Shown one piece after another: positions 1 to 32,000 of a stretch of DNA of 32,000 nt. This DNA is from Haloquadratum walsbyi C23 (GTDB taxonomy: Archaea > Halobacteriota > Halobacteria > Halobacteriales > Haloferacaceae). Positions within the stretch are counted from its first letter, which is position 1. Every line of letters begins with the position of its first letter. A program made the position numbers and the translations under genes. The notes under the pieces are model-generated. The model did no database searches. It was not told the origin of the DNA and was given only the letters and a program-made list of their open reading frames with translations. The DNA lies in contig NC_017459.1 of the NCBI RefSeq assembly GCF_000237865.1, forward strand, positions 1,230,001 through 1,262,000, in the 5' to 3' direction.

Positions 1-878
1 CGTGGCTCAATCACTTCAAATCCCTCAGCAAGACGTTTCGCAGCCGTATCTAATGAGAATCGACCGTCATTCGTCTCATACCGACCAAAGTGAGCCACCG
101 GCTGGAAATTGACGGACTCAACAATATCGCGATTTTCTAATGCATATCGAACAATATCTCCCATCTCGTGATCATTCGTGCCAGGAACAATTGTCGGTAC
201 TAATACAACAGAGAGTCCAGCTTCTCGACAGGTCTTGACTGCTTCACGCTTAAGATCGGCTAAGTCAACCCCTCGGATTGCTTCATATGTCTCTGATTGA
301 AGCCCATCGAATTGTAGATATATCGCAGTAACCCCAGCGTCAGAGAGTCGACTGGCATACCCCTTTTTTTCAACAAGCTCAATACCATTTGTGTTGATTT
401 GAATGTGTTCGAATCCCATCTGAACTGCTCGTTCAACAATCTCTGGGAGGTCATCGCGAACTGTCGGCTCACCACCAGAGAACTGAATCGGTCGTGGACC
501 ACCACTCTTTACAATTGTCTGTAACAATTTTTCAACAGTCTCGAATGATCGATGTGTCCCACCGGGTCCCGAACTTGCAAAGCAGAATGAACATGAAAGA
601 TTGCAGTCAGAGGTCACCTCAATGACTGCCAGACAAGCGTGGTCATTACTGACAGTGAAATCCCCATCCGGATTAAATTCGGCATCAGGTTGAAATTGCT
701 TTGCCCACTCCCAGTGATCAAGTGAATCCCAAACTTTCCGTGTCGTCTCACCGTGCTCTGGACATTCACGATGAAGATACACTGAGCTATCATCGGTGAC
801 ATATTCACCCGGAATGAGAGTAAGACAACTCGGACAGAGGCTTGTCGTTGACTCCAGTCTCCGTTTGATTTGACTCAT
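1..878 (-). CDS. Radical SAM protein, N-terminal part. The gene runs off the left edge, so it is absent from the ORF track. COG1964 / MJ0619 / Tes-like architecture.
   Basis: Hand translation of the complement from ATG at 878 gives MSQIKRRLESTTSLCPSCLTLIPGEYV...LHRECPEHGE, a Zn-ribbon-like CxxC...CPxH. It continues ...VIEVTSDCNLSCSFCFASSG (CxxxCxxC 4Fe-4S/SAM motif) and QFSGGEPTVRDD (GGEP SAM-binding motif). The frame stays open to position 1. The track ORFs 260..505 and 614..808 on the same strand are other frames of this gene. Confidence 0.85.
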   Translation of the reverse strand, partial: MSQIKRRLESTTSLCPSCLTLIPGEYVTDDSSVYLHRECPEHGETTRKVWDSLDHWEWAKQFQPDAEFNPDGDFTVSNDHACLAVIEVTSDCNLSCSFCFASSGPGGTHRSFETVEKLLQTIVKSGGPRPIQFSGGEPTVRDDLPEIVERAVQMGFEHIQINTNGIELVEKKGYASRLSDAGVTAIYLQFDGLQSETYEAIRGVDLADLKREAVKTCREAGLSVVLVPTIVPGTNDHEMGDIVRYALENRDIVESVNFQPVAHFGRYETNDGRFSLDTAAKRLAEGFEVIEP

Positions 879-976
879 ATCAATTCGCATTGTGGGAAGA
901 ATATATACGTTATTCCTATGTGAAATATATACAATTGTGGCGAAGCAAAATATATCTTCAACGTATATATTCATGT

Positions 977-1498
977 ATGATACACGAGGACCTGACAATA
1001 TCTGTGTCTTCGGACCCTGCTCAGGAGCTAGTCGAATCAAATGAACCAACACAGGAGATGACGCATCATATATCTCATAACGAGAAGTCAAAAGAACACT
1101 TGAGCGATTCACCGTCGCCTCCGGTGGCATCGCTGTTACCATGGCGGTCATCTGGACCGGAGTCAAGATCGAAGTCTAAATTTGGGTCTGGATCTGAATC
1201 TGATATCGAGATTAAATTATATATCGTGACTGGATACCATGGAAAGCTCAAAATCCCGGAGAGCTTCTGTCGGGAGTGCAACTTGTTTGTCCAAGCCGCA
1301 GATGCTGCGGCCGCACAGGTTGATGTCGATGTAGATGTATCAGTTGTCTCGTGGTGGACACACTTTCCTTTTGCACTTCGCTATGGTGGCTATCATCCGC
1401 CCGTTATCGTTGTTGAGGGGACTCGTCTTTCACAGGGACACCAGGTTCCGACAACAGAGTCGGTTGTTGAGGCAATTAAGAAATCAATGAATCGATAA
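977..1498 (+). CDS. Hypothetical protein: low-complexity Ser/Pro/Glu-rich N-terminus plus a C-terminal thioredoxin-fold-like CxxC domain.
   Basis: Track ORF 890..1498 begins at a TTG. The first in-frame ATG is at 977 (MIHEDL...), preceded by tatata-like boxes in the 98-bp divergent spacer. The C-terminal ~100 aa read IKLYIVTGYHGKLKIPESFCRECN...PPVIVVEG, a beta-alpha-beta element with CxxC. The exact family is not recognised. Confidence 0.6.
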   Translation: MIHEDLTISVSSDPAQELVESNEPTQEMTHHISHNEKSKEHLSDSPSPPVASLLPWRSSGPESRSKSKFGSGSESDIEIKLYIVTGYHGKLKIPESFCRECNLFVQAADAAAAQVDVDVDVSVVSWWTHFPFALRYGGYHPPVIVVEGTRLSQGHQVPTTESVVEAIKKSMNR

Positions 1499-1528
1499 TA
1501 TAAAGCCTCATGAGGGACTCTTTTTCGT

Positions 1529-2041
1529 ATGTCAACTCGACTAACTGATTTTTCATTACCTAATGTATCTGCTGGACCGGACCCGTTTTCGGTAGCTACA
1601 TTATCGGAGGAGATTGAGTTTGTCGTTCTCTTTTTTCAACGTGATCACTATTGCACCAACTGTCGTAAACAGGTACAAGCAATCGCCGAACAAATAGATG
1701 CCTTTCACGAGCATAACGCAGAAGCTGTTTCGATCGTCCCTGAGCCTGTCGAGCGTGTCGCAGAATGGCAGTCGAAATATGATCTTCCATATCCACTATT
1801 AGCCGATCCAGCAGCCGAAACTGGAGAGGCTTATGACCAACCTGTTCGGTTTGGAATATTAGGACGATTCAGCGACTTCTTCGGTCGGATGCCAGCGGTT
1901 GTCATTCTCGATCGTCGTCTCTCACCAACGGAAATTGCGTATACATATAAAGGAAGTTCAACGTTTGATCGACCTGATATTAAGACCCTTCTCACTGAAT
2001 TAGAATCACTTCAGGCAGCACCCGAGGTTGATGTCTCATGA
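1529..2041 (+). CDS. AhpC/TSA-family redoxin (peroxiredoxin-like thiol-disulfide oxidoreductase).
   Basis: 170-aa ORF. FVVLFFQRDHYCTNCRKQV has a CxxC after a beta strand. WQSKYDLPYPLLADP and MPAVVILD are typical of redoxin/Bcp-like thioredoxin-fold proteins. Composition is acidic. Confidence 0.75.
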   Translation: MSTRLTDFSLPNVSAGPDPFSVATLSEEIEFVVLFFQRDHYCTNCRKQVQAIAEQIDAFHEHNAEAVSIVPEPVERVAEWQSKYDLPYPLLADPAAETGEAYDQPVRFGILGRFSDFFGRMPAVVILDRRLSPTEIAYTYKGSSTFDRPDIKTLLTELESLQAAPEVDVS

Positions 2042-2492
2042 CCAGCACTTTCGTCATATTCACTCTTCTGACGATTGTATAGTCAACCTCGCTGTATTGA
2101 TCATTCCTCCAACTTCTCGAAGATGAAATGTATCTTACTGCGTTAATCGGTCCTCTAATGTCCTGTATTGATTCCAGCCGGTATTTTGCATCATCATAAC
2201 TCTCAAATCCTATTTCGAGTCCAATCGGCTCCCCAAATATGCATGGCAACTTCCAATCTTGATCGATGAGTGTTAACTCGTTGCCTTCTTGAAATTGTTC
2301 GCCGATTTCAATCAGGAACCGACCAGCATCGGCGGCATTAACTCGATATTCCTGCTCAAAATCTCATTCTTCTCGAATAAACGTCCGTTCAGTTTCAGTT
2401 TCTCTTTGATTATTGGCGTTTGATTGTTCTATCGCGGATATGATTGAATGAGCATAGATAAAGAATGTGTACCAATAGACAGAGATACTCAT
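1992..2492 (-). pseudogene. Disrupted amphi-Trp-domain-like small ORF with an in-frame TGA at 2364-2366.
   Basis: ATG at 2492 opens a frame that hits TGA at codon 43 (2366..2364). The same frame continues DFEQEYRVNAADAGRFLIEIGEQFQEGNELTLIDQDWKLPCIFGEPIGLEIGFES..., resembling haloarchaeal amphi-Trp-domain proteins (FExE.R....A..L..I...L..G..LTL). No ATG/GTG/TTG lies between the TGA and the TTG at 2249. The 3' end overlaps the convergent redoxin gene by 50 nt. Confidence 0.3.
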
Positions 2493-2653
2493 AGCCACTC
2501 ACTACCAGATTTAACTCAGAATAATACTAACGAACAGTTGAACTGGCTTTATTCGGTTCGTATAGTGTTAATACGCTAATCGTCGTTGATAATGGGACTC
2601 AATGTGTGGGGTGATTCGATACACCCAAACCAATCGTCCAATTCATTCTATAC

Positions 2654-3553
2654 ATGCTTGGATACGCTGGTCGTAACAACACGCTTCGGGATCACCAACC
2701 CCCAGTGAGATGCAACCGAGGGATGCAAAAGAAAACCTGGGAGGACAAAGGACTCCCATACGCTGGTGAACTTGCTGAACAGAACTTCCGCGACCTGCTA
2801 ACTATTCTTCAATGGAACTATGAACACGATATCGGGTTCTATCGATGTACATCACAGTCATTTGTCCCGTGGAATTCTCAGTATAATATTGAATCACTCC
2901 CAAATATCGACACGATTCGAGAAGTCGCTGAACAATGTGGTGAATTTATTCAAGATCACGATATGCGGCTTTCATTTCACCCAGACTATTTCGTTAAACC
3001 GGCTTCCACGACGAGAAGTACCCGCGAGAAAGCTCGAAAAAGTCTTGAAAATCATGGCTCATGGCTCGACTTGATGGGTCTCCCACAAACGAATGAATAT
3101 CCGATTAATATCCATATTGGCGGTCATTACGGTGACAAAGCGAGTACAGCAGACCGCTTTATCGAATTTATGAAGACGGTCTCATCAAGTGTTGCTGATC
3201 GACTTGTGATTGAAAATGATGATAGCCCGAATCTCTGGTCTGTGACAGAACTTGTTGAAAGTATCTCGACTATCACTGACTGTCCTATCACATTCGACTA
3301 TCATCATCATTCGTTCTCTACGGACGGGACCACATATCGTGAAGCATTCGCGTTGGCTGCAGATACGTGGGGTGTATGTCCAGTAACACACTACTCCGAA
3401 CCGGCAATCTTGCATGCAGAGAACGCAGATCGACCACAGACTCATGCGTCGTATGTTGACCGTGTACCATCATGGCTCCATACTCAGGCTGATGTGATGA
3501 TTGAATGTGATGGAAAAGAACTTGCTGTAAACCAGGTCCAAACAACTACTTGA
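2654..3553 (+). CDS. uvdE: UV damage endonuclease UvdE (UVDE family).
   Basis: 299 aa. The N-terminus MLGYAGRNNTL matches the UvdE start (LGY..QN..L). Other matches: RLSFHPDYFV, INIHIGGHYGDK, LVIENDD and FDYHHH, a TIM-barrel metal-site pattern of the UvdE/UvsE family. Confidence 0.85.
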   Translation: MLGYAGRNNTLRDHQPPVRCNRGMQKKTWEDKGLPYAGELAEQNFRDLLTILQWNYEHDIGFYRCTSQSFVPWNSQYNIESLPNIDTIREVAEQCGEFIQDHDMRLSFHPDYFVKPASTTRSTREKARKSLENHGSWLDLMGLPQTNEYPINIHIGGHYGDKASTADRFIEFMKTVSSSVADRLVIENDDSPNLWSVTELVESISTITDCPITFDYHHHSFSTDGTTYREAFALAADTWGVCPVTHYSEPAILHAENADRPQTHASYVDRVPSWLHTQADVMIECDGKELAVNQVQTTT

Positions 3554-3997
3554 TAGTCTCTCTCATTACCTTGAGACGACTTATTTATCAATTATATTAG
3601 GCATTTGATGACATAACGGATAGACAGCGTGAACTCACAGATTGATATTGAGTCCCAGAGCAATGAATTCATCAAGGCTTGATCAATATCGAAACAACCC
3701 TCTCTTTATGAACATCATATAATGTGTGCACAGACTAATTACGGAATCTCAAGAAGAAAGCTTCGCGCTTTGTTGTGGGGAAATCCGACATGAGGGACGC
3801 CACCCGCGAAGTATTAATTTGCGTGATAGCACATTCAGTCGTAAGTACATCAGACGAAGATTAGAGTTGATTTGAGGTCTCCAGTATCACAAAGCAATCC
3901 TGCGTCGGATAACCACTCACCCTCGTGGGTGAGTCGGATCGATGGCAGTGTCTGTGAGATCCAAACGGATACCCAGCCCCAAGCATGTCACGCCTCG

Positions 3998-4063
3998 CCT
4001 CGAGCGAGACCCGATATAGTGAACTCACCTCGAGCGAGACCCGATGTAGTGAACTCACCTCGG
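3998..4063. repeat. Tandem 30-bp repeat, 2.2 copies: cctcgagcgagacccgatRtagtgaactca. Member of a dispersed GTGAACTCAC repeat family.
   Basis: 3998-4027 and 4028-4057 differ at one position (a/g). A third partial unit, cctcgggg, starts at 4058. Related copies lie at about 3620-3638, 7838-7868 and 25193-25270. Confidence 0.85.
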
Positions 4064-4244
4064 GGTAGTTGCCTTGACCGCCTGTATACAAATCATAACT
4101 GAGATGCCGATGGTCTCGGCCAGGGTCCTGTCGAGGATGCACAACCAGCGTGCTGCTCCACGAGGGAAGCCTCGTGATTCAATCCGGTGAGAATATCAAA
4201 GCTGTCACAGAAGGCATATCAGACTACATTTCTTATATTCATGC

Positions 4245-4379
4245 ATGAGACCGAGCGTCGACATTGAGCAGTGTGAGATGTATGAATGTCCTACCTGCGG
4301 CGTACGCGCAAGCGAGCGAGGGGAATGTGAGTCGTGTGAAACAGAGCTCATTTCAATTGGTTGCGAACGAGACTTGTAG
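4245..4379 (+). CDS. Small CPxCG-related zinc-finger protein (44 aa; below the ORF track cutoff).
   Basis: Hand translation: MRPSVDIEQCEMYECPTCGVRASERGECESCETELISIGCERDL, stop TAG at 4377-4379. CPxCG plus a second CxxC make a four-Cys zinc ribbon, common as tiny genes in haloarchaea. An internal M12 at 4278 is an alternative start. Confidence 0.45.
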   Translation: MRPSVDIEQCEMYECPTCGVRASERGECESCETELISIGCERDL

Positions 4380-4828
4380 GATCCGCCTCCACGTGCGGTA
4401 CCGTCAGGAGCAGTGTCATTATTTTCTAGACATGTAGTGTATTGATAATGTAGCGGATGGCTTGCGTGCCCTATTTACCGCTTCTTCATATGACATAGAG
4501 TGATTCCACAGTACCACGTCACTGGATATGGGTCCGACGACTCCAAGTCTCATCCCTCTGCTCGTGTAGTTGGAACCGCTTAAACAGAATCAATTGAATA
4601 AGATCAGATAAACTAGATATAGTATATATTATCCGAATCATAAGATCAATAAAAACAAAGTTGTGGTGACTTGTTGACAACATTATGAGGTTCATGAGAT
4701 ATCATTGATCTCTGGTTGGACCACAATCGCCAATTTTGAATCTCTCTCACTGTCGGAGGGGAATCACACGATTCGGCGCCTCAAGATCGTAGCGCGTCTT
4801 TGTCGAAACGAATGTCCCAGATTACACA

Positions 4829-4972
4829 CTAGTCGTGTGCGACAGTCGTATTTCTCATTGTGCCGCCACATTTTGGACAACGACTCTGCTCTTCTACATC
4901 CTCGACACCAGTTCCACAATCACGACAGATATGTAAATCGCCGACAGAATAGTTTGGATCCGTTCTCATCAT
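4829..4972 (-). CDS. Small CPxCG-related zinc-finger protein (47 aa; below the ORF track cutoff).
   Basis: Hand translation of the complement from ATG at 4972: MMRTDPNYSVGDLHICRDCGTGVEDVEEQSRCPKCGGTMRNTTVAHD, stop TAG at 4829-4831. CxxC...CPxCGG..RN is the pattern of haloarchaeal rubrerythrin-like/CPxCG mini-proteins. Track ORF 4705..5028(+) is its antisense shadow. Confidence 0.55.
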   Translation of the reverse strand: MMRTDPNYSVGDLHICRDCGTGVEDVEEQSRCPKCGGTMRNTTVAHD

Positions 4973-5335
4973 GTTTTATAATTAATATCTTAACATACTT
5001 AACATATGTGCTACATTTCTGTAAGTAAGCTACTCCATCTCACTTGTCAGTCGAATTAGTATTTTGAGCCCTAGAGTTATTCTCAGTGGCGCTTTATTAC
5101 AGTATTACAGGGATTGCTGATTGCTTTCATCAAATAATTCCGGGCACTTGCTAATCTATTTGAACATGATGACCTCACCATCGAGATTTGATATTCTCCA
5201 TATCCTGGAGGGCGAGGATTCTCAGGCGTTGGGATATTGAAATTCGCAACCTGCCATTCTCTGGGTGGAACAATCCAGAGGCTTGAGCAAAGAGGTACAC
5301 CGCCAAGATAAAATGACTGAGAAGAGTGGACGGAA

Positions 5336-6655
5336 TCACCGATCTATAGTTTTCGTATACGGCCAATCGCCAATGACTTGCATCCCTTCAGCGCGATTTT
5401 CACGCTCAAGTTGATCAGCAATCGCTGATGGTGGGCGATGGGCGACTGTTGTATCGTCGCTGGCGAGTTCAATAACCAGTTCGGTCAATAAAATCGCTTG
5501 CTCACGAAGGTCACGGACCGATAATTTATCAAGTGTATCGGCGTGAGTATGACCCCAGCCACGACCGACATCGCCTGTATCTGCTCGAATATGATACCCC
5601 GGGACACCCCATGTGACATATGGCCAATGGTCACTGTGTGGATTCAATTCAGGTGGCACATCAATCGGATGATCCATGCGGGCAGCAACGCGGTCAGCAG
5701 CGTCGATAAGATCATCAAACCCATGTGCATGACACACGAGCGTTCGATTCCGAACAACCCCGTCATTATTTATAATTGCCTTAATCGTCTCATAATCACG
5801 CGAATCAGCATCGTATTGCGACCCAACGAGTCCAATTTCCTCGGCTCCATACACAAGAAGATGCACGCGGGTATCAAGCTCAGATTCACGCTGTGCAAGT
5901 GCGCGTGCAACTTCGAGCACTATTGCGGTTCCAGCAGCATTATCAGCCGCCCCTTCTCCAATATCGTGGGCATCAACATGACTTGTCAATAAAACAGCAT
6001 TCTCTGTCTTTGGACCAAGGTCAGCATGGATATTCTGACTTGTCGTGTCATAAATATCGACATGAGTGTTGACAACCACATCATCCCCTGTAAATCGTCG
6101 AGAAAGCCGTTTTCCGACCTCTTTTGAGACACCAACTGCTGGGATTTCTCCGATCGGAGCTTCCTCAGTTCCAACGCTACCGGTTGGGGGTAAGCATCCG
6201 TTGACGTGGTTCCGATAGATGAATGCTGAGGCTCCAGCATTGACTGCTCGGTAATATTTCTCTCGTCGATGAACGTAACGATCGTGCCAATCTGGGATGT
6301 CACTGGCAGCAAGGATGACCTTCTCATTAAGATCACAATCAAAGTCAGCGGGGAGTCCGTGCCCAATATCAACTAATTCACCCATTACATTTCCGCTTGG
6401 ACTGCGAGGAAGAGCAATGCAGTCCTGCGCTGTATCCCCAGCATGTATCGCAGCAGACTCACGCGCCCAGCCCTGTATTTCAAATTCTTCGAGATGTGCA
6501 TCTCGTACACCAACATCTGTAAGTGCATCACGTGTCACCTCAGCAGCATGGCGTTCCCCACCGCTGCCAGCCATCCGGATATCGATATCAACAAGCCTCT
6601 CAAGATGCTTCCATCCGATGTTACTTGTGAATGTCTCACCAATCCAATCAGTCAT
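5336..6655 (-). CDS. M28-family metallopeptidase (aminopeptidase with an inserted PA domain).
   Basis: 439 aa. LLTSHVDAHDIGEGAADNAAGTAIVLEVARAL (Zn ligands H/D, DNA.G), LLVYGAEEIGLVGS (EE pair) and HTHADT are typical M28 motifs. No signal peptide. Confidence 0.85.
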   Translation of the reverse strand: MTDWIGETFTSNIGWKHLERLVDIDIRMAGSGGERHAAEVTRDALTDVGVRDAHLEEFEIQGWARESAAIHAGDTAQDCIALPRSPSGNVMGELVDIGHGLPADFDCDLNEKVILAASDIPDWHDRYVHRREKYYRAVNAGASAFIYRNHVNGCLPPTGSVGTEEAPIGEIPAVGVSKEVGKRLSRRFTGDDVVVNTHVDIYDTTSQNIHADLGPKTENAVLLTSHVDAHDIGEGAADNAAGTAIVLEVARALAQRESELDTRVHLLVYGAEEIGLVGSQYDADSRDYETIKAIINNDGVVRNRTLVCHAHGFDDLIDAADRVAARMDHPIDVPPELNPHSDHWPYVTWGVPGYHIRADTGDVGRGWGHTHADTLDKLSVRDLREQAILLTELVIELASDDTTVAHRPPSAIADQLERENRAEGMQVIGDWPYTKTIDR

Positions 6656-6765
6656 ATATGACTGTTGACGGTGTTAATTAAATGCTCTTTTGTACAGGTA
6701 GGACAAGGTAAGTGTCACAATCTTAATCCCGCAAAAGTAAAATAGCATATGTAGAGCATTTATTC

Positions 6766-7290
6766 GTGTCAAATGAGTACTCAATATGGTTCATTCCTGA
6801 CCGTGACTCGGATGCATATCGGCGCTTATCAACTATAATCAGTGAGTACGCTGAGATGTATGACGATGCCCCTGAGTTCAGACCGCACATCACCATCCTT
6901 GGTGGAATTGACCGCGATGTCTCAACTCTAAAAAAGGATGTGAAAAATCTCGCTGAGGAATGTAATCCAGTGCAAACTGTGTTGACGGGAGTACAGTGTT
7001 CGACAACGAAACACCAATGTGTGTTTTTATTAGTTGAACCGACGGTGAACATTCTTTCTGCACATAAAGCAATGAGAGATACATGTAATATTGATCACAG
7101 AATGTATGTTCCACATCTTAGCATCATATACAGTGAAATGAATATAACGGAGCGACTACAAATTATTAATTCGACTGATGTTTCATCATTGCAAGGTACA
7201 ATCTACTCTGATGAGATTGCACTCATTAATACAAAAAAAGAAGTCCCAGACTGGGAGATGATCGAGAGCTATGATCTATCATTGAAATAA
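6766..7290 (+). CDS. 2H-phosphoesterase superfamily protein (cyclic phosphodiesterase-like).
   Basis: 174 aa with the two HxT/S motifs PHITILGG and PHLSIIYS at the spacing typical of 2H phosphoesterases / CPDase. Confidence 0.7.
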   Translation: MSNEYSIWFIPDRDSDAYRRLSTIISEYAEMYDDAPEFRPHITILGGIDRDVSTLKKDVKNLAEECNPVQTVLTGVQCSTTKHQCVFLLVEPTVNILSAHKAMRDTCNIDHRMYVPHLSIIYSEMNITERLQIINSTDVSSLQGTIYSDEIALINTKKEVPDWEMIESYDLSLK

Positions 7291-7436
7291 TGAGAACACT
7301 AGATGTAGATACGAATACCAGAATACGATTGGACAGTCAGGATATTACGATGCATTTGAGTGACACATACAAATCAGAGCACGCTAGAATAGTTGGTTAT
7401 TTAATACCCATGCAGATATTCAACTGAATTATTGTA

Positions 7437-7601
7437 TTACGGACTGAGGGTCTCTAAGGTTGCCAGAATTTCCTCAAGTGCACTGATGAGACCTTGGAGT
7501 GCTGATAGAGGATCTCCACTGCCCGTTGCTGCAGCGGCAGTTCCACTTGCCGCAATAAGACCAACAAGCACAATCAGTGCCGCAAGCATAATTTTTCTCA
7601 T
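7437..7601 (-). CDS. Small secreted or membrane-associated peptide (54 aa; below the ORF track cutoff).
   Basis: Hand translation of the complement from ATG at 7601: MRKIMLAALIVLVGLIAASGTAAAATGSGDPLSALQGLISALEEILATLETLSP, stop TAA at 7437-7439. It has a positive N-terminus, a hydrophobic core and an Ala-rich cleavage region, then a 25-aa acidic amphipathic tail. Track ORFs 7432..7620(+) and 7474..7680(-) are other frames of the same DNA. Confidence 0.45.
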   Translation of the reverse strand: MRKIMLAALIVLVGLIAASGTAAAATGSGDPLSALQGLISALEEILATLETLSP

Positions 7602-7837
7602 ATCTCATAATATCATATAGACGCAAAAAGATGTTTCGTATATCAACTGTGAAGTGCCTCAGGGTCAAGCCCTGTAGCATCCGGCTTGTAATTTTGTGAA
7701 TATGCTATGGGCACTGCACTTCAGGAGCGACCGAATAGTATCTATAGTACAATCGATTGTCACTTGCATGGTTGTTGCAGTATTGCGTTGTCAATCTCAG
7801 CAATACGATAGTGGATATTACTACCTTTGATTAAATC

Positions 7838-7868
7838 TCTCGAGCGAGAACCGCTATACAATCAAGTG
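7838..7868. repeat. Short copy of the GTGAACTCAC-family repeat that looks like an internally deleted version.
   Basis: tctcgagcgagaaccgctatacaatcaagtg matches the 5' part ctcgagcgagacccg (4029-4043) joined to the 3' part cctgtatacaaatca (4081-4095) of the 4028-4097 copy. It lacks the roughly 40-nt middle. Confidence 0.5.
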
Positions 7869-7927
7869 ATTAAAAATATAACTGCCATCCAACAATGTAT
7901 TCAGCGTGCGTATGCAATAATGAATAG

Positions 7928-9520
7928 ATGAAACAATCCGGACGGCGCCAAAGGATGGCGATATTGACCATTGTTGTCCTACTTTTGCTGACAGTGTTTG
8001 CCAGTGGCGTCGCGATTGGGGTTCCTGCTGCGCGAGTTGCAGTGTCTGATGCGACAGTGACACCTGCAACACCAACAGCAGGAGCTCCAACGACGGTCAC
8101 TGCAACGGTCCGATTGTCAGGTGGGAGTACCTCTGCTGTAACACTTGATCGTGTTGACCTTGTTAGTTCAGATGATGACAACTTCCGTGACGATGTAGTG
8201 GCTCGTGCGACTGACCTTGGGTCACTCTCAGCTGGTGAGACACTAACAGTTCCAATCACAGCAACATTCGATACGCCAGGTGAGCATGATCTCCGAATCA
8301 GAGCGACTGTTACTGATGCTGACAATGACGAAACGACAGTCACGCGACCAATTTCTGTTATTGTTGAACAGGGTGTTCCGCAGGTCTCATTTGATGCACC
8401 AAATGCTGTTGTGGGAGCAGATTCATCTGTGCAGGCAACGGTATCAAATCCAACAAATGCTGCCTTACGCAATCTATCGGTGCGTATTATGACACCTGAG
8501 ACAGGTGAGCGCAGTGTTCGTGAAATCCCAGTCTTAGCTGCTGGAACGACAACAACGTTGAACCTTTCAGTTCAACCCCGGCAACCTGGACAACAGCAAC
8601 TAACTGCTGATATCTCATATCTAACACCTTCGGGGACGGTCCAAACCGTAGATGAAACGGAATTGATGCGCGTGAAACCATTGGCGAATGACGTTGGTGT
8701 TCGCGTTAGTCGTTCCACAGGAAATGATCAAAATAATGCAGGCGGAGTCGCAGGTGGGATTGGTGGGATTCTTGGTGGACAGAGCGATCTTCAAGCTGGT
8801 GGGTCACAGCAAGATGGGGCTGAACAGAGTGAAGTGGACGTGACTGTCTCAAACTTTGGAAACGCTCCGATTGATTCCGTTGTTGTCATTCCACAAACAG
8901 CTAATGGAACGATTGTCACGGAGATAGGGCGTGTGATTGTTGATGAGACATTGTCACCAGGAACTGCATCAACTGTCACTGTCGACACAGCCCAAGCCGA
9001 GCAGATTGGACAACTACAATTCGCTGCAGCATATGAACTTGCCGGTGAACGTCACACCGTGTCCGCGAAATTTAATCGACAGACTCCTGGTGCGGTTGAT
9101 CTCACTGGCGTGGATCTTTCGGTCAAATCAAATGGATCGGTTGATTTACGCAGTAATCTCGCCAATACTGGCGGCAGTGAGATTTCTGGTGTAGTTGTGC
9201 AAGTGGTAAGCAGCGAGTACGTTACACCCGAGTATCCAAGACGAAGTTACTTCGTTGGAACACTTGGTAGCAGTGAATTCGCACCGGTTGAATTAACTGC
9301 TTCAGTTGATGTGCAGAATGCAACAGAGGTTCCGGTTCGCATTCAATATACTGTCGGTGCTGACCGCGTTGTTGAGACGACTACGATCTCACTTCCCCCG
9401 AATGATGAAACAGATGGGACCACTCCAGGTGGAGGCGAAGTAGGTGTCATATTGAGTGTGCTCCTTGTTGGCGCAGTAATTGTGATTAGTGGTGTATTCA
9501 TTATGAGGCGTCGAGAATGA
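7928..9520 (+). CDS. Cell-surface protein with repeated CARDB / COG1361-like beta-sandwich domains, a Tat-type signal and a C-terminal TM anchor.
   Basis: 530 aa. N-terminus SGRRQRMAILTIVVLLLL. Four repeated segments (VTATVRLSGGSTSAVTL, VQATVSNPTNAALRNLSV, VDVTVSNFGNAPIDSVVV, LRSNLANTGGSEISGVVV). Gly-rich linker GGVAGGIGGILGG. C-terminal VGVILSVLLVGAVIVISGVFIMRRRE. Confidence 0.8.
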   Translation: MKQSGRRQRMAILTIVVLLLLTVFASGVAIGVPAARVAVSDATVTPATPTAGAPTTVTATVRLSGGSTSAVTLDRVDLVSSDDDNFRDDVVARATDLGSLSAGETLTVPITATFDTPGEHDLRIRATVTDADNDETTVTRPISVIVEQGVPQVSFDAPNAVVGADSSVQATVSNPTNAALRNLSVRIMTPETGERSVREIPVLAAGTTTTLNLSVQPRQPGQQQLTADISYLTPSGTVQTVDETELMRVKPLANDVGVRVSRSTGNDQNNAGGVAGGIGGILGGQSDLQAGGSQQDGAEQSEVDVTVSNFGNAPIDSVVVIPQTANGTIVTEIGRVIVDETLSPGTASTVTVDTAQAEQIGQLQFAAAYELAGERHTVSAKFNRQTPGAVDLTGVDLSVKSNGSVDLRSNLANTGGSEISGVVVQVVSSEYVTPEYPRRSYFVGTLGSSEFAPVELTASVDVQNATEVPVRIQYTVGADRVVETTTISLPPNDETDGTTPGGGEVGVILSVLLVGAVIVISGVFIMRRRE

Positions 9521-10242
9521 GTGAAACTGAAGGTATAATCAATACAAAAGCGACAGGAAAGACAGAGGAGACGCACTCGACCCCAATTGAATTACGACAC
9601 GTAACGAAATCTTATGCGAGTGGCATGGACCGGGTGACGGCACTTGACACGGTTGATTTTTGTGTTAATGCTGGAGAGGTCGTTGCTGTGATTGGTCCTT
9701 CAGGGTCAGGCAAGTCGACAATGTTGAATATATTGGGTCTTCTTGATGAGCCGACTGAAGGGAGTATTCTCCTTCATGATGAGCCTGCAACAGGGCTGTC
9801 TCCTATAGAGAAAACGACTGCTCGGCGTGAGACGATTGGATTTGTCTTCCAGGATTTTCACTTGATTCCGACTCTCAGTGCTGTTGGGAATGTCCGGTTA
9901 CCCACAGCATTTCTTCCGGGGGATGCGACGGCACGTGCTGAGGATCTGCTCACTCGGGTCGGTCTTGGTGACCGTCTCCGCCACACTCCTGATGAACTCT
10001 CTGGGGGGCAGAAACAACGCGTAGCGATTGCTCGATCACTGATTAATGAGCCAGATGTGTTACTCGCAGATGAGCCAACAGGGAATCTCGATTCAGAGAC
10101 CGGCGCGGCAGTTCTTGAAGAAATCAGGGCAATCGCTGATGAGGGTGTTAGCGTTGTCGCTGTCACACATGATGATCTCGTTCGTGAGTACACTGATCGG
10201 ACGGTTGAATTAGTTGATGGTGTTTTAACAGATGCTTCGTAA
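9517..10242 (+). CDS. ABC transporter ATP-binding protein (MacB/LolD-type).
   Basis: Walker A GPSGSGKST, signature LSGGQKQRVAIAR, Walker B LLADEPTGNLD, H-loop VTHD. The start ATG overlaps the upstream stop (ATGA at 9517-9520). Confidence 0.92.
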   Translation: MSETEGIINTKATGKTEETHSTPIELRHVTKSYASGMDRVTALDTVDFCVNAGEVVAVIGPSGSGKSTMLNILGLLDEPTEGSILLHDEPATGLSPIEKTTARRETIGFVFQDFHLIPTLSAVGNVRLPTAFLPGDATARAEDLLTRVGLGDRLRHTPDELSGGQKQRVAIARSLINEPDVLLADEPTGNLDSETGAAVLEEIRAIADEGVSVVAVTHDDLVREYTDRTVELVDGVLTDAS

Positions 10243-11374
10243 GCTGTTTGAGCAGCGATTCCCAGCGGCTGTGTTAGCTGGACAAAATCTCTCTCGACAA
10301 CGCGCTCGGGCGGCGCTTGCAGCACTTGGCATCGTCATTGGCGTGTTTGCGGTTGTGACCCTTGGGACGCTGGGAACTGCCCTACAAGTGGCAGCGACTG
10401 CTGAACTTGGGGGATTAGGGAATCAAGTTATTATTAGCCCGTCTGAGGAGTCATCAAATGAGGCATTAAACAGTCGCGATCTTCAGGCAATCGAACGTGC
10501 TGCTGCTAGTCGAGGAACAGTAATTCCACTGCAGACGACCGGTACCACAGCGAGCAATGGCGAGGCTCAGACTGCCACACAGGTGTATGGGACAACAACA
10601 CCGAAAACATTGTTTAATGCCGATGATTCAATTCCAGAATTTCATCGCCAAGGGGCAATTGTTGGGGCAGACGTAGCGAGTTCACTTAATGTCCAACAAG
10701 GATCACAGGTGCAAGTGGGACCGAATTCCTATCGCGTGATTGCTATTCTCGAGGCTGAAACTGGTATTTCACCAATTCAAGGAAATTCTGCAATCATCCT
10801 TCCACCGAGTGCGTTCACCACAAGTGGTTACTCACAAGTAGTAATCAAAGCAAATTCAGGGGGGGATGCAACCGCAATTGCAACAGAGGTTCGATCGAGA
10901 CTTAATGGACGAGAAAATCGGGTTTCAGTATTCTCACTGCAAAGCGTTCTCACACAGATTGAGGAGTTTTTCGGCTTGTTAAACGGATTTTTACTCGCAA
11001 TCGCAAGCATCTCATTGGTCGTTGCGGGTGTGTCAATATTTAATATTATGCTGATGACAGTCTCCGAACGTCGTGGGGAGATTGGTGTCTTACGTGCAGT
11101 GGGAATTCACCGCCAACAGGTGCTTCGAACACTCATTATTGAATCAACACTGCTTGGCGTCGCCGGTGGGTTTGTCGGAGCATGTGGTGGAGTGATCACA
11201 GTAATCGCGGTTGGGATGAATACACAACTCCCGATTTCAGCGATATTCGTTCCATTGAATGCACTTATTGTCTTTATTGGATTTGGATTTGGCGTTATTG
11301 TTGCCCTTATCGGTGGACTCTACCCAGCATATAAAGCAGCATGGGAACCACCGGTGGAATCGCTGCGTGGGTGA
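10232..11374 (+). CDS. ABC transporter permease, FtsX/MacB-like.
   Basis: 380 aa: an N-terminal TM, an extracytoplasmic domain of about 200 aa, then three TMs (FLLAIASISLVVAGVSIFNIM, ...GVAGGFVGACGG..., ALIVFIGFGFGVIVALIGGLYP). 11-nt overlap with the ATPase gene. Confidence 0.88.
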   Translation: MLRKLFEQRFPAAVLAGQNLSRQRARAALAALGIVIGVFAVVTLGTLGTALQVAATAELGGLGNQVIISPSEESSNEALNSRDLQAIERAAASRGTVIPLQTTGTTASNGEAQTATQVYGTTTPKTLFNADDSIPEFHRQGAIVGADVASSLNVQQGSQVQVGPNSYRVIAILEAETGISPIQGNSAIILPPSAFTTSGYSQVVIKANSGGDATAIATEVRSRLNGRENRVSVFSLQSVLTQIEEFFGLLNGFLLAIASISLVVAGVSIFNIMLMTVSERRGEIGVLRAVGIHRQQVLRTLIIESTLLGVAGGFVGACGGVITVIAVGMNTQLPISAIFVPLNALIVFIGFGFGVIVALIGGLYPAYKAAWEPPVESLRG

Positions 11375-11597
11375 GTTTGATTCTCATACGTATCATATCA
11401 CTTCCGATCATCTTCTCACGCCCGAACGTCAATCATCAAAAAAAGTTCATGTGAAGCGATGATACACCACCGCCAATCGAATGAGATTATCTCACGGAAG
11501 GTATCATCCATTCTGCTATTGTCGGTTTATATTGGATTACTTATATAACAGTCGCAATCTGAGACGTGAGTGATACAGCCCTCCGAGTAGCTTCGCT

Positions 11598-13022
11598 TCA
11601 GTTAATCGTCGGGTGAGTCTCAGTCTGCATCGACGGGAAGAACCGACCATGAAATCCGAATGGCTCTGAGTGCGGCAGTTGAGCCCGTGCTTGTATTTCG
11701 AGTGTTGATGCGTCAAATATCATCACCGTCGTTCGATCTTCTTCGACATCGAGTGCTGGCGCAATCACGACACCATCATCATCGGCATGACCATTGGGGT
11801 CTCGGATTGGAAGGGGTTCCTCAAGATACACAGATGGCTCCCACCACTCACGTGTCTCTCCAGTATCACAATCAAGCTTCACAAGTCCATTTCCGCCCTC
11901 TTGATCTGTCAACTGTGCATAGGTGTATCGATGACGTCCGCTGACATCAGGTTGTGCAATACGTGGTAATTCCATACCAACATCGCTGAGTGGCGAGCGT
12001 TCAACGGACCCCGTTGTTATATTAATTTGATATCGGATAGGGTTCCCATCTGGGGCTGGACTTGAACTGAACGCATCGAGTTGCTGCATTTGCATCGCAT
12101 CAAGAACACGGTTATCCGAGTACTCAATCAAGTCTAATATAATTGTATCATCATCAATATATGCATTAATATGATGAAAGACAAATGCTGAGTCCACGAT
12201 TGGGTCTGCGATGAGTTCACCAGATTCCCGCTCGATTACCAGTAATCTCATTCCACGATCGGGTTCCCAACTAAGAAGATCCTGAATTCCCTCAGAAAAT
12301 GGATTAAGCGTCTGTAACGCGGAAATAACGAGTGGTACCTCAACAAGAACGATATGTTCGTCTGTGACACTACAATCGTGCATATAAGCCGGTCCACGTG
12401 CGTCAACTGATGTAATCCGCTCTCGTTGTCGACTCTCATATGGAATTTTATAAATGTGATATTGGGGTACGCGCCCAAACTGTGTTGCGAATCCAATAAG
12501 CTCACGCTGGTCTTGATCATCAACAAGATGCGCTGCGGTAAGATGTTCAGTTATTTCATCAGTAAACTCAAACTCGGTTTGCGTTTGTAGTGTCTCAGGG
12601 TCGAATGATACTCTGCGCGGCGCCTCGGTCAGTGCCACATACTCCTGGTCGATACGTGCAACGTGTACATTTGTGTTATCTGTGGGTGTTGGGAGTCCTG
12701 AACGAAGCGGTTCAATCAATCGCCGCCATCCTCGTGTATCGGTCCCAAATTGACCGGTCAGTCGACCATCTGCCGCATCAGCATATGCATCAGTTCGGAG
12801 GAATCGATTACTATATCTGATGTTTCCGTTAGAAAAATGATATCGCCGTAACATCGCCAATCCGTCGAACCAGTGGCTGACACGCGTCCCATCAATATCA
12901 AACAGCCCTGGTCCATTCCGGATCAATGTCCCCTCAAGCCACGCAGGAACCGTCCCTTGAGTCTCAAGTTGTTTATTATCGACCTCTGACTGAAGAGAGC
13001 GGAACCCTGGGTGAGTCGACAT
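11598..13022 (-). CDS. Carotenoid oxygenase family protein (RPE65/CCD-type dioxygenase).
   Basis: Matches include GTLIRNGPG, HWFDGLAMLRRYHF, VFHHINAY and EPFGFHGRF (His ligands of the beta-propeller iron site). Track ORF 11598..13067 begins upstream. I prefer the ATG at 13022 (MSTHPGFRSL). Confidence 0.85.
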   Translation of the reverse strand: MSTHPGFRSLQSEVDNKQLETQGTVPAWLEGTLIRNGPGLFDIDGTRVSHWFDGLAMLRRYHFSNGNIRYSNRFLRTDAYADAADGRLTGQFGTDTRGWRRLIEPLRSGLPTPTDNTNVHVARIDQEYVALTEAPRRVSFDPETLQTQTEFEFTDEITEHLTAAHLVDDQDQRELIGFATQFGRVPQYHIYKIPYESRQRERITSVDARGPAYMHDCSVTDEHIVLVEVPLVISALQTLNPFSEGIQDLLSWEPDRGMRLLVIERESGELIADPIVDSAFVFHHINAYIDDDTIILDLIEYSDNRVLDAMQMQQLDAFSSSPAPDGNPIRYQINITTGSVERSPLSDVGMELPRIAQPDVSGRHRYTYAQLTDQEGGNGLVKLDCDTGETREWWEPSVYLEEPLPIRDPNGHADDDGVVIAPALDVEEDRTTVMIFDASTLEIQARAQLPHSEPFGFHGRFFPSMQTETHPTIN

Positions 13023-13326
13023 AAATGTATATGATTGCTTCAGAGGAAATTGTCTTTCGACAATCACTCACTATGCTGATACCACGCGTTCACACCTAAT
13101 AAAGAGACTATCTGTCAGGATTGTACTAGACCGAATTATATCGATATGTAGGGAGTGTATATTAGATCAGCTGTCGATACTGTGAGTTTCTTTGTCAGTA
13201 TGTGAAACCGAATGGAGCGCGCCAACTCAACTCAATTGAGTGTAATTTCGGAGAGAAACACTGTCAACGCATCAACAACTGATATGAGGGTGATTATCAC
13301 GTACGCACACCGATGTGAACGTAGAA

Positions 13327-14202
13327 ATGATAAACGAACACGGATTTGCGGATTTGCACGTTCACACAACTGCATCTGATGGGGTTGACACGCTTTCTGA
13401 ACGATGTGCCCGTGCTAGGGAGGTCGATCTTCCTATCTTTGCTGTAACTGATCATGACTGTGTTCATCCAGCGTTCTCGAAACCAATTATGAAGCGAGAT
13501 CATTGTGCCGTTATTAATGGGGCTGAAATTCGAGCGGGTGTCGCAGGTCATGAGATCGAAATTCTCGGACTATTTTTAGATCCGACATCATCAGAGCTTC
13601 AAGATGTCCTTGAGCGCGTCCAACAACACCGAATCAACCGCAATCAAACCATTGTGAATGCACTCCGCACTCACGCCGGACTGGAAGCCACATACGAAAT
13701 GCTCATTCATCGTGTTGATGGTGTTTTGACACGTCCGCACTTAGCCGAGCAACTCGAACGTGAGGGCATTGTTGAGTCACATGACGAGGCGTTTCAGCAA
13801 TATCTTCAATCCGGTGTCAAAACACATGAGCCACTCAAGTTAGTTGCGTGTGAAATAGTCATCAGCGCGATTCATGCTGCGGGTGGCGTTGCATCGCTTG
13901 CACATCCCGGATATTTTCAACCACCCACATCAGAACATACATTTGATTCACTTGCGTCATTAATTCAGAGACTCAAAACGGCAGGATTAGACGCAATAGA
14001 GGTGACATATGAGTATGGTGCATCTGGATTCAGCCCTCCAAGAGCAACGACACTGGCGAATAAGACCGATTTATTGCAAACTGGTGGTTCGGACTGCCAT
14101 GGGGTGGATACATCAATAACTAGCATTGGCGATGTTCGAGTCTCTCGCTCACAATTTCGTCGTCTATATGAAAGATCAGACACCACTATCCGTCCGCACT
14201 GA
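13327..14202 (+). CDS. PHP-domain metal-dependent phosphoesterase (TrpH/RNase AM-like, COG0613).
   Basis: FADLHVHTTASDG is the N-terminal PHP motif. Also VTDHD, LAHPG and GGSDCHG. The track start at 13315 is a GTG; the first ATG is at 13327 (MINEHGF). Confidence 0.85.
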   Translation: MINEHGFADLHVHTTASDGVDTLSERCARAREVDLPIFAVTDHDCVHPAFSKPIMKRDHCAVINGAEIRAGVAGHEIEILGLFLDPTSSELQDVLERVQQHRINRNQTIVNALRTHAGLEATYEMLIHRVDGVLTRPHLAEQLEREGIVESHDEAFQQYLQSGVKTHEPLKLVACEIVISAIHAAGGVASLAHPGYFQPPTSEHTFDSLASLIQRLKTAGLDAIEVTYEYGASGFSPPRATTLANKTDLLQTGGSDCHGVDTSITSIGDVRVSRSQFRRLYERSDTTIRPH

Positions 14203-14400
14203 TATTCTCACTGAGCACGCAGTATATGATAAAATCGCTAACACTTGATACTACCTCGCAATTCTATGAGGACATTATAAAATGAGATTATGCGACGCTG
14301 ATGGACGCTCTCATAAGCGTTGTATATACGACATTCTGATTAGTAATATCAACAAATTAATATAATCATAGACATTCAATATACTAACACGTAATTGCCG

Positions 14401-16287
14401 ATGTTTGTGTATGAGAGTACAAAATCTGGATTCTTAGATGATGTCCTGGCAGGTCGGTTAGTTTCAGAGATTAAGCGGGGATATCAATCACACGGGATTG
14501 GGATGGGCGCTTCCAATGAAATTCGGTCTTGGAAGAACTCACTGCAGTACATGCATACAGTCTTGGTTAACAGTTCAGTGCCAGACAATGCAGGGGTAGC
14601 AATCGAATTTAAAATCCCACTTACCTCACGCCGAGTCGATTTTCTTCTTTCAGGATATGATAATGCGGATAATGCGAATGTCATAATCATTGAGCTTAAA
14701 CAGTGGAGCGGCGACAGCACTCAAATGGTCGCAGATAAAGATGGAATTGTGAAGACTCCCCTGGGGGGTGGTATACATGAGACAACCCATCCAAGTTATC
14801 AAGCAAGCTCATACGCTCAGTTGTTAAAAGATTTCAACGTCACTGTTCGTGAAAAGCCGATTAATCTATATCCACTGGCATATCTTCATAACTTCGAATC
14901 GGAGCATCGAGAAAAGCTCGATAATGAGACATATCAATCATATATTGCGAAAGCACCGCTCTATATCCGTGAGGATACAAGACAATTGCGTGAATTCGTT
15001 GCATCACAGATTGATACTGGAGACAACAGGAAGAATCTCTATGAGATGAGCAACGGGAAAATCAGACCGGCGAAATCATTACAACGCTCATTATTATCAA
15101 TGCTCGAACGTCAGGACGAGTTCACATTAATTGATTCACAAAAAGTTGTCTTTGAAAAAGCCGTTGAACTAGCAATACAGTCACGACGTGATGGGCAGAA
15201 ACGTGTATTACTCATAGAAGGCGGTCCGGGAACAGGCAAGACAGTTGTTGCAATCAATATCCTCGCTGAGTTAATTCAACAGGATATGATTACGCAATAC
15301 GTCTCAAAAAATCGAGCGCCACGAGATGTCTATGAACAGAAACTTCGTGGAGATAAATTAGTTAAAGAGATCAAACATCTATTCACAGGCGCGGGTAGTT
15401 TCGTTGAGACAGAGACAAATACAATTCCTGCATTGATTGCTGATGAGGCTCATCGGCTAAACGAGGAATCGACATTTTTTGGTCGCGGTGAAAACCAAAT
15501 TATGGAAATTATCAATGCTGCCAAATTTAGCGTTTTCTTTATTGACGAAAATCAGCGCGTCCATATCGACGATATCGGTTCAAAACAAGAAATCCGGCAG
15601 CATGCACGCAATTTGAATGCTGATATTGAAGAGATGACCCTTACATCACAATTCCGATGCAATGGGTCAAGAGGATACGTCGCCTGGGTAGATGATGTGC
15701 TACAGATTCGACAGACAGCCAACGCAGATGGATTTGATCTTGAGTTTGATATACATGTGTTTGATTCCCCACATGCTCTTCATACGGCGATTGAACAAAA
15801 GAATAATCAGAACCGAGTTTCGCGTGTTGTAGCGGGATACTGTTGGGAGTGGGAAAAAGACGGTCGCGCTGATCCTTCTATCAGTGATATCACGATTGGT
15901 AATTACGAACGGAGTTGGAATCTTGATACAAATGACCCATGGGCGATTACTGAGGGGTCAATTGATCAAGTCGGGTGCATTCACACGTGTCAGGGACTTG
16001 AATTTGATTACGTTGGCGTAATTATTGGTGAGGACTTGAAATATCGCGATGGAGATATCATCGTAGATCATGAAGAGCGAGCGAGCACCGACAGATCATT
16101 ATTCGGGATTAAGAAAATGTTTCGAGAGAATCCTAACAAAGCGGCTGAGACCGCTGAAGAGGTAATTAAAAATACGTATCGGACACTGTTGACCCGTGGG
16201 ATGAAAGGCTGCTATCTGTACTGCTGTGATGATGAGCTTCAATCATATCTGAAAACTCGAGTTGAAAATATCTCTATTAATTCATAA
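14401..16287 (+). CDS. DUF2075-family protein: N-terminal PD-(D/E)xK-like nuclease module fused to an SF1-type P-loop ATPase/helicase.
   Basis: RRVDFLLSG (D at 14638-14640) and VIIIELKQW (ExK at 14692-14700). Walker A GGPGTGKT (15220-15243). Walker B/DEAH IADEAHRL (15442-15453). C-terminal CQGLEFDYVGVIIG, a UvrD-C-like motif. The track start at 14395 is TTG; ATG is at 14401 (MFVYEST). Confidence 0.85.
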   Translation: MFVYESTKSGFLDDVLAGRLVSEIKRGYQSHGIGMGASNEIRSWKNSLQYMHTVLVNSSVPDNAGVAIEFKIPLTSRRVDFLLSGYDNADNANVIIIELKQWSGDSTQMVADKDGIVKTPLGGGIHETTHPSYQASSYAQLLKDFNVTVREKPINLYPLAYLHNFESEHREKLDNETYQSYIAKAPLYIREDTRQLREFVASQIDTGDNRKNLYEMSNGKIRPAKSLQRSLLSMLERQDEFTLIDSQKVVFEKAVELAIQSRRDGQKRVLLIEGGPGTGKTVVAINILAELIQQDMITQYVSKNRAPRDVYEQKLRGDKLVKEIKHLFTGAGSFVETETNTIPALIADEAHRLNEESTFFGRGENQIMEIINAAKFSVFFIDENQRVHIDDIGSKQEIRQHARNLNADIEEMTLTSQFRCNGSRGYVAWVDDVLQIRQTANADGFDLEFDIHVFDSPHALHTAIEQKNNQNRVSRVVAGYCWEWEKDGRADPSISDITIGNYERSWNLDTNDPWAITEGSIDQVGCIHTCQGLEFDYVGVIIGEDLKYRDGDIIVDHEERASTDRSLFGIKKMFRENPNKAAETAEEVIKNTYRTLLTRGMKGCYLYCCDDELQSYLKTRVENISINS

Positions 16288-16654
16288 TCAAAGTGCATGG
16301 ATGCTGTAGCTGTCACCAGATGAACCTCATTGGTGTCTGTGCAGGTGAGTCGTTGATTCTTCTCTATTGACCACAACCTATTTCATTAAACCCTGACACT
16401 GCTGGTAATGGAATTCAAAAGAAAATATGTTTTGCAATTTGCTATCTTATGTCCCTAAGATATCGAATGACCAGTAGAATCAGTTATATTCAGAACTTCA
16501 CACTTCGGGAGTTGCATCCAGTCACTGCCGAGACTAGCTGTTATGAGACAGTATATGAGATTGCTCAAGGAACTCCACCGCCGGTGGTAAATACAAAATC
16601 CAGGATACTAAATCTGTCATGACCGGTTACAATGAAATATCACCGATATGATCA

Positions 16655-17047
16655 TCATCCATCCAATGCATCAATCACAATCTGTTTATGATCGAATCCC
16701 ATCTCAGGGAGGTCATTTGAATTGAATGTCCCTACCTCAGCGGCTTCCTCTCGTGGAACTGGTGTTTCATTGGTATTGCTTCTGCATCGATAGGCTGCGG
16801 TCACGTTTCCGCGCTTATCACGGTCAGGACCGTCATACAGACCAATAAATTCCTCAATGACAATGCTAAGACCAACCTCTTCTTTTGTCTCACGGACACA
16901 TGCCTCTCGTGCTGTCTCATCTTGCTCAACGAATCCACCAGGAAGTGCCCATGATCCCTCAAACGGGGGATGAGTTCGCTTCATGAGAAGTACTTTTCCA
17001 TCAAATTCAATGACGGCATCAGTTGTCAGTGTACGAGGTCCTACCAT
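16655..17047 (-). CDS. NUDIX hydrolase.
   Basis: Complete Nudix box GGFVEQDETAREACVRETKEEVGL (Gx5Ex7REUxEExGU). 130 aa. Confidence 0.9.
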   Translation of the reverse strand: MVGPRTLTTDAVIEFDGKVLLMKRTHPPFEGSWALPGGFVEQDETAREACVRETKEEVGLSIVIEEFIGLYDGPDRDKRGNVTAAYRCRSNTNETPVPREEAAEVGTFNSNDLPEMGFDHKQIVIDALDG

Positions 17048-17283
17048 AATAGATGGTCAGCCCTGTTCATAATGAGTTCTATGGCATCTATTTCTATCCA
17101 GTGAGTCATCTCCAATTTATATTTAAGTTTGATCATGGATATGTGAGTTTTATCACCCCCGTACAAGATAACCGTCAAATAAACTAAAACGTGAATCCGT
17201 CCGGCGATCTATTGTTGATGGATAAACCGTGTATCACTATGCATATCAAAATATAAACACAAAGCAAGCATATACTGCATGTG

Positions 17284-17628
17284 ATGTTAGAATTAGCAAA
17301 TGAAGCGTGTGAGGCATGTACCTCAGAAGATGAACCGCTTGTTGAGAGCGAATATGCAGAGTATCATACTGAACTCAGAGGTGATGTTTGGGAGGTCGTT
17401 GATGATCATCATCTTGAGGCAACATATAATTTTGAGGACTTTCGTGATGCACTTGAGTTCACATATGAAATTGGTGAACTCGCTGAGGAAGAATGGCATC
17501 ATCCAGATATCTCCCTCGAATGGGGGGAAGTAAATATTGAAATGTGGACACACAAAATCGACGGACTGCATAAGACGGACTTTGTGATGGCCGCACGCAT
17601 GGACCGTATCCACAAACAGTACGCCTAG
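17284..17628 (+). CDS. Pterin-4-alpha-carbinolamine dehydratase (PCD/DCoH family).
   Basis: [32 protein letters not shown] matches the PCD signature (E..HHP......V.......H). ATG at 17284 follows a GTG at 17281. Confidence 0.85.
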
Positions 17629-17994
17629 ATAAAAACGAGCAATCGACAGTGCGGAATCGATGCCAAAGGAAAATCACGTAATACTGAGTCTGTCAGTCTT
17701 ACGTATCAAATAGTTGTATAATCAATAATTATCAATCACTCACTATAAGCTAAGCCTCTGACATTCATCATAGACACTGTCGTGTGGATACAACGGATAA
17801 TTGATAAAATATTATTCTTATTCGATATTGCACAATCGCTTGCTAGCCGCTTCAGAATCATTTAATCAATTATCTGATGAACAGGCGCAATCCCACGCAG
17901 ACCGTGGATACGCGCCATCACTTGGGAATCTATCCACGTGATGTGACCACGCTAAGATGTGAACGCTCACAGTGAACTATGTAGGAAACACACT

Positions 17995-18310
17995 AAAAAC
18001 AGAGCGATTCCCCGCGCAGTCCTGCGATGGCGACCTGCCCGCCCACGGTACCCAAGCGATTATCGGAACCAGTCGATACCCAGCGTATTCTCATAGAAAC
18101 TGACTGGAGTTGACTACTGGAAGCAGACACGCAGTAACTCCGAGTCCGCTGATGTTGACTCGACTCTCGCCGGGCAACACCAGCTCCGAGGGTCGGTGGG
18201 ACTGCACCCTGCAATCTCCAACACTCCCACGGAGGAAACCGCGCCGTTCACAGCGCGGAGGATGTCATGCTCTAGAATCCAGAGAAACCCAGTAAGTGAT
18301 CTTACCACAA
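17995..18310 (-). ncRNA. Candidate structured non-coding RNA of unknown class. Strand is tentative.
   Basis: About 58% GC by my hand count over 18001-18300, against about 30% in 17701-17760. No protein-like ORF. Dense hairpins:
- 18148-18184, a 10-bp stem capped by GGC-GAGA-GUC when read on the minus strand;
- 18106-18141;
- 18239-18258;
- 18292-18305.
The two G:U pairs in the 18148-18184 helix exist only on the minus strand. On the minus strand there is a T5 run at 17995-17999 and an AT-rich TATA-like box at about 18321-18333. Confidence 0.4.
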
Positions 18311-18349
18311 TTCACTCTATTGAAATACATAAACAATACATACATAACA

Positions 18350-20584
18350 TCATGACTGTGGCGGGACATTCTGTCCAAGTAGTGATGGAGTCTTGAGCAC
18401 TGCCACTGTCTCAACGTTAACAGTAACAATATCTTCAGATGGTGTTGTATCCACGCTGATATCATTACCAGTAAACTGGTCTGTCGTATCAACAACTGCC
18501 CGAAGGTCCACGTATCGGGACTCTTCAGCGAAATTAATGATAATTACTCGCTTCGGCTCATTCATCCCCGCGTTTCGAGCGAAGACAAGCACGTCCGTGG
18601 GTGTCTCACTCCGGTGAGCGACTCGGGTGAGTTTTGATTTCACCCCAAACACTGGTGAGTCGTGATACAGCGCGATAAGACGCTGATAGAAGGCAAAGTG
18701 CTCTGTAGGAAGTGTCGACCAGTTTATGAACGCTCGCTTATATGGATCTGACTCGATATCATCGCTTTGGGTCGGGTCGTCCGGATATGCAGCCTCTCGA
18801 CGCTGACCATGCTTAGTGATCAATCGCTCCTGCCCATAATATACCATTGGAATCCCCGGAAGCATGACTGCTGCTGCCATTGCCGCTCGCTGGATTTTCT
18901 CTGCAGCGGGTCGTTGAGCAAGCATCGCCTGATAGGTTAATCGAGCTTCATCATGGTTCTCCGTCGCATTGAGTAAGTGAGTATGTTGTGGGAATCCATC
19001 GTTTCTGCGGGCTGCAATATCGGCGAGGAGATCTGTTGGTGACCGTTTCCCCTGTGCGATTGCATGCACAGATCGCATGAATCCTGACGTATCAAAATGA
19101 CAATCGAACTCCGAGGCGGCAAAGCGAGCCTTGCGCGGGATTGCTTCATCAAGCAGGAAAAACTCAGAATTCTGTGCCCGAACTCGCTCACGAACCTCTA
19201 CCCAAAAACTGTGCGGTACTCCCCATGCAATATCACACCGAAATCCATCAACCCGCCGAGCCCAGAATTCGATGCTAGCGAGGATATGTTCCCGAAGCGC
19301 AACATTACCAAAATTAAGATTTGGCTGATATCTCACATCAAAGAAACTTGTCTGTGCAGGGGCAGCATCGTGTTTATTCCCTCTTTGCTGGCGGTCAAAC
19401 CAATCAAAATACTTTGAGTTGGTATTCCAGGATGTAATATCCGGAAAGGTGCTGATATCATCTGAATCCGAATCAGTATCTAACTTAGCAACAGTGTCCT
19501 GAAAAAACGTATGCGGCCATCCACAGTGATTAATGACAAGATCAAAACAGACGCGAATATCATGATCATGACATTCCTCAACAAATGTTTCAAATTCCGC
19601 CAGCGTACCTAAATCATCAGCAATATCAAAATAATTGGTTGCGCTATACCCATGTGGTCCGCCTGGAGCACGGTCCACGGTTGGGCTCCATGCGGGAACA
19701 ATTGGGGTCAGCCATACAACATCAATACCTAAAGAGCTCAGATATGATACTCGTTTACTCAGCGTTTCAAATGTGGTTTCACCGGGGGTCCCTGCAAATG
19801 AACGAGTGAAAATCTCATATATTACGGCATTGTCGAGCCAATCAGGTGGACGATTTGGGAGTGAAACTGTCTTTGTTTCAGGGTCAAGACATATTTGATC
19901 CCGCACACCGACACACTGACCATCGAAAGGGGCAGCATACACATTTGTTGGAGAACTTAGTGCCGTAATTGGAATCTGTGCTTTTGTTTCAGTTATATTG
20001 ATATCCTCAGCATCAAGCTCACTCGCATCGTGTGGGAGAAACTCAACGATAAGATCTGAGTCACGTGCCTCACTATTGGGTGCAAGTGCCGGATGTGACT
20101 CAATTACAAATGATTCTATCTCTGCATCATAATACCCATCAAGACTAATACGTGGGGGAGAAGCATTATCCGCTATATCATCCGCTTTTTGATGCTTACC
20201 TGGACTGTCGAATACATGGATCGTCAATTCATGTGTCGTATCAGGAGCTTTCAATTCAATTGTATACGTTCCTGGTTCATCTGGATTGAACTCAGCGGTG
20301 TTGTGTAATCCATGGTCGTAACGCTCTCGATGGTCGTATGGGCTCAATGCATGCTCAATTGTGGCTGTACTCTGTGGTGGTCGAGTAATGACACGCCAGC
20401 TAAACGCATCCGAATCATAGTTTTCAGGATCTTTATTCGGCTGACCTGATATTGTCGGAGCAAGATTATCACGATCGAATCCATGTTCCGTATCAACAAA
20501 TATTGGATCGACAATACAATCACTGCAGGAAAGAAAACGAGGTGGTCCAGGATGATGACCCCCATGAGGCGTCTGACCCGACAT
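18350..20584 (-). CDS. Alpha-amylase family glycoside hydrolase (GH13) with an N-terminal extension of about 270 aa.
   Basis: GH13 conserved regions: DVVWLTPIV, DGFRCDIAWGVP (nucleophile Asp), FFLLDEAIP (acid/base Glu), ATENHDEARL (NHD). No signal peptide. Confidence 0.88.
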   Translation of the reverse strand: MSGQTPHGGHHPGPPRFLSCSDCIVDPIFVDTEHGFDRDNLAPTISGQPNKDPENYDSDAFSWRVITRPPQSTATIEHALSPYDHRERYDHGLHNTAEFNPDEPGTYTIELKAPDTTHELTIHVFDSPGKHQKADDIADNASPPRISLDGYYDAEIESFVIESHPALAPNSEARDSDLIVEFLPHDASELDAEDINITETKAQIPITALSSPTNVYAAPFDGQCVGVRDQICLDPETKTVSLPNRPPDWLDNAVIYEIFTRSFAGTPGETTFETLSKRVSYLSSLGIDVVWLTPIVPAWSPTVDRAPGGPHGYSATNYFDIADDLGTLAEFETFVEECHDHDIRVCFDLVINHCGWPHTFFQDTVAKLDTDSDSDDISTFPDITSWNTNSKYFDWFDRQQRGNKHDAAPAQTSFFDVRYQPNLNFGNVALREHILASIEFWARRVDGFRCDIAWGVPHSFWVEVRERVRAQNSEFFLLDEAIPRKARFAASEFDCHFDTSGFMRSVHAIAQGKRSPTDLLADIAARRNDGFPQHTHLLNATENHDEARLTYQAMLAQRPAAEKIQRAAMAAAVMLPGIPMVYYGQERLITKHGQRREAAYPDDPTQSDDIESDPYKRAFINWSTLPTEHFAFYQRLIALYHDSPVFGVKSKLTRVAHRSETPTDVLVFARNAGMNEPKRVIIINFAEESRYVDLRAVVDTTDQFTGNDISVDTTPSEDIVTVNVETVAVLKTPSLLGQNVPPQS

Positions 20585-20713
20585 TACTCATTCACCAGGG
20601 TGAGAAAACGCTTGATACTTTGGAATCAGAGTTTGGCTTTATGACTTGGATAGTAATTTCACTTTTATGATCTCTGTTGCCTATCCATTATTATAGAATA
20701 CAAGCGCGGGAGG

Positions 20714-20947
20714 ATGTCAATCAATGGCTATCGAGAGGCTGAGACGGTTCATCGAATCGTCGAGCATACACATATACATGAGATATATACATGTGATAGT
20801 CATGTGCGGGACTATCTCTCAACTCTCAATTGTGATTACTTCGAGTCTTTAGCACCGTGGCGATCCATATCAATGACTGGAGTCGCTGAAAATGCACCTT
20901 CCGGCACCGTCAATGGAACTATTCGCCTTAATCAGTATCAATTGTGA
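20714..20947 (+). CDS. Hypothetical 77-aa protein (weak call).
   Basis: ATG at 20714 is preceded by gggagg, with an attata box about 25 nt upstream. No recognisable motif. The last 10 nt overlap the convergent xseB end. Confidence 0.25.
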   Translation: MSINGYREAETVHRIVEHTHIHEIYTCDSHVRDYLSTLNCDYFESLAPWRSISMTGVAENAPSGTVNGTIRLNQYQL

Positions 20948-21150
20948 TTTTCTGATCGCTCGATAATCTTTCCCTCGCCAAGATCAAACTCATCTTCAAG
21001 TGCTTTGAGGATACGCTCTCCCTCAGTGTGTAACTGCTGTGCTCGCTCTAATGAGATATCACCACCCTCAAGTTCGGTGATAATAGCTTCAAGACGCTCA
21101 ATCTGTGCCGTGATTGACTCATCGCTTGTGTGTGTTTGGTTATCGCTCAT
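20938..21150 (-). CDS. xseB: Exodeoxyribonuclease VII small subunit.
   Basis: 70 aa. IERLEAIITELEGGDISLERAQQLHTEGERILKALE is a typical XseB helical hairpin. The start overlaps the xseA stop (ATGA at 21147-21150). Confidence 0.85.
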   Translation of the reverse strand: MSDNQTHTSDESITAQIERLEAIITELEGGDISLERAQQLHTEGERILKALEDEFDLGEGKIIERSENHN

Positions 21151-22325
21151 ATATTACCAGTAATCAATATGATTGCTACCACAAGTAATATACTTAACAC
21201 TCCGATTATGAGCCGCTGTCGTTGAATCGTACGCTCATATGGCTTGATCATTTTGGCTCTCTCACGCTCGTGTGCCTTCTGTTGTTTAACCGTTTCATAT
21301 GCAGTATTAAGACGGTTGGACACCGATCGAAGTTCGTCTGTAACCTGACGATCATACGCGCTGTTTAGGCGGTCATGCTTCTGTTCAATTGCTTGTTTGA
21401 CTGTGTTGGTATACGCATGATTAAGATCGGCAGAGAGTCGTTCAAGTTCTTCCTGCAACCCGTCTTTTTCTGGAACAGTCTTGCCAACCTCAGTCGGTGT
21501 CATAACGCGTGTATCTGCGACTGCCCCAGCAAGCGTTCGGTCCGTCTCATGACCAACACCAACCACAATGGGCGTTGTTGTCTCATGAATCACACGACAT
21601 AATGGGATTTCATTGAATACCCGAAGATGCTTTTCTGCACCACCGCCACGAGTCAGGATAATTAATTTGATACGTGCATTATCGTCAAGACTGCTGATTG
21701 CATCCATCAACGAGACTAATGCGTTGTTTCCTTGAACGCTCGTATCTTGAACAGTGATATTAACGTCTGGATACTGATCATGGATGCTTGTCACGGCATC
21801 CTGACGAGCGTCACTGTCACCGCTAGTTGCAATCCCAATATGCTTCGGCAAATATGGAAGTGATTGCTTGGCTGATTCATCAAGATAGCCACTTTCTGCG
21901 AGTGTCTGTTTATTTTCCTGATATGTCTGCTGATATATCCCCTGTCCGACCGCAATTATATCTCGAACAATAATCGAGACGCTTCCTTCACTTTCATAAT
22001 AAGAAATATCTCCACTCACCGCGGCTAAGATTCCTTGCTCAATATCATTTTGAAGCTTGTCTACTCGAGAGCGAAATATAACACAGTGAAGTGATGAATC
22101 CTCATGAACCAAATCAAAGTGACCATGACCATTCGAGGAGATACTGTAATCGGAGATATCTCCAAGAATATATTCATGCTCAATCGCCGGACTTCCTTCG
22201 ACAAGATCCCCAATCTGCGTATTTATATCATTCACAAACGCAATATCTTCACTGCCGAGTTCTCTCCGCAATGAGGCGTGGTCATTCAGCTTCTTTGTAT
22301 CACCACTCTCCGACTCAATGCCCAT
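21147..22325 (-). CDS. xseA: Exodeoxyribonuclease VII large subunit, with a C-terminal hydrophobic tail.
   Basis: N-terminal OB-fold segment (GHGHFDLVHEDSSLHCVIFRS), catalytic core (IGIATSGDSDARQD, LTRGGGA, VGVGHETD), coiled-coil C-terminus. Coupled to xseB. The track start at 22349 is GTG; ATG is at 22325. Confidence 0.85.
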   Translation of the reverse strand: MGIESESGDTKKLNDHASLRRELGSEDIAFVNDINTQIGDLVEGSPAIEHEYILGDISDYSISSNGHGHFDLVHEDSSLHCVIFRSRVDKLQNDIEQGILAAVSGDISYYESEGSVSIIVRDIIAVGQGIYQQTYQENKQTLAESGYLDESAKQSLPYLPKHIGIATSGDSDARQDAVTSIHDQYPDVNITVQDTSVQGNNALVSLMDAISSLDDNARIKLIILTRGGGAEKHLRVFNEIPLCRVIHETTTPIVVGVGHETDRTLAGAVADTRVMTPTEVGKTVPEKDGLQEELERLSADLNHAYTNTVKQAIEQKHDRLNSAYDRQVTDELRSVSNRLNTAYETVKQQKAHERERAKMIKPYERTIQRQRLIIGVLSILLVVAIILITGNI

Positions 22326-22607
22326 ATTTAGAGCATAATGGAGTCTCACTCAAAAATATCTGGATAGTGGTGATATGAGAGATTTTCAGTACATACCCGA
22401 AGCTCATGAAGTCACAGCATCATCGTATGAACTATTTTCTCTATGTCATCTCACCTTTCTCAAACGGTATGGTTAATCACGATTGAGTCTTTGATACCAG
22501 AGAGACTAGGAGTGTCATACTATCATCCTCTATTGAGCGTCGAGAAGCGATGATTTGAGGTTATATCTGCTTTCTGCATTCTGCTTGCCTAAGATTATAA
22601 ATAAGAT

Positions 22608-22616
22608 CGATTTATC
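22608..22616 (+). promoter_or_regulatory. Candidate BRE/TATA element (cgatttatc) for a leaderless transcript of the DUF1611 gene.
   Basis: TTTATC starts 30 nt upstream of the ATG at 22641. That is the spacing expected for haloarchaeal leaderless mRNAs. Sequence pattern only. Confidence 0.3.
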
Positions 22617-22640
22617 TCAGTTTAGAGGTATATAATATAT

Positions 22641-23657
22641 ATGCGTATTGCGATACTTGCACATGAACAGTTCCCAAACCACGCGAAGACCGCCATTGGA
22701 ATTCTTCGGTATAGCGATCACAATGTCGTTGCGGTTCTTGACAGAACAAAGATAGGCGAACGCGTTTGTGATTATGTCTCAGATGTTCAAGACGCGCCTA
22801 TCATTGAAGAAATGAGTCAAGTCTCCAGTGAAGTTGATGCACTGAGTATCGGCATTGCCCCGATTGGTGGTGATTTTGATTCCACGTGGCGTTCTGATAT
22901 CCAAGACGCGCTTATTAATGGCTGTGACATCATTAATGGACTCCATTACTTTTTAGAAGATGACAAACGTATTTCTCGCCTCGCTGATGAACATAACTGT
23001 GAGATATGGGATGTTCGTAAGCCCCCAGATGATTTGACCGTCAGCGATGGCACTGCAGACAATGTCGACGCTACGGTTGTTCTTACAGTCGGCACAGATT
23101 GTTCATCGGGAAAAATGACCACTTCATTTGAACTTCTACAGGCGGCTCGTGATCAGGGAATCGATGCAGCCGTTATCCCGACCGGTCAGACTGGTGTTAT
23201 GATCACAGACCGGGGGATTGTTGTTGATGGTGTCATTTCAGACTTTGCTGCTGGCGCAGTTGAGCGTATGATCAAGCAGGTAGCTGCTGAGAATGATCTT
23301 ATTATCGTTGAAGGACAGGGGTCGATTGCTCACCCTGCATACTCAGGCGTGACGACAAGTATTCTCCACGGAGCAATGCCAGACGGACTTATCCTCTGTC
23401 ATGCTGCCAACCGCGAAGCTATCCGAGGATATGACCATATCTCGCTTCCACCGATTGATGAATATACCAGAACTTATGAACAACTTTCTGGACTCGTATC
23501 ACCAGCGAAGGTCGTTGCAGGTGCGATCAATACGCATCATATCGAAGAGGCAAAAGCACGTACGGCGGTTGCAGATTATGCTGCTGCTATTGATGCGCCT
23601 GCCACGGATCCAGTTCGATTTGATGCAACAAAGATTCTCAATGCGGTGCTCAAATGA
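22641..23657 (+). CDS. DUF1611-family protein (DgcN-like putative D-glutamate N-acetyltransferase, COG3367).
   Basis: 338 aa. VLTVGTDCSSGKMTTSFEL is the P-loop-like GTDC..GK.TT hallmark of DUF1611. Also IVEGQGS..HPAYSGV. Confidence 0.8.
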   Translation: MRIAILAHEQFPNHAKTAIGILRYSDHNVVAVLDRTKIGERVCDYVSDVQDAPIIEEMSQVSSEVDALSIGIAPIGGDFDSTWRSDIQDALINGCDIINGLHYFLEDDKRISRLADEHNCEIWDVRKPPDDLTVSDGTADNVDATVVLTVGTDCSSGKMTTSFELLQAARDQGIDAAVIPTGQTGVMITDRGIVVDGVISDFAAGAVERMIKQVAAENDLIIVEGQGSIAHPAYSGVTTSILHGAMPDGLILCHAANREAIRGYDHISLPPIDEYTRTYEQLSGLVSPAKVVAGAINTHHIEEAKARTAVADYAAAIDAPATDPVRFDATKILNAVLK

Positions 23658-24697
23658 AAACCTCATTCAATCAAATCAGTCTCAATATCACGGGCAGTTT
23701 CAATATCGCTCGAGGAACAACTGAAAGAGTCGAAATCACTCTTATCAGAATTCAAGATGAGAATGGGCATATCGGCATTGGTGGGGCTACACCTACAGCG
23801 TATTATGGTGAAACCGCAGCCACGATGCGAGCTATTCTGCCGGAGTTTCTTGAGATTATTGAAAGTCATGGCATGGAACCGCGCCATGCTATCGAGCAGC
23901 GTCTCTATAATCACGTCAGAGGGAATCCAGCCGCTCGCGCTGCTGTTTCAACGGCATTGGCTGACATAGCTGGCAAGCGAGCAGACATGCCCCTCTATGA
24001 GCTCTGGGGGTTAGATCCAACTGATATCCCGAAAACCTCATACACAATCAGTTTAGATACCCCTCGTGCAATGCAAGCGAAGGCAGAAACGGCAGTAAAC
24101 AACGGATTTGATATTTTGAAGCTGAAGCTTGGTCATGATAATGAGCGTAATCACAAGCGGATAGCAGCAGTCCGTCAAGCAACACCCGATGCACAAATTC
24201 GGGCTGATGCCAATGCTGCATTGACATCACAACAGGCTGTTGAGATATCTGACATCCTGGCTAATTATGATATTGAATTTCTCGAACAACCGGTGCCTGC
24301 TGACGATATTGACGGGTTACAATTCGTTCAAGCGTACGGGAGCGTTCCAGTTGCAGCTGATGAGTCAGTTATTACAGCCGCAGACGTTTCTCGGGTGTCC
24401 GATGCAGTCGATATCATTGTTGCAAAGCTCATGAAATGCGGCACTCTCCGCGAGGTGCGTCGGATCGCTGCTGTCGCTGATGCTGTAAATTGTGAGTCAA
24501 TGCTTGGCTGTATGGTCGAATCAAACGTATCAATCGCAGCGGCTTGGAATCTTGCTCCCCTATTCGATTATGTCGATCTCGATGGATCACTGTTATTATC
24601 TGAGGATCCTATTGGCGGGATCCCAATGGATGGTAATGCCGCAAATTTATCAGCGCTTGATCGATCGGGAACATGTGCTGTTGATACCGTCGAATAA
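23654..24697 (+). CDS. Enolase-superfamily dipeptide epimerase / N-acyl amino acid racemase (L-Ala-D/L-Glu epimerase-like, DgcA-like).
   Basis: ILKLKLG (KxK), IRADANA (metal Asp), FLEQP (Glu), AADES (Asp-Glu) and KLMKCG (second catalytic Lys) give the MLE-subgroup pattern. ATGA overlap with the upstream gene at 23654-23657. Confidence 0.82.
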   Translation: MKTSFNQISLNITGSFNIARGTTERVEITLIRIQDENGHIGIGGATPTAYYGETAATMRAILPEFLEIIESHGMEPRHAIEQRLYNHVRGNPAARAAVSTALADIAGKRADMPLYELWGLDPTDIPKTSYTISLDTPRAMQAKAETAVNNGFDILKLKLGHDNERNHKRIAAVRQATPDAQIRADANAALTSQQAVEISDILANYDIEFLEQPVPADDIDGLQFVQAYGSVPVAADESVITAADVSRVSDAVDIIVAKLMKCGTLREVRRIAAVADAVNCESMLGCMVESNVSIAAAWNLAPLFDYVDLDGSLLLSEDPIGGIPMDGNAANLSALDRSGTCAVDTVE

Positions 24698-25192
24698 TAA
24701 CCATTCAATCATAAATTGAATTATGATATTTGCCGCTATGCTATTATAAAGTACATATCAATAGCCGTTTTTGGATCATATATTTATAGCCTTGCCAAAA
24801 TAATAGCAAAATTCTGTGATATTATACCCTATATTTGAATTTATCTACGAATCATGTAATTTTGATACTGTGCGATGATTTATGAATAAATGGGATGAGT
24901 TGTATTAATCTGATGAGAAAGTAATATTCAATAACGGGCATTTACTGATTAACTTGACTTGAGTAGACGTTCTCTCTTTGTATATGTGAGTATGTTTTGT
25001 TGTTTCCTCACTTACTGAAATTTCATATCTTGCGTGTCGTAGCTTGAAATATAGATGTAATATACCGGCGGTGAATTACAATACCAGCTTTACCGTGATG
25101 AAGAGCATAAATACAGTCACTTGTCATGTTCAATTGTCGAATCGAATGGTGTAACACGCCTAACGCTGTCCAAGTCATTCGATGATATATTA

Positions 25193-25270
25193 GTCTGCGT
25201 CGTGAACTCACCCCTGGGGCAGTCGCCTTGACCGCCTGTACAATTATCCTTGATGTCGGGTCATGAGCGA
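25193..25270. repeat. Dispersed copy of the GTGAACTCAC repeat family.
   Basis: gtgaactcacccctggggcagtcgccttgaccgcctgtacaa (25202-25243) aligns with gtgaactcacctcggggtagttgccttgaccgcctgtatacaa (4049-4091) at roughly 85-90% identity. Weaker similarity continues for about 25 nt on each side. It lies about 50 nt upstream of the RNase Z start. Confidence 0.75.
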
Positions 25271-25315
25271 TGTGTGATGCATATGATTTAGTCATGTGGA
25301 TGTATAGACTGAGGT

Positions 25316-26230
25316 ATGCAGGTTACTGCTATTGGGACAAGCGGTGGTGTTCCCACCTCTCAATACGGGACAAGTTGTATCTATTTGAATGTATTTGGTG
25401 ATAAAATTCTATTTGACTGTGGAGAGGGGTCTCAACAGCGTTTGATGAAATACAATTCATCACCAAACGTTGACGCTGTTTTCATTAGTCACTTTCATGC
25501 CGACCATACGCTCGGGTTGCCTGGACTCATACAAGCTCTTGAGATGGATGAGCGTGAGAGATCCCTTGATATCTATGTCCCAGAACAACGAAGACAACGA
25601 GCAATCGATATGATTACAGGGGCGTATGAATGGCCAAGCTATCCAGTAGAGATACAGGGATATGAGAGCGATGAACCAGCAATTCACACAGAAGACTACA
25701 CTGTTCATCCATTCAAGACTCCCTACACAGAACACTCCCATGGGTTCTCCATACAAGAGGCATCGAAACAGGAATTCCTTGTTGAGAAAGCCCAAGCGCT
25801 CGGTGTTGATCCTGGTCCGAAATATGGAAAACTACAAGATGGACATACCGTTGAGACGGATGATGGAGACACAATCGAACCTGAGGATGTGTTATCAGAC
25901 CCAATGCCTGGAAGAAAAATAGTGTATACTGGAGATACCAGACCATCCGATGCTATTGTTGATGCAGCGTCAAACGCATCGTTGTTAATCTATAGTGCAA
26001 TGTTTACCGAAGCGCAGGCAAAAAGAGCCCATTCGACTGGTCATTCAACCGCGTCAGAAGCAGCTCAAGTGGCGTCAAAATCTAATAGTGAGAAGATCTG
26101 GCTCACGCATATCTCCCCAAGACATGAGGGTGATGAGCAGAAACTCGAATCGCAGGCAAACAAACAATTTGATGGGGAGATTGTGGTCGTCAGAGATGGA
26201 GATTCCACACAAATAACGCAGACTACTTGA
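25316..26230 (+). CDS. rnz: Ribonuclease Z (tRNA 3' endonuclease, metallo-beta-lactamase fold).
   Basis: MQVTAIGTSGGVPT, LFDCGEGSQ, ISHFHADHTLGLPGL (HxHxDH), YTGDTRP and LTHISPR give the RNase Z motif set at the short-form length of 304 aa. Confidence 0.9.
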   Translation: MQVTAIGTSGGVPTSQYGTSCIYLNVFGDKILFDCGEGSQQRLMKYNSSPNVDAVFISHFHADHTLGLPGLIQALEMDERERSLDIYVPEQRRQRAIDMITGAYEWPSYPVEIQGYESDEPAIHTEDYTVHPFKTPYTEHSHGFSIQEASKQEFLVEKAQALGVDPGPKYGKLQDGHTVETDDGDTIEPEDVLSDPMPGRKIVYTGDTRPSDAIVDAASNASLLIYSAMFTEAQAKRAHSTGHSTASEAAQVASKSNSEKIWLTHISPRHEGDEQKLESQANKQFDGEIVVVRDGDSTQITQTT

Positions 26231-26493
26231 AATGTAAGAATGAGATTGATCTGAAAATATATGTGAGCTCTCAGATATTCGTATCGCTTGCGCATCAGTG
26301 TAATCAGCATCGAATATACTATTTATATCATATATCGCTATTCTTCGAGTATAGTTCATTAGTAATTTATTATCTATATGATTCATAGTGATTAGTGCAA
26401 GTCTTTACCGCCGTGATTATCGGTGTCGGTGATGGGAGCCGCTGAATCCGCGTCATTCGACATCGTCAGTGAAACTATTCAAACTAATCACTA

Positions 26494-28266
26494 TCAGAGA
26501 TTCTGAAGACAGGCAGCTGCCTGCTGTTGTAGTAGCTGCGTTGTTGTCCCGCCAGTCTGTAACAAACGAAGGATGACAGAAAGAGTAGAGACAGCATCAG
26601 TGTTGATCGATAAAAACTGGTCTGTAACGGTAAGCTCAGAACTATCATCAAAGTCCGTTCGAAGGACACCACAACTAGCCTCAGTCGCGATGACAATGAT
26701 GGATTCTGAATTAAACTCTTGATGTGCGATGCGAAGTGCATCGTTATGCCGATCATTATTCACTGCTTGTTTGATCTCACACAGTTGTGCATGATAGGCA
26801 GCTCCTGATTGGAGGTGCGATTCCTCAGAATCAAATTGCTGATACTGTTTCAATGCGGTTTCATACTCACCGCGCTGCTCAGCTTGACGAGCGGTCGCAA
26901 TCGTTTCAATCGCCTCTAATTCTCGAAAATGAATATACTCTTGTGGAGATTGCTCTGCAGCGGATTGTGCGCGGTCACTAGCAGTGTGGACTGTCTCATA
27001 ATCACCCGCTTCAAATGCGACGTGTGCAGACGCCTCACACTCTCGACACTGATGAACCGAGCGTGTGCCTGCAATTGCAGTCTCAATTTCTTCGACGCTT
27101 CGTGATTGTTCAGGGTTTTCAGCAACACCTGTCGAATCAAACCGGTCGAACGTCGCCCATGCTGTTCGATGGAGATGCTTTCGGATTTTCCAGTCATCTG
27201 TTGCATGCGCGGCGTGTCGAACAGATTTACTGAGATACTTGATTGCCCGAACCATATCAACAGCGTCGATTGCTTGTGCTGCTTTGACATACGCCTCAGC
27301 GACACTCCACCACTCGGGCGGAAGATTGGAAGCATGTGTTGAGAACCATCGACCACCACCCGCCTCAATGGCATCTGCTATATGCCGATATGATTCGGCA
27401 TATGCCTGCTTTGTTTGATCCCATGTCTCTGGATTGATATGGGCAACTGCCTGTAATTGTCTTTGTGCGACAATGAGTTCAGCCCGGGTTATATTATCTC
27501 CTCCATGCCGATAGTCCTCAATAAGATTTGATGCTGTGAAATACAGATAGTCACTTACTCGTGCGCTTGATGGGTCAGCGTGTAGTGCAGCTTCATAGAG
27601 ACGTTGCTTATCAGGGTCGGTAGGCGACCGTTCTTCAGCGGCTCGTTGATACTCCGCAGCTGTCATTTCTGTGTCCACATTCGGGAAAGATATGTTTTCG
27701 AGATACTGTAGTGCGACAGTGTTGATATCGGATTGCGGGCTATCAGAGGCGAGCAGTTGTTCTGTCAGTCGAACCCGTGAGAGATATTCGATTGCGCCTC
27801 GTTGATTTGCTGGTGTTGCCTCCAGTAATGACTCACAGGGTTGACGAACGTCCGTTGGCGAGGAAACGTCATCATATAGATGTTCAATTGTTGTCTGAAC
27901 GACTGTCATCAACCGAGGGACTTCAACATTCAATCGCATAAATGTCTGTCGACGTCCTTCAAGCTCAGTGAGCGTATCAACAGCATACGCGCGACCGCGA
28001 GGGCTTTTATTCAATACCATATTTTTTAGACTTCGGTCAAGTCGGTCTTCAATTCGAGAACGGATTGCCTCAGTCGGACCTCGATTCAAGAACACGCTTC
28101 GGAGTCTGACATACTCCTCAAACGTTTCTAGTGACTTTTGTGCATCATTTCTGAGCGTCGAATAAAACTCGAGTTCTGTGTCATATTCATCAACGAGAGA
28201 GTCGTAGAGGTTTGGATTAGTGACCAACGCCGCCGCCTGCTCAGCAGGGCTTGATTGATGGGTCAT
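26494..28266 (-). CDS. Large orphan alpha-helical protein, about 590 aa, function unknown.
   Basis: Long uninterrupted ORF with acidic halophile-like composition and helical-repeat character (many A/E/Q/R-rich segments). No catalytic motif, TM or signal peptide recognised. The track start at 28296 is GTG; the first ATG is at 28266. Confidence 0.7.
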   Translation of the reverse strand: MTHQSSPAEQAAALVTNPNLYDSLVDEYDTELEFYSTLRNDAQKSLETFEEYVRLRSVFLNRGPTEAIRSRIEDRLDRSLKNMVLNKSPRGRAYAVDTLTELEGRRQTFMRLNVEVPRLMTVVQTTIEHLYDDVSSPTDVRQPCESLLEATPANQRGAIEYLSRVRLTEQLLASDSPQSDINTVALQYLENISFPNVDTEMTAAEYQRAAEERSPTDPDKQRLYEAALHADPSSARVSDYLYFTASNLIEDYRHGGDNITRAELIVAQRQLQAVAHINPETWDQTKQAYAESYRHIADAIEAGGGRWFSTHASNLPPEWWSVAEAYVKAAQAIDAVDMVRAIKYLSKSVRHAAHATDDWKIRKHLHRTAWATFDRFDSTGVAENPEQSRSVEEIETAIAGTRSVHQCRECEASAHVAFEAGDYETVHTASDRAQSAAEQSPQEYIHFRELEAIETIATARQAEQRGEYETALKQYQQFDSEESHLQSGAAYHAQLCEIKQAVNNDRHNDALRIAHQEFNSESIIVIATEASCGVLRTDFDDSSELTVTDQFLSINTDAVSTLSVILRLLQTGGTTTQLLQQQAAACLQNL

Positions 28267-28353
28267 CTCAGTAGTATATATTAGAGCGTAATCCACATAC
28301 CTCCGTCGGCGAGCTCTAGTGATATAGTGCCCAATTATAATCGGGATATGAGA

Positions 28354-28400
28354 AATCAGGAATCAAAAGGAATCAAAAGCAATCAAAAGCAATCAAATGG
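28354..28400. repeat. 10-bp tandem A-tract array (aatcaaaagS, about 4.7 units).
   Basis: aatcagg aatcaaaagg aatcaaaagc aatcaaaagc aatcaaatgg. Helical-turn phasing. It lies 60-135 nt upstream of the orphan gene start, on the minus strand. Confidence 0.9.
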
Positions 28401-28441
28401 CGTTCATATCATCGAAAGAAGACTTCAATAGATATCGCAGT

Positions 28442-28459
28442 CGCAATCTGTGGATTGCG
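28442..28459 (-). terminator. Perfect 7-bp hairpin just downstream of the rhodanese stop (candidate terminator or RNA 3'-end structure).
   Basis: cgcaatc-tgtg-gattgcg at 28442-28459, 13 nt past the stop at 28472-28474, followed on the minus strand by a T-rich stretch (tcttctttcg). Confidence 0.35.
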
Positions 28460-28471
28460 GTCGATGCGCCA

Positions 28472-29341
28472 TCATTCACCCTGCTCAGTCGGAAGGTCTG
28501 GATCCGCCGTCCAGTCGCTGAGTGAGCCATCATACACAGCAACATCAGTAATACCAGCTTGATGAAGTGCTAATGCCTCACTACTTGCTGCGATACCAGC
28601 ACCACAGTAGGTAGTAACAGTATCAGCATCTGTTGCGCCAACTTCTGAGAACTGCTCTCGAAGCGTATCATCAGACACATATGTACCATCGGTATCAAGC
28701 ACACCCTCATCACCAACTGCAGGGACGTTAACACTGTTTGGAATCCGCTCGGCCGCATGGTCGCCTGATTGAAGCGCATTGATAACGCACGCATCGGAAT
28801 CCTCAATCTGAGTTCGAACATCTTCCTTATCGGCAACGAGTTCTTCGCGATACTCGGCGGTGAAATTAGCCGATGTTGGTGTGGTCACCGTTGATGATAT
28901 CGGTCGATTCTCAGCTGTCCACCGAGGCCAGCCACCATTGAGGACGCCAACTTGGTCATGCCCAAATACACGAAACATCCACCACAGGCGAGCTGCCCAC
29001 TCATTATTGTTTCCCTGATCGACAGTATCATATAGAACAACTCGTGAGTCATTACTCACTCCTAACTCACTCACTGCAGAGGCGAACACATCTGGTGTTG
29101 GTAACTGAAATGGGTATTCTGGGTTTTCGGTTTCAGAGAGATCCTCAATAAGATCAGCAAACTGACTTCCTGGAATGTGTGCTTCACTCCAATGGTCATA
29201 CCCAGATTTGAGATCATAATTCTTCTCACCACTTCCAGCCTGCAGATAGACTGTACAATCAAGCACTTGCACATCAGAGACATCAAGTCGGGTTTCAAGC
29301 CACTCTGGATTGACCAGCGTTGGTATCGTATCCTTGGACAT
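28472..29341 (-). CDS. Thiosulfate / 3-mercaptopyruvate sulfurtransferase (tandem rhodanese domains).
   Basis: LVNPEWL N-terminus, EAHIPGS, two rhodanese repeats, and active-site loop TYCGAGIAAS in the C-terminal domain. I prefer the ATG at 29341 (MSKDTIPTLV) over the track start at 29377. Confidence 0.85.
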   Translation of the reverse strand: MSKDTIPTLVNPEWLETRLDVSDVQVLDCTVYLQAGSGEKNYDLKSGYDHWSEAHIPGSQFADLIEDLSETENPEYPFQLPTPDVFASAVSELGVSNDSRVVLYDTVDQGNNNEWAARLWWMFRVFGHDQVGVLNGGWPRWTAENRPISSTVTTPTSANFTAEYREELVADKEDVRTQIEDSDACVINALQSGDHAAERIPNSVNVPAVGDEGVLDTDGTYVSDDTLREQFSEVGATDADTVTTYCGAGIAASSEALALHQAGITDVAVYDGSLSDWTADPDLPTEQGE

Positions 29342-29531
29342 ACTCTGATTGTAATTTGTGGGTAAATGAATCTTCATAATATCGATTTTTATCGGTGTCC
29401 TCGGCGCTCAAAGATGTATAAATAATAGATATGTACAGTTTCACATCAAATCTGACCCAATGCTAAGATTTAGTTTGATGCATATCATATCAAGAAGTCA
29501 TACTTTTATACAGTTATTCACTCGTCAAATG

Positions 29532-29930
29532 TCACCGTTTGGTCAGTTGAATCCCGTAAACACCCGCGGGGGTTTCAGTATTCATTCGAGTCTCAATCCA
29601 TCGTTTTGCGTCGGTGTCGGTGTCAGTGTCGGTGTCAGTGTCGGTGTCAGTGTCGATGTCGGTGTCGGTGTCGGTGTCAGTGTCGGTGTCAGTGTCGGTA
29701 TCGGTCTCTATTTTTATTTGTAATCCATTCACCCTCAACTGGACTGTTGCCTGTGTGGCGATTCGCTCAGTATATTCATTAACCATGTCGGCTTTCTCAA
29801 CATCAAATGAGTCGACTGCCGCATCGCCACAATCGAGTATCTGTTGGACAGCACTTCGGATGATTCCCTCTGGTTGATCTGTTTGTGCGCTATCAAAATC
29901 AATAATGCAGTAAAACGTCATCGAATCCAT
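29532..29930 (-). CDS. Small acidic protein with an internal (Thr-Asp)16 repeat linker.
   Basis: 132-aa ORF: a 75-aa N-terminal domain, then (TD)8-ID-(TD)7, then a 26-aa basic tail (AKRWIETRMNTETPAGVYGIQLTKR). Track ORFs 29460..29723 and 29614..29877 on the plus strand, (VG/VS)n, are antisense shadows of the repeat. Confidence 0.6.
   Translation of the reverse strand: MDSMTFYCIIDFDSAQTDQPEGIIRSAVQQILDCGDAAVDSFDVEKADMVNEYTERIATQATVQLRVNGLQIKIETDTDTDTDTDTDTDTDIDTDTDTDTDTDTDTDAKRWIETRMNTETPAGVYGIQLTKR
29610..29705. repeat. Hexanucleotide microsatellite, (gtcRgt)16, inside the CDS.
   Basis: Sixteen consecutive hexamers: gtcggt, gtcagt, one gtcgat and one atcggt. gtcggt and gtcagt units alternate in places. 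They encode TD dipeptides on the minus strand. Confidence 0.95.
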
Positions 29931-29986
29931 AGCAACACTATGAGTAGAAAGAAAATGAGATTAGTGGACAATCAATCTCGAGATAA

Positions 29987-30022
29987 ATTATACTTATACT
30001 TATGCTTATACCTATGCTTGTT
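29987..30022. repeat. Hexamer tandem array TTATRC (ttatac ttatac ttatgc ttatac ctatgc ttgtta).
   Basis: Directly visible. It abuts the sppA stop codon (30021-30023) and lies 57-92 nt upstream of the TD-repeat gene start. On the minus strand it reads as iterated GTATAA/GCATAA TATA-like boxes. Confidence 0.85.
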
Positions 30023-30980
30023 ATTTTAATTCGACATCAATATCGCCTCCATCACTTGTAAACACACTTGCAACCCCGCTTCCAGCAGCGAAAGCAATAC
30101 GTTCTGTACCGATACTCAGTCGCTCAGCAAGACTCCTATTCGGCTTGAATTCTTGAATTTCAGGCTCGGCATCAATTAGATTCTCGATTCGATCTTTGAC
30201 GTCATCTTCTGTCCCAAGTTCGTCGATAAGTCCAATCTCAAGTGCATCATTTCCAAGATAGATGCGGGCTTCTGTGTCACGGATCTGCTCAGGATCCATA
30301 TCACGACCCTCACTCACGGTCTCAACAAACTGGTCATAATACCCATCGACGATACTTTGGAGATACTCCCGTTCACCGTCTTCAATCTCGCGAAGGGGAA
30401 CACCAGCATCCTTGTATTCTCCAGCGGTGAATTGTTCATATGAAATACCAAGTTTATCAGCTAATCCGGACGCATTTGGTCGGGATCCAACAACACCAAT
30501 CGAGCCAATAAGACTGACATCTCTTGCCCACATCTCATCGCATCCACTCGCAATCCAGTATCCACCTGATGCGCATGTATCAGTCGCATACGCAATTGTT
30601 GGACCATCAAATTCAATCGCAGCCCGACGGATATCATCACTTGGAAGCACCTCTCCACCAGGTGTATTGAGTTCAACAAGAAGTGCCTCAATCGCATCAT
30701 CATCGTCAGCATCCTCAATCCGCTCGACAATATCATCGGCGGCTGACGCCCCTGAAGCTGATAATGGTGATGGTCGACCGCGGTCACGCTGAATTGGTCC
30801 CGAAATAATGACTTTTGCTACATTATATTCCTCAGCGTCACCTAAACGACCGCGTGTGAGTTGTGCGACAATCTGCTTCCCAGCAACGGTCGCTACAGCT
30901 CCCATTACCCCGGCGGCTAGCAGGGCCGGTCTATTGTCGTCTGCATCGAATTTCATATCCGATTTATATAGCCTATCCAT
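30021..30980 (-). CDS. sppA: Signal peptide peptidase SppA, 36K type (S49 family).
   Basis: N-terminal TM (ALLAAGVMGAVATVAG), LNTPGGEV, ASGGYWIASGCD, GSIGVVG (catalytic Ser region) and GEYKD (Lys). Confidence 0.88.
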   Translation of the reverse strand: MDRLYKSDMKFDADDNRPALLAAGVMGAVATVAGKQIVAQLTRGRLGDAEEYNVAKVIISGPIQRDRGRPSPLSASGASAADDIVERIEDADDDDAIEALLVELNTPGGEVLPSDDIRRAAIEFDGPTIAYATDTCASGGYWIASGCDEMWARDVSLIGSIGVVGSRPNASGLADKLGISYEQFTAGEYKDAGVPLREIEDGEREYLQSIVDGYYDQFVETVSEGRDMDPEQIRDTEARIYLGNDALEIGLIDELGTEDDVKDRIENLIDAEPEIQEFKPNRSLAERLSIGTERIAFAAGSGVASVFTSDGGDIDVELK

Positions 30981-31129
30981 AGGTATAAATCCGCGAATTT
31001 ATCATTCCACTCATCAGATAAGCCAGTCATCTGTTCTTTACAGCTACCTTATATTGTGCTTAGAGCCTCTGAAATACACGAATTCGCTTGCATTGGGTTT
31101 AATACCAGCAAGGTATTATAACCGTTACA

Positions 31130-31906
31130 TTGACAACGGAACTGTCGTGTCCTCCAGAAGAATCCGTTTTGAATCAGCACATCGCCGGTACTGACGATAC
31201 AGAATACGCGCTTGTTATTGAGAATGCAGATCGACCATCGCTTATTGGACAGATGATTGAAGACATGTTCACCCGACAGCCTGTCGAGGTCGATACCAAA
31301 GCGTTGAGTGGCGATGAGCAGAGTCGACTCATATTGCTAAATAATGGTCGTATCGCAGCGAGTTCGCCACTGCAGGAGATTGAATCGTCGCTACTGCTGG
31401 TTAACTCAGATAGATACATCACTGGTGCGGCAAGTCTTGAAAATATCGAATATCCGGATGTTATTACAGCTCTGACTGAAGCACAATTTCGTCTTCAAGG
31501 CTATCCTGAATCAAATAAAGAAAAACTGATATTGGTACTTATCTCACGATATATTGAGCGGTTATCATATGAGCATGGAGGTGTCCATCGGGCATCTTTC
31601 CAGCGACTTTCTCGATTACTAGATGAAAGTGGGACTGAGAGCGTTTATCGGCGGCTTGGGGATGCTGACGTCGATACGCACGTATATGGAGTGCCGGATC
31701 AAGTCCCGCCACGTGGGTACAATGTCAAAATACATGGCGGATACATGTGTGATTATCGCAACTCATGGTTTGTTGTCCATCAGTCTGAGACGGCAGCAGC
31801 AGCATTGATGGCAATTGAGGTTGCCCCAAACGAGTGGAAAGCTGAGTGGACATTCAACCCTAATAAAGTGGCAACGATCAATGAGATTATACGAACGAAT
31901 CTATAA
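31130..31906 (+). CDS. DICT sensory-domain protein.
   Basis: SFQRLSRLLDESGTESVYRRLGDADVDTHVYGVPD...VKIHGGYMCDYRNSWFVV matches my memory of haloarchaeal DICT-domain proteins. The start is uncertain: the track start at 31130 is TTG and sits just after a gtattataa box (31113-31121). The in-frame TTG at 31169 is an alternative. The first ATG would truncate the domain. Confidence 0.7.
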   Translation: MTTELSCPPEESVLNQHIAGTDDTEYALVIENADRPSLIGQMIEDMFTRQPVEVDTKALSGDEQSRLILLNNGRIAASSPLQEIESSLLLVNSDRYITGAASLENIEYPDVITALTEAQFRLQGYPESNKEKLILVLISRYIERLSYEHGGVHRASFQRLSRLLDESGTESVYRRLGDADVDTHVYGVPDQVPPRGYNVKIHGGYMCDYRNSWFVVHQSETAAAALMAIEVAPNEWKAEWTFNPNKVATINEIIRTNL

Positions 31907-32000
31907 TAACTCGATCCTATCAGTCTCATCCGATATCACAAGTGACTGACAATAACTACAAATACTGGGGCAGAAGAAAAAAATTGAGTCTCAAGAGCTA

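Follow-up and report, generated by a model that had tools for sequence, protein, structure and literature searches.

Whether a nuclease-helicase gene in a haloarchaeal genome is a foreign defence gene of recent arrival or a resident with a longer history, and what its product would act upon, are the questions raised by one locus of Haloquadratum walsbyi C23, which a preliminary description had taken for a possible horizontally acquired single-gene defence module. The locus was analysed within a stretch of 32,000 nucleotides, hereafter the window, to which all positions refer. H. walsbyi is the dominant organism of saturated brines throughout the world and is strongly pressed by viruses, yet little is known of its defences beyond CRISPR and surface variation.

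The gene and its surroundings

The complete coding sequence of the DUF2075 nuclease-helicase occupies positions 14401–16287 of the plus strand, as assigned from its translation, profile match and predicted structure, and its 628-aa product is identical (exact sequence match) to the H. walsbyi C23 protein WP_014555798.1/CCC40082.1. The start was placed at the ATG at 14401, from which the homologues align; a TTG lies in frame at 14395, and the deposited protein is the ATG form and not the TTG form.

As the preliminary description had stated, the gene is flanked by AT-rich spacers, with a PHP gene upstream and a NUDIX gene downstream on the minus strand. The upstream spacer read from the sequence (14203–14400) measures 198 nt at 34% GC and contains a TATA-like TTAATATAAT at 14357–14366, about 40 nt before the ATG, which is a putative promoter by the archaeal TATA consensus. 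The downstream spacer (16288–16654), likewise delimited by reading the sequence, measures 367 nt at 41% GC and lies ahead of the convergent NUDIX gene; no terminator-like site was detected in it by a scan of bacterial type, which for an archaeon is uninformative, as it is for promoters. The genes around it in the window encode an ABC transporter, RPE65, PHP, NUDIX, PCD, amylase and exonuclease VII. These are ordinary genes only, with no defence-island neighbourhood at the window locus, and the window holds no tRNA or Rfam element as a mark of an integration site.

Domain architecture and predicted fold

The architecture proposed beforehand, namely a nuclease motif set joined to a DUF2075 SF1 ATPase, was confirmed by profile search and by translation of the motifs. 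PF09848 (DUF2075, now SLFN-g3_helicase) matches residues 267–610 (15199–16230, plus strand) along the whole profile, 1–354 of 354, with 382.5 bits against a gathering threshold of 24 bits (E 2.8e-114), and this match together with Foldseek identifies an SF1B-like helicase of the SLFN-group-3 type. Walker A (GGPGTGKT) and Walker B (DEAHR) were located by translation at 15220–15243 and 15442–15456, respectively. The protein also has conserved cysteines at C420, C481, C526 and C604, which may bind a metal. The AF2 model of the whole protein has a mean pLDDT of 84, and the Foldseek matches of the helicase were SLFN11 (top), RecD, RecD2, Dda, Dna2 and Upf1, with E-values from 9e-11 to 1e-6.

The N-terminal domain (residues 1–165; 14401–14895, plus strand) is predicted to be a RecB-type PD-(D/E)xK nuclease, with the motif set of that type placed on an alpha-beta-beta-beta-alpha-beta core by the AF2 topology (helix 38–55, strands 65–69, 79–86 and 92–100, helix 131–145, strand 154–162). 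The putative catalytic residues fall within 14605–14814 of the plus strand and were assigned by translation check and conservation: E69 (14605–14607), D80 (14638–14640), which sits in RRVDFLLSG, E98-L-K100 (14692–14700) and Q134-A-S-S-Y138 (14800–14814). In a set of 59 family members, the conservation of E69, D80, E98, K100, Q134 and Y138 is 97% or more, and these residues map to beta1, beta2, beta3 and alpha2. The QxxxY motif is a feature of RecB-family nucleases and is also found in the window protein.

Other lines of comparison were less telling for this domain. A NERD profile reached E 0.03–0.05, short of the cut-off, and a separate AF2 model of residues 1–262 (pLDDT 87) gave a best Foldseek E-value of 0.27, with EndoMS at E 0.42 and a TM of about 0.25; because residues 1–262 have no significant fold match, the nuclease assignment is drawn from motifs and topology. 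When PDB sequences were searched with the protein itself and with profiles of the family and of its N-terminal part, only P-loop-level or chance matches came back, and thus no significant sequence match of the window protein to any solved structure. Between the two domains lies a helical linker (residues 166–266; 14896–15198, plus strand), with helices spanning 167–261 in the models, for which a profile search gave no family match.

Relation to known systems

PADLOC matched the protein to PDC-S41 (best, 1.2e-18), AbiO (5e-17) and Nhi (4e-15), which upholds the suggested link to defence-associated DUF2075 proteins. PDC-S41 corresponds to the experimentally verified Nhi-like system of Bacillus cereus FSL H8-0482 (Millman et al. 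2022), and the verified sequence taken from the supplement of that study matches PDC-S41 at 8.8e-76. It is the closest validated relative of the window protein, though a distant one. The PDC-S41 profile matches the window protein weakly, with 64.9 bits in three stretches, where a fragment of the verified protein, 399 aa long, reaches 253.6 bits; homology is supported by hhalign of the family profile with Nhi-like, which gave 93% probability over 273 columns that include the nuclease motifs and Walker A/B. [quoted passage not shown] They differ in that identity is about 24–25%, in that a MazG-like partner mostly accompanies the window subfamily, some members of which have an S24 domain, and in that the host is archaeal and halophilic. 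By full-length BLASTP the window protein matches a DUF2075 protein of a B. thuringiensis plasmid at E 5e-46; the plasmid protein is in turn related to Nhi-like only at a distance (E 2e-6). Escape from Nhi-like has been reported through loss of a phage methylase (10.1101/2022.08.27.505566).

Nhi itself (SERP2475, Staphylococcus epidermidis) confers single-gene immunity that needs both the nuclease and the helicase motifs (10.1101/776245), and the two proteins are alike in combining a PD-(D/E)xK nuclease with an SF1 helicase overlapping DUF2075. However, the C-terminal glyoxalase/bleomycin-resistance-like domain of Nhi is missing from the window protein, and the Nhi HMM (53 bits, E 4e-15) covers residues 239–422 only, corresponding to profile positions 179–332 of 470. 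The Nhi homologues described by Bari et al. 2022 (10.1101/776245) are confined to three bacterial phyla and two phages, and no sequence identity was found between Nhi and Nhi-like by Millman et al. 2022. Membership of Nhi is too strong a statement for an HMM match confined to 184 helicase-core residues.

AbiO resembles the window protein in its N-terminal restriction-endonuclease-like domain and SF1B helicase, which is SLFN group-3-like (PMC13064643), but the match is limited to residues 190–439, and AbiO, which Lactococcus carries on a plasmid, is the shorter protein (its profile has 468 positions). Nhi, Nhi-like and AbiO each work as single genes (10.1101/776245; Millman et al. 2022; PMC13064643). 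The Schlafen proteins SLFN11, SLFN5 and SLFN14 share the Pfam family PF09848, SLFN11 being the top structural match, but have a eukaryotic tRNA-cleaving SLFN/AlbA_2 N-domain instead of PD-(D/E)xK, and similarity is negligible beyond the P-loop. Dna2, RecD2 and Dda have the SF1B-like fold, and Dna2 the same order of nuclease then helicase; unlike Dna2, the window nuclease domain lacks Fe-S cluster cysteines, and the spread of the family is patchy and not universal. Judged by its sequence relationships, the protein is of a known kind and belongs to a family with proven anti-virus members in bacteria.

Distribution of the family and the missing partner

The family is scattered patchily over 80 species genomes of both domains with 43–98% identity from residue 1 to about residue 620, haloarchaeal members sharing 43–52% identity over the full length with many bacterial ones, and in genera like Haloferax and Haloarcula it is carried by single species. 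It is found on plasmids of Halalkalicoccus, Methanosphaera, Hymenobacter and others, beside integrases and MCM in Har. sebkhae, beside integrase and HNH genes in Hfx. prahovense, and beside TA genes in Hbt. hubeiense and Haladaptatus. In Salinarchaeum the gene lies between McrBC/Mrr and a type I-D CRISPR-Cas system, and in Marinobacter it adjoins a gene for a DUF3427/PLD/SF2 giant protein and SbcCD-like genes; defence-rich neighbourhoods were seen in Salinarchaeum, J07HQX50 and Marinobacter relatives. Viral contigs of IMG/VR yielded only distant relatives of 24–30%. By these comparisons, the subfamily is highly conserved and horizontally mobile, and extends over haloarchaea, methanogens and many bacteria.

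A gene for a MazG-like NTP pyrophosphohydrolase (PF12643, about 115 aa) stands directly upstream on the same strand in some 59 of 80 family loci. By contrast with this usual arrangement, the helicase gene is alone in the window, as had been claimed: no adjoining partner was found, and neither a MazG-like gene nor a remnant was detected in 14203–14400 or in the whole window by ORFs, tblastn and six-frame translation. The MazG-like gene is also missing in L006 and L014, and a C-terminal remnant of it (...RYPANEY) persists in L009 and L011. Hence the term single-gene module describes this locus but not the family, in which, on the evidence of its loci, the helicase gene normally shares an operon with a MazG-like gene, the partner here being evidently lost. 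Copies without the MazG-like gene recur independently in other archaea and in bacteria. A search for substitutions that set the partner-less clade of H. walsbyi apart, and that might mark a lost interface, gave only 7 scattered positions, and all family-invariant residues are kept. The idea that the convergent NUDIX gene replaces MazG found no support, as it is absent in J07HQW2, is separated by 367 nt and encoded on the other strand, and evolves faster (dN/dS 0.24). No description of the pairing of MazG-like with PF09848/COG3410, or of MazG-like anti-phage nuclease-helicases, was found in the literature.

Conservation in Haloquadratum lineages

The gene stands at the same locus in J07HQW1 and J07HQW2, two diverged H. 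walsbyi-like lineages, and its dN/dS against both orthologues is 0.07 (dS about 1), a constraint like that of FtsX or RPE65. The ORF is intact in the three lineages and in an 80-member cluster of 90% identity from many saltern metagenomes. On this comparative evidence the gene is an intact and old resident of H. walsbyi, and its stable synteny, taken with about 50% inter-domain identity, is unusually conservative for a defence gene. Downstream of the gene the lineages vary: J07HQW2 has neither NUDIX nor PCD, and in J07HQW1 an island of 54–60% GC follows NUDIX.

A natural deletion was found in the metagenomic H. walsbyi contig L088, where blastn and junction alignment show the loss of a 1100-bp segment (14275–15374) comprising the promoter region and codons 1–325, which encode the nuclease domain and Walker A. 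Truncated copies occur elsewhere, one of 538 aa in A07HN63 and a partial one on a Haladaptatus plasmid.

Proposed role and alternative explanations

The explanation that we favour, at a probability of roughly 0.55, is that of a stand-alone nuclease-helicase of the Nhi-like type that is selectively maintained and probably antiviral. We infer its enzymatic activities, defence role and target, the antiviral reading being adopted because the protein is homologous to AbiO, to Nhi and above all to Nhi-like (PDC-S41) and is built on the same plan. In the proposed mechanism, the SF1B-type DUF2075 motor would translocate on or unwind DNA at the expense of ATP, the N-terminal RecB-type PD-(D/E)xK domain would cut it, and the likely role would be the breakdown of invading viral or plasmid DNA. 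The target may be DNA that carries modifications (methylation), which has also been inferred for Nhi-like; DNA methyltransferases abound in the viruses of Haloquadratum (PMC12418951). The MazG-like partner was deleted in Haloquadratum lineages and the helicase gene then inherited vertically at the same place, and the loss of the usual partner could mean a changed or lower function. Against the antiviral explanation also stand the ordinary neighbours in the window, the conservative synteny and inter-domain identity, the weak PDC-S41 match, the lack of a significant fold match for the nuclease domain and the L088 deletion.

A DNA repair or replication-restart enzyme with Dna2/RecD-like end processing, associated in other genomes with MazG-like "house-cleaning" and dealing with DNA damage and aberrant nucleotides instead of viruses, is an explanation that we consider unlikely, although it draws on several of the observations. 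The domain order is that of Dna2, which is also among the fold matches, and the strong purifying selection, long-term synteny and very high conservation across domains would suit such an enzyme, as would the NUDIX and exonuclease VII genes in the window. The long forms seen in bacteria include a Peptidase_S24 domain resembling that of LexA/UmuD, of a kind that responds to RecA filaments on damaged DNA, and in Salinirubellus the pair precedes genes for Metallophos (Mre11-type phosphoesterase fold), a 904-aa unannotated product, NurA and DUF87 (HerA-type), both of which lean towards repair. These points are opposed by the patchy occurrence in single species of Haloferax and Haloarcula, by the settings on plasmids or with integrase or TA genes, by the position between McrBC and CRISPR-Cas in Salinarchaeum and by the natural deletion variant L088, and the nearest studied relatives are all anti-phage proteins.

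The original proposal of a foreign single-gene defence module lately acquired from a non-halophile, with its lysine content and AT-rich flanks as yet un-ameliorated, now appears very improbable. Its factual basis is sound in part, since the protein is indeed lysine-rich (34 of 628 residues, 5.4%, vs 0.8–4.0% for the majority of its neighbours and 2.1% for the peptidase encoded at 5336–6655), the gene has 42.6% GC against about 47–50% in its neighbours, and the pI of 5.29 is the highest of the haloarchaeal family members; the clear horizontal mobility of the family as a whole and the differing downstream content of J07HQW2 and J07HQW1 can be added. However, GC3 (0.384 vs 0.388 ± 0.033 for other window genes) is typical of the host, and in synonymous codon usage the gene is among the best-fitting to the host in the window; the low GC is confined to codon positions 1 and 2 and so reflects amino-acid composition. 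Lysine fails as a sign of acquisition, as it amounts to 4.4–6.1% in every haloarchaeal member, a family trait already reduced against the 7–10% of bacterial members. The spacers fail likewise, for AT-rich spacers adjoin nearly every window gene, and all 19 intergenic spacers of the window (30–1782 nt) have 31–46% GC. Synteny is preserved in J07HQW1 and J07HQW2, where the gene has a dS of 1.06, in line with the 0.83–1.0 of flanking genes, and a neighbour-joining tree without bootstrap places the window protein in a single clade of halophilic archaeal sequences, to which all of its nearest relatives belong. Recent transfer and a non-halophile donor were rejected on composition, spacers, synteny, dS and clade.

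Equally hard to credit is a decaying relic, functionless since the MazG-like loss and heading towards a pseudogene, to which the lost partner, the L088 copy without promoter and 325 codons, and the truncated copies of A07HN63 and the Haladaptatus plasmid would lend themselves, but which is contradicted by the low dN/dS over a dS of about 1, the intact ORF in all three lineages and the metagenome cluster, the retained catalytic and family-invariant residues, the independent recurrence of MazG-less copies and the single-gene function of Nhi, Nhi-like and AbiO.

Implications

A bolder version of the antiviral explanation can be sketched, which we hold to be doubtful: the gene might be the surviving half of an undescribed inter-domain immune module made of a MazG-like protein and a RecB-type-nuclease/SF1B-helicase, gated in some bacterial versions by a LexA-like S24 autoprotease domain as well, and the orphan might by itself restrict the methyltransferase-rich viruses of Haloquadratum in a modification-dependent manner, as the first archaeal defence of the Nhi-like type.

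Should the protein prove antiviral, the single-protein immunity of AbiO, Nhi and Nhi-like would extend to archaea and to high-salt biochemistry. The finding on the family nonetheless outweighs that on this locus, as the near-universal MazG-like partner, the S24 fusions and the inter-domain identity of about 50% are signs of a widely exchanged and as yet uncharacterised module, which would tie nucleotide-pool hydrolysis to DNA degradation, and natural partner-less copies such as that of H. walsbyi offer a ready test of the contribution of the partner.

Predicted architecture of the DUF2075 protein

The window has an overall GC content of 45.5% and a coding density of 74%, and its proteins are acidic. 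The DUF2075 gene occupies positions 14401-16287 of the forward strand and encodes a 628-aa protein identical to CCC40082.1/WP_014555798.1 of Haloquadratum walsbyi C23, deposited as "DUF2075 domain-containing protein"; an in-frame TTG lies 6 bases 5' of its ATG, and the alignment of all homologues begins at the ATG. The motifs quoted in the preliminary description were verified by translation, and the nuclease plus DUF2075 architecture proposed there is supported by an N-terminal motif set and an end-to-end match to PF09848 (DUF2075, current name SLFN-g3_helicase) over residues 267-610 (Pfam, E 2.8e-114). With the AF2 model of the protein (37 input homologues, mean pLDDT 84), Foldseek matched SLFN11, RecD, RecD2, Dda, Dna2 and Upf1 (E 9e-11 to 1e-6), from which the C-terminal two thirds are predicted to form an SF1B-like motor. 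Four cysteines of the helicase domain (C420, C481, C526 and C604, about 15659-16212) are 97-100% conserved in archaeal and bacterial members and may constitute a putative metal-binding site.

In the AF2 models, residues 1-165 adopt an alpha-beta-beta-beta-alpha-beta core with a beta-hairpin insertion, in which E69 lies on beta1, D80 at the start of beta2, E98-x-K100 on beta3 and Q134-xxx-Y138 on the helix after beta3. Each of these residues is at least 97% conserved among 59 archaeal and bacterial members, and E/D/ExK/QxxxY is the pattern of RecB-family nucleases. Confirmation of the fold failed, with the NERD profile scoring under threshold on the N-terminal region, PDB sequence searches giving no match for the nuclease domain and a separate model of residues 1-262 (pLDDT 87) giving no significant fold match (best E 0.27; EndoMS E 0.42); therefore, the assignment of the N-terminal domain as a predicted nuclease rests on its motifs, its topology and its homology to the "predicted nuclease" of the Nhi-like protein of Bacillus cereus.

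Family distribution and relation to known defence proteins

A family scan in which each species was represented by a single genome yielded 80 loci. Identity to the window protein is 98% in J07HQW1 and 87% in J07HQW2 (two H. walsbyi-like lineages), 63-81% in other haloarchaea, 65% in Nanohaloarchaea and 43-52% over the full length in many bacteria, including Marinobacter, Paenibacillus, Bacteroidota and Geobacter, while in exhaustive HMMER searches (726 cluster representatives, E <=1e-30) it falls continuously to ~32%. Bacterial long forms of 794-809 aa carry an extra C-terminal LexA/UmuD-like Peptidase_S24 domain (comparison loci L050:10001-12385, L047:10001-12427, L041:785-3058 and L068:9980-12409), which hints at activation via RecA filaments or DNA damage.

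The proposed relationship to Nhi-like proteins gained support, as the best PADLOC matches of the window protein are the candidate family PDC-S41 (1.2e-18), AbiO (5e-17) and Nhi (4e-15). The experimentally verified Nhi-like sequence of B. cereus FSL H8-0482, taken from the supplement of Millman et al. 2022, scores 8.8e-76 on the PDC-S41 profile, so that the two belong to the same family, and our family profile aligns with this Nhi-like sequence in a stretch of 273 columns (probability 93%) that extends from the nuclease motifs to Walker B. AbiO, Nhi and the Nhi-like protein share the order predicted for the window protein, PD-(D/E)xK followed by SF1B/DUF2075, and each works as a single gene (AbiO, PMC13064643; Nhi, 10.1101/776245); in Nhi both motif sets are required (10.1101/776245), and phage escapes the Nhi-like protein through loss of a DNA methylase (10.1101/2022.08.27.505566).

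Where members of the subfamily lie in their genomes is consistent with an accessory function or one in defence. In Salinarchaeum the locus has McrBC/Mrr on one side and type I-D CRISPR-Cas on the other; in Haloquadratum sp. J07HQX50 it adjoins genes for an SNF2 helicase and an AAA_15/23 ATPase as well as a Dnd-associated gene, and in four haloarchaea integrases, MCM, HNH or TA genes are nearby; some members are plasmid-borne. The neighbours of the window gene are of ordinary kinds, and its locus does not qualify as a defence island.

A MazG-like partner gene and its loss in Haloquadratum

All-against-all comparison of the neighbours of the 80 loci disclosed a gene of ~115 aa directly 5' of the DUF2075 gene on the same strand, separated by 0-15 nt or overlapping, at 42 loci by ORF clustering and at ~59/80 after tblastn rescue, in archaea and bacteria alike. 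It is MazG-like (PF12643, E 1e-9 to 2e-17) with a conserved metal-binding motif E-x2-E...E-x2-D, and occurs across comparison loci L007-L085 (e.g. L008:9647-9994 and L050:9644-9991) and at L133:7648-7995 and L137:3657-3986. The pair is carried by a Halalkalicoccus jeotgali plasmid, by Hbt. hubeiense, Hfx. prahovense, Har. sebkhae, A07HR60, Salinirubellus, Salinarchaeum and Haladaptatus, and by a record deposited as Microcystis phage Mwe-JY31. In Marinobacter it is flanked by SbcCD-like genes upstream and by a 1282-aa protein (L054:12526-16374) combining methyltransferase, PLD, SF2 helicase, S24 and DUF3427 domains; DUF3427 enzymes adjoining DUF2075 NTPases were described by Lutz et al. (PMC6765204). 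Bacillus thuringiensis plasmid pBT62A (L132:4211-8641) holds a cluster of NTP pyrophosphohydrolase, HNH endonuclease, DUF2075 and HD-domain genes, whose DUF2075 protein is only distantly related to that of the window (25% identity, E 5e-46); a second DUF2075 gene lies near the cluster. The MazG-like protein matched no PADLOC or NCBIfam family, and our literature search found no description of its pairing with DUF2075.

By tblastn and six-frame searches, the partner is wholly missing in the window, J07HQW1 and J07HQW2. In J07HQX50 and LUM.47, two Haloquadratum sp. genomes in which the helicase gene has another context, a remnant ...KRLKNEIRYPANEY lies directly 5' of it (L011:9920-9991 and L009:9920-9991) and corresponds to the C-terminus of the MazG-like protein, and their closest relatives, A07HR60 and a Haloarculaceae MAG, hold the intact pair; therefore, the partner was deleted in Haloquadratum, probably in two events as judged from an unbootstrapped tree. 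The description of the window gene as a single-gene module thus stands insofar as no partner lies beside it, but this state is derived from a two-gene module. Further MazG-less copies are sporadic in archaea and bacteria, and at essentially all positions conserved in relatives that have the partner, the orphan keeps the family residue; the exceptions number only 7 and are scattered.

Residence and variation at the locus

The Lys-richness that had been taken as a sign of recent acquisition was confirmed (34/628, 5.4%, versus 0.8-4.0% in most neighbours), as were the AT-rich spacers (198 nt at 34% GC and 367 nt at 41% GC), but the latter are ordinary for the window, where all intergenic spacers have 31-46% GC and most span 150-700 nt. 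Lys amounts to 4.4-6.1% in 16/16 halophilic archaeal members versus 7-10% in most bacterial ones; Lys-richness is a family trait already reduced in the former. GC3 of the gene is at the window average (0.384 versus 0.388 +/- 0.033), and in its choice of synonymous codons the gene is one of those most similar to the remainder of the window; its low GC is confined to GC1 and GC2, thereby reflecting amino-acid content. A neighbour-joining tree without bootstrap places the halophilic archaeal sequences in a single clade separate from the bacterial ones and thus indicates no non-halophile donor. J07HQW2 keeps the window order (ABC, FtsX, RPE65, PHP, DUF2075, then amylase) at ~80% nucleotide identity, with dS of 1.06 for the DUF2075 gene and 0.83-1.0 for flanking genes; dN/dS is 0.07 against either lineage. 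Codon usage, spacers, Lys content, synteny, divergence and phylogeny together speak against recent import.

J07HQW1 is collinear with the window at ~89% nucleotide identity only up to the NUDIX gene, after which a segment of ~6 kb with 54-60% GC follows (L006:13000-19000); over the 10 kb of its downstream flank there is no orthologue of the amylase. Against this lineage (window 13315-16287), dS is ~0.10 in PHP and DUF2075 and 0.34-0.43 in FtsX, RPE65 and NUDIX, which suggests a recent homologous-recombination tract spanning just PHP and DUF2075. NUDIX and PCD (pterin-4a-carbinolamine dehydratase; about 16268-18349) are absent at the site in J07HQW2, and the position just downstream of the DUF2075 gene seems to be a hot spot of insertion and deletion. 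The 130-aa NUDIX protein (16655-17047, reverse strand) matches PDC-S07 (PADLOC, E 3.4e-13) in its Nudix-box half only.

The 90%-identity cluster of the 628-aa protein counts 80 members drawn from numerous saltern assemblies, and in 3/3 further contigs that carry the identical NUDIX protein the gene adjoins it. Saltern metagenome contig Ga0209917_1007009 carries a clean 1100-bp deletion (junction L088:847; window 14275-15374) by which the promoter region and codons 1-325 are lost. Two independent metagenome contigs differ from the window throughout the DNA 5' of PHP codon 12 (window 13315-13350 versus L087:1-6003 and L140), with GAPDH, PEP-utilising enzyme and transporter genes in its place; PHP contains a recurrent rearrangement breakpoint. 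Elsewhere, 3554-5335 (1.8 kb) yielded no ORF of at least 110 aa, no tRNA and no Rfam match and may house pseudogene remains or short genes, and 22365-25273 is another lineage-specific segment, with two genes (22641-24697) lacking a counterpart at the same position in J07HQW2.

Proposed function

The DUF2075 gene is a putative new archaeal, partner-less nuclease-helicase of a kind already known from defence. By its motifs and the precedents of Nhi, Nhi-like and AbiO, ATP-driven SF1B translocation would pass DNA to the RecB-type nuclease, and invading DNA would be degraded. In partnered genomes the MazG-like protein would probably, if speculatively, hydrolyse particular, possibly modified, dNTPs. 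Haloquadratum viruses carry unusually many DNA methyltransferases (PMC12418951), which makes a modification-dependent mode, by analogy with the Nhi-like protein, an attractive idea for the orphan.

The main rival, a Dna2-like role in DNA repair, would account for the high conservation of the family, the synteny of the locus, the S24 fusions of bacterial forms and the Salinirubellus cluster that follows the pair (L134:12134-20072: Metallophos with Mre11-type fold, an unannotated 904-aa gene, NurA and HerA-type DUF87), yet the family is patchy and mobile in its distribution, and we consider such a role unlikely. The Salinirubellus cluster resembles a second Mre11-Rad50-NurA-HerA set.

For the putative defence nuclease-helicase, the associations with MazG and S24 at the level of the family are a more novel lead than the window gene itself.

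Follow-up and report, generated by a model that had tools for sequence, protein, structure and literature searches.

The GC-rich, hairpin-dense island at 17995-18310 of the window (the whole stretch of DNA analysed, 32,000 nucleotides) is very probably a degenerate, transposase-free element of the IS200/IS605 family, an HqIRS56-type PATE that lies on the plus strand at 17875-18267, after the pentamer TTATC. HqIRS56 PATEs and PATE biology have been described in Haloquadratum walsbyi (Dyall-Smith et al. 2011; PMC3119063), and the island adds one more copy to this known family of mobile elements; it is no new RNA gene. The original prediction had offered two choices, a divergent known RNA or an undescribed one. 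The first is the correct choice, in that the stems come from a structured-RNA scaffold, and the second gives way to a copy of the known family. The parts of the element and its surroundings are:

17870-17874, plus strand: target or TAM-like pentamer TTATC, directly 5' of the element (TTATA in relatives)
17875-18267, plus strand: whole element, an internally deleted HqIRS56-type PATE of 393 nt, delimited by nhmmer profile and flank breakpoints
17893-17907, plus strand: left-end (LE) subterminal palindrome CCACG-cagac-CGTGG, shortened, aligning to the LE hairpin CCACGGCCTTCAGGCCGTGG
17981-18131, plus strand: PATE-specific conserved 5' domain, from conserved blocks in alignment A1; helices 1-7 covary
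18132-18267, plus strand: truncated homolog of the omega-RNA (sotRNA) scaffold, from cAGTAACTCCGAGTC to the right end
18195-18196, plus strand: deletion junction within the short repeat GGGTCGG, from the nhmmer alignment and the mafft --add gap
18239-18258, plus strand: right-end (RE) subterminal hairpin, the 'RE-like tetraloop' CCGCGCCG-UUCA-CAGCGCGG, a motif of sotRNAs, HgcC and PATEs
18257-18267, plus strand: terminal oligonucleotide GGAGGATGTCA, the right boundary, invariant in relatives
18268-18287, plus strand: flank TGCTCTAGAATCCAGAGAAA, the would-be guide if transcribed as omega-RNA; ordinary GH13 3'-flank DNA
20691-20720, plus strand: second, 'terminal-only' mini-PATE, TTATA followed by GAATACAAGCGCGGGAGGATGTCAA, with an exact GGAGGATGTCA match, on the other side of GH13

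The compositional signal was confirmed by measurement. The GC content of 17995-18310, estimated earlier at about 58%, is 56.6%, compared with 45.5% for the whole 32-kb window and 33-40% for the flanks (35.0% at 17629-17874 and 33.3% at 18269-18349), and GC this high is reached by only 0.25% of the 316-nt windows in the 32 kb. As proposed, the island is non-coding and holds only short, overlapping, basic ORFs of 28-73 aa on both strands. Short basic ORFs are atypical for haloarchaeal proteins. The neighbouring GH13 ORF (744 aa, minus strand) terminates with the stop codon 18350-18352, which leaves about 40 nt to the island edge at 18310, as had been noted; a 100%-identical cluster representative exists for this ORF. 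All four hairpins of the original prediction fold as claimed when energies are computed for the plus and minus strands, respectively: -15.3 and -20.2 kcal/mol for 18148-18184 (z -3.3 and -5.4), -8.9 and -12.1 kcal/mol for 18106-18141, -10.4 and -13.9 kcal/mol for 18239-18258, and -2.5 and -2.0 kcal/mol for 18292-18305. Folding of the whole island against shuffled sequences gave z-scores of -2.17 (plus strand) and -0.79 (minus strand), a modest gain in stability. The island is not repeated within the window, where only the 11-16-nt right-end tail recurs, at 20704-20719. Its GC-richness and stems are inherited from a guide-RNA scaffold.

The extent of the element was determined with an nhmmer profile of 33 full-length relatives (509-524 nt, from many haloarchaeal genera), from which the window copy was excluded. 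The profile matched the window at 17882-18195 (HMM 7-347, E 9.3e-40) and at 18185-18267 (HMM 439-516, E 1.8e-7). Homology to the sister genome L005 stops at 17873/17874 and resumes at 18268, so that the element ends coincide with the homology breakpoints to within one or two bases, with no target duplication. A clean empty site was not found in L005, which has an unrelated 2165-nt segment between the same flanks. The limits first drawn for the island had missed about 120 nt on the left (start 17875) and overrun the element by 43 nt on the right (end 18267). In an alignment of about 40 copies with their flanks, TTATA is invariant before the left end, and the TTATC of the window copy differs from it by one base. 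The 5' 46 nt of the element are about 89% identical, with one 5-nt gap, by hand count, to the published HqIRS56 5' end (TTATA followed by TGCTGAGCAGG...). The LE hairpin CCACGGCCTTCAGGCCGTGG, found in L015, L047, L065, L067 and HqIRS56, is 5 nt shorter in the window copy. At the right end, seven of the eight stem positions pair, with one C·A mismatch, around a UUCA loop that is followed by GGAGGATGTCA; the next base is T in the window and A in relatives. The published 3' ends of HqIRS54, HqIRS56, ISHwa21, ISHwa24 and ISNph18 all finish in GGATGTCAA. Subterminal palindromes are present at both element ends (17893-17907 and 18239-18258), and the termini, TGATGAAC... and ...GGATGTCA, contain no terminal inverted repeats.

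This organization is that of the HqIRS56-type PATEs (PMC3119063), which are likewise transposase-free, with subterminal palindromes at both ends and no terminal inverted repeats. They too have a TTAT(A) target on the 5' side, a 5' end of the form TGnTGAnCAGGCGCAAT..CCACG...CGTGGATACGCGCC.TCA and a 3' terminal GGATGTCA, and they are intergenic, prone to core deletions and accompanied by terminal-only mini copies nearby. The window copy differs from HqIRS56 in its length (393 nt versus 532-574 nt in PMC3119063, with relatives measured at 509-524 nt), in its two internal deletions, in its TTATC target and in its right end. The right-end 45 nt are of the ISH12/pNG300 subtype (GGAGGAAACCGCGCCGTTCAC...), unlike the HqIRS56 consensus (GGATTCCTCCGCGTTCACGCGG...), and the window copy may therefore be a chimera or a sister type within the HqIRS56-type group. 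A blastn search of plasmids and phages matched window 18223-18271, at 88-98% identity, with the right ends of ISH12/ISH1.8 and with others adjacent to TnpB genes, and it matched 17998-18226, at 70-74% identity, with intergenic elements of six genera that carry no annotation.

A conserved syntenic RNA gene was considered and rejected. Downstream of GH13 the island occurs neither in the 87%-identical relative (L005/L006) nor in H. walsbyi (L001-L004) or Haloquadratum sp. J07HQX50 (L007); because it is missing at the syntenic site in these three related Haloquadratum genomes, it does not represent such a gene. This comparison of homologous loci had been recommended in the original prediction. The flank at 18268-18287 is about 90% conserved in L005/L006, both of which are without the element, and the GH13 of the window is 81% identical to that of H. 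walsbyi, which marks the host as another Haloquadratum-like species.

The relatives form one family in the alignment, sharing TTATA, the LE hairpin, a conserved core, the RE hairpin and GGATGTCAA, with unrelated flanks. The family is about 515 nt long throughout, with both ends present and no ORF. Complete relatives consist of four parts: a left end with its subterminal hairpin, the PATE-specific 5' domain, an omega-RNA-like scaffold of about 230 nt, and the RE hairpin with GGAGGATGTCA(A). The 5' domain contains the conserved blocks GTAGGAAnCA...GAGCGATTCC...GATGGCGG...ATCGGAACCAGTC. Analysis by RNAalifold and pair counting over a scaffold of about 390 nt revealed strong covariation among full-length relatives: 97.2% of cells are paired, compared with 32-44% in slid controls, and 22 pairs show changes on both sides, compared with 10.8±1.7 in shuffles (none of the 500 shuffles got as high as 22). 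Indel lengths do not follow multiples of three, and what is conserved is base-pairing rather than codons.

The element strand is plus, as indicated by all family matches, all IS landmarks and an excess of G:U over A:C cells (155 vs 30) in the plus-strand consensus structure of the 33 relatives. This reverses the minus-strand assignment made earlier, where the G:U argument was based on two or three transitions in one decayed copy. The earlier model, in which the minus strand carries a structured RNA gene of about 310 nt, undescribed or highly divergent, served by its own TATA-like promoter near 18330 and by a T5 terminator (17995-17999), is already largely refuted, and we consider it extremely improbable. 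It draws on the individual hairpins, which in the window copy are slightly more stable on the minus strand, and on the lack of any Rfam family at gathering score, but the whole-island minus fold is no better than shuffles and the G:U excess of the family lies on the plus strand. The T5 run exists, as A5 on the plus strand at 17995-17999, but it sits inside the element and is not conserved: relatives have GGGAAC there, with GGGAA at the position of the run. Similarly, there is an AT-rich stretch at about 18320-18335, but this is flanking DNA conserved in the sister genome without the island and no feature of the element. The proposed ends match no conservation boundary, since the family reaches 120 nt further left and ends 43 nt earlier on the right, and the island is missing from the three syntenic sites described above. 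The 7S-like length of about 310 nt is a coincidence: deletions have shortened an element whose usual length is about 515 nt.

Comparison with the profile revealed the extent of these deletions. Complete relatives measure 509-524 nt and the window copy 393 nt; about 110 nt are missing from it, at HMM 348-438 (about 91 positions) and at about 109-127. With the first of these deletions went the near-invariant GAGGATAGGAGTACCGGGGGCTTGGCACTCCCAGCAGTCCC core, the central GGCAC hairpin and the 3' half of the stem that opens the omega-RNA. Only 32 of the 80 consensus pairs are kept, compared with 74-80 in relatives; 39 of the remainder are lost to the gap and nine to mismatches. Given the loss of about 110 nt and of most pairs, the window copy is most likely an inert relic, judged by its structural damage.

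We searched Rfam, as had been suggested, and found no match at gathering thresholds in the whole window. At E<=10 over 17700-18600 the only match apart from obvious noise was HgcC; SRP RNA and RNase P RNA, including the archaeal models, were absent, in agreement with the earlier view that the island is neither. ARAGORN found no tRNA or tmRNA, and no att site at a tRNA. The HgcC match (24.9 bits, E 0.0017, 18151-18281 on the plus strand; gathering 50 bits) is carried by two 3' hairpins and the GGAGGAUGUCA tail. We attribute this weak match to the right-end tetraloop hairpin, a published haloarchaeal sotRNA motif; the RE-like tetraloop is common to sotRNAs, HgcC and PATEs (PMC4615843). HgcC RNAs (RF00062, Methanocaldococcus, Pyrococcus) resemble the window copy in having an RE-like tetraloop hairpin followed by a GGAGGA(G/U)GUCA tail, and in having drawn attention as a GC-rich island within a genome richer in AT. 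The likeness goes no further than the 3' hairpins and tail; the remaining scaffold is different, and so is the host clade.

The relationship to sotRNA, which is omega-RNA (PMC12558985), is seen most clearly in the intact relatives. The window copy does not match sot0042 (RF02656; gathering 88 bits) even at E<=10. Full-length relatives match model positions 1-174 with 25-50 bits (E 2e-10 to 4e-3), and the genuine TnpB genes in L071 (Haladaptatus) and L072 have sot0042 at their 3' ends with 95.2 and 80.6 bits. Full-length relatives show the sot0042 landmarks in unchanged order (AAGUAACUCCGAGUC ... GAUAGGAGUACCGG..UUGGCAC..CCAGCAGUC ... GCAAACCU.AA ... GGAUUCC), and GGAUUCC is followed by an 8-bp stem with a UUCA loop; the window copy retains the first and last landmark. 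Of the sotRNA features, the 8-bp right-end stem with its UUCA tetraloop is present as CCGCGCCG-UUCA-CAGCGCGG; the 5' stem ACUCCGAGUC / GAUAGGAGU has lost its 3' half to the deletion, which also took the central GGCAC hairpin. Unlike sot0042, the PATE family has no overlapping tnpB, two expanded variable stems and an extra 5' domain of about 150-200 nt, and the window copy is without the central third and gives no model score. The TnpB-encoding IS of L071/L072 and the PATEs are 80-92% identical at the left end and about 71% in the right-end/omega region. Between LE and omega region, blastn found no counterpart of the PATE-specific 5' domain in these two IS, and we found no description of this domain in Rfam or in a limited set of literature.

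The omega-RNA scaffold normally overlaps the 3' end of IS1341-type tnpB genes, and the PATE scaffold is homologous to it. This overlap raises a further reading, namely that the island is a decayed protein-coding gene, either a tnpB pseudogene fragment or a remnant of another GC-rich foreign gene. Haloquadratum tnpB pseudogenes are abundant (PMC3119063), and full-length PATEs give weak tblastn traces of the TnpB C-terminal tail (residues about 372-431) at E 0.003-0.1 in a tiny database. We nevertheless regard it as very unlikely. At 393 nt the element is too short for a transposase gene. No tnpB lies upstream of the element, though it ends at an IS right end, and tblastn with two haloarchaeal TnpBs detected no trace of TnpB in the island or the rest of the 32-kb window; Pfam (10 of 61 ORFs of at least 80 aa) likewise revealed neither TnpA nor TnpB in the 32 kb. 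The ORFs of the island are all short and basic, atypical of haloarchaeal proteins, and the uniform length of the family, its two ends, its lack of an ORF and its conservation of pairing across indels that break any reading frame all speak against a coding origin.

By comparison with other IS200/IS605 elements, an HqIRS56-type PATE would be moved as single-stranded DNA by TnpA (Y1/HUH) acting in trans and would insert 3' of a TTAT(A) motif. A plus-strand transcript crossing the right end would turn the flank into a guide, and TnpB in trans would cut the emptied site beside TTATA, the element being restored by recombination. For the window copy, the putative guide at 18268-18287 is suggested by the published TnpB mechanism. 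Many PATEs encode omega-RNAs used by TnpB in trans (bioRxiv 10.1101/2023.03.14.532601). The PATEs or omega-RNA-only elements of Geobacillus stearothermophilus IS200/IS605 (Meers et al. 2023) also consist of IS ends and an omega-RNA with no protein gene, and presumably depend on TnpA/TnpB in trans. They are bacterial, unrelated in sequence and were tested experimentally; the function of the haloarchaeal family is suggested by analogy.

The same transcript bears on whether the window copy is still active. Continued plus-strand transcription of the truncated element, with the product working as a small RNA, is unlikely. Such a product could be a PATE-derived sRNA like Halobacterium VNG_R0052, a minimal TnpB guide in trans, or an antisense RNA to the 3' end of the convergent GH13 mRNA, with which plus-strand read-through would overlap in antisense. 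PATE-derived and sotRNA transcripts are expressed in H. salinarum, where overexpression improved growth (PMC4615843), and the window copy keeps the right-end tetraloop, the terminal oligonucleotide and the 5' domain. The window copy is also 99.9% identical in two other metagenome contigs, but this reflects same-species sampling, not selection. Against activity are the absence of sot0042 even at E<=10 and the loss of 48 of the 80 consensus pairs, a loss that takes in the near-invariant core and the first omega-RNA stem, whose 3' half is gone. A broader and improbable proposal is that the intact PATE of about 515 nt, in which a PATE-specific, strongly covarying 5' domain of about 150-200 nt is joined to an omega-RNA scaffold and no nuclease gene is present, is a gene in its own right for an 'extended guide RNA' about 400 nt long, of which the window copy would be a minimised variant still in use; such an RNA might be a parasite of TnpB in trans or might be host-recruited.

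Read as the relic of a mobile element, the conspicuous GC island is accounted for, and a false candidate for a 'novel RNA' drops out. The case also carries a warning: where an archaeal genome leans towards AT, as in Haloquadratum, an island that is GC-rich and dense in hairpins is often an IS200/IS605 end, a PATE or an omega-RNA scaffold. The HgcC family itself reportedly arose in 2002 from the same GC-island signal. As a by-product, the analysis yielded a clean 34-sequence alignment (A1) of a PATE family that is widespread in haloarchaea, covaries strongly and has a 5' domain not in Rfam; it is of moderate interest to work on TnpB and omega-RNA. A genome scan with the core motif identified 54 loci, nearly all haloarchaeal, in about 30 genomes in all, with at least six in Natrinema gelatinilyticum and two in H. 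walsbyi J07HQW1; the published copy number for H. walsbyi is 19-23. These results suggest that guide-RNA-only elements are abundant and conserved in Halobacteria.

Two observations concern the neighbourhood of the element. The preceding gene encodes a Pterin_4a dehydratase, and a pterin-4a dehydratase also lies beside the right end of a Salinigranum TnpB IS; we judged this a coincidence because orientation and distance differ. The window contains one PATE copy plus the mini copy at 20691-20720. Core-deleted PATEs of about 52 bp have been described (PMC3119063), and the H. walsbyi counterpart of the mini copy, TTATC followed by GAAGACAAGGAGAATACCCGCATCTGCAGGCGCGGGAGGATGTCAA, abuts the GH13 stop.

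An island at 17995-18310 had been described as GC-rich and non-coding, and both properties held. The interval is 56.6% GC, against 35.0% (17629-17874) and 33.3% (18269-18349) in its flanks and a window mean of 45.5%, a value reached by just 0.25% of 316-nt windows across the 32 kb. Its only ORFs are basic, overlapping frames of 28-73 aa on both strands. The neighboring GH13 gene is a minus-strand ORF with its stop codon at 18350-18352, encoding a 744-aa alpha-amylase-family protein with 81% identity to the Haloquadratum walsbyi counterpart and 100% to a metagenome cluster, so the source is an uncultured Haloquadratum-like archaeon. Against shuffled sequence, the whole island shows only a modest gain in stability on the plus strand (z -2.17) and none on the minus (z -0.79). 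Nothing in the window reached an Rfam gathering threshold, and ARAGORN found no tRNA in it. The sole notable match in a permissive Rfam search was HgcC (RF00062; 18151-18281, plus strand, 24.9 bits, E 0.0017, against a gathering score of 50), which rests on two 3' hairpins and the single-stranded tail GGAGGAUGUCA.

Searching plasmid and phage records with blastn split the island into two parts. Positions 18223-18271 match many haloarchaeal replicons at 88-98% identity; within them, 18233-18267 are 94% identical to ISH12/ISH1.8 of phage phiH. In both Haloarcula marismortui pNG300 and Salinigranum, this sequence comes directly after the stop of a TnpB-type gene, which identifies the part as an IS200/IS605 (IS1341-type) right end (RE). 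The other part, 17998-18226, has 70-74% identity to unannotated intergenic stretches in Natrinema, Haloplanus, Natribaculum, Halomicrobium, Halostagnicola and Halorubrum. Alignment of the matched loci revealed one element family, with a TTATA target, a left-end hairpin, a long conserved core, the RE hairpin and GGAGGATGTCAA, in flanks wholly different from site to site. The 'RE-like tetraloop', a UUCA loop on a stem of 8 bp, occurs in IS1341-type tnpB sotRNAs (sense-overlapping transcripts), the HgcC family and intergenic PATE-derived RNAs (Gomes-Filho et al. 2015, PMC4615843). PATEs, transposase-free elements of this type, were catalogued in H. walsbyi by Dyall-Smith et al. 2011 (PMC3119063). 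Among them HqIRS56 is a 'homogeneous PATE' of 532-574 bp with 19-23 copies per genome, beginning TTATA followed by TGCTGAGCAGGCGCAATACCACGATCTTCAGGCCGTGGATACGCGCCGTCA and ending ...GGAGGAGGATGTCAA (PMC3119063). Against that 5' end, the window (17870-17920) reads TTATC, then TGATGAACAGGCGCAATCCCACG, a five-position gap and CAGACCGTGGATACGCGCCATCA. The PATE class, the HqIRS56 type, the sotRNA/omega-RNA and the RE-like tetraloop that HgcC also has are already known, and the window element is one more, decayed copy of a known kind, in a species related to H. walsbyi.

A core-motif scan (ATCGGAACCAGTC-N50-75-GTAACTCC, one genome per species) returned 54 loci in about 30 genomes, nearly all Halobacteria, including Natrinema, Halorubrum, Natronomonas, Haloquadratum, Salinarchaeum, Natronoarchaeum and Halapricum; a complete element measures 509-524 nt. 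An nhmmer profile of 33 complete relatives, excluding the window copy, matched the window at this locus only, aligning 17882-18195 to profile positions 7-347 (E 9.3e-40) and 18185-18267 to 439-516 (E 1.8e-7). From these extents, the window copy lacks profile positions 348-438 and about 109-127. Independently of the profile, homology to the sister genome (L005) extends to 17873, the TTAT, and restarts at 18268, right after GGAGGATGTCA. Together the profile matches and these breakpoints place the element at 17875-18267 on the plus strand (393 nt); its identity, boundaries and strand are directly established. The original prediction had missed the left 120 nt of the element and taken in 43 nt of ordinary GH13 3' flank. 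At the syntenic site the island is not conserved: it is absent downstream of GH13 in H. walsbyi (L001-L004), in the 87%-identical relative (L005/L006) and in Haloquadratum sp. J07HQX50. Two other contigs of the same species as the window carry the element at 99.9% identity. Where the 17874/18268 flanks enclose the 393-nt PATE, the corresponding flanks of L005 (3753/5919, reverse complement) enclose an unrelated 2165-nt segment carrying an HbpS-like gene along with one of 69 aa. The difference is a replacement at one and the same site, as in the 'deletion-coupled insertion' named in H. walsbyi. The start of that segment, ...CATTATGATGAACCC, resembles the PATE start, TTATCTGATGAAC.

The core of the family is homologous to omega-RNA. 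Full-length relatives covered the whole of Rfam sot0042 (RF02656) at 25-50 bits (E 2e-10 to 4e-3); two expanded stems keep them under the gathering score of 88. IS elements of Haladaptatus and Natrononativus each encode a 438-439-aa protein with Pfam OrfB_IS605 and Cas12f1-like_TNB domains, hence TnpB, with sot0042 at the tnpB 3' end (95.2 and 80.6 bits, respectively). These elements and the PATEs have in common the left end (80-92% identity) and the RE/omega region (~71%), but not the middle. sotRNAs are now considered TnpB omega-RNAs (PMC12558985), and PATEs frequently carry omega-RNAs on which TnpB operates in trans (bioRxiv 10.1101/2023.03.14.532601).

RNAalifold on the 34-sequence family alignment gave a consensus structure of 76-80 pairs, and conservation of the family at the RNA level was observed directly.

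Pairing in the 34-sequence PATE family alignment
Cells forming standard pairs: observed 97.2%; slid controls 32-44%
Pairs changed on both sides: observed 22; slid controls 4-10; shuffles 10.8±1.7 (0/500 reach 22)
Cells changed on both sides: observed 113; slid controls 7-16

On the plus strand, G:U cells outnumber A:C cells in this structure (155 versus 30), so selection acts on plus-strand RNA or top-strand single-stranded DNA. The case made for a minus-strand RNA had drawn on two or three transitions in the window copy alone, such as a C·A mismatch in its RE hairpin where the pNG300 stem is perfect. All four proposed hairpins (4/4) folded as described, but two of them do not characterize the family. 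The GGAGUU...AACUCC stem (18106-18141) lacks conservation, relatives instead pairing AGUAACUCC with a GGAGUAC that is deleted here, and the long hairpin at 18148-18184 is the form that a variable stem takes in this copy.

Of the 80 pairs in the family structure, 32 survive in the window copy and 74-80 in relatives; the deletion accounts for 39 of the losses and mismatches for 9. This damage is likewise a direct observation. Gone with the deletion are the near-invariant GAGGATAGGAGTACCGGGGGCTTGGCACTCCCAGCAGTCCC block, one covarying hairpin and the first omega-RNA stem's 3' half. The deletion junction lies within a short GGGTCGG repeat, in agreement with the repeat-mediated 'core deletions' of Haloquadratum PATEs (PMC3119063). 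Judging from established work on IS200/IS605 and TnpB, intact members would be excised and inserted as single strands by TnpA in trans, 3' of TTATA; their transcript would run just past the RE, with the flank serving as guide, and TnpB in trans could cut the vacated TTATA-flank junction, leading to reinstatement of the element. The window copy most likely performs none of excision/insertion, guiding or reinstatement, and it is improbable that it retains a residual sRNA or antisense role.

The PATE 5' domain (alignment columns 1-200, e.g. L014 1978-2140; window 17981-18131) is strongly conserved and covarying in the family, with the motifs GGAAUCAGG...GAGCGAUUCC, GAUGGCGGCCUGYCCGCC and AUCGGAACCAGUC and a covarying hairpin. 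It had no counterpart in the compared TnpB-encoding IS elements and no covering match in Rfam scans of four full copies. This covarying, PATE-specific domain may be under-described, as may the family's wide spread in Halobacteria, a lead that concerns the family rather than this locus.

The window has other IS200/IS605-type ends. The RE tail, as GCGCGGGAGGATGTCA, is repeated beyond GH13 at 20704-20719, and in H. walsbyi it lies directly against the GH13 stop. 'Terminal-only' mini-PATEs and further repeats are as follows.

20691-20720, plus strand: mini-PATE upstream of GH13, TTATA followed by GAATACAAGCGCGGGAGGATGTCAA
L001 (H. walsbyi) ~8239-8290, minus strand: mini-PATE, TTATC followed by GAAGACAAGGAGAATACCCGCATCTGCAGGCGCGGGAGGATGTCAA, its TCA being the complement of the GH13 stop codon
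~4049-4090 and 25201-25242, both minus strand: two copies of another IS605-type or PATE-like end, TACAGGCGGTCAAGGC(A/G)ACT(A/G)CCCC(-/A)G(A/G)GGTGAGTTCAC; the former locus also covers 3994-4053 (minus strand)
29586-29723: tandem 12-nt repeat, GTCGGTGTCAGT-like, at least 8 overlapping copies within overlapping ORFs

The mini-PATEs flank GH13, placing the gene between IS200/IS605-type ends in direct orientation. The two-copy end resembles the published HqIRS46/HqIRS71 termini ...GGTACTTCAC / GTAGTTCAC; its ~4049-4090 site also has tandem 30-nt partial repeats ending GAGGTGAGTTCAC and coincides with the window's second-highest GC peak (~3861-4100). The 29586-29723 repeat is probably a repetitive acidic Thr/Asp-type linker encoded on the minus strand.

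Among the relatives, one Halapricum copy (L047, ~600-650) has a ~47-nt insertion within the right-end hairpin loop, recalling the reported preference of SMR-A (small mobile repeats) for near-terminal PATE palindromes. In Salinigranum marinum (L073, 2501-2549) the right end of a TnpB IS directly adjoins a gene for pterin-4a-carbinolamine dehydratase. The window has a Pterin_4a gene at 17281-17628, 247 nt upstream of the PATE, but given the different orientation and distance the adjacency is probably a coincidence. A Halomicrobium urmianum plasmid has a near-threshold Guanidine-II riboswitch (mini-ykkC) match (L015, 3578-3631, minus strand; 31.6 bits, gathering 32). Haloarcula marismortui pNG300 carries a CRISPR array (L012, 4810-6023; Rfam CRISPR-DR24, 19 repeats) ~0.6 kb from two convergent TnpB-family genes.
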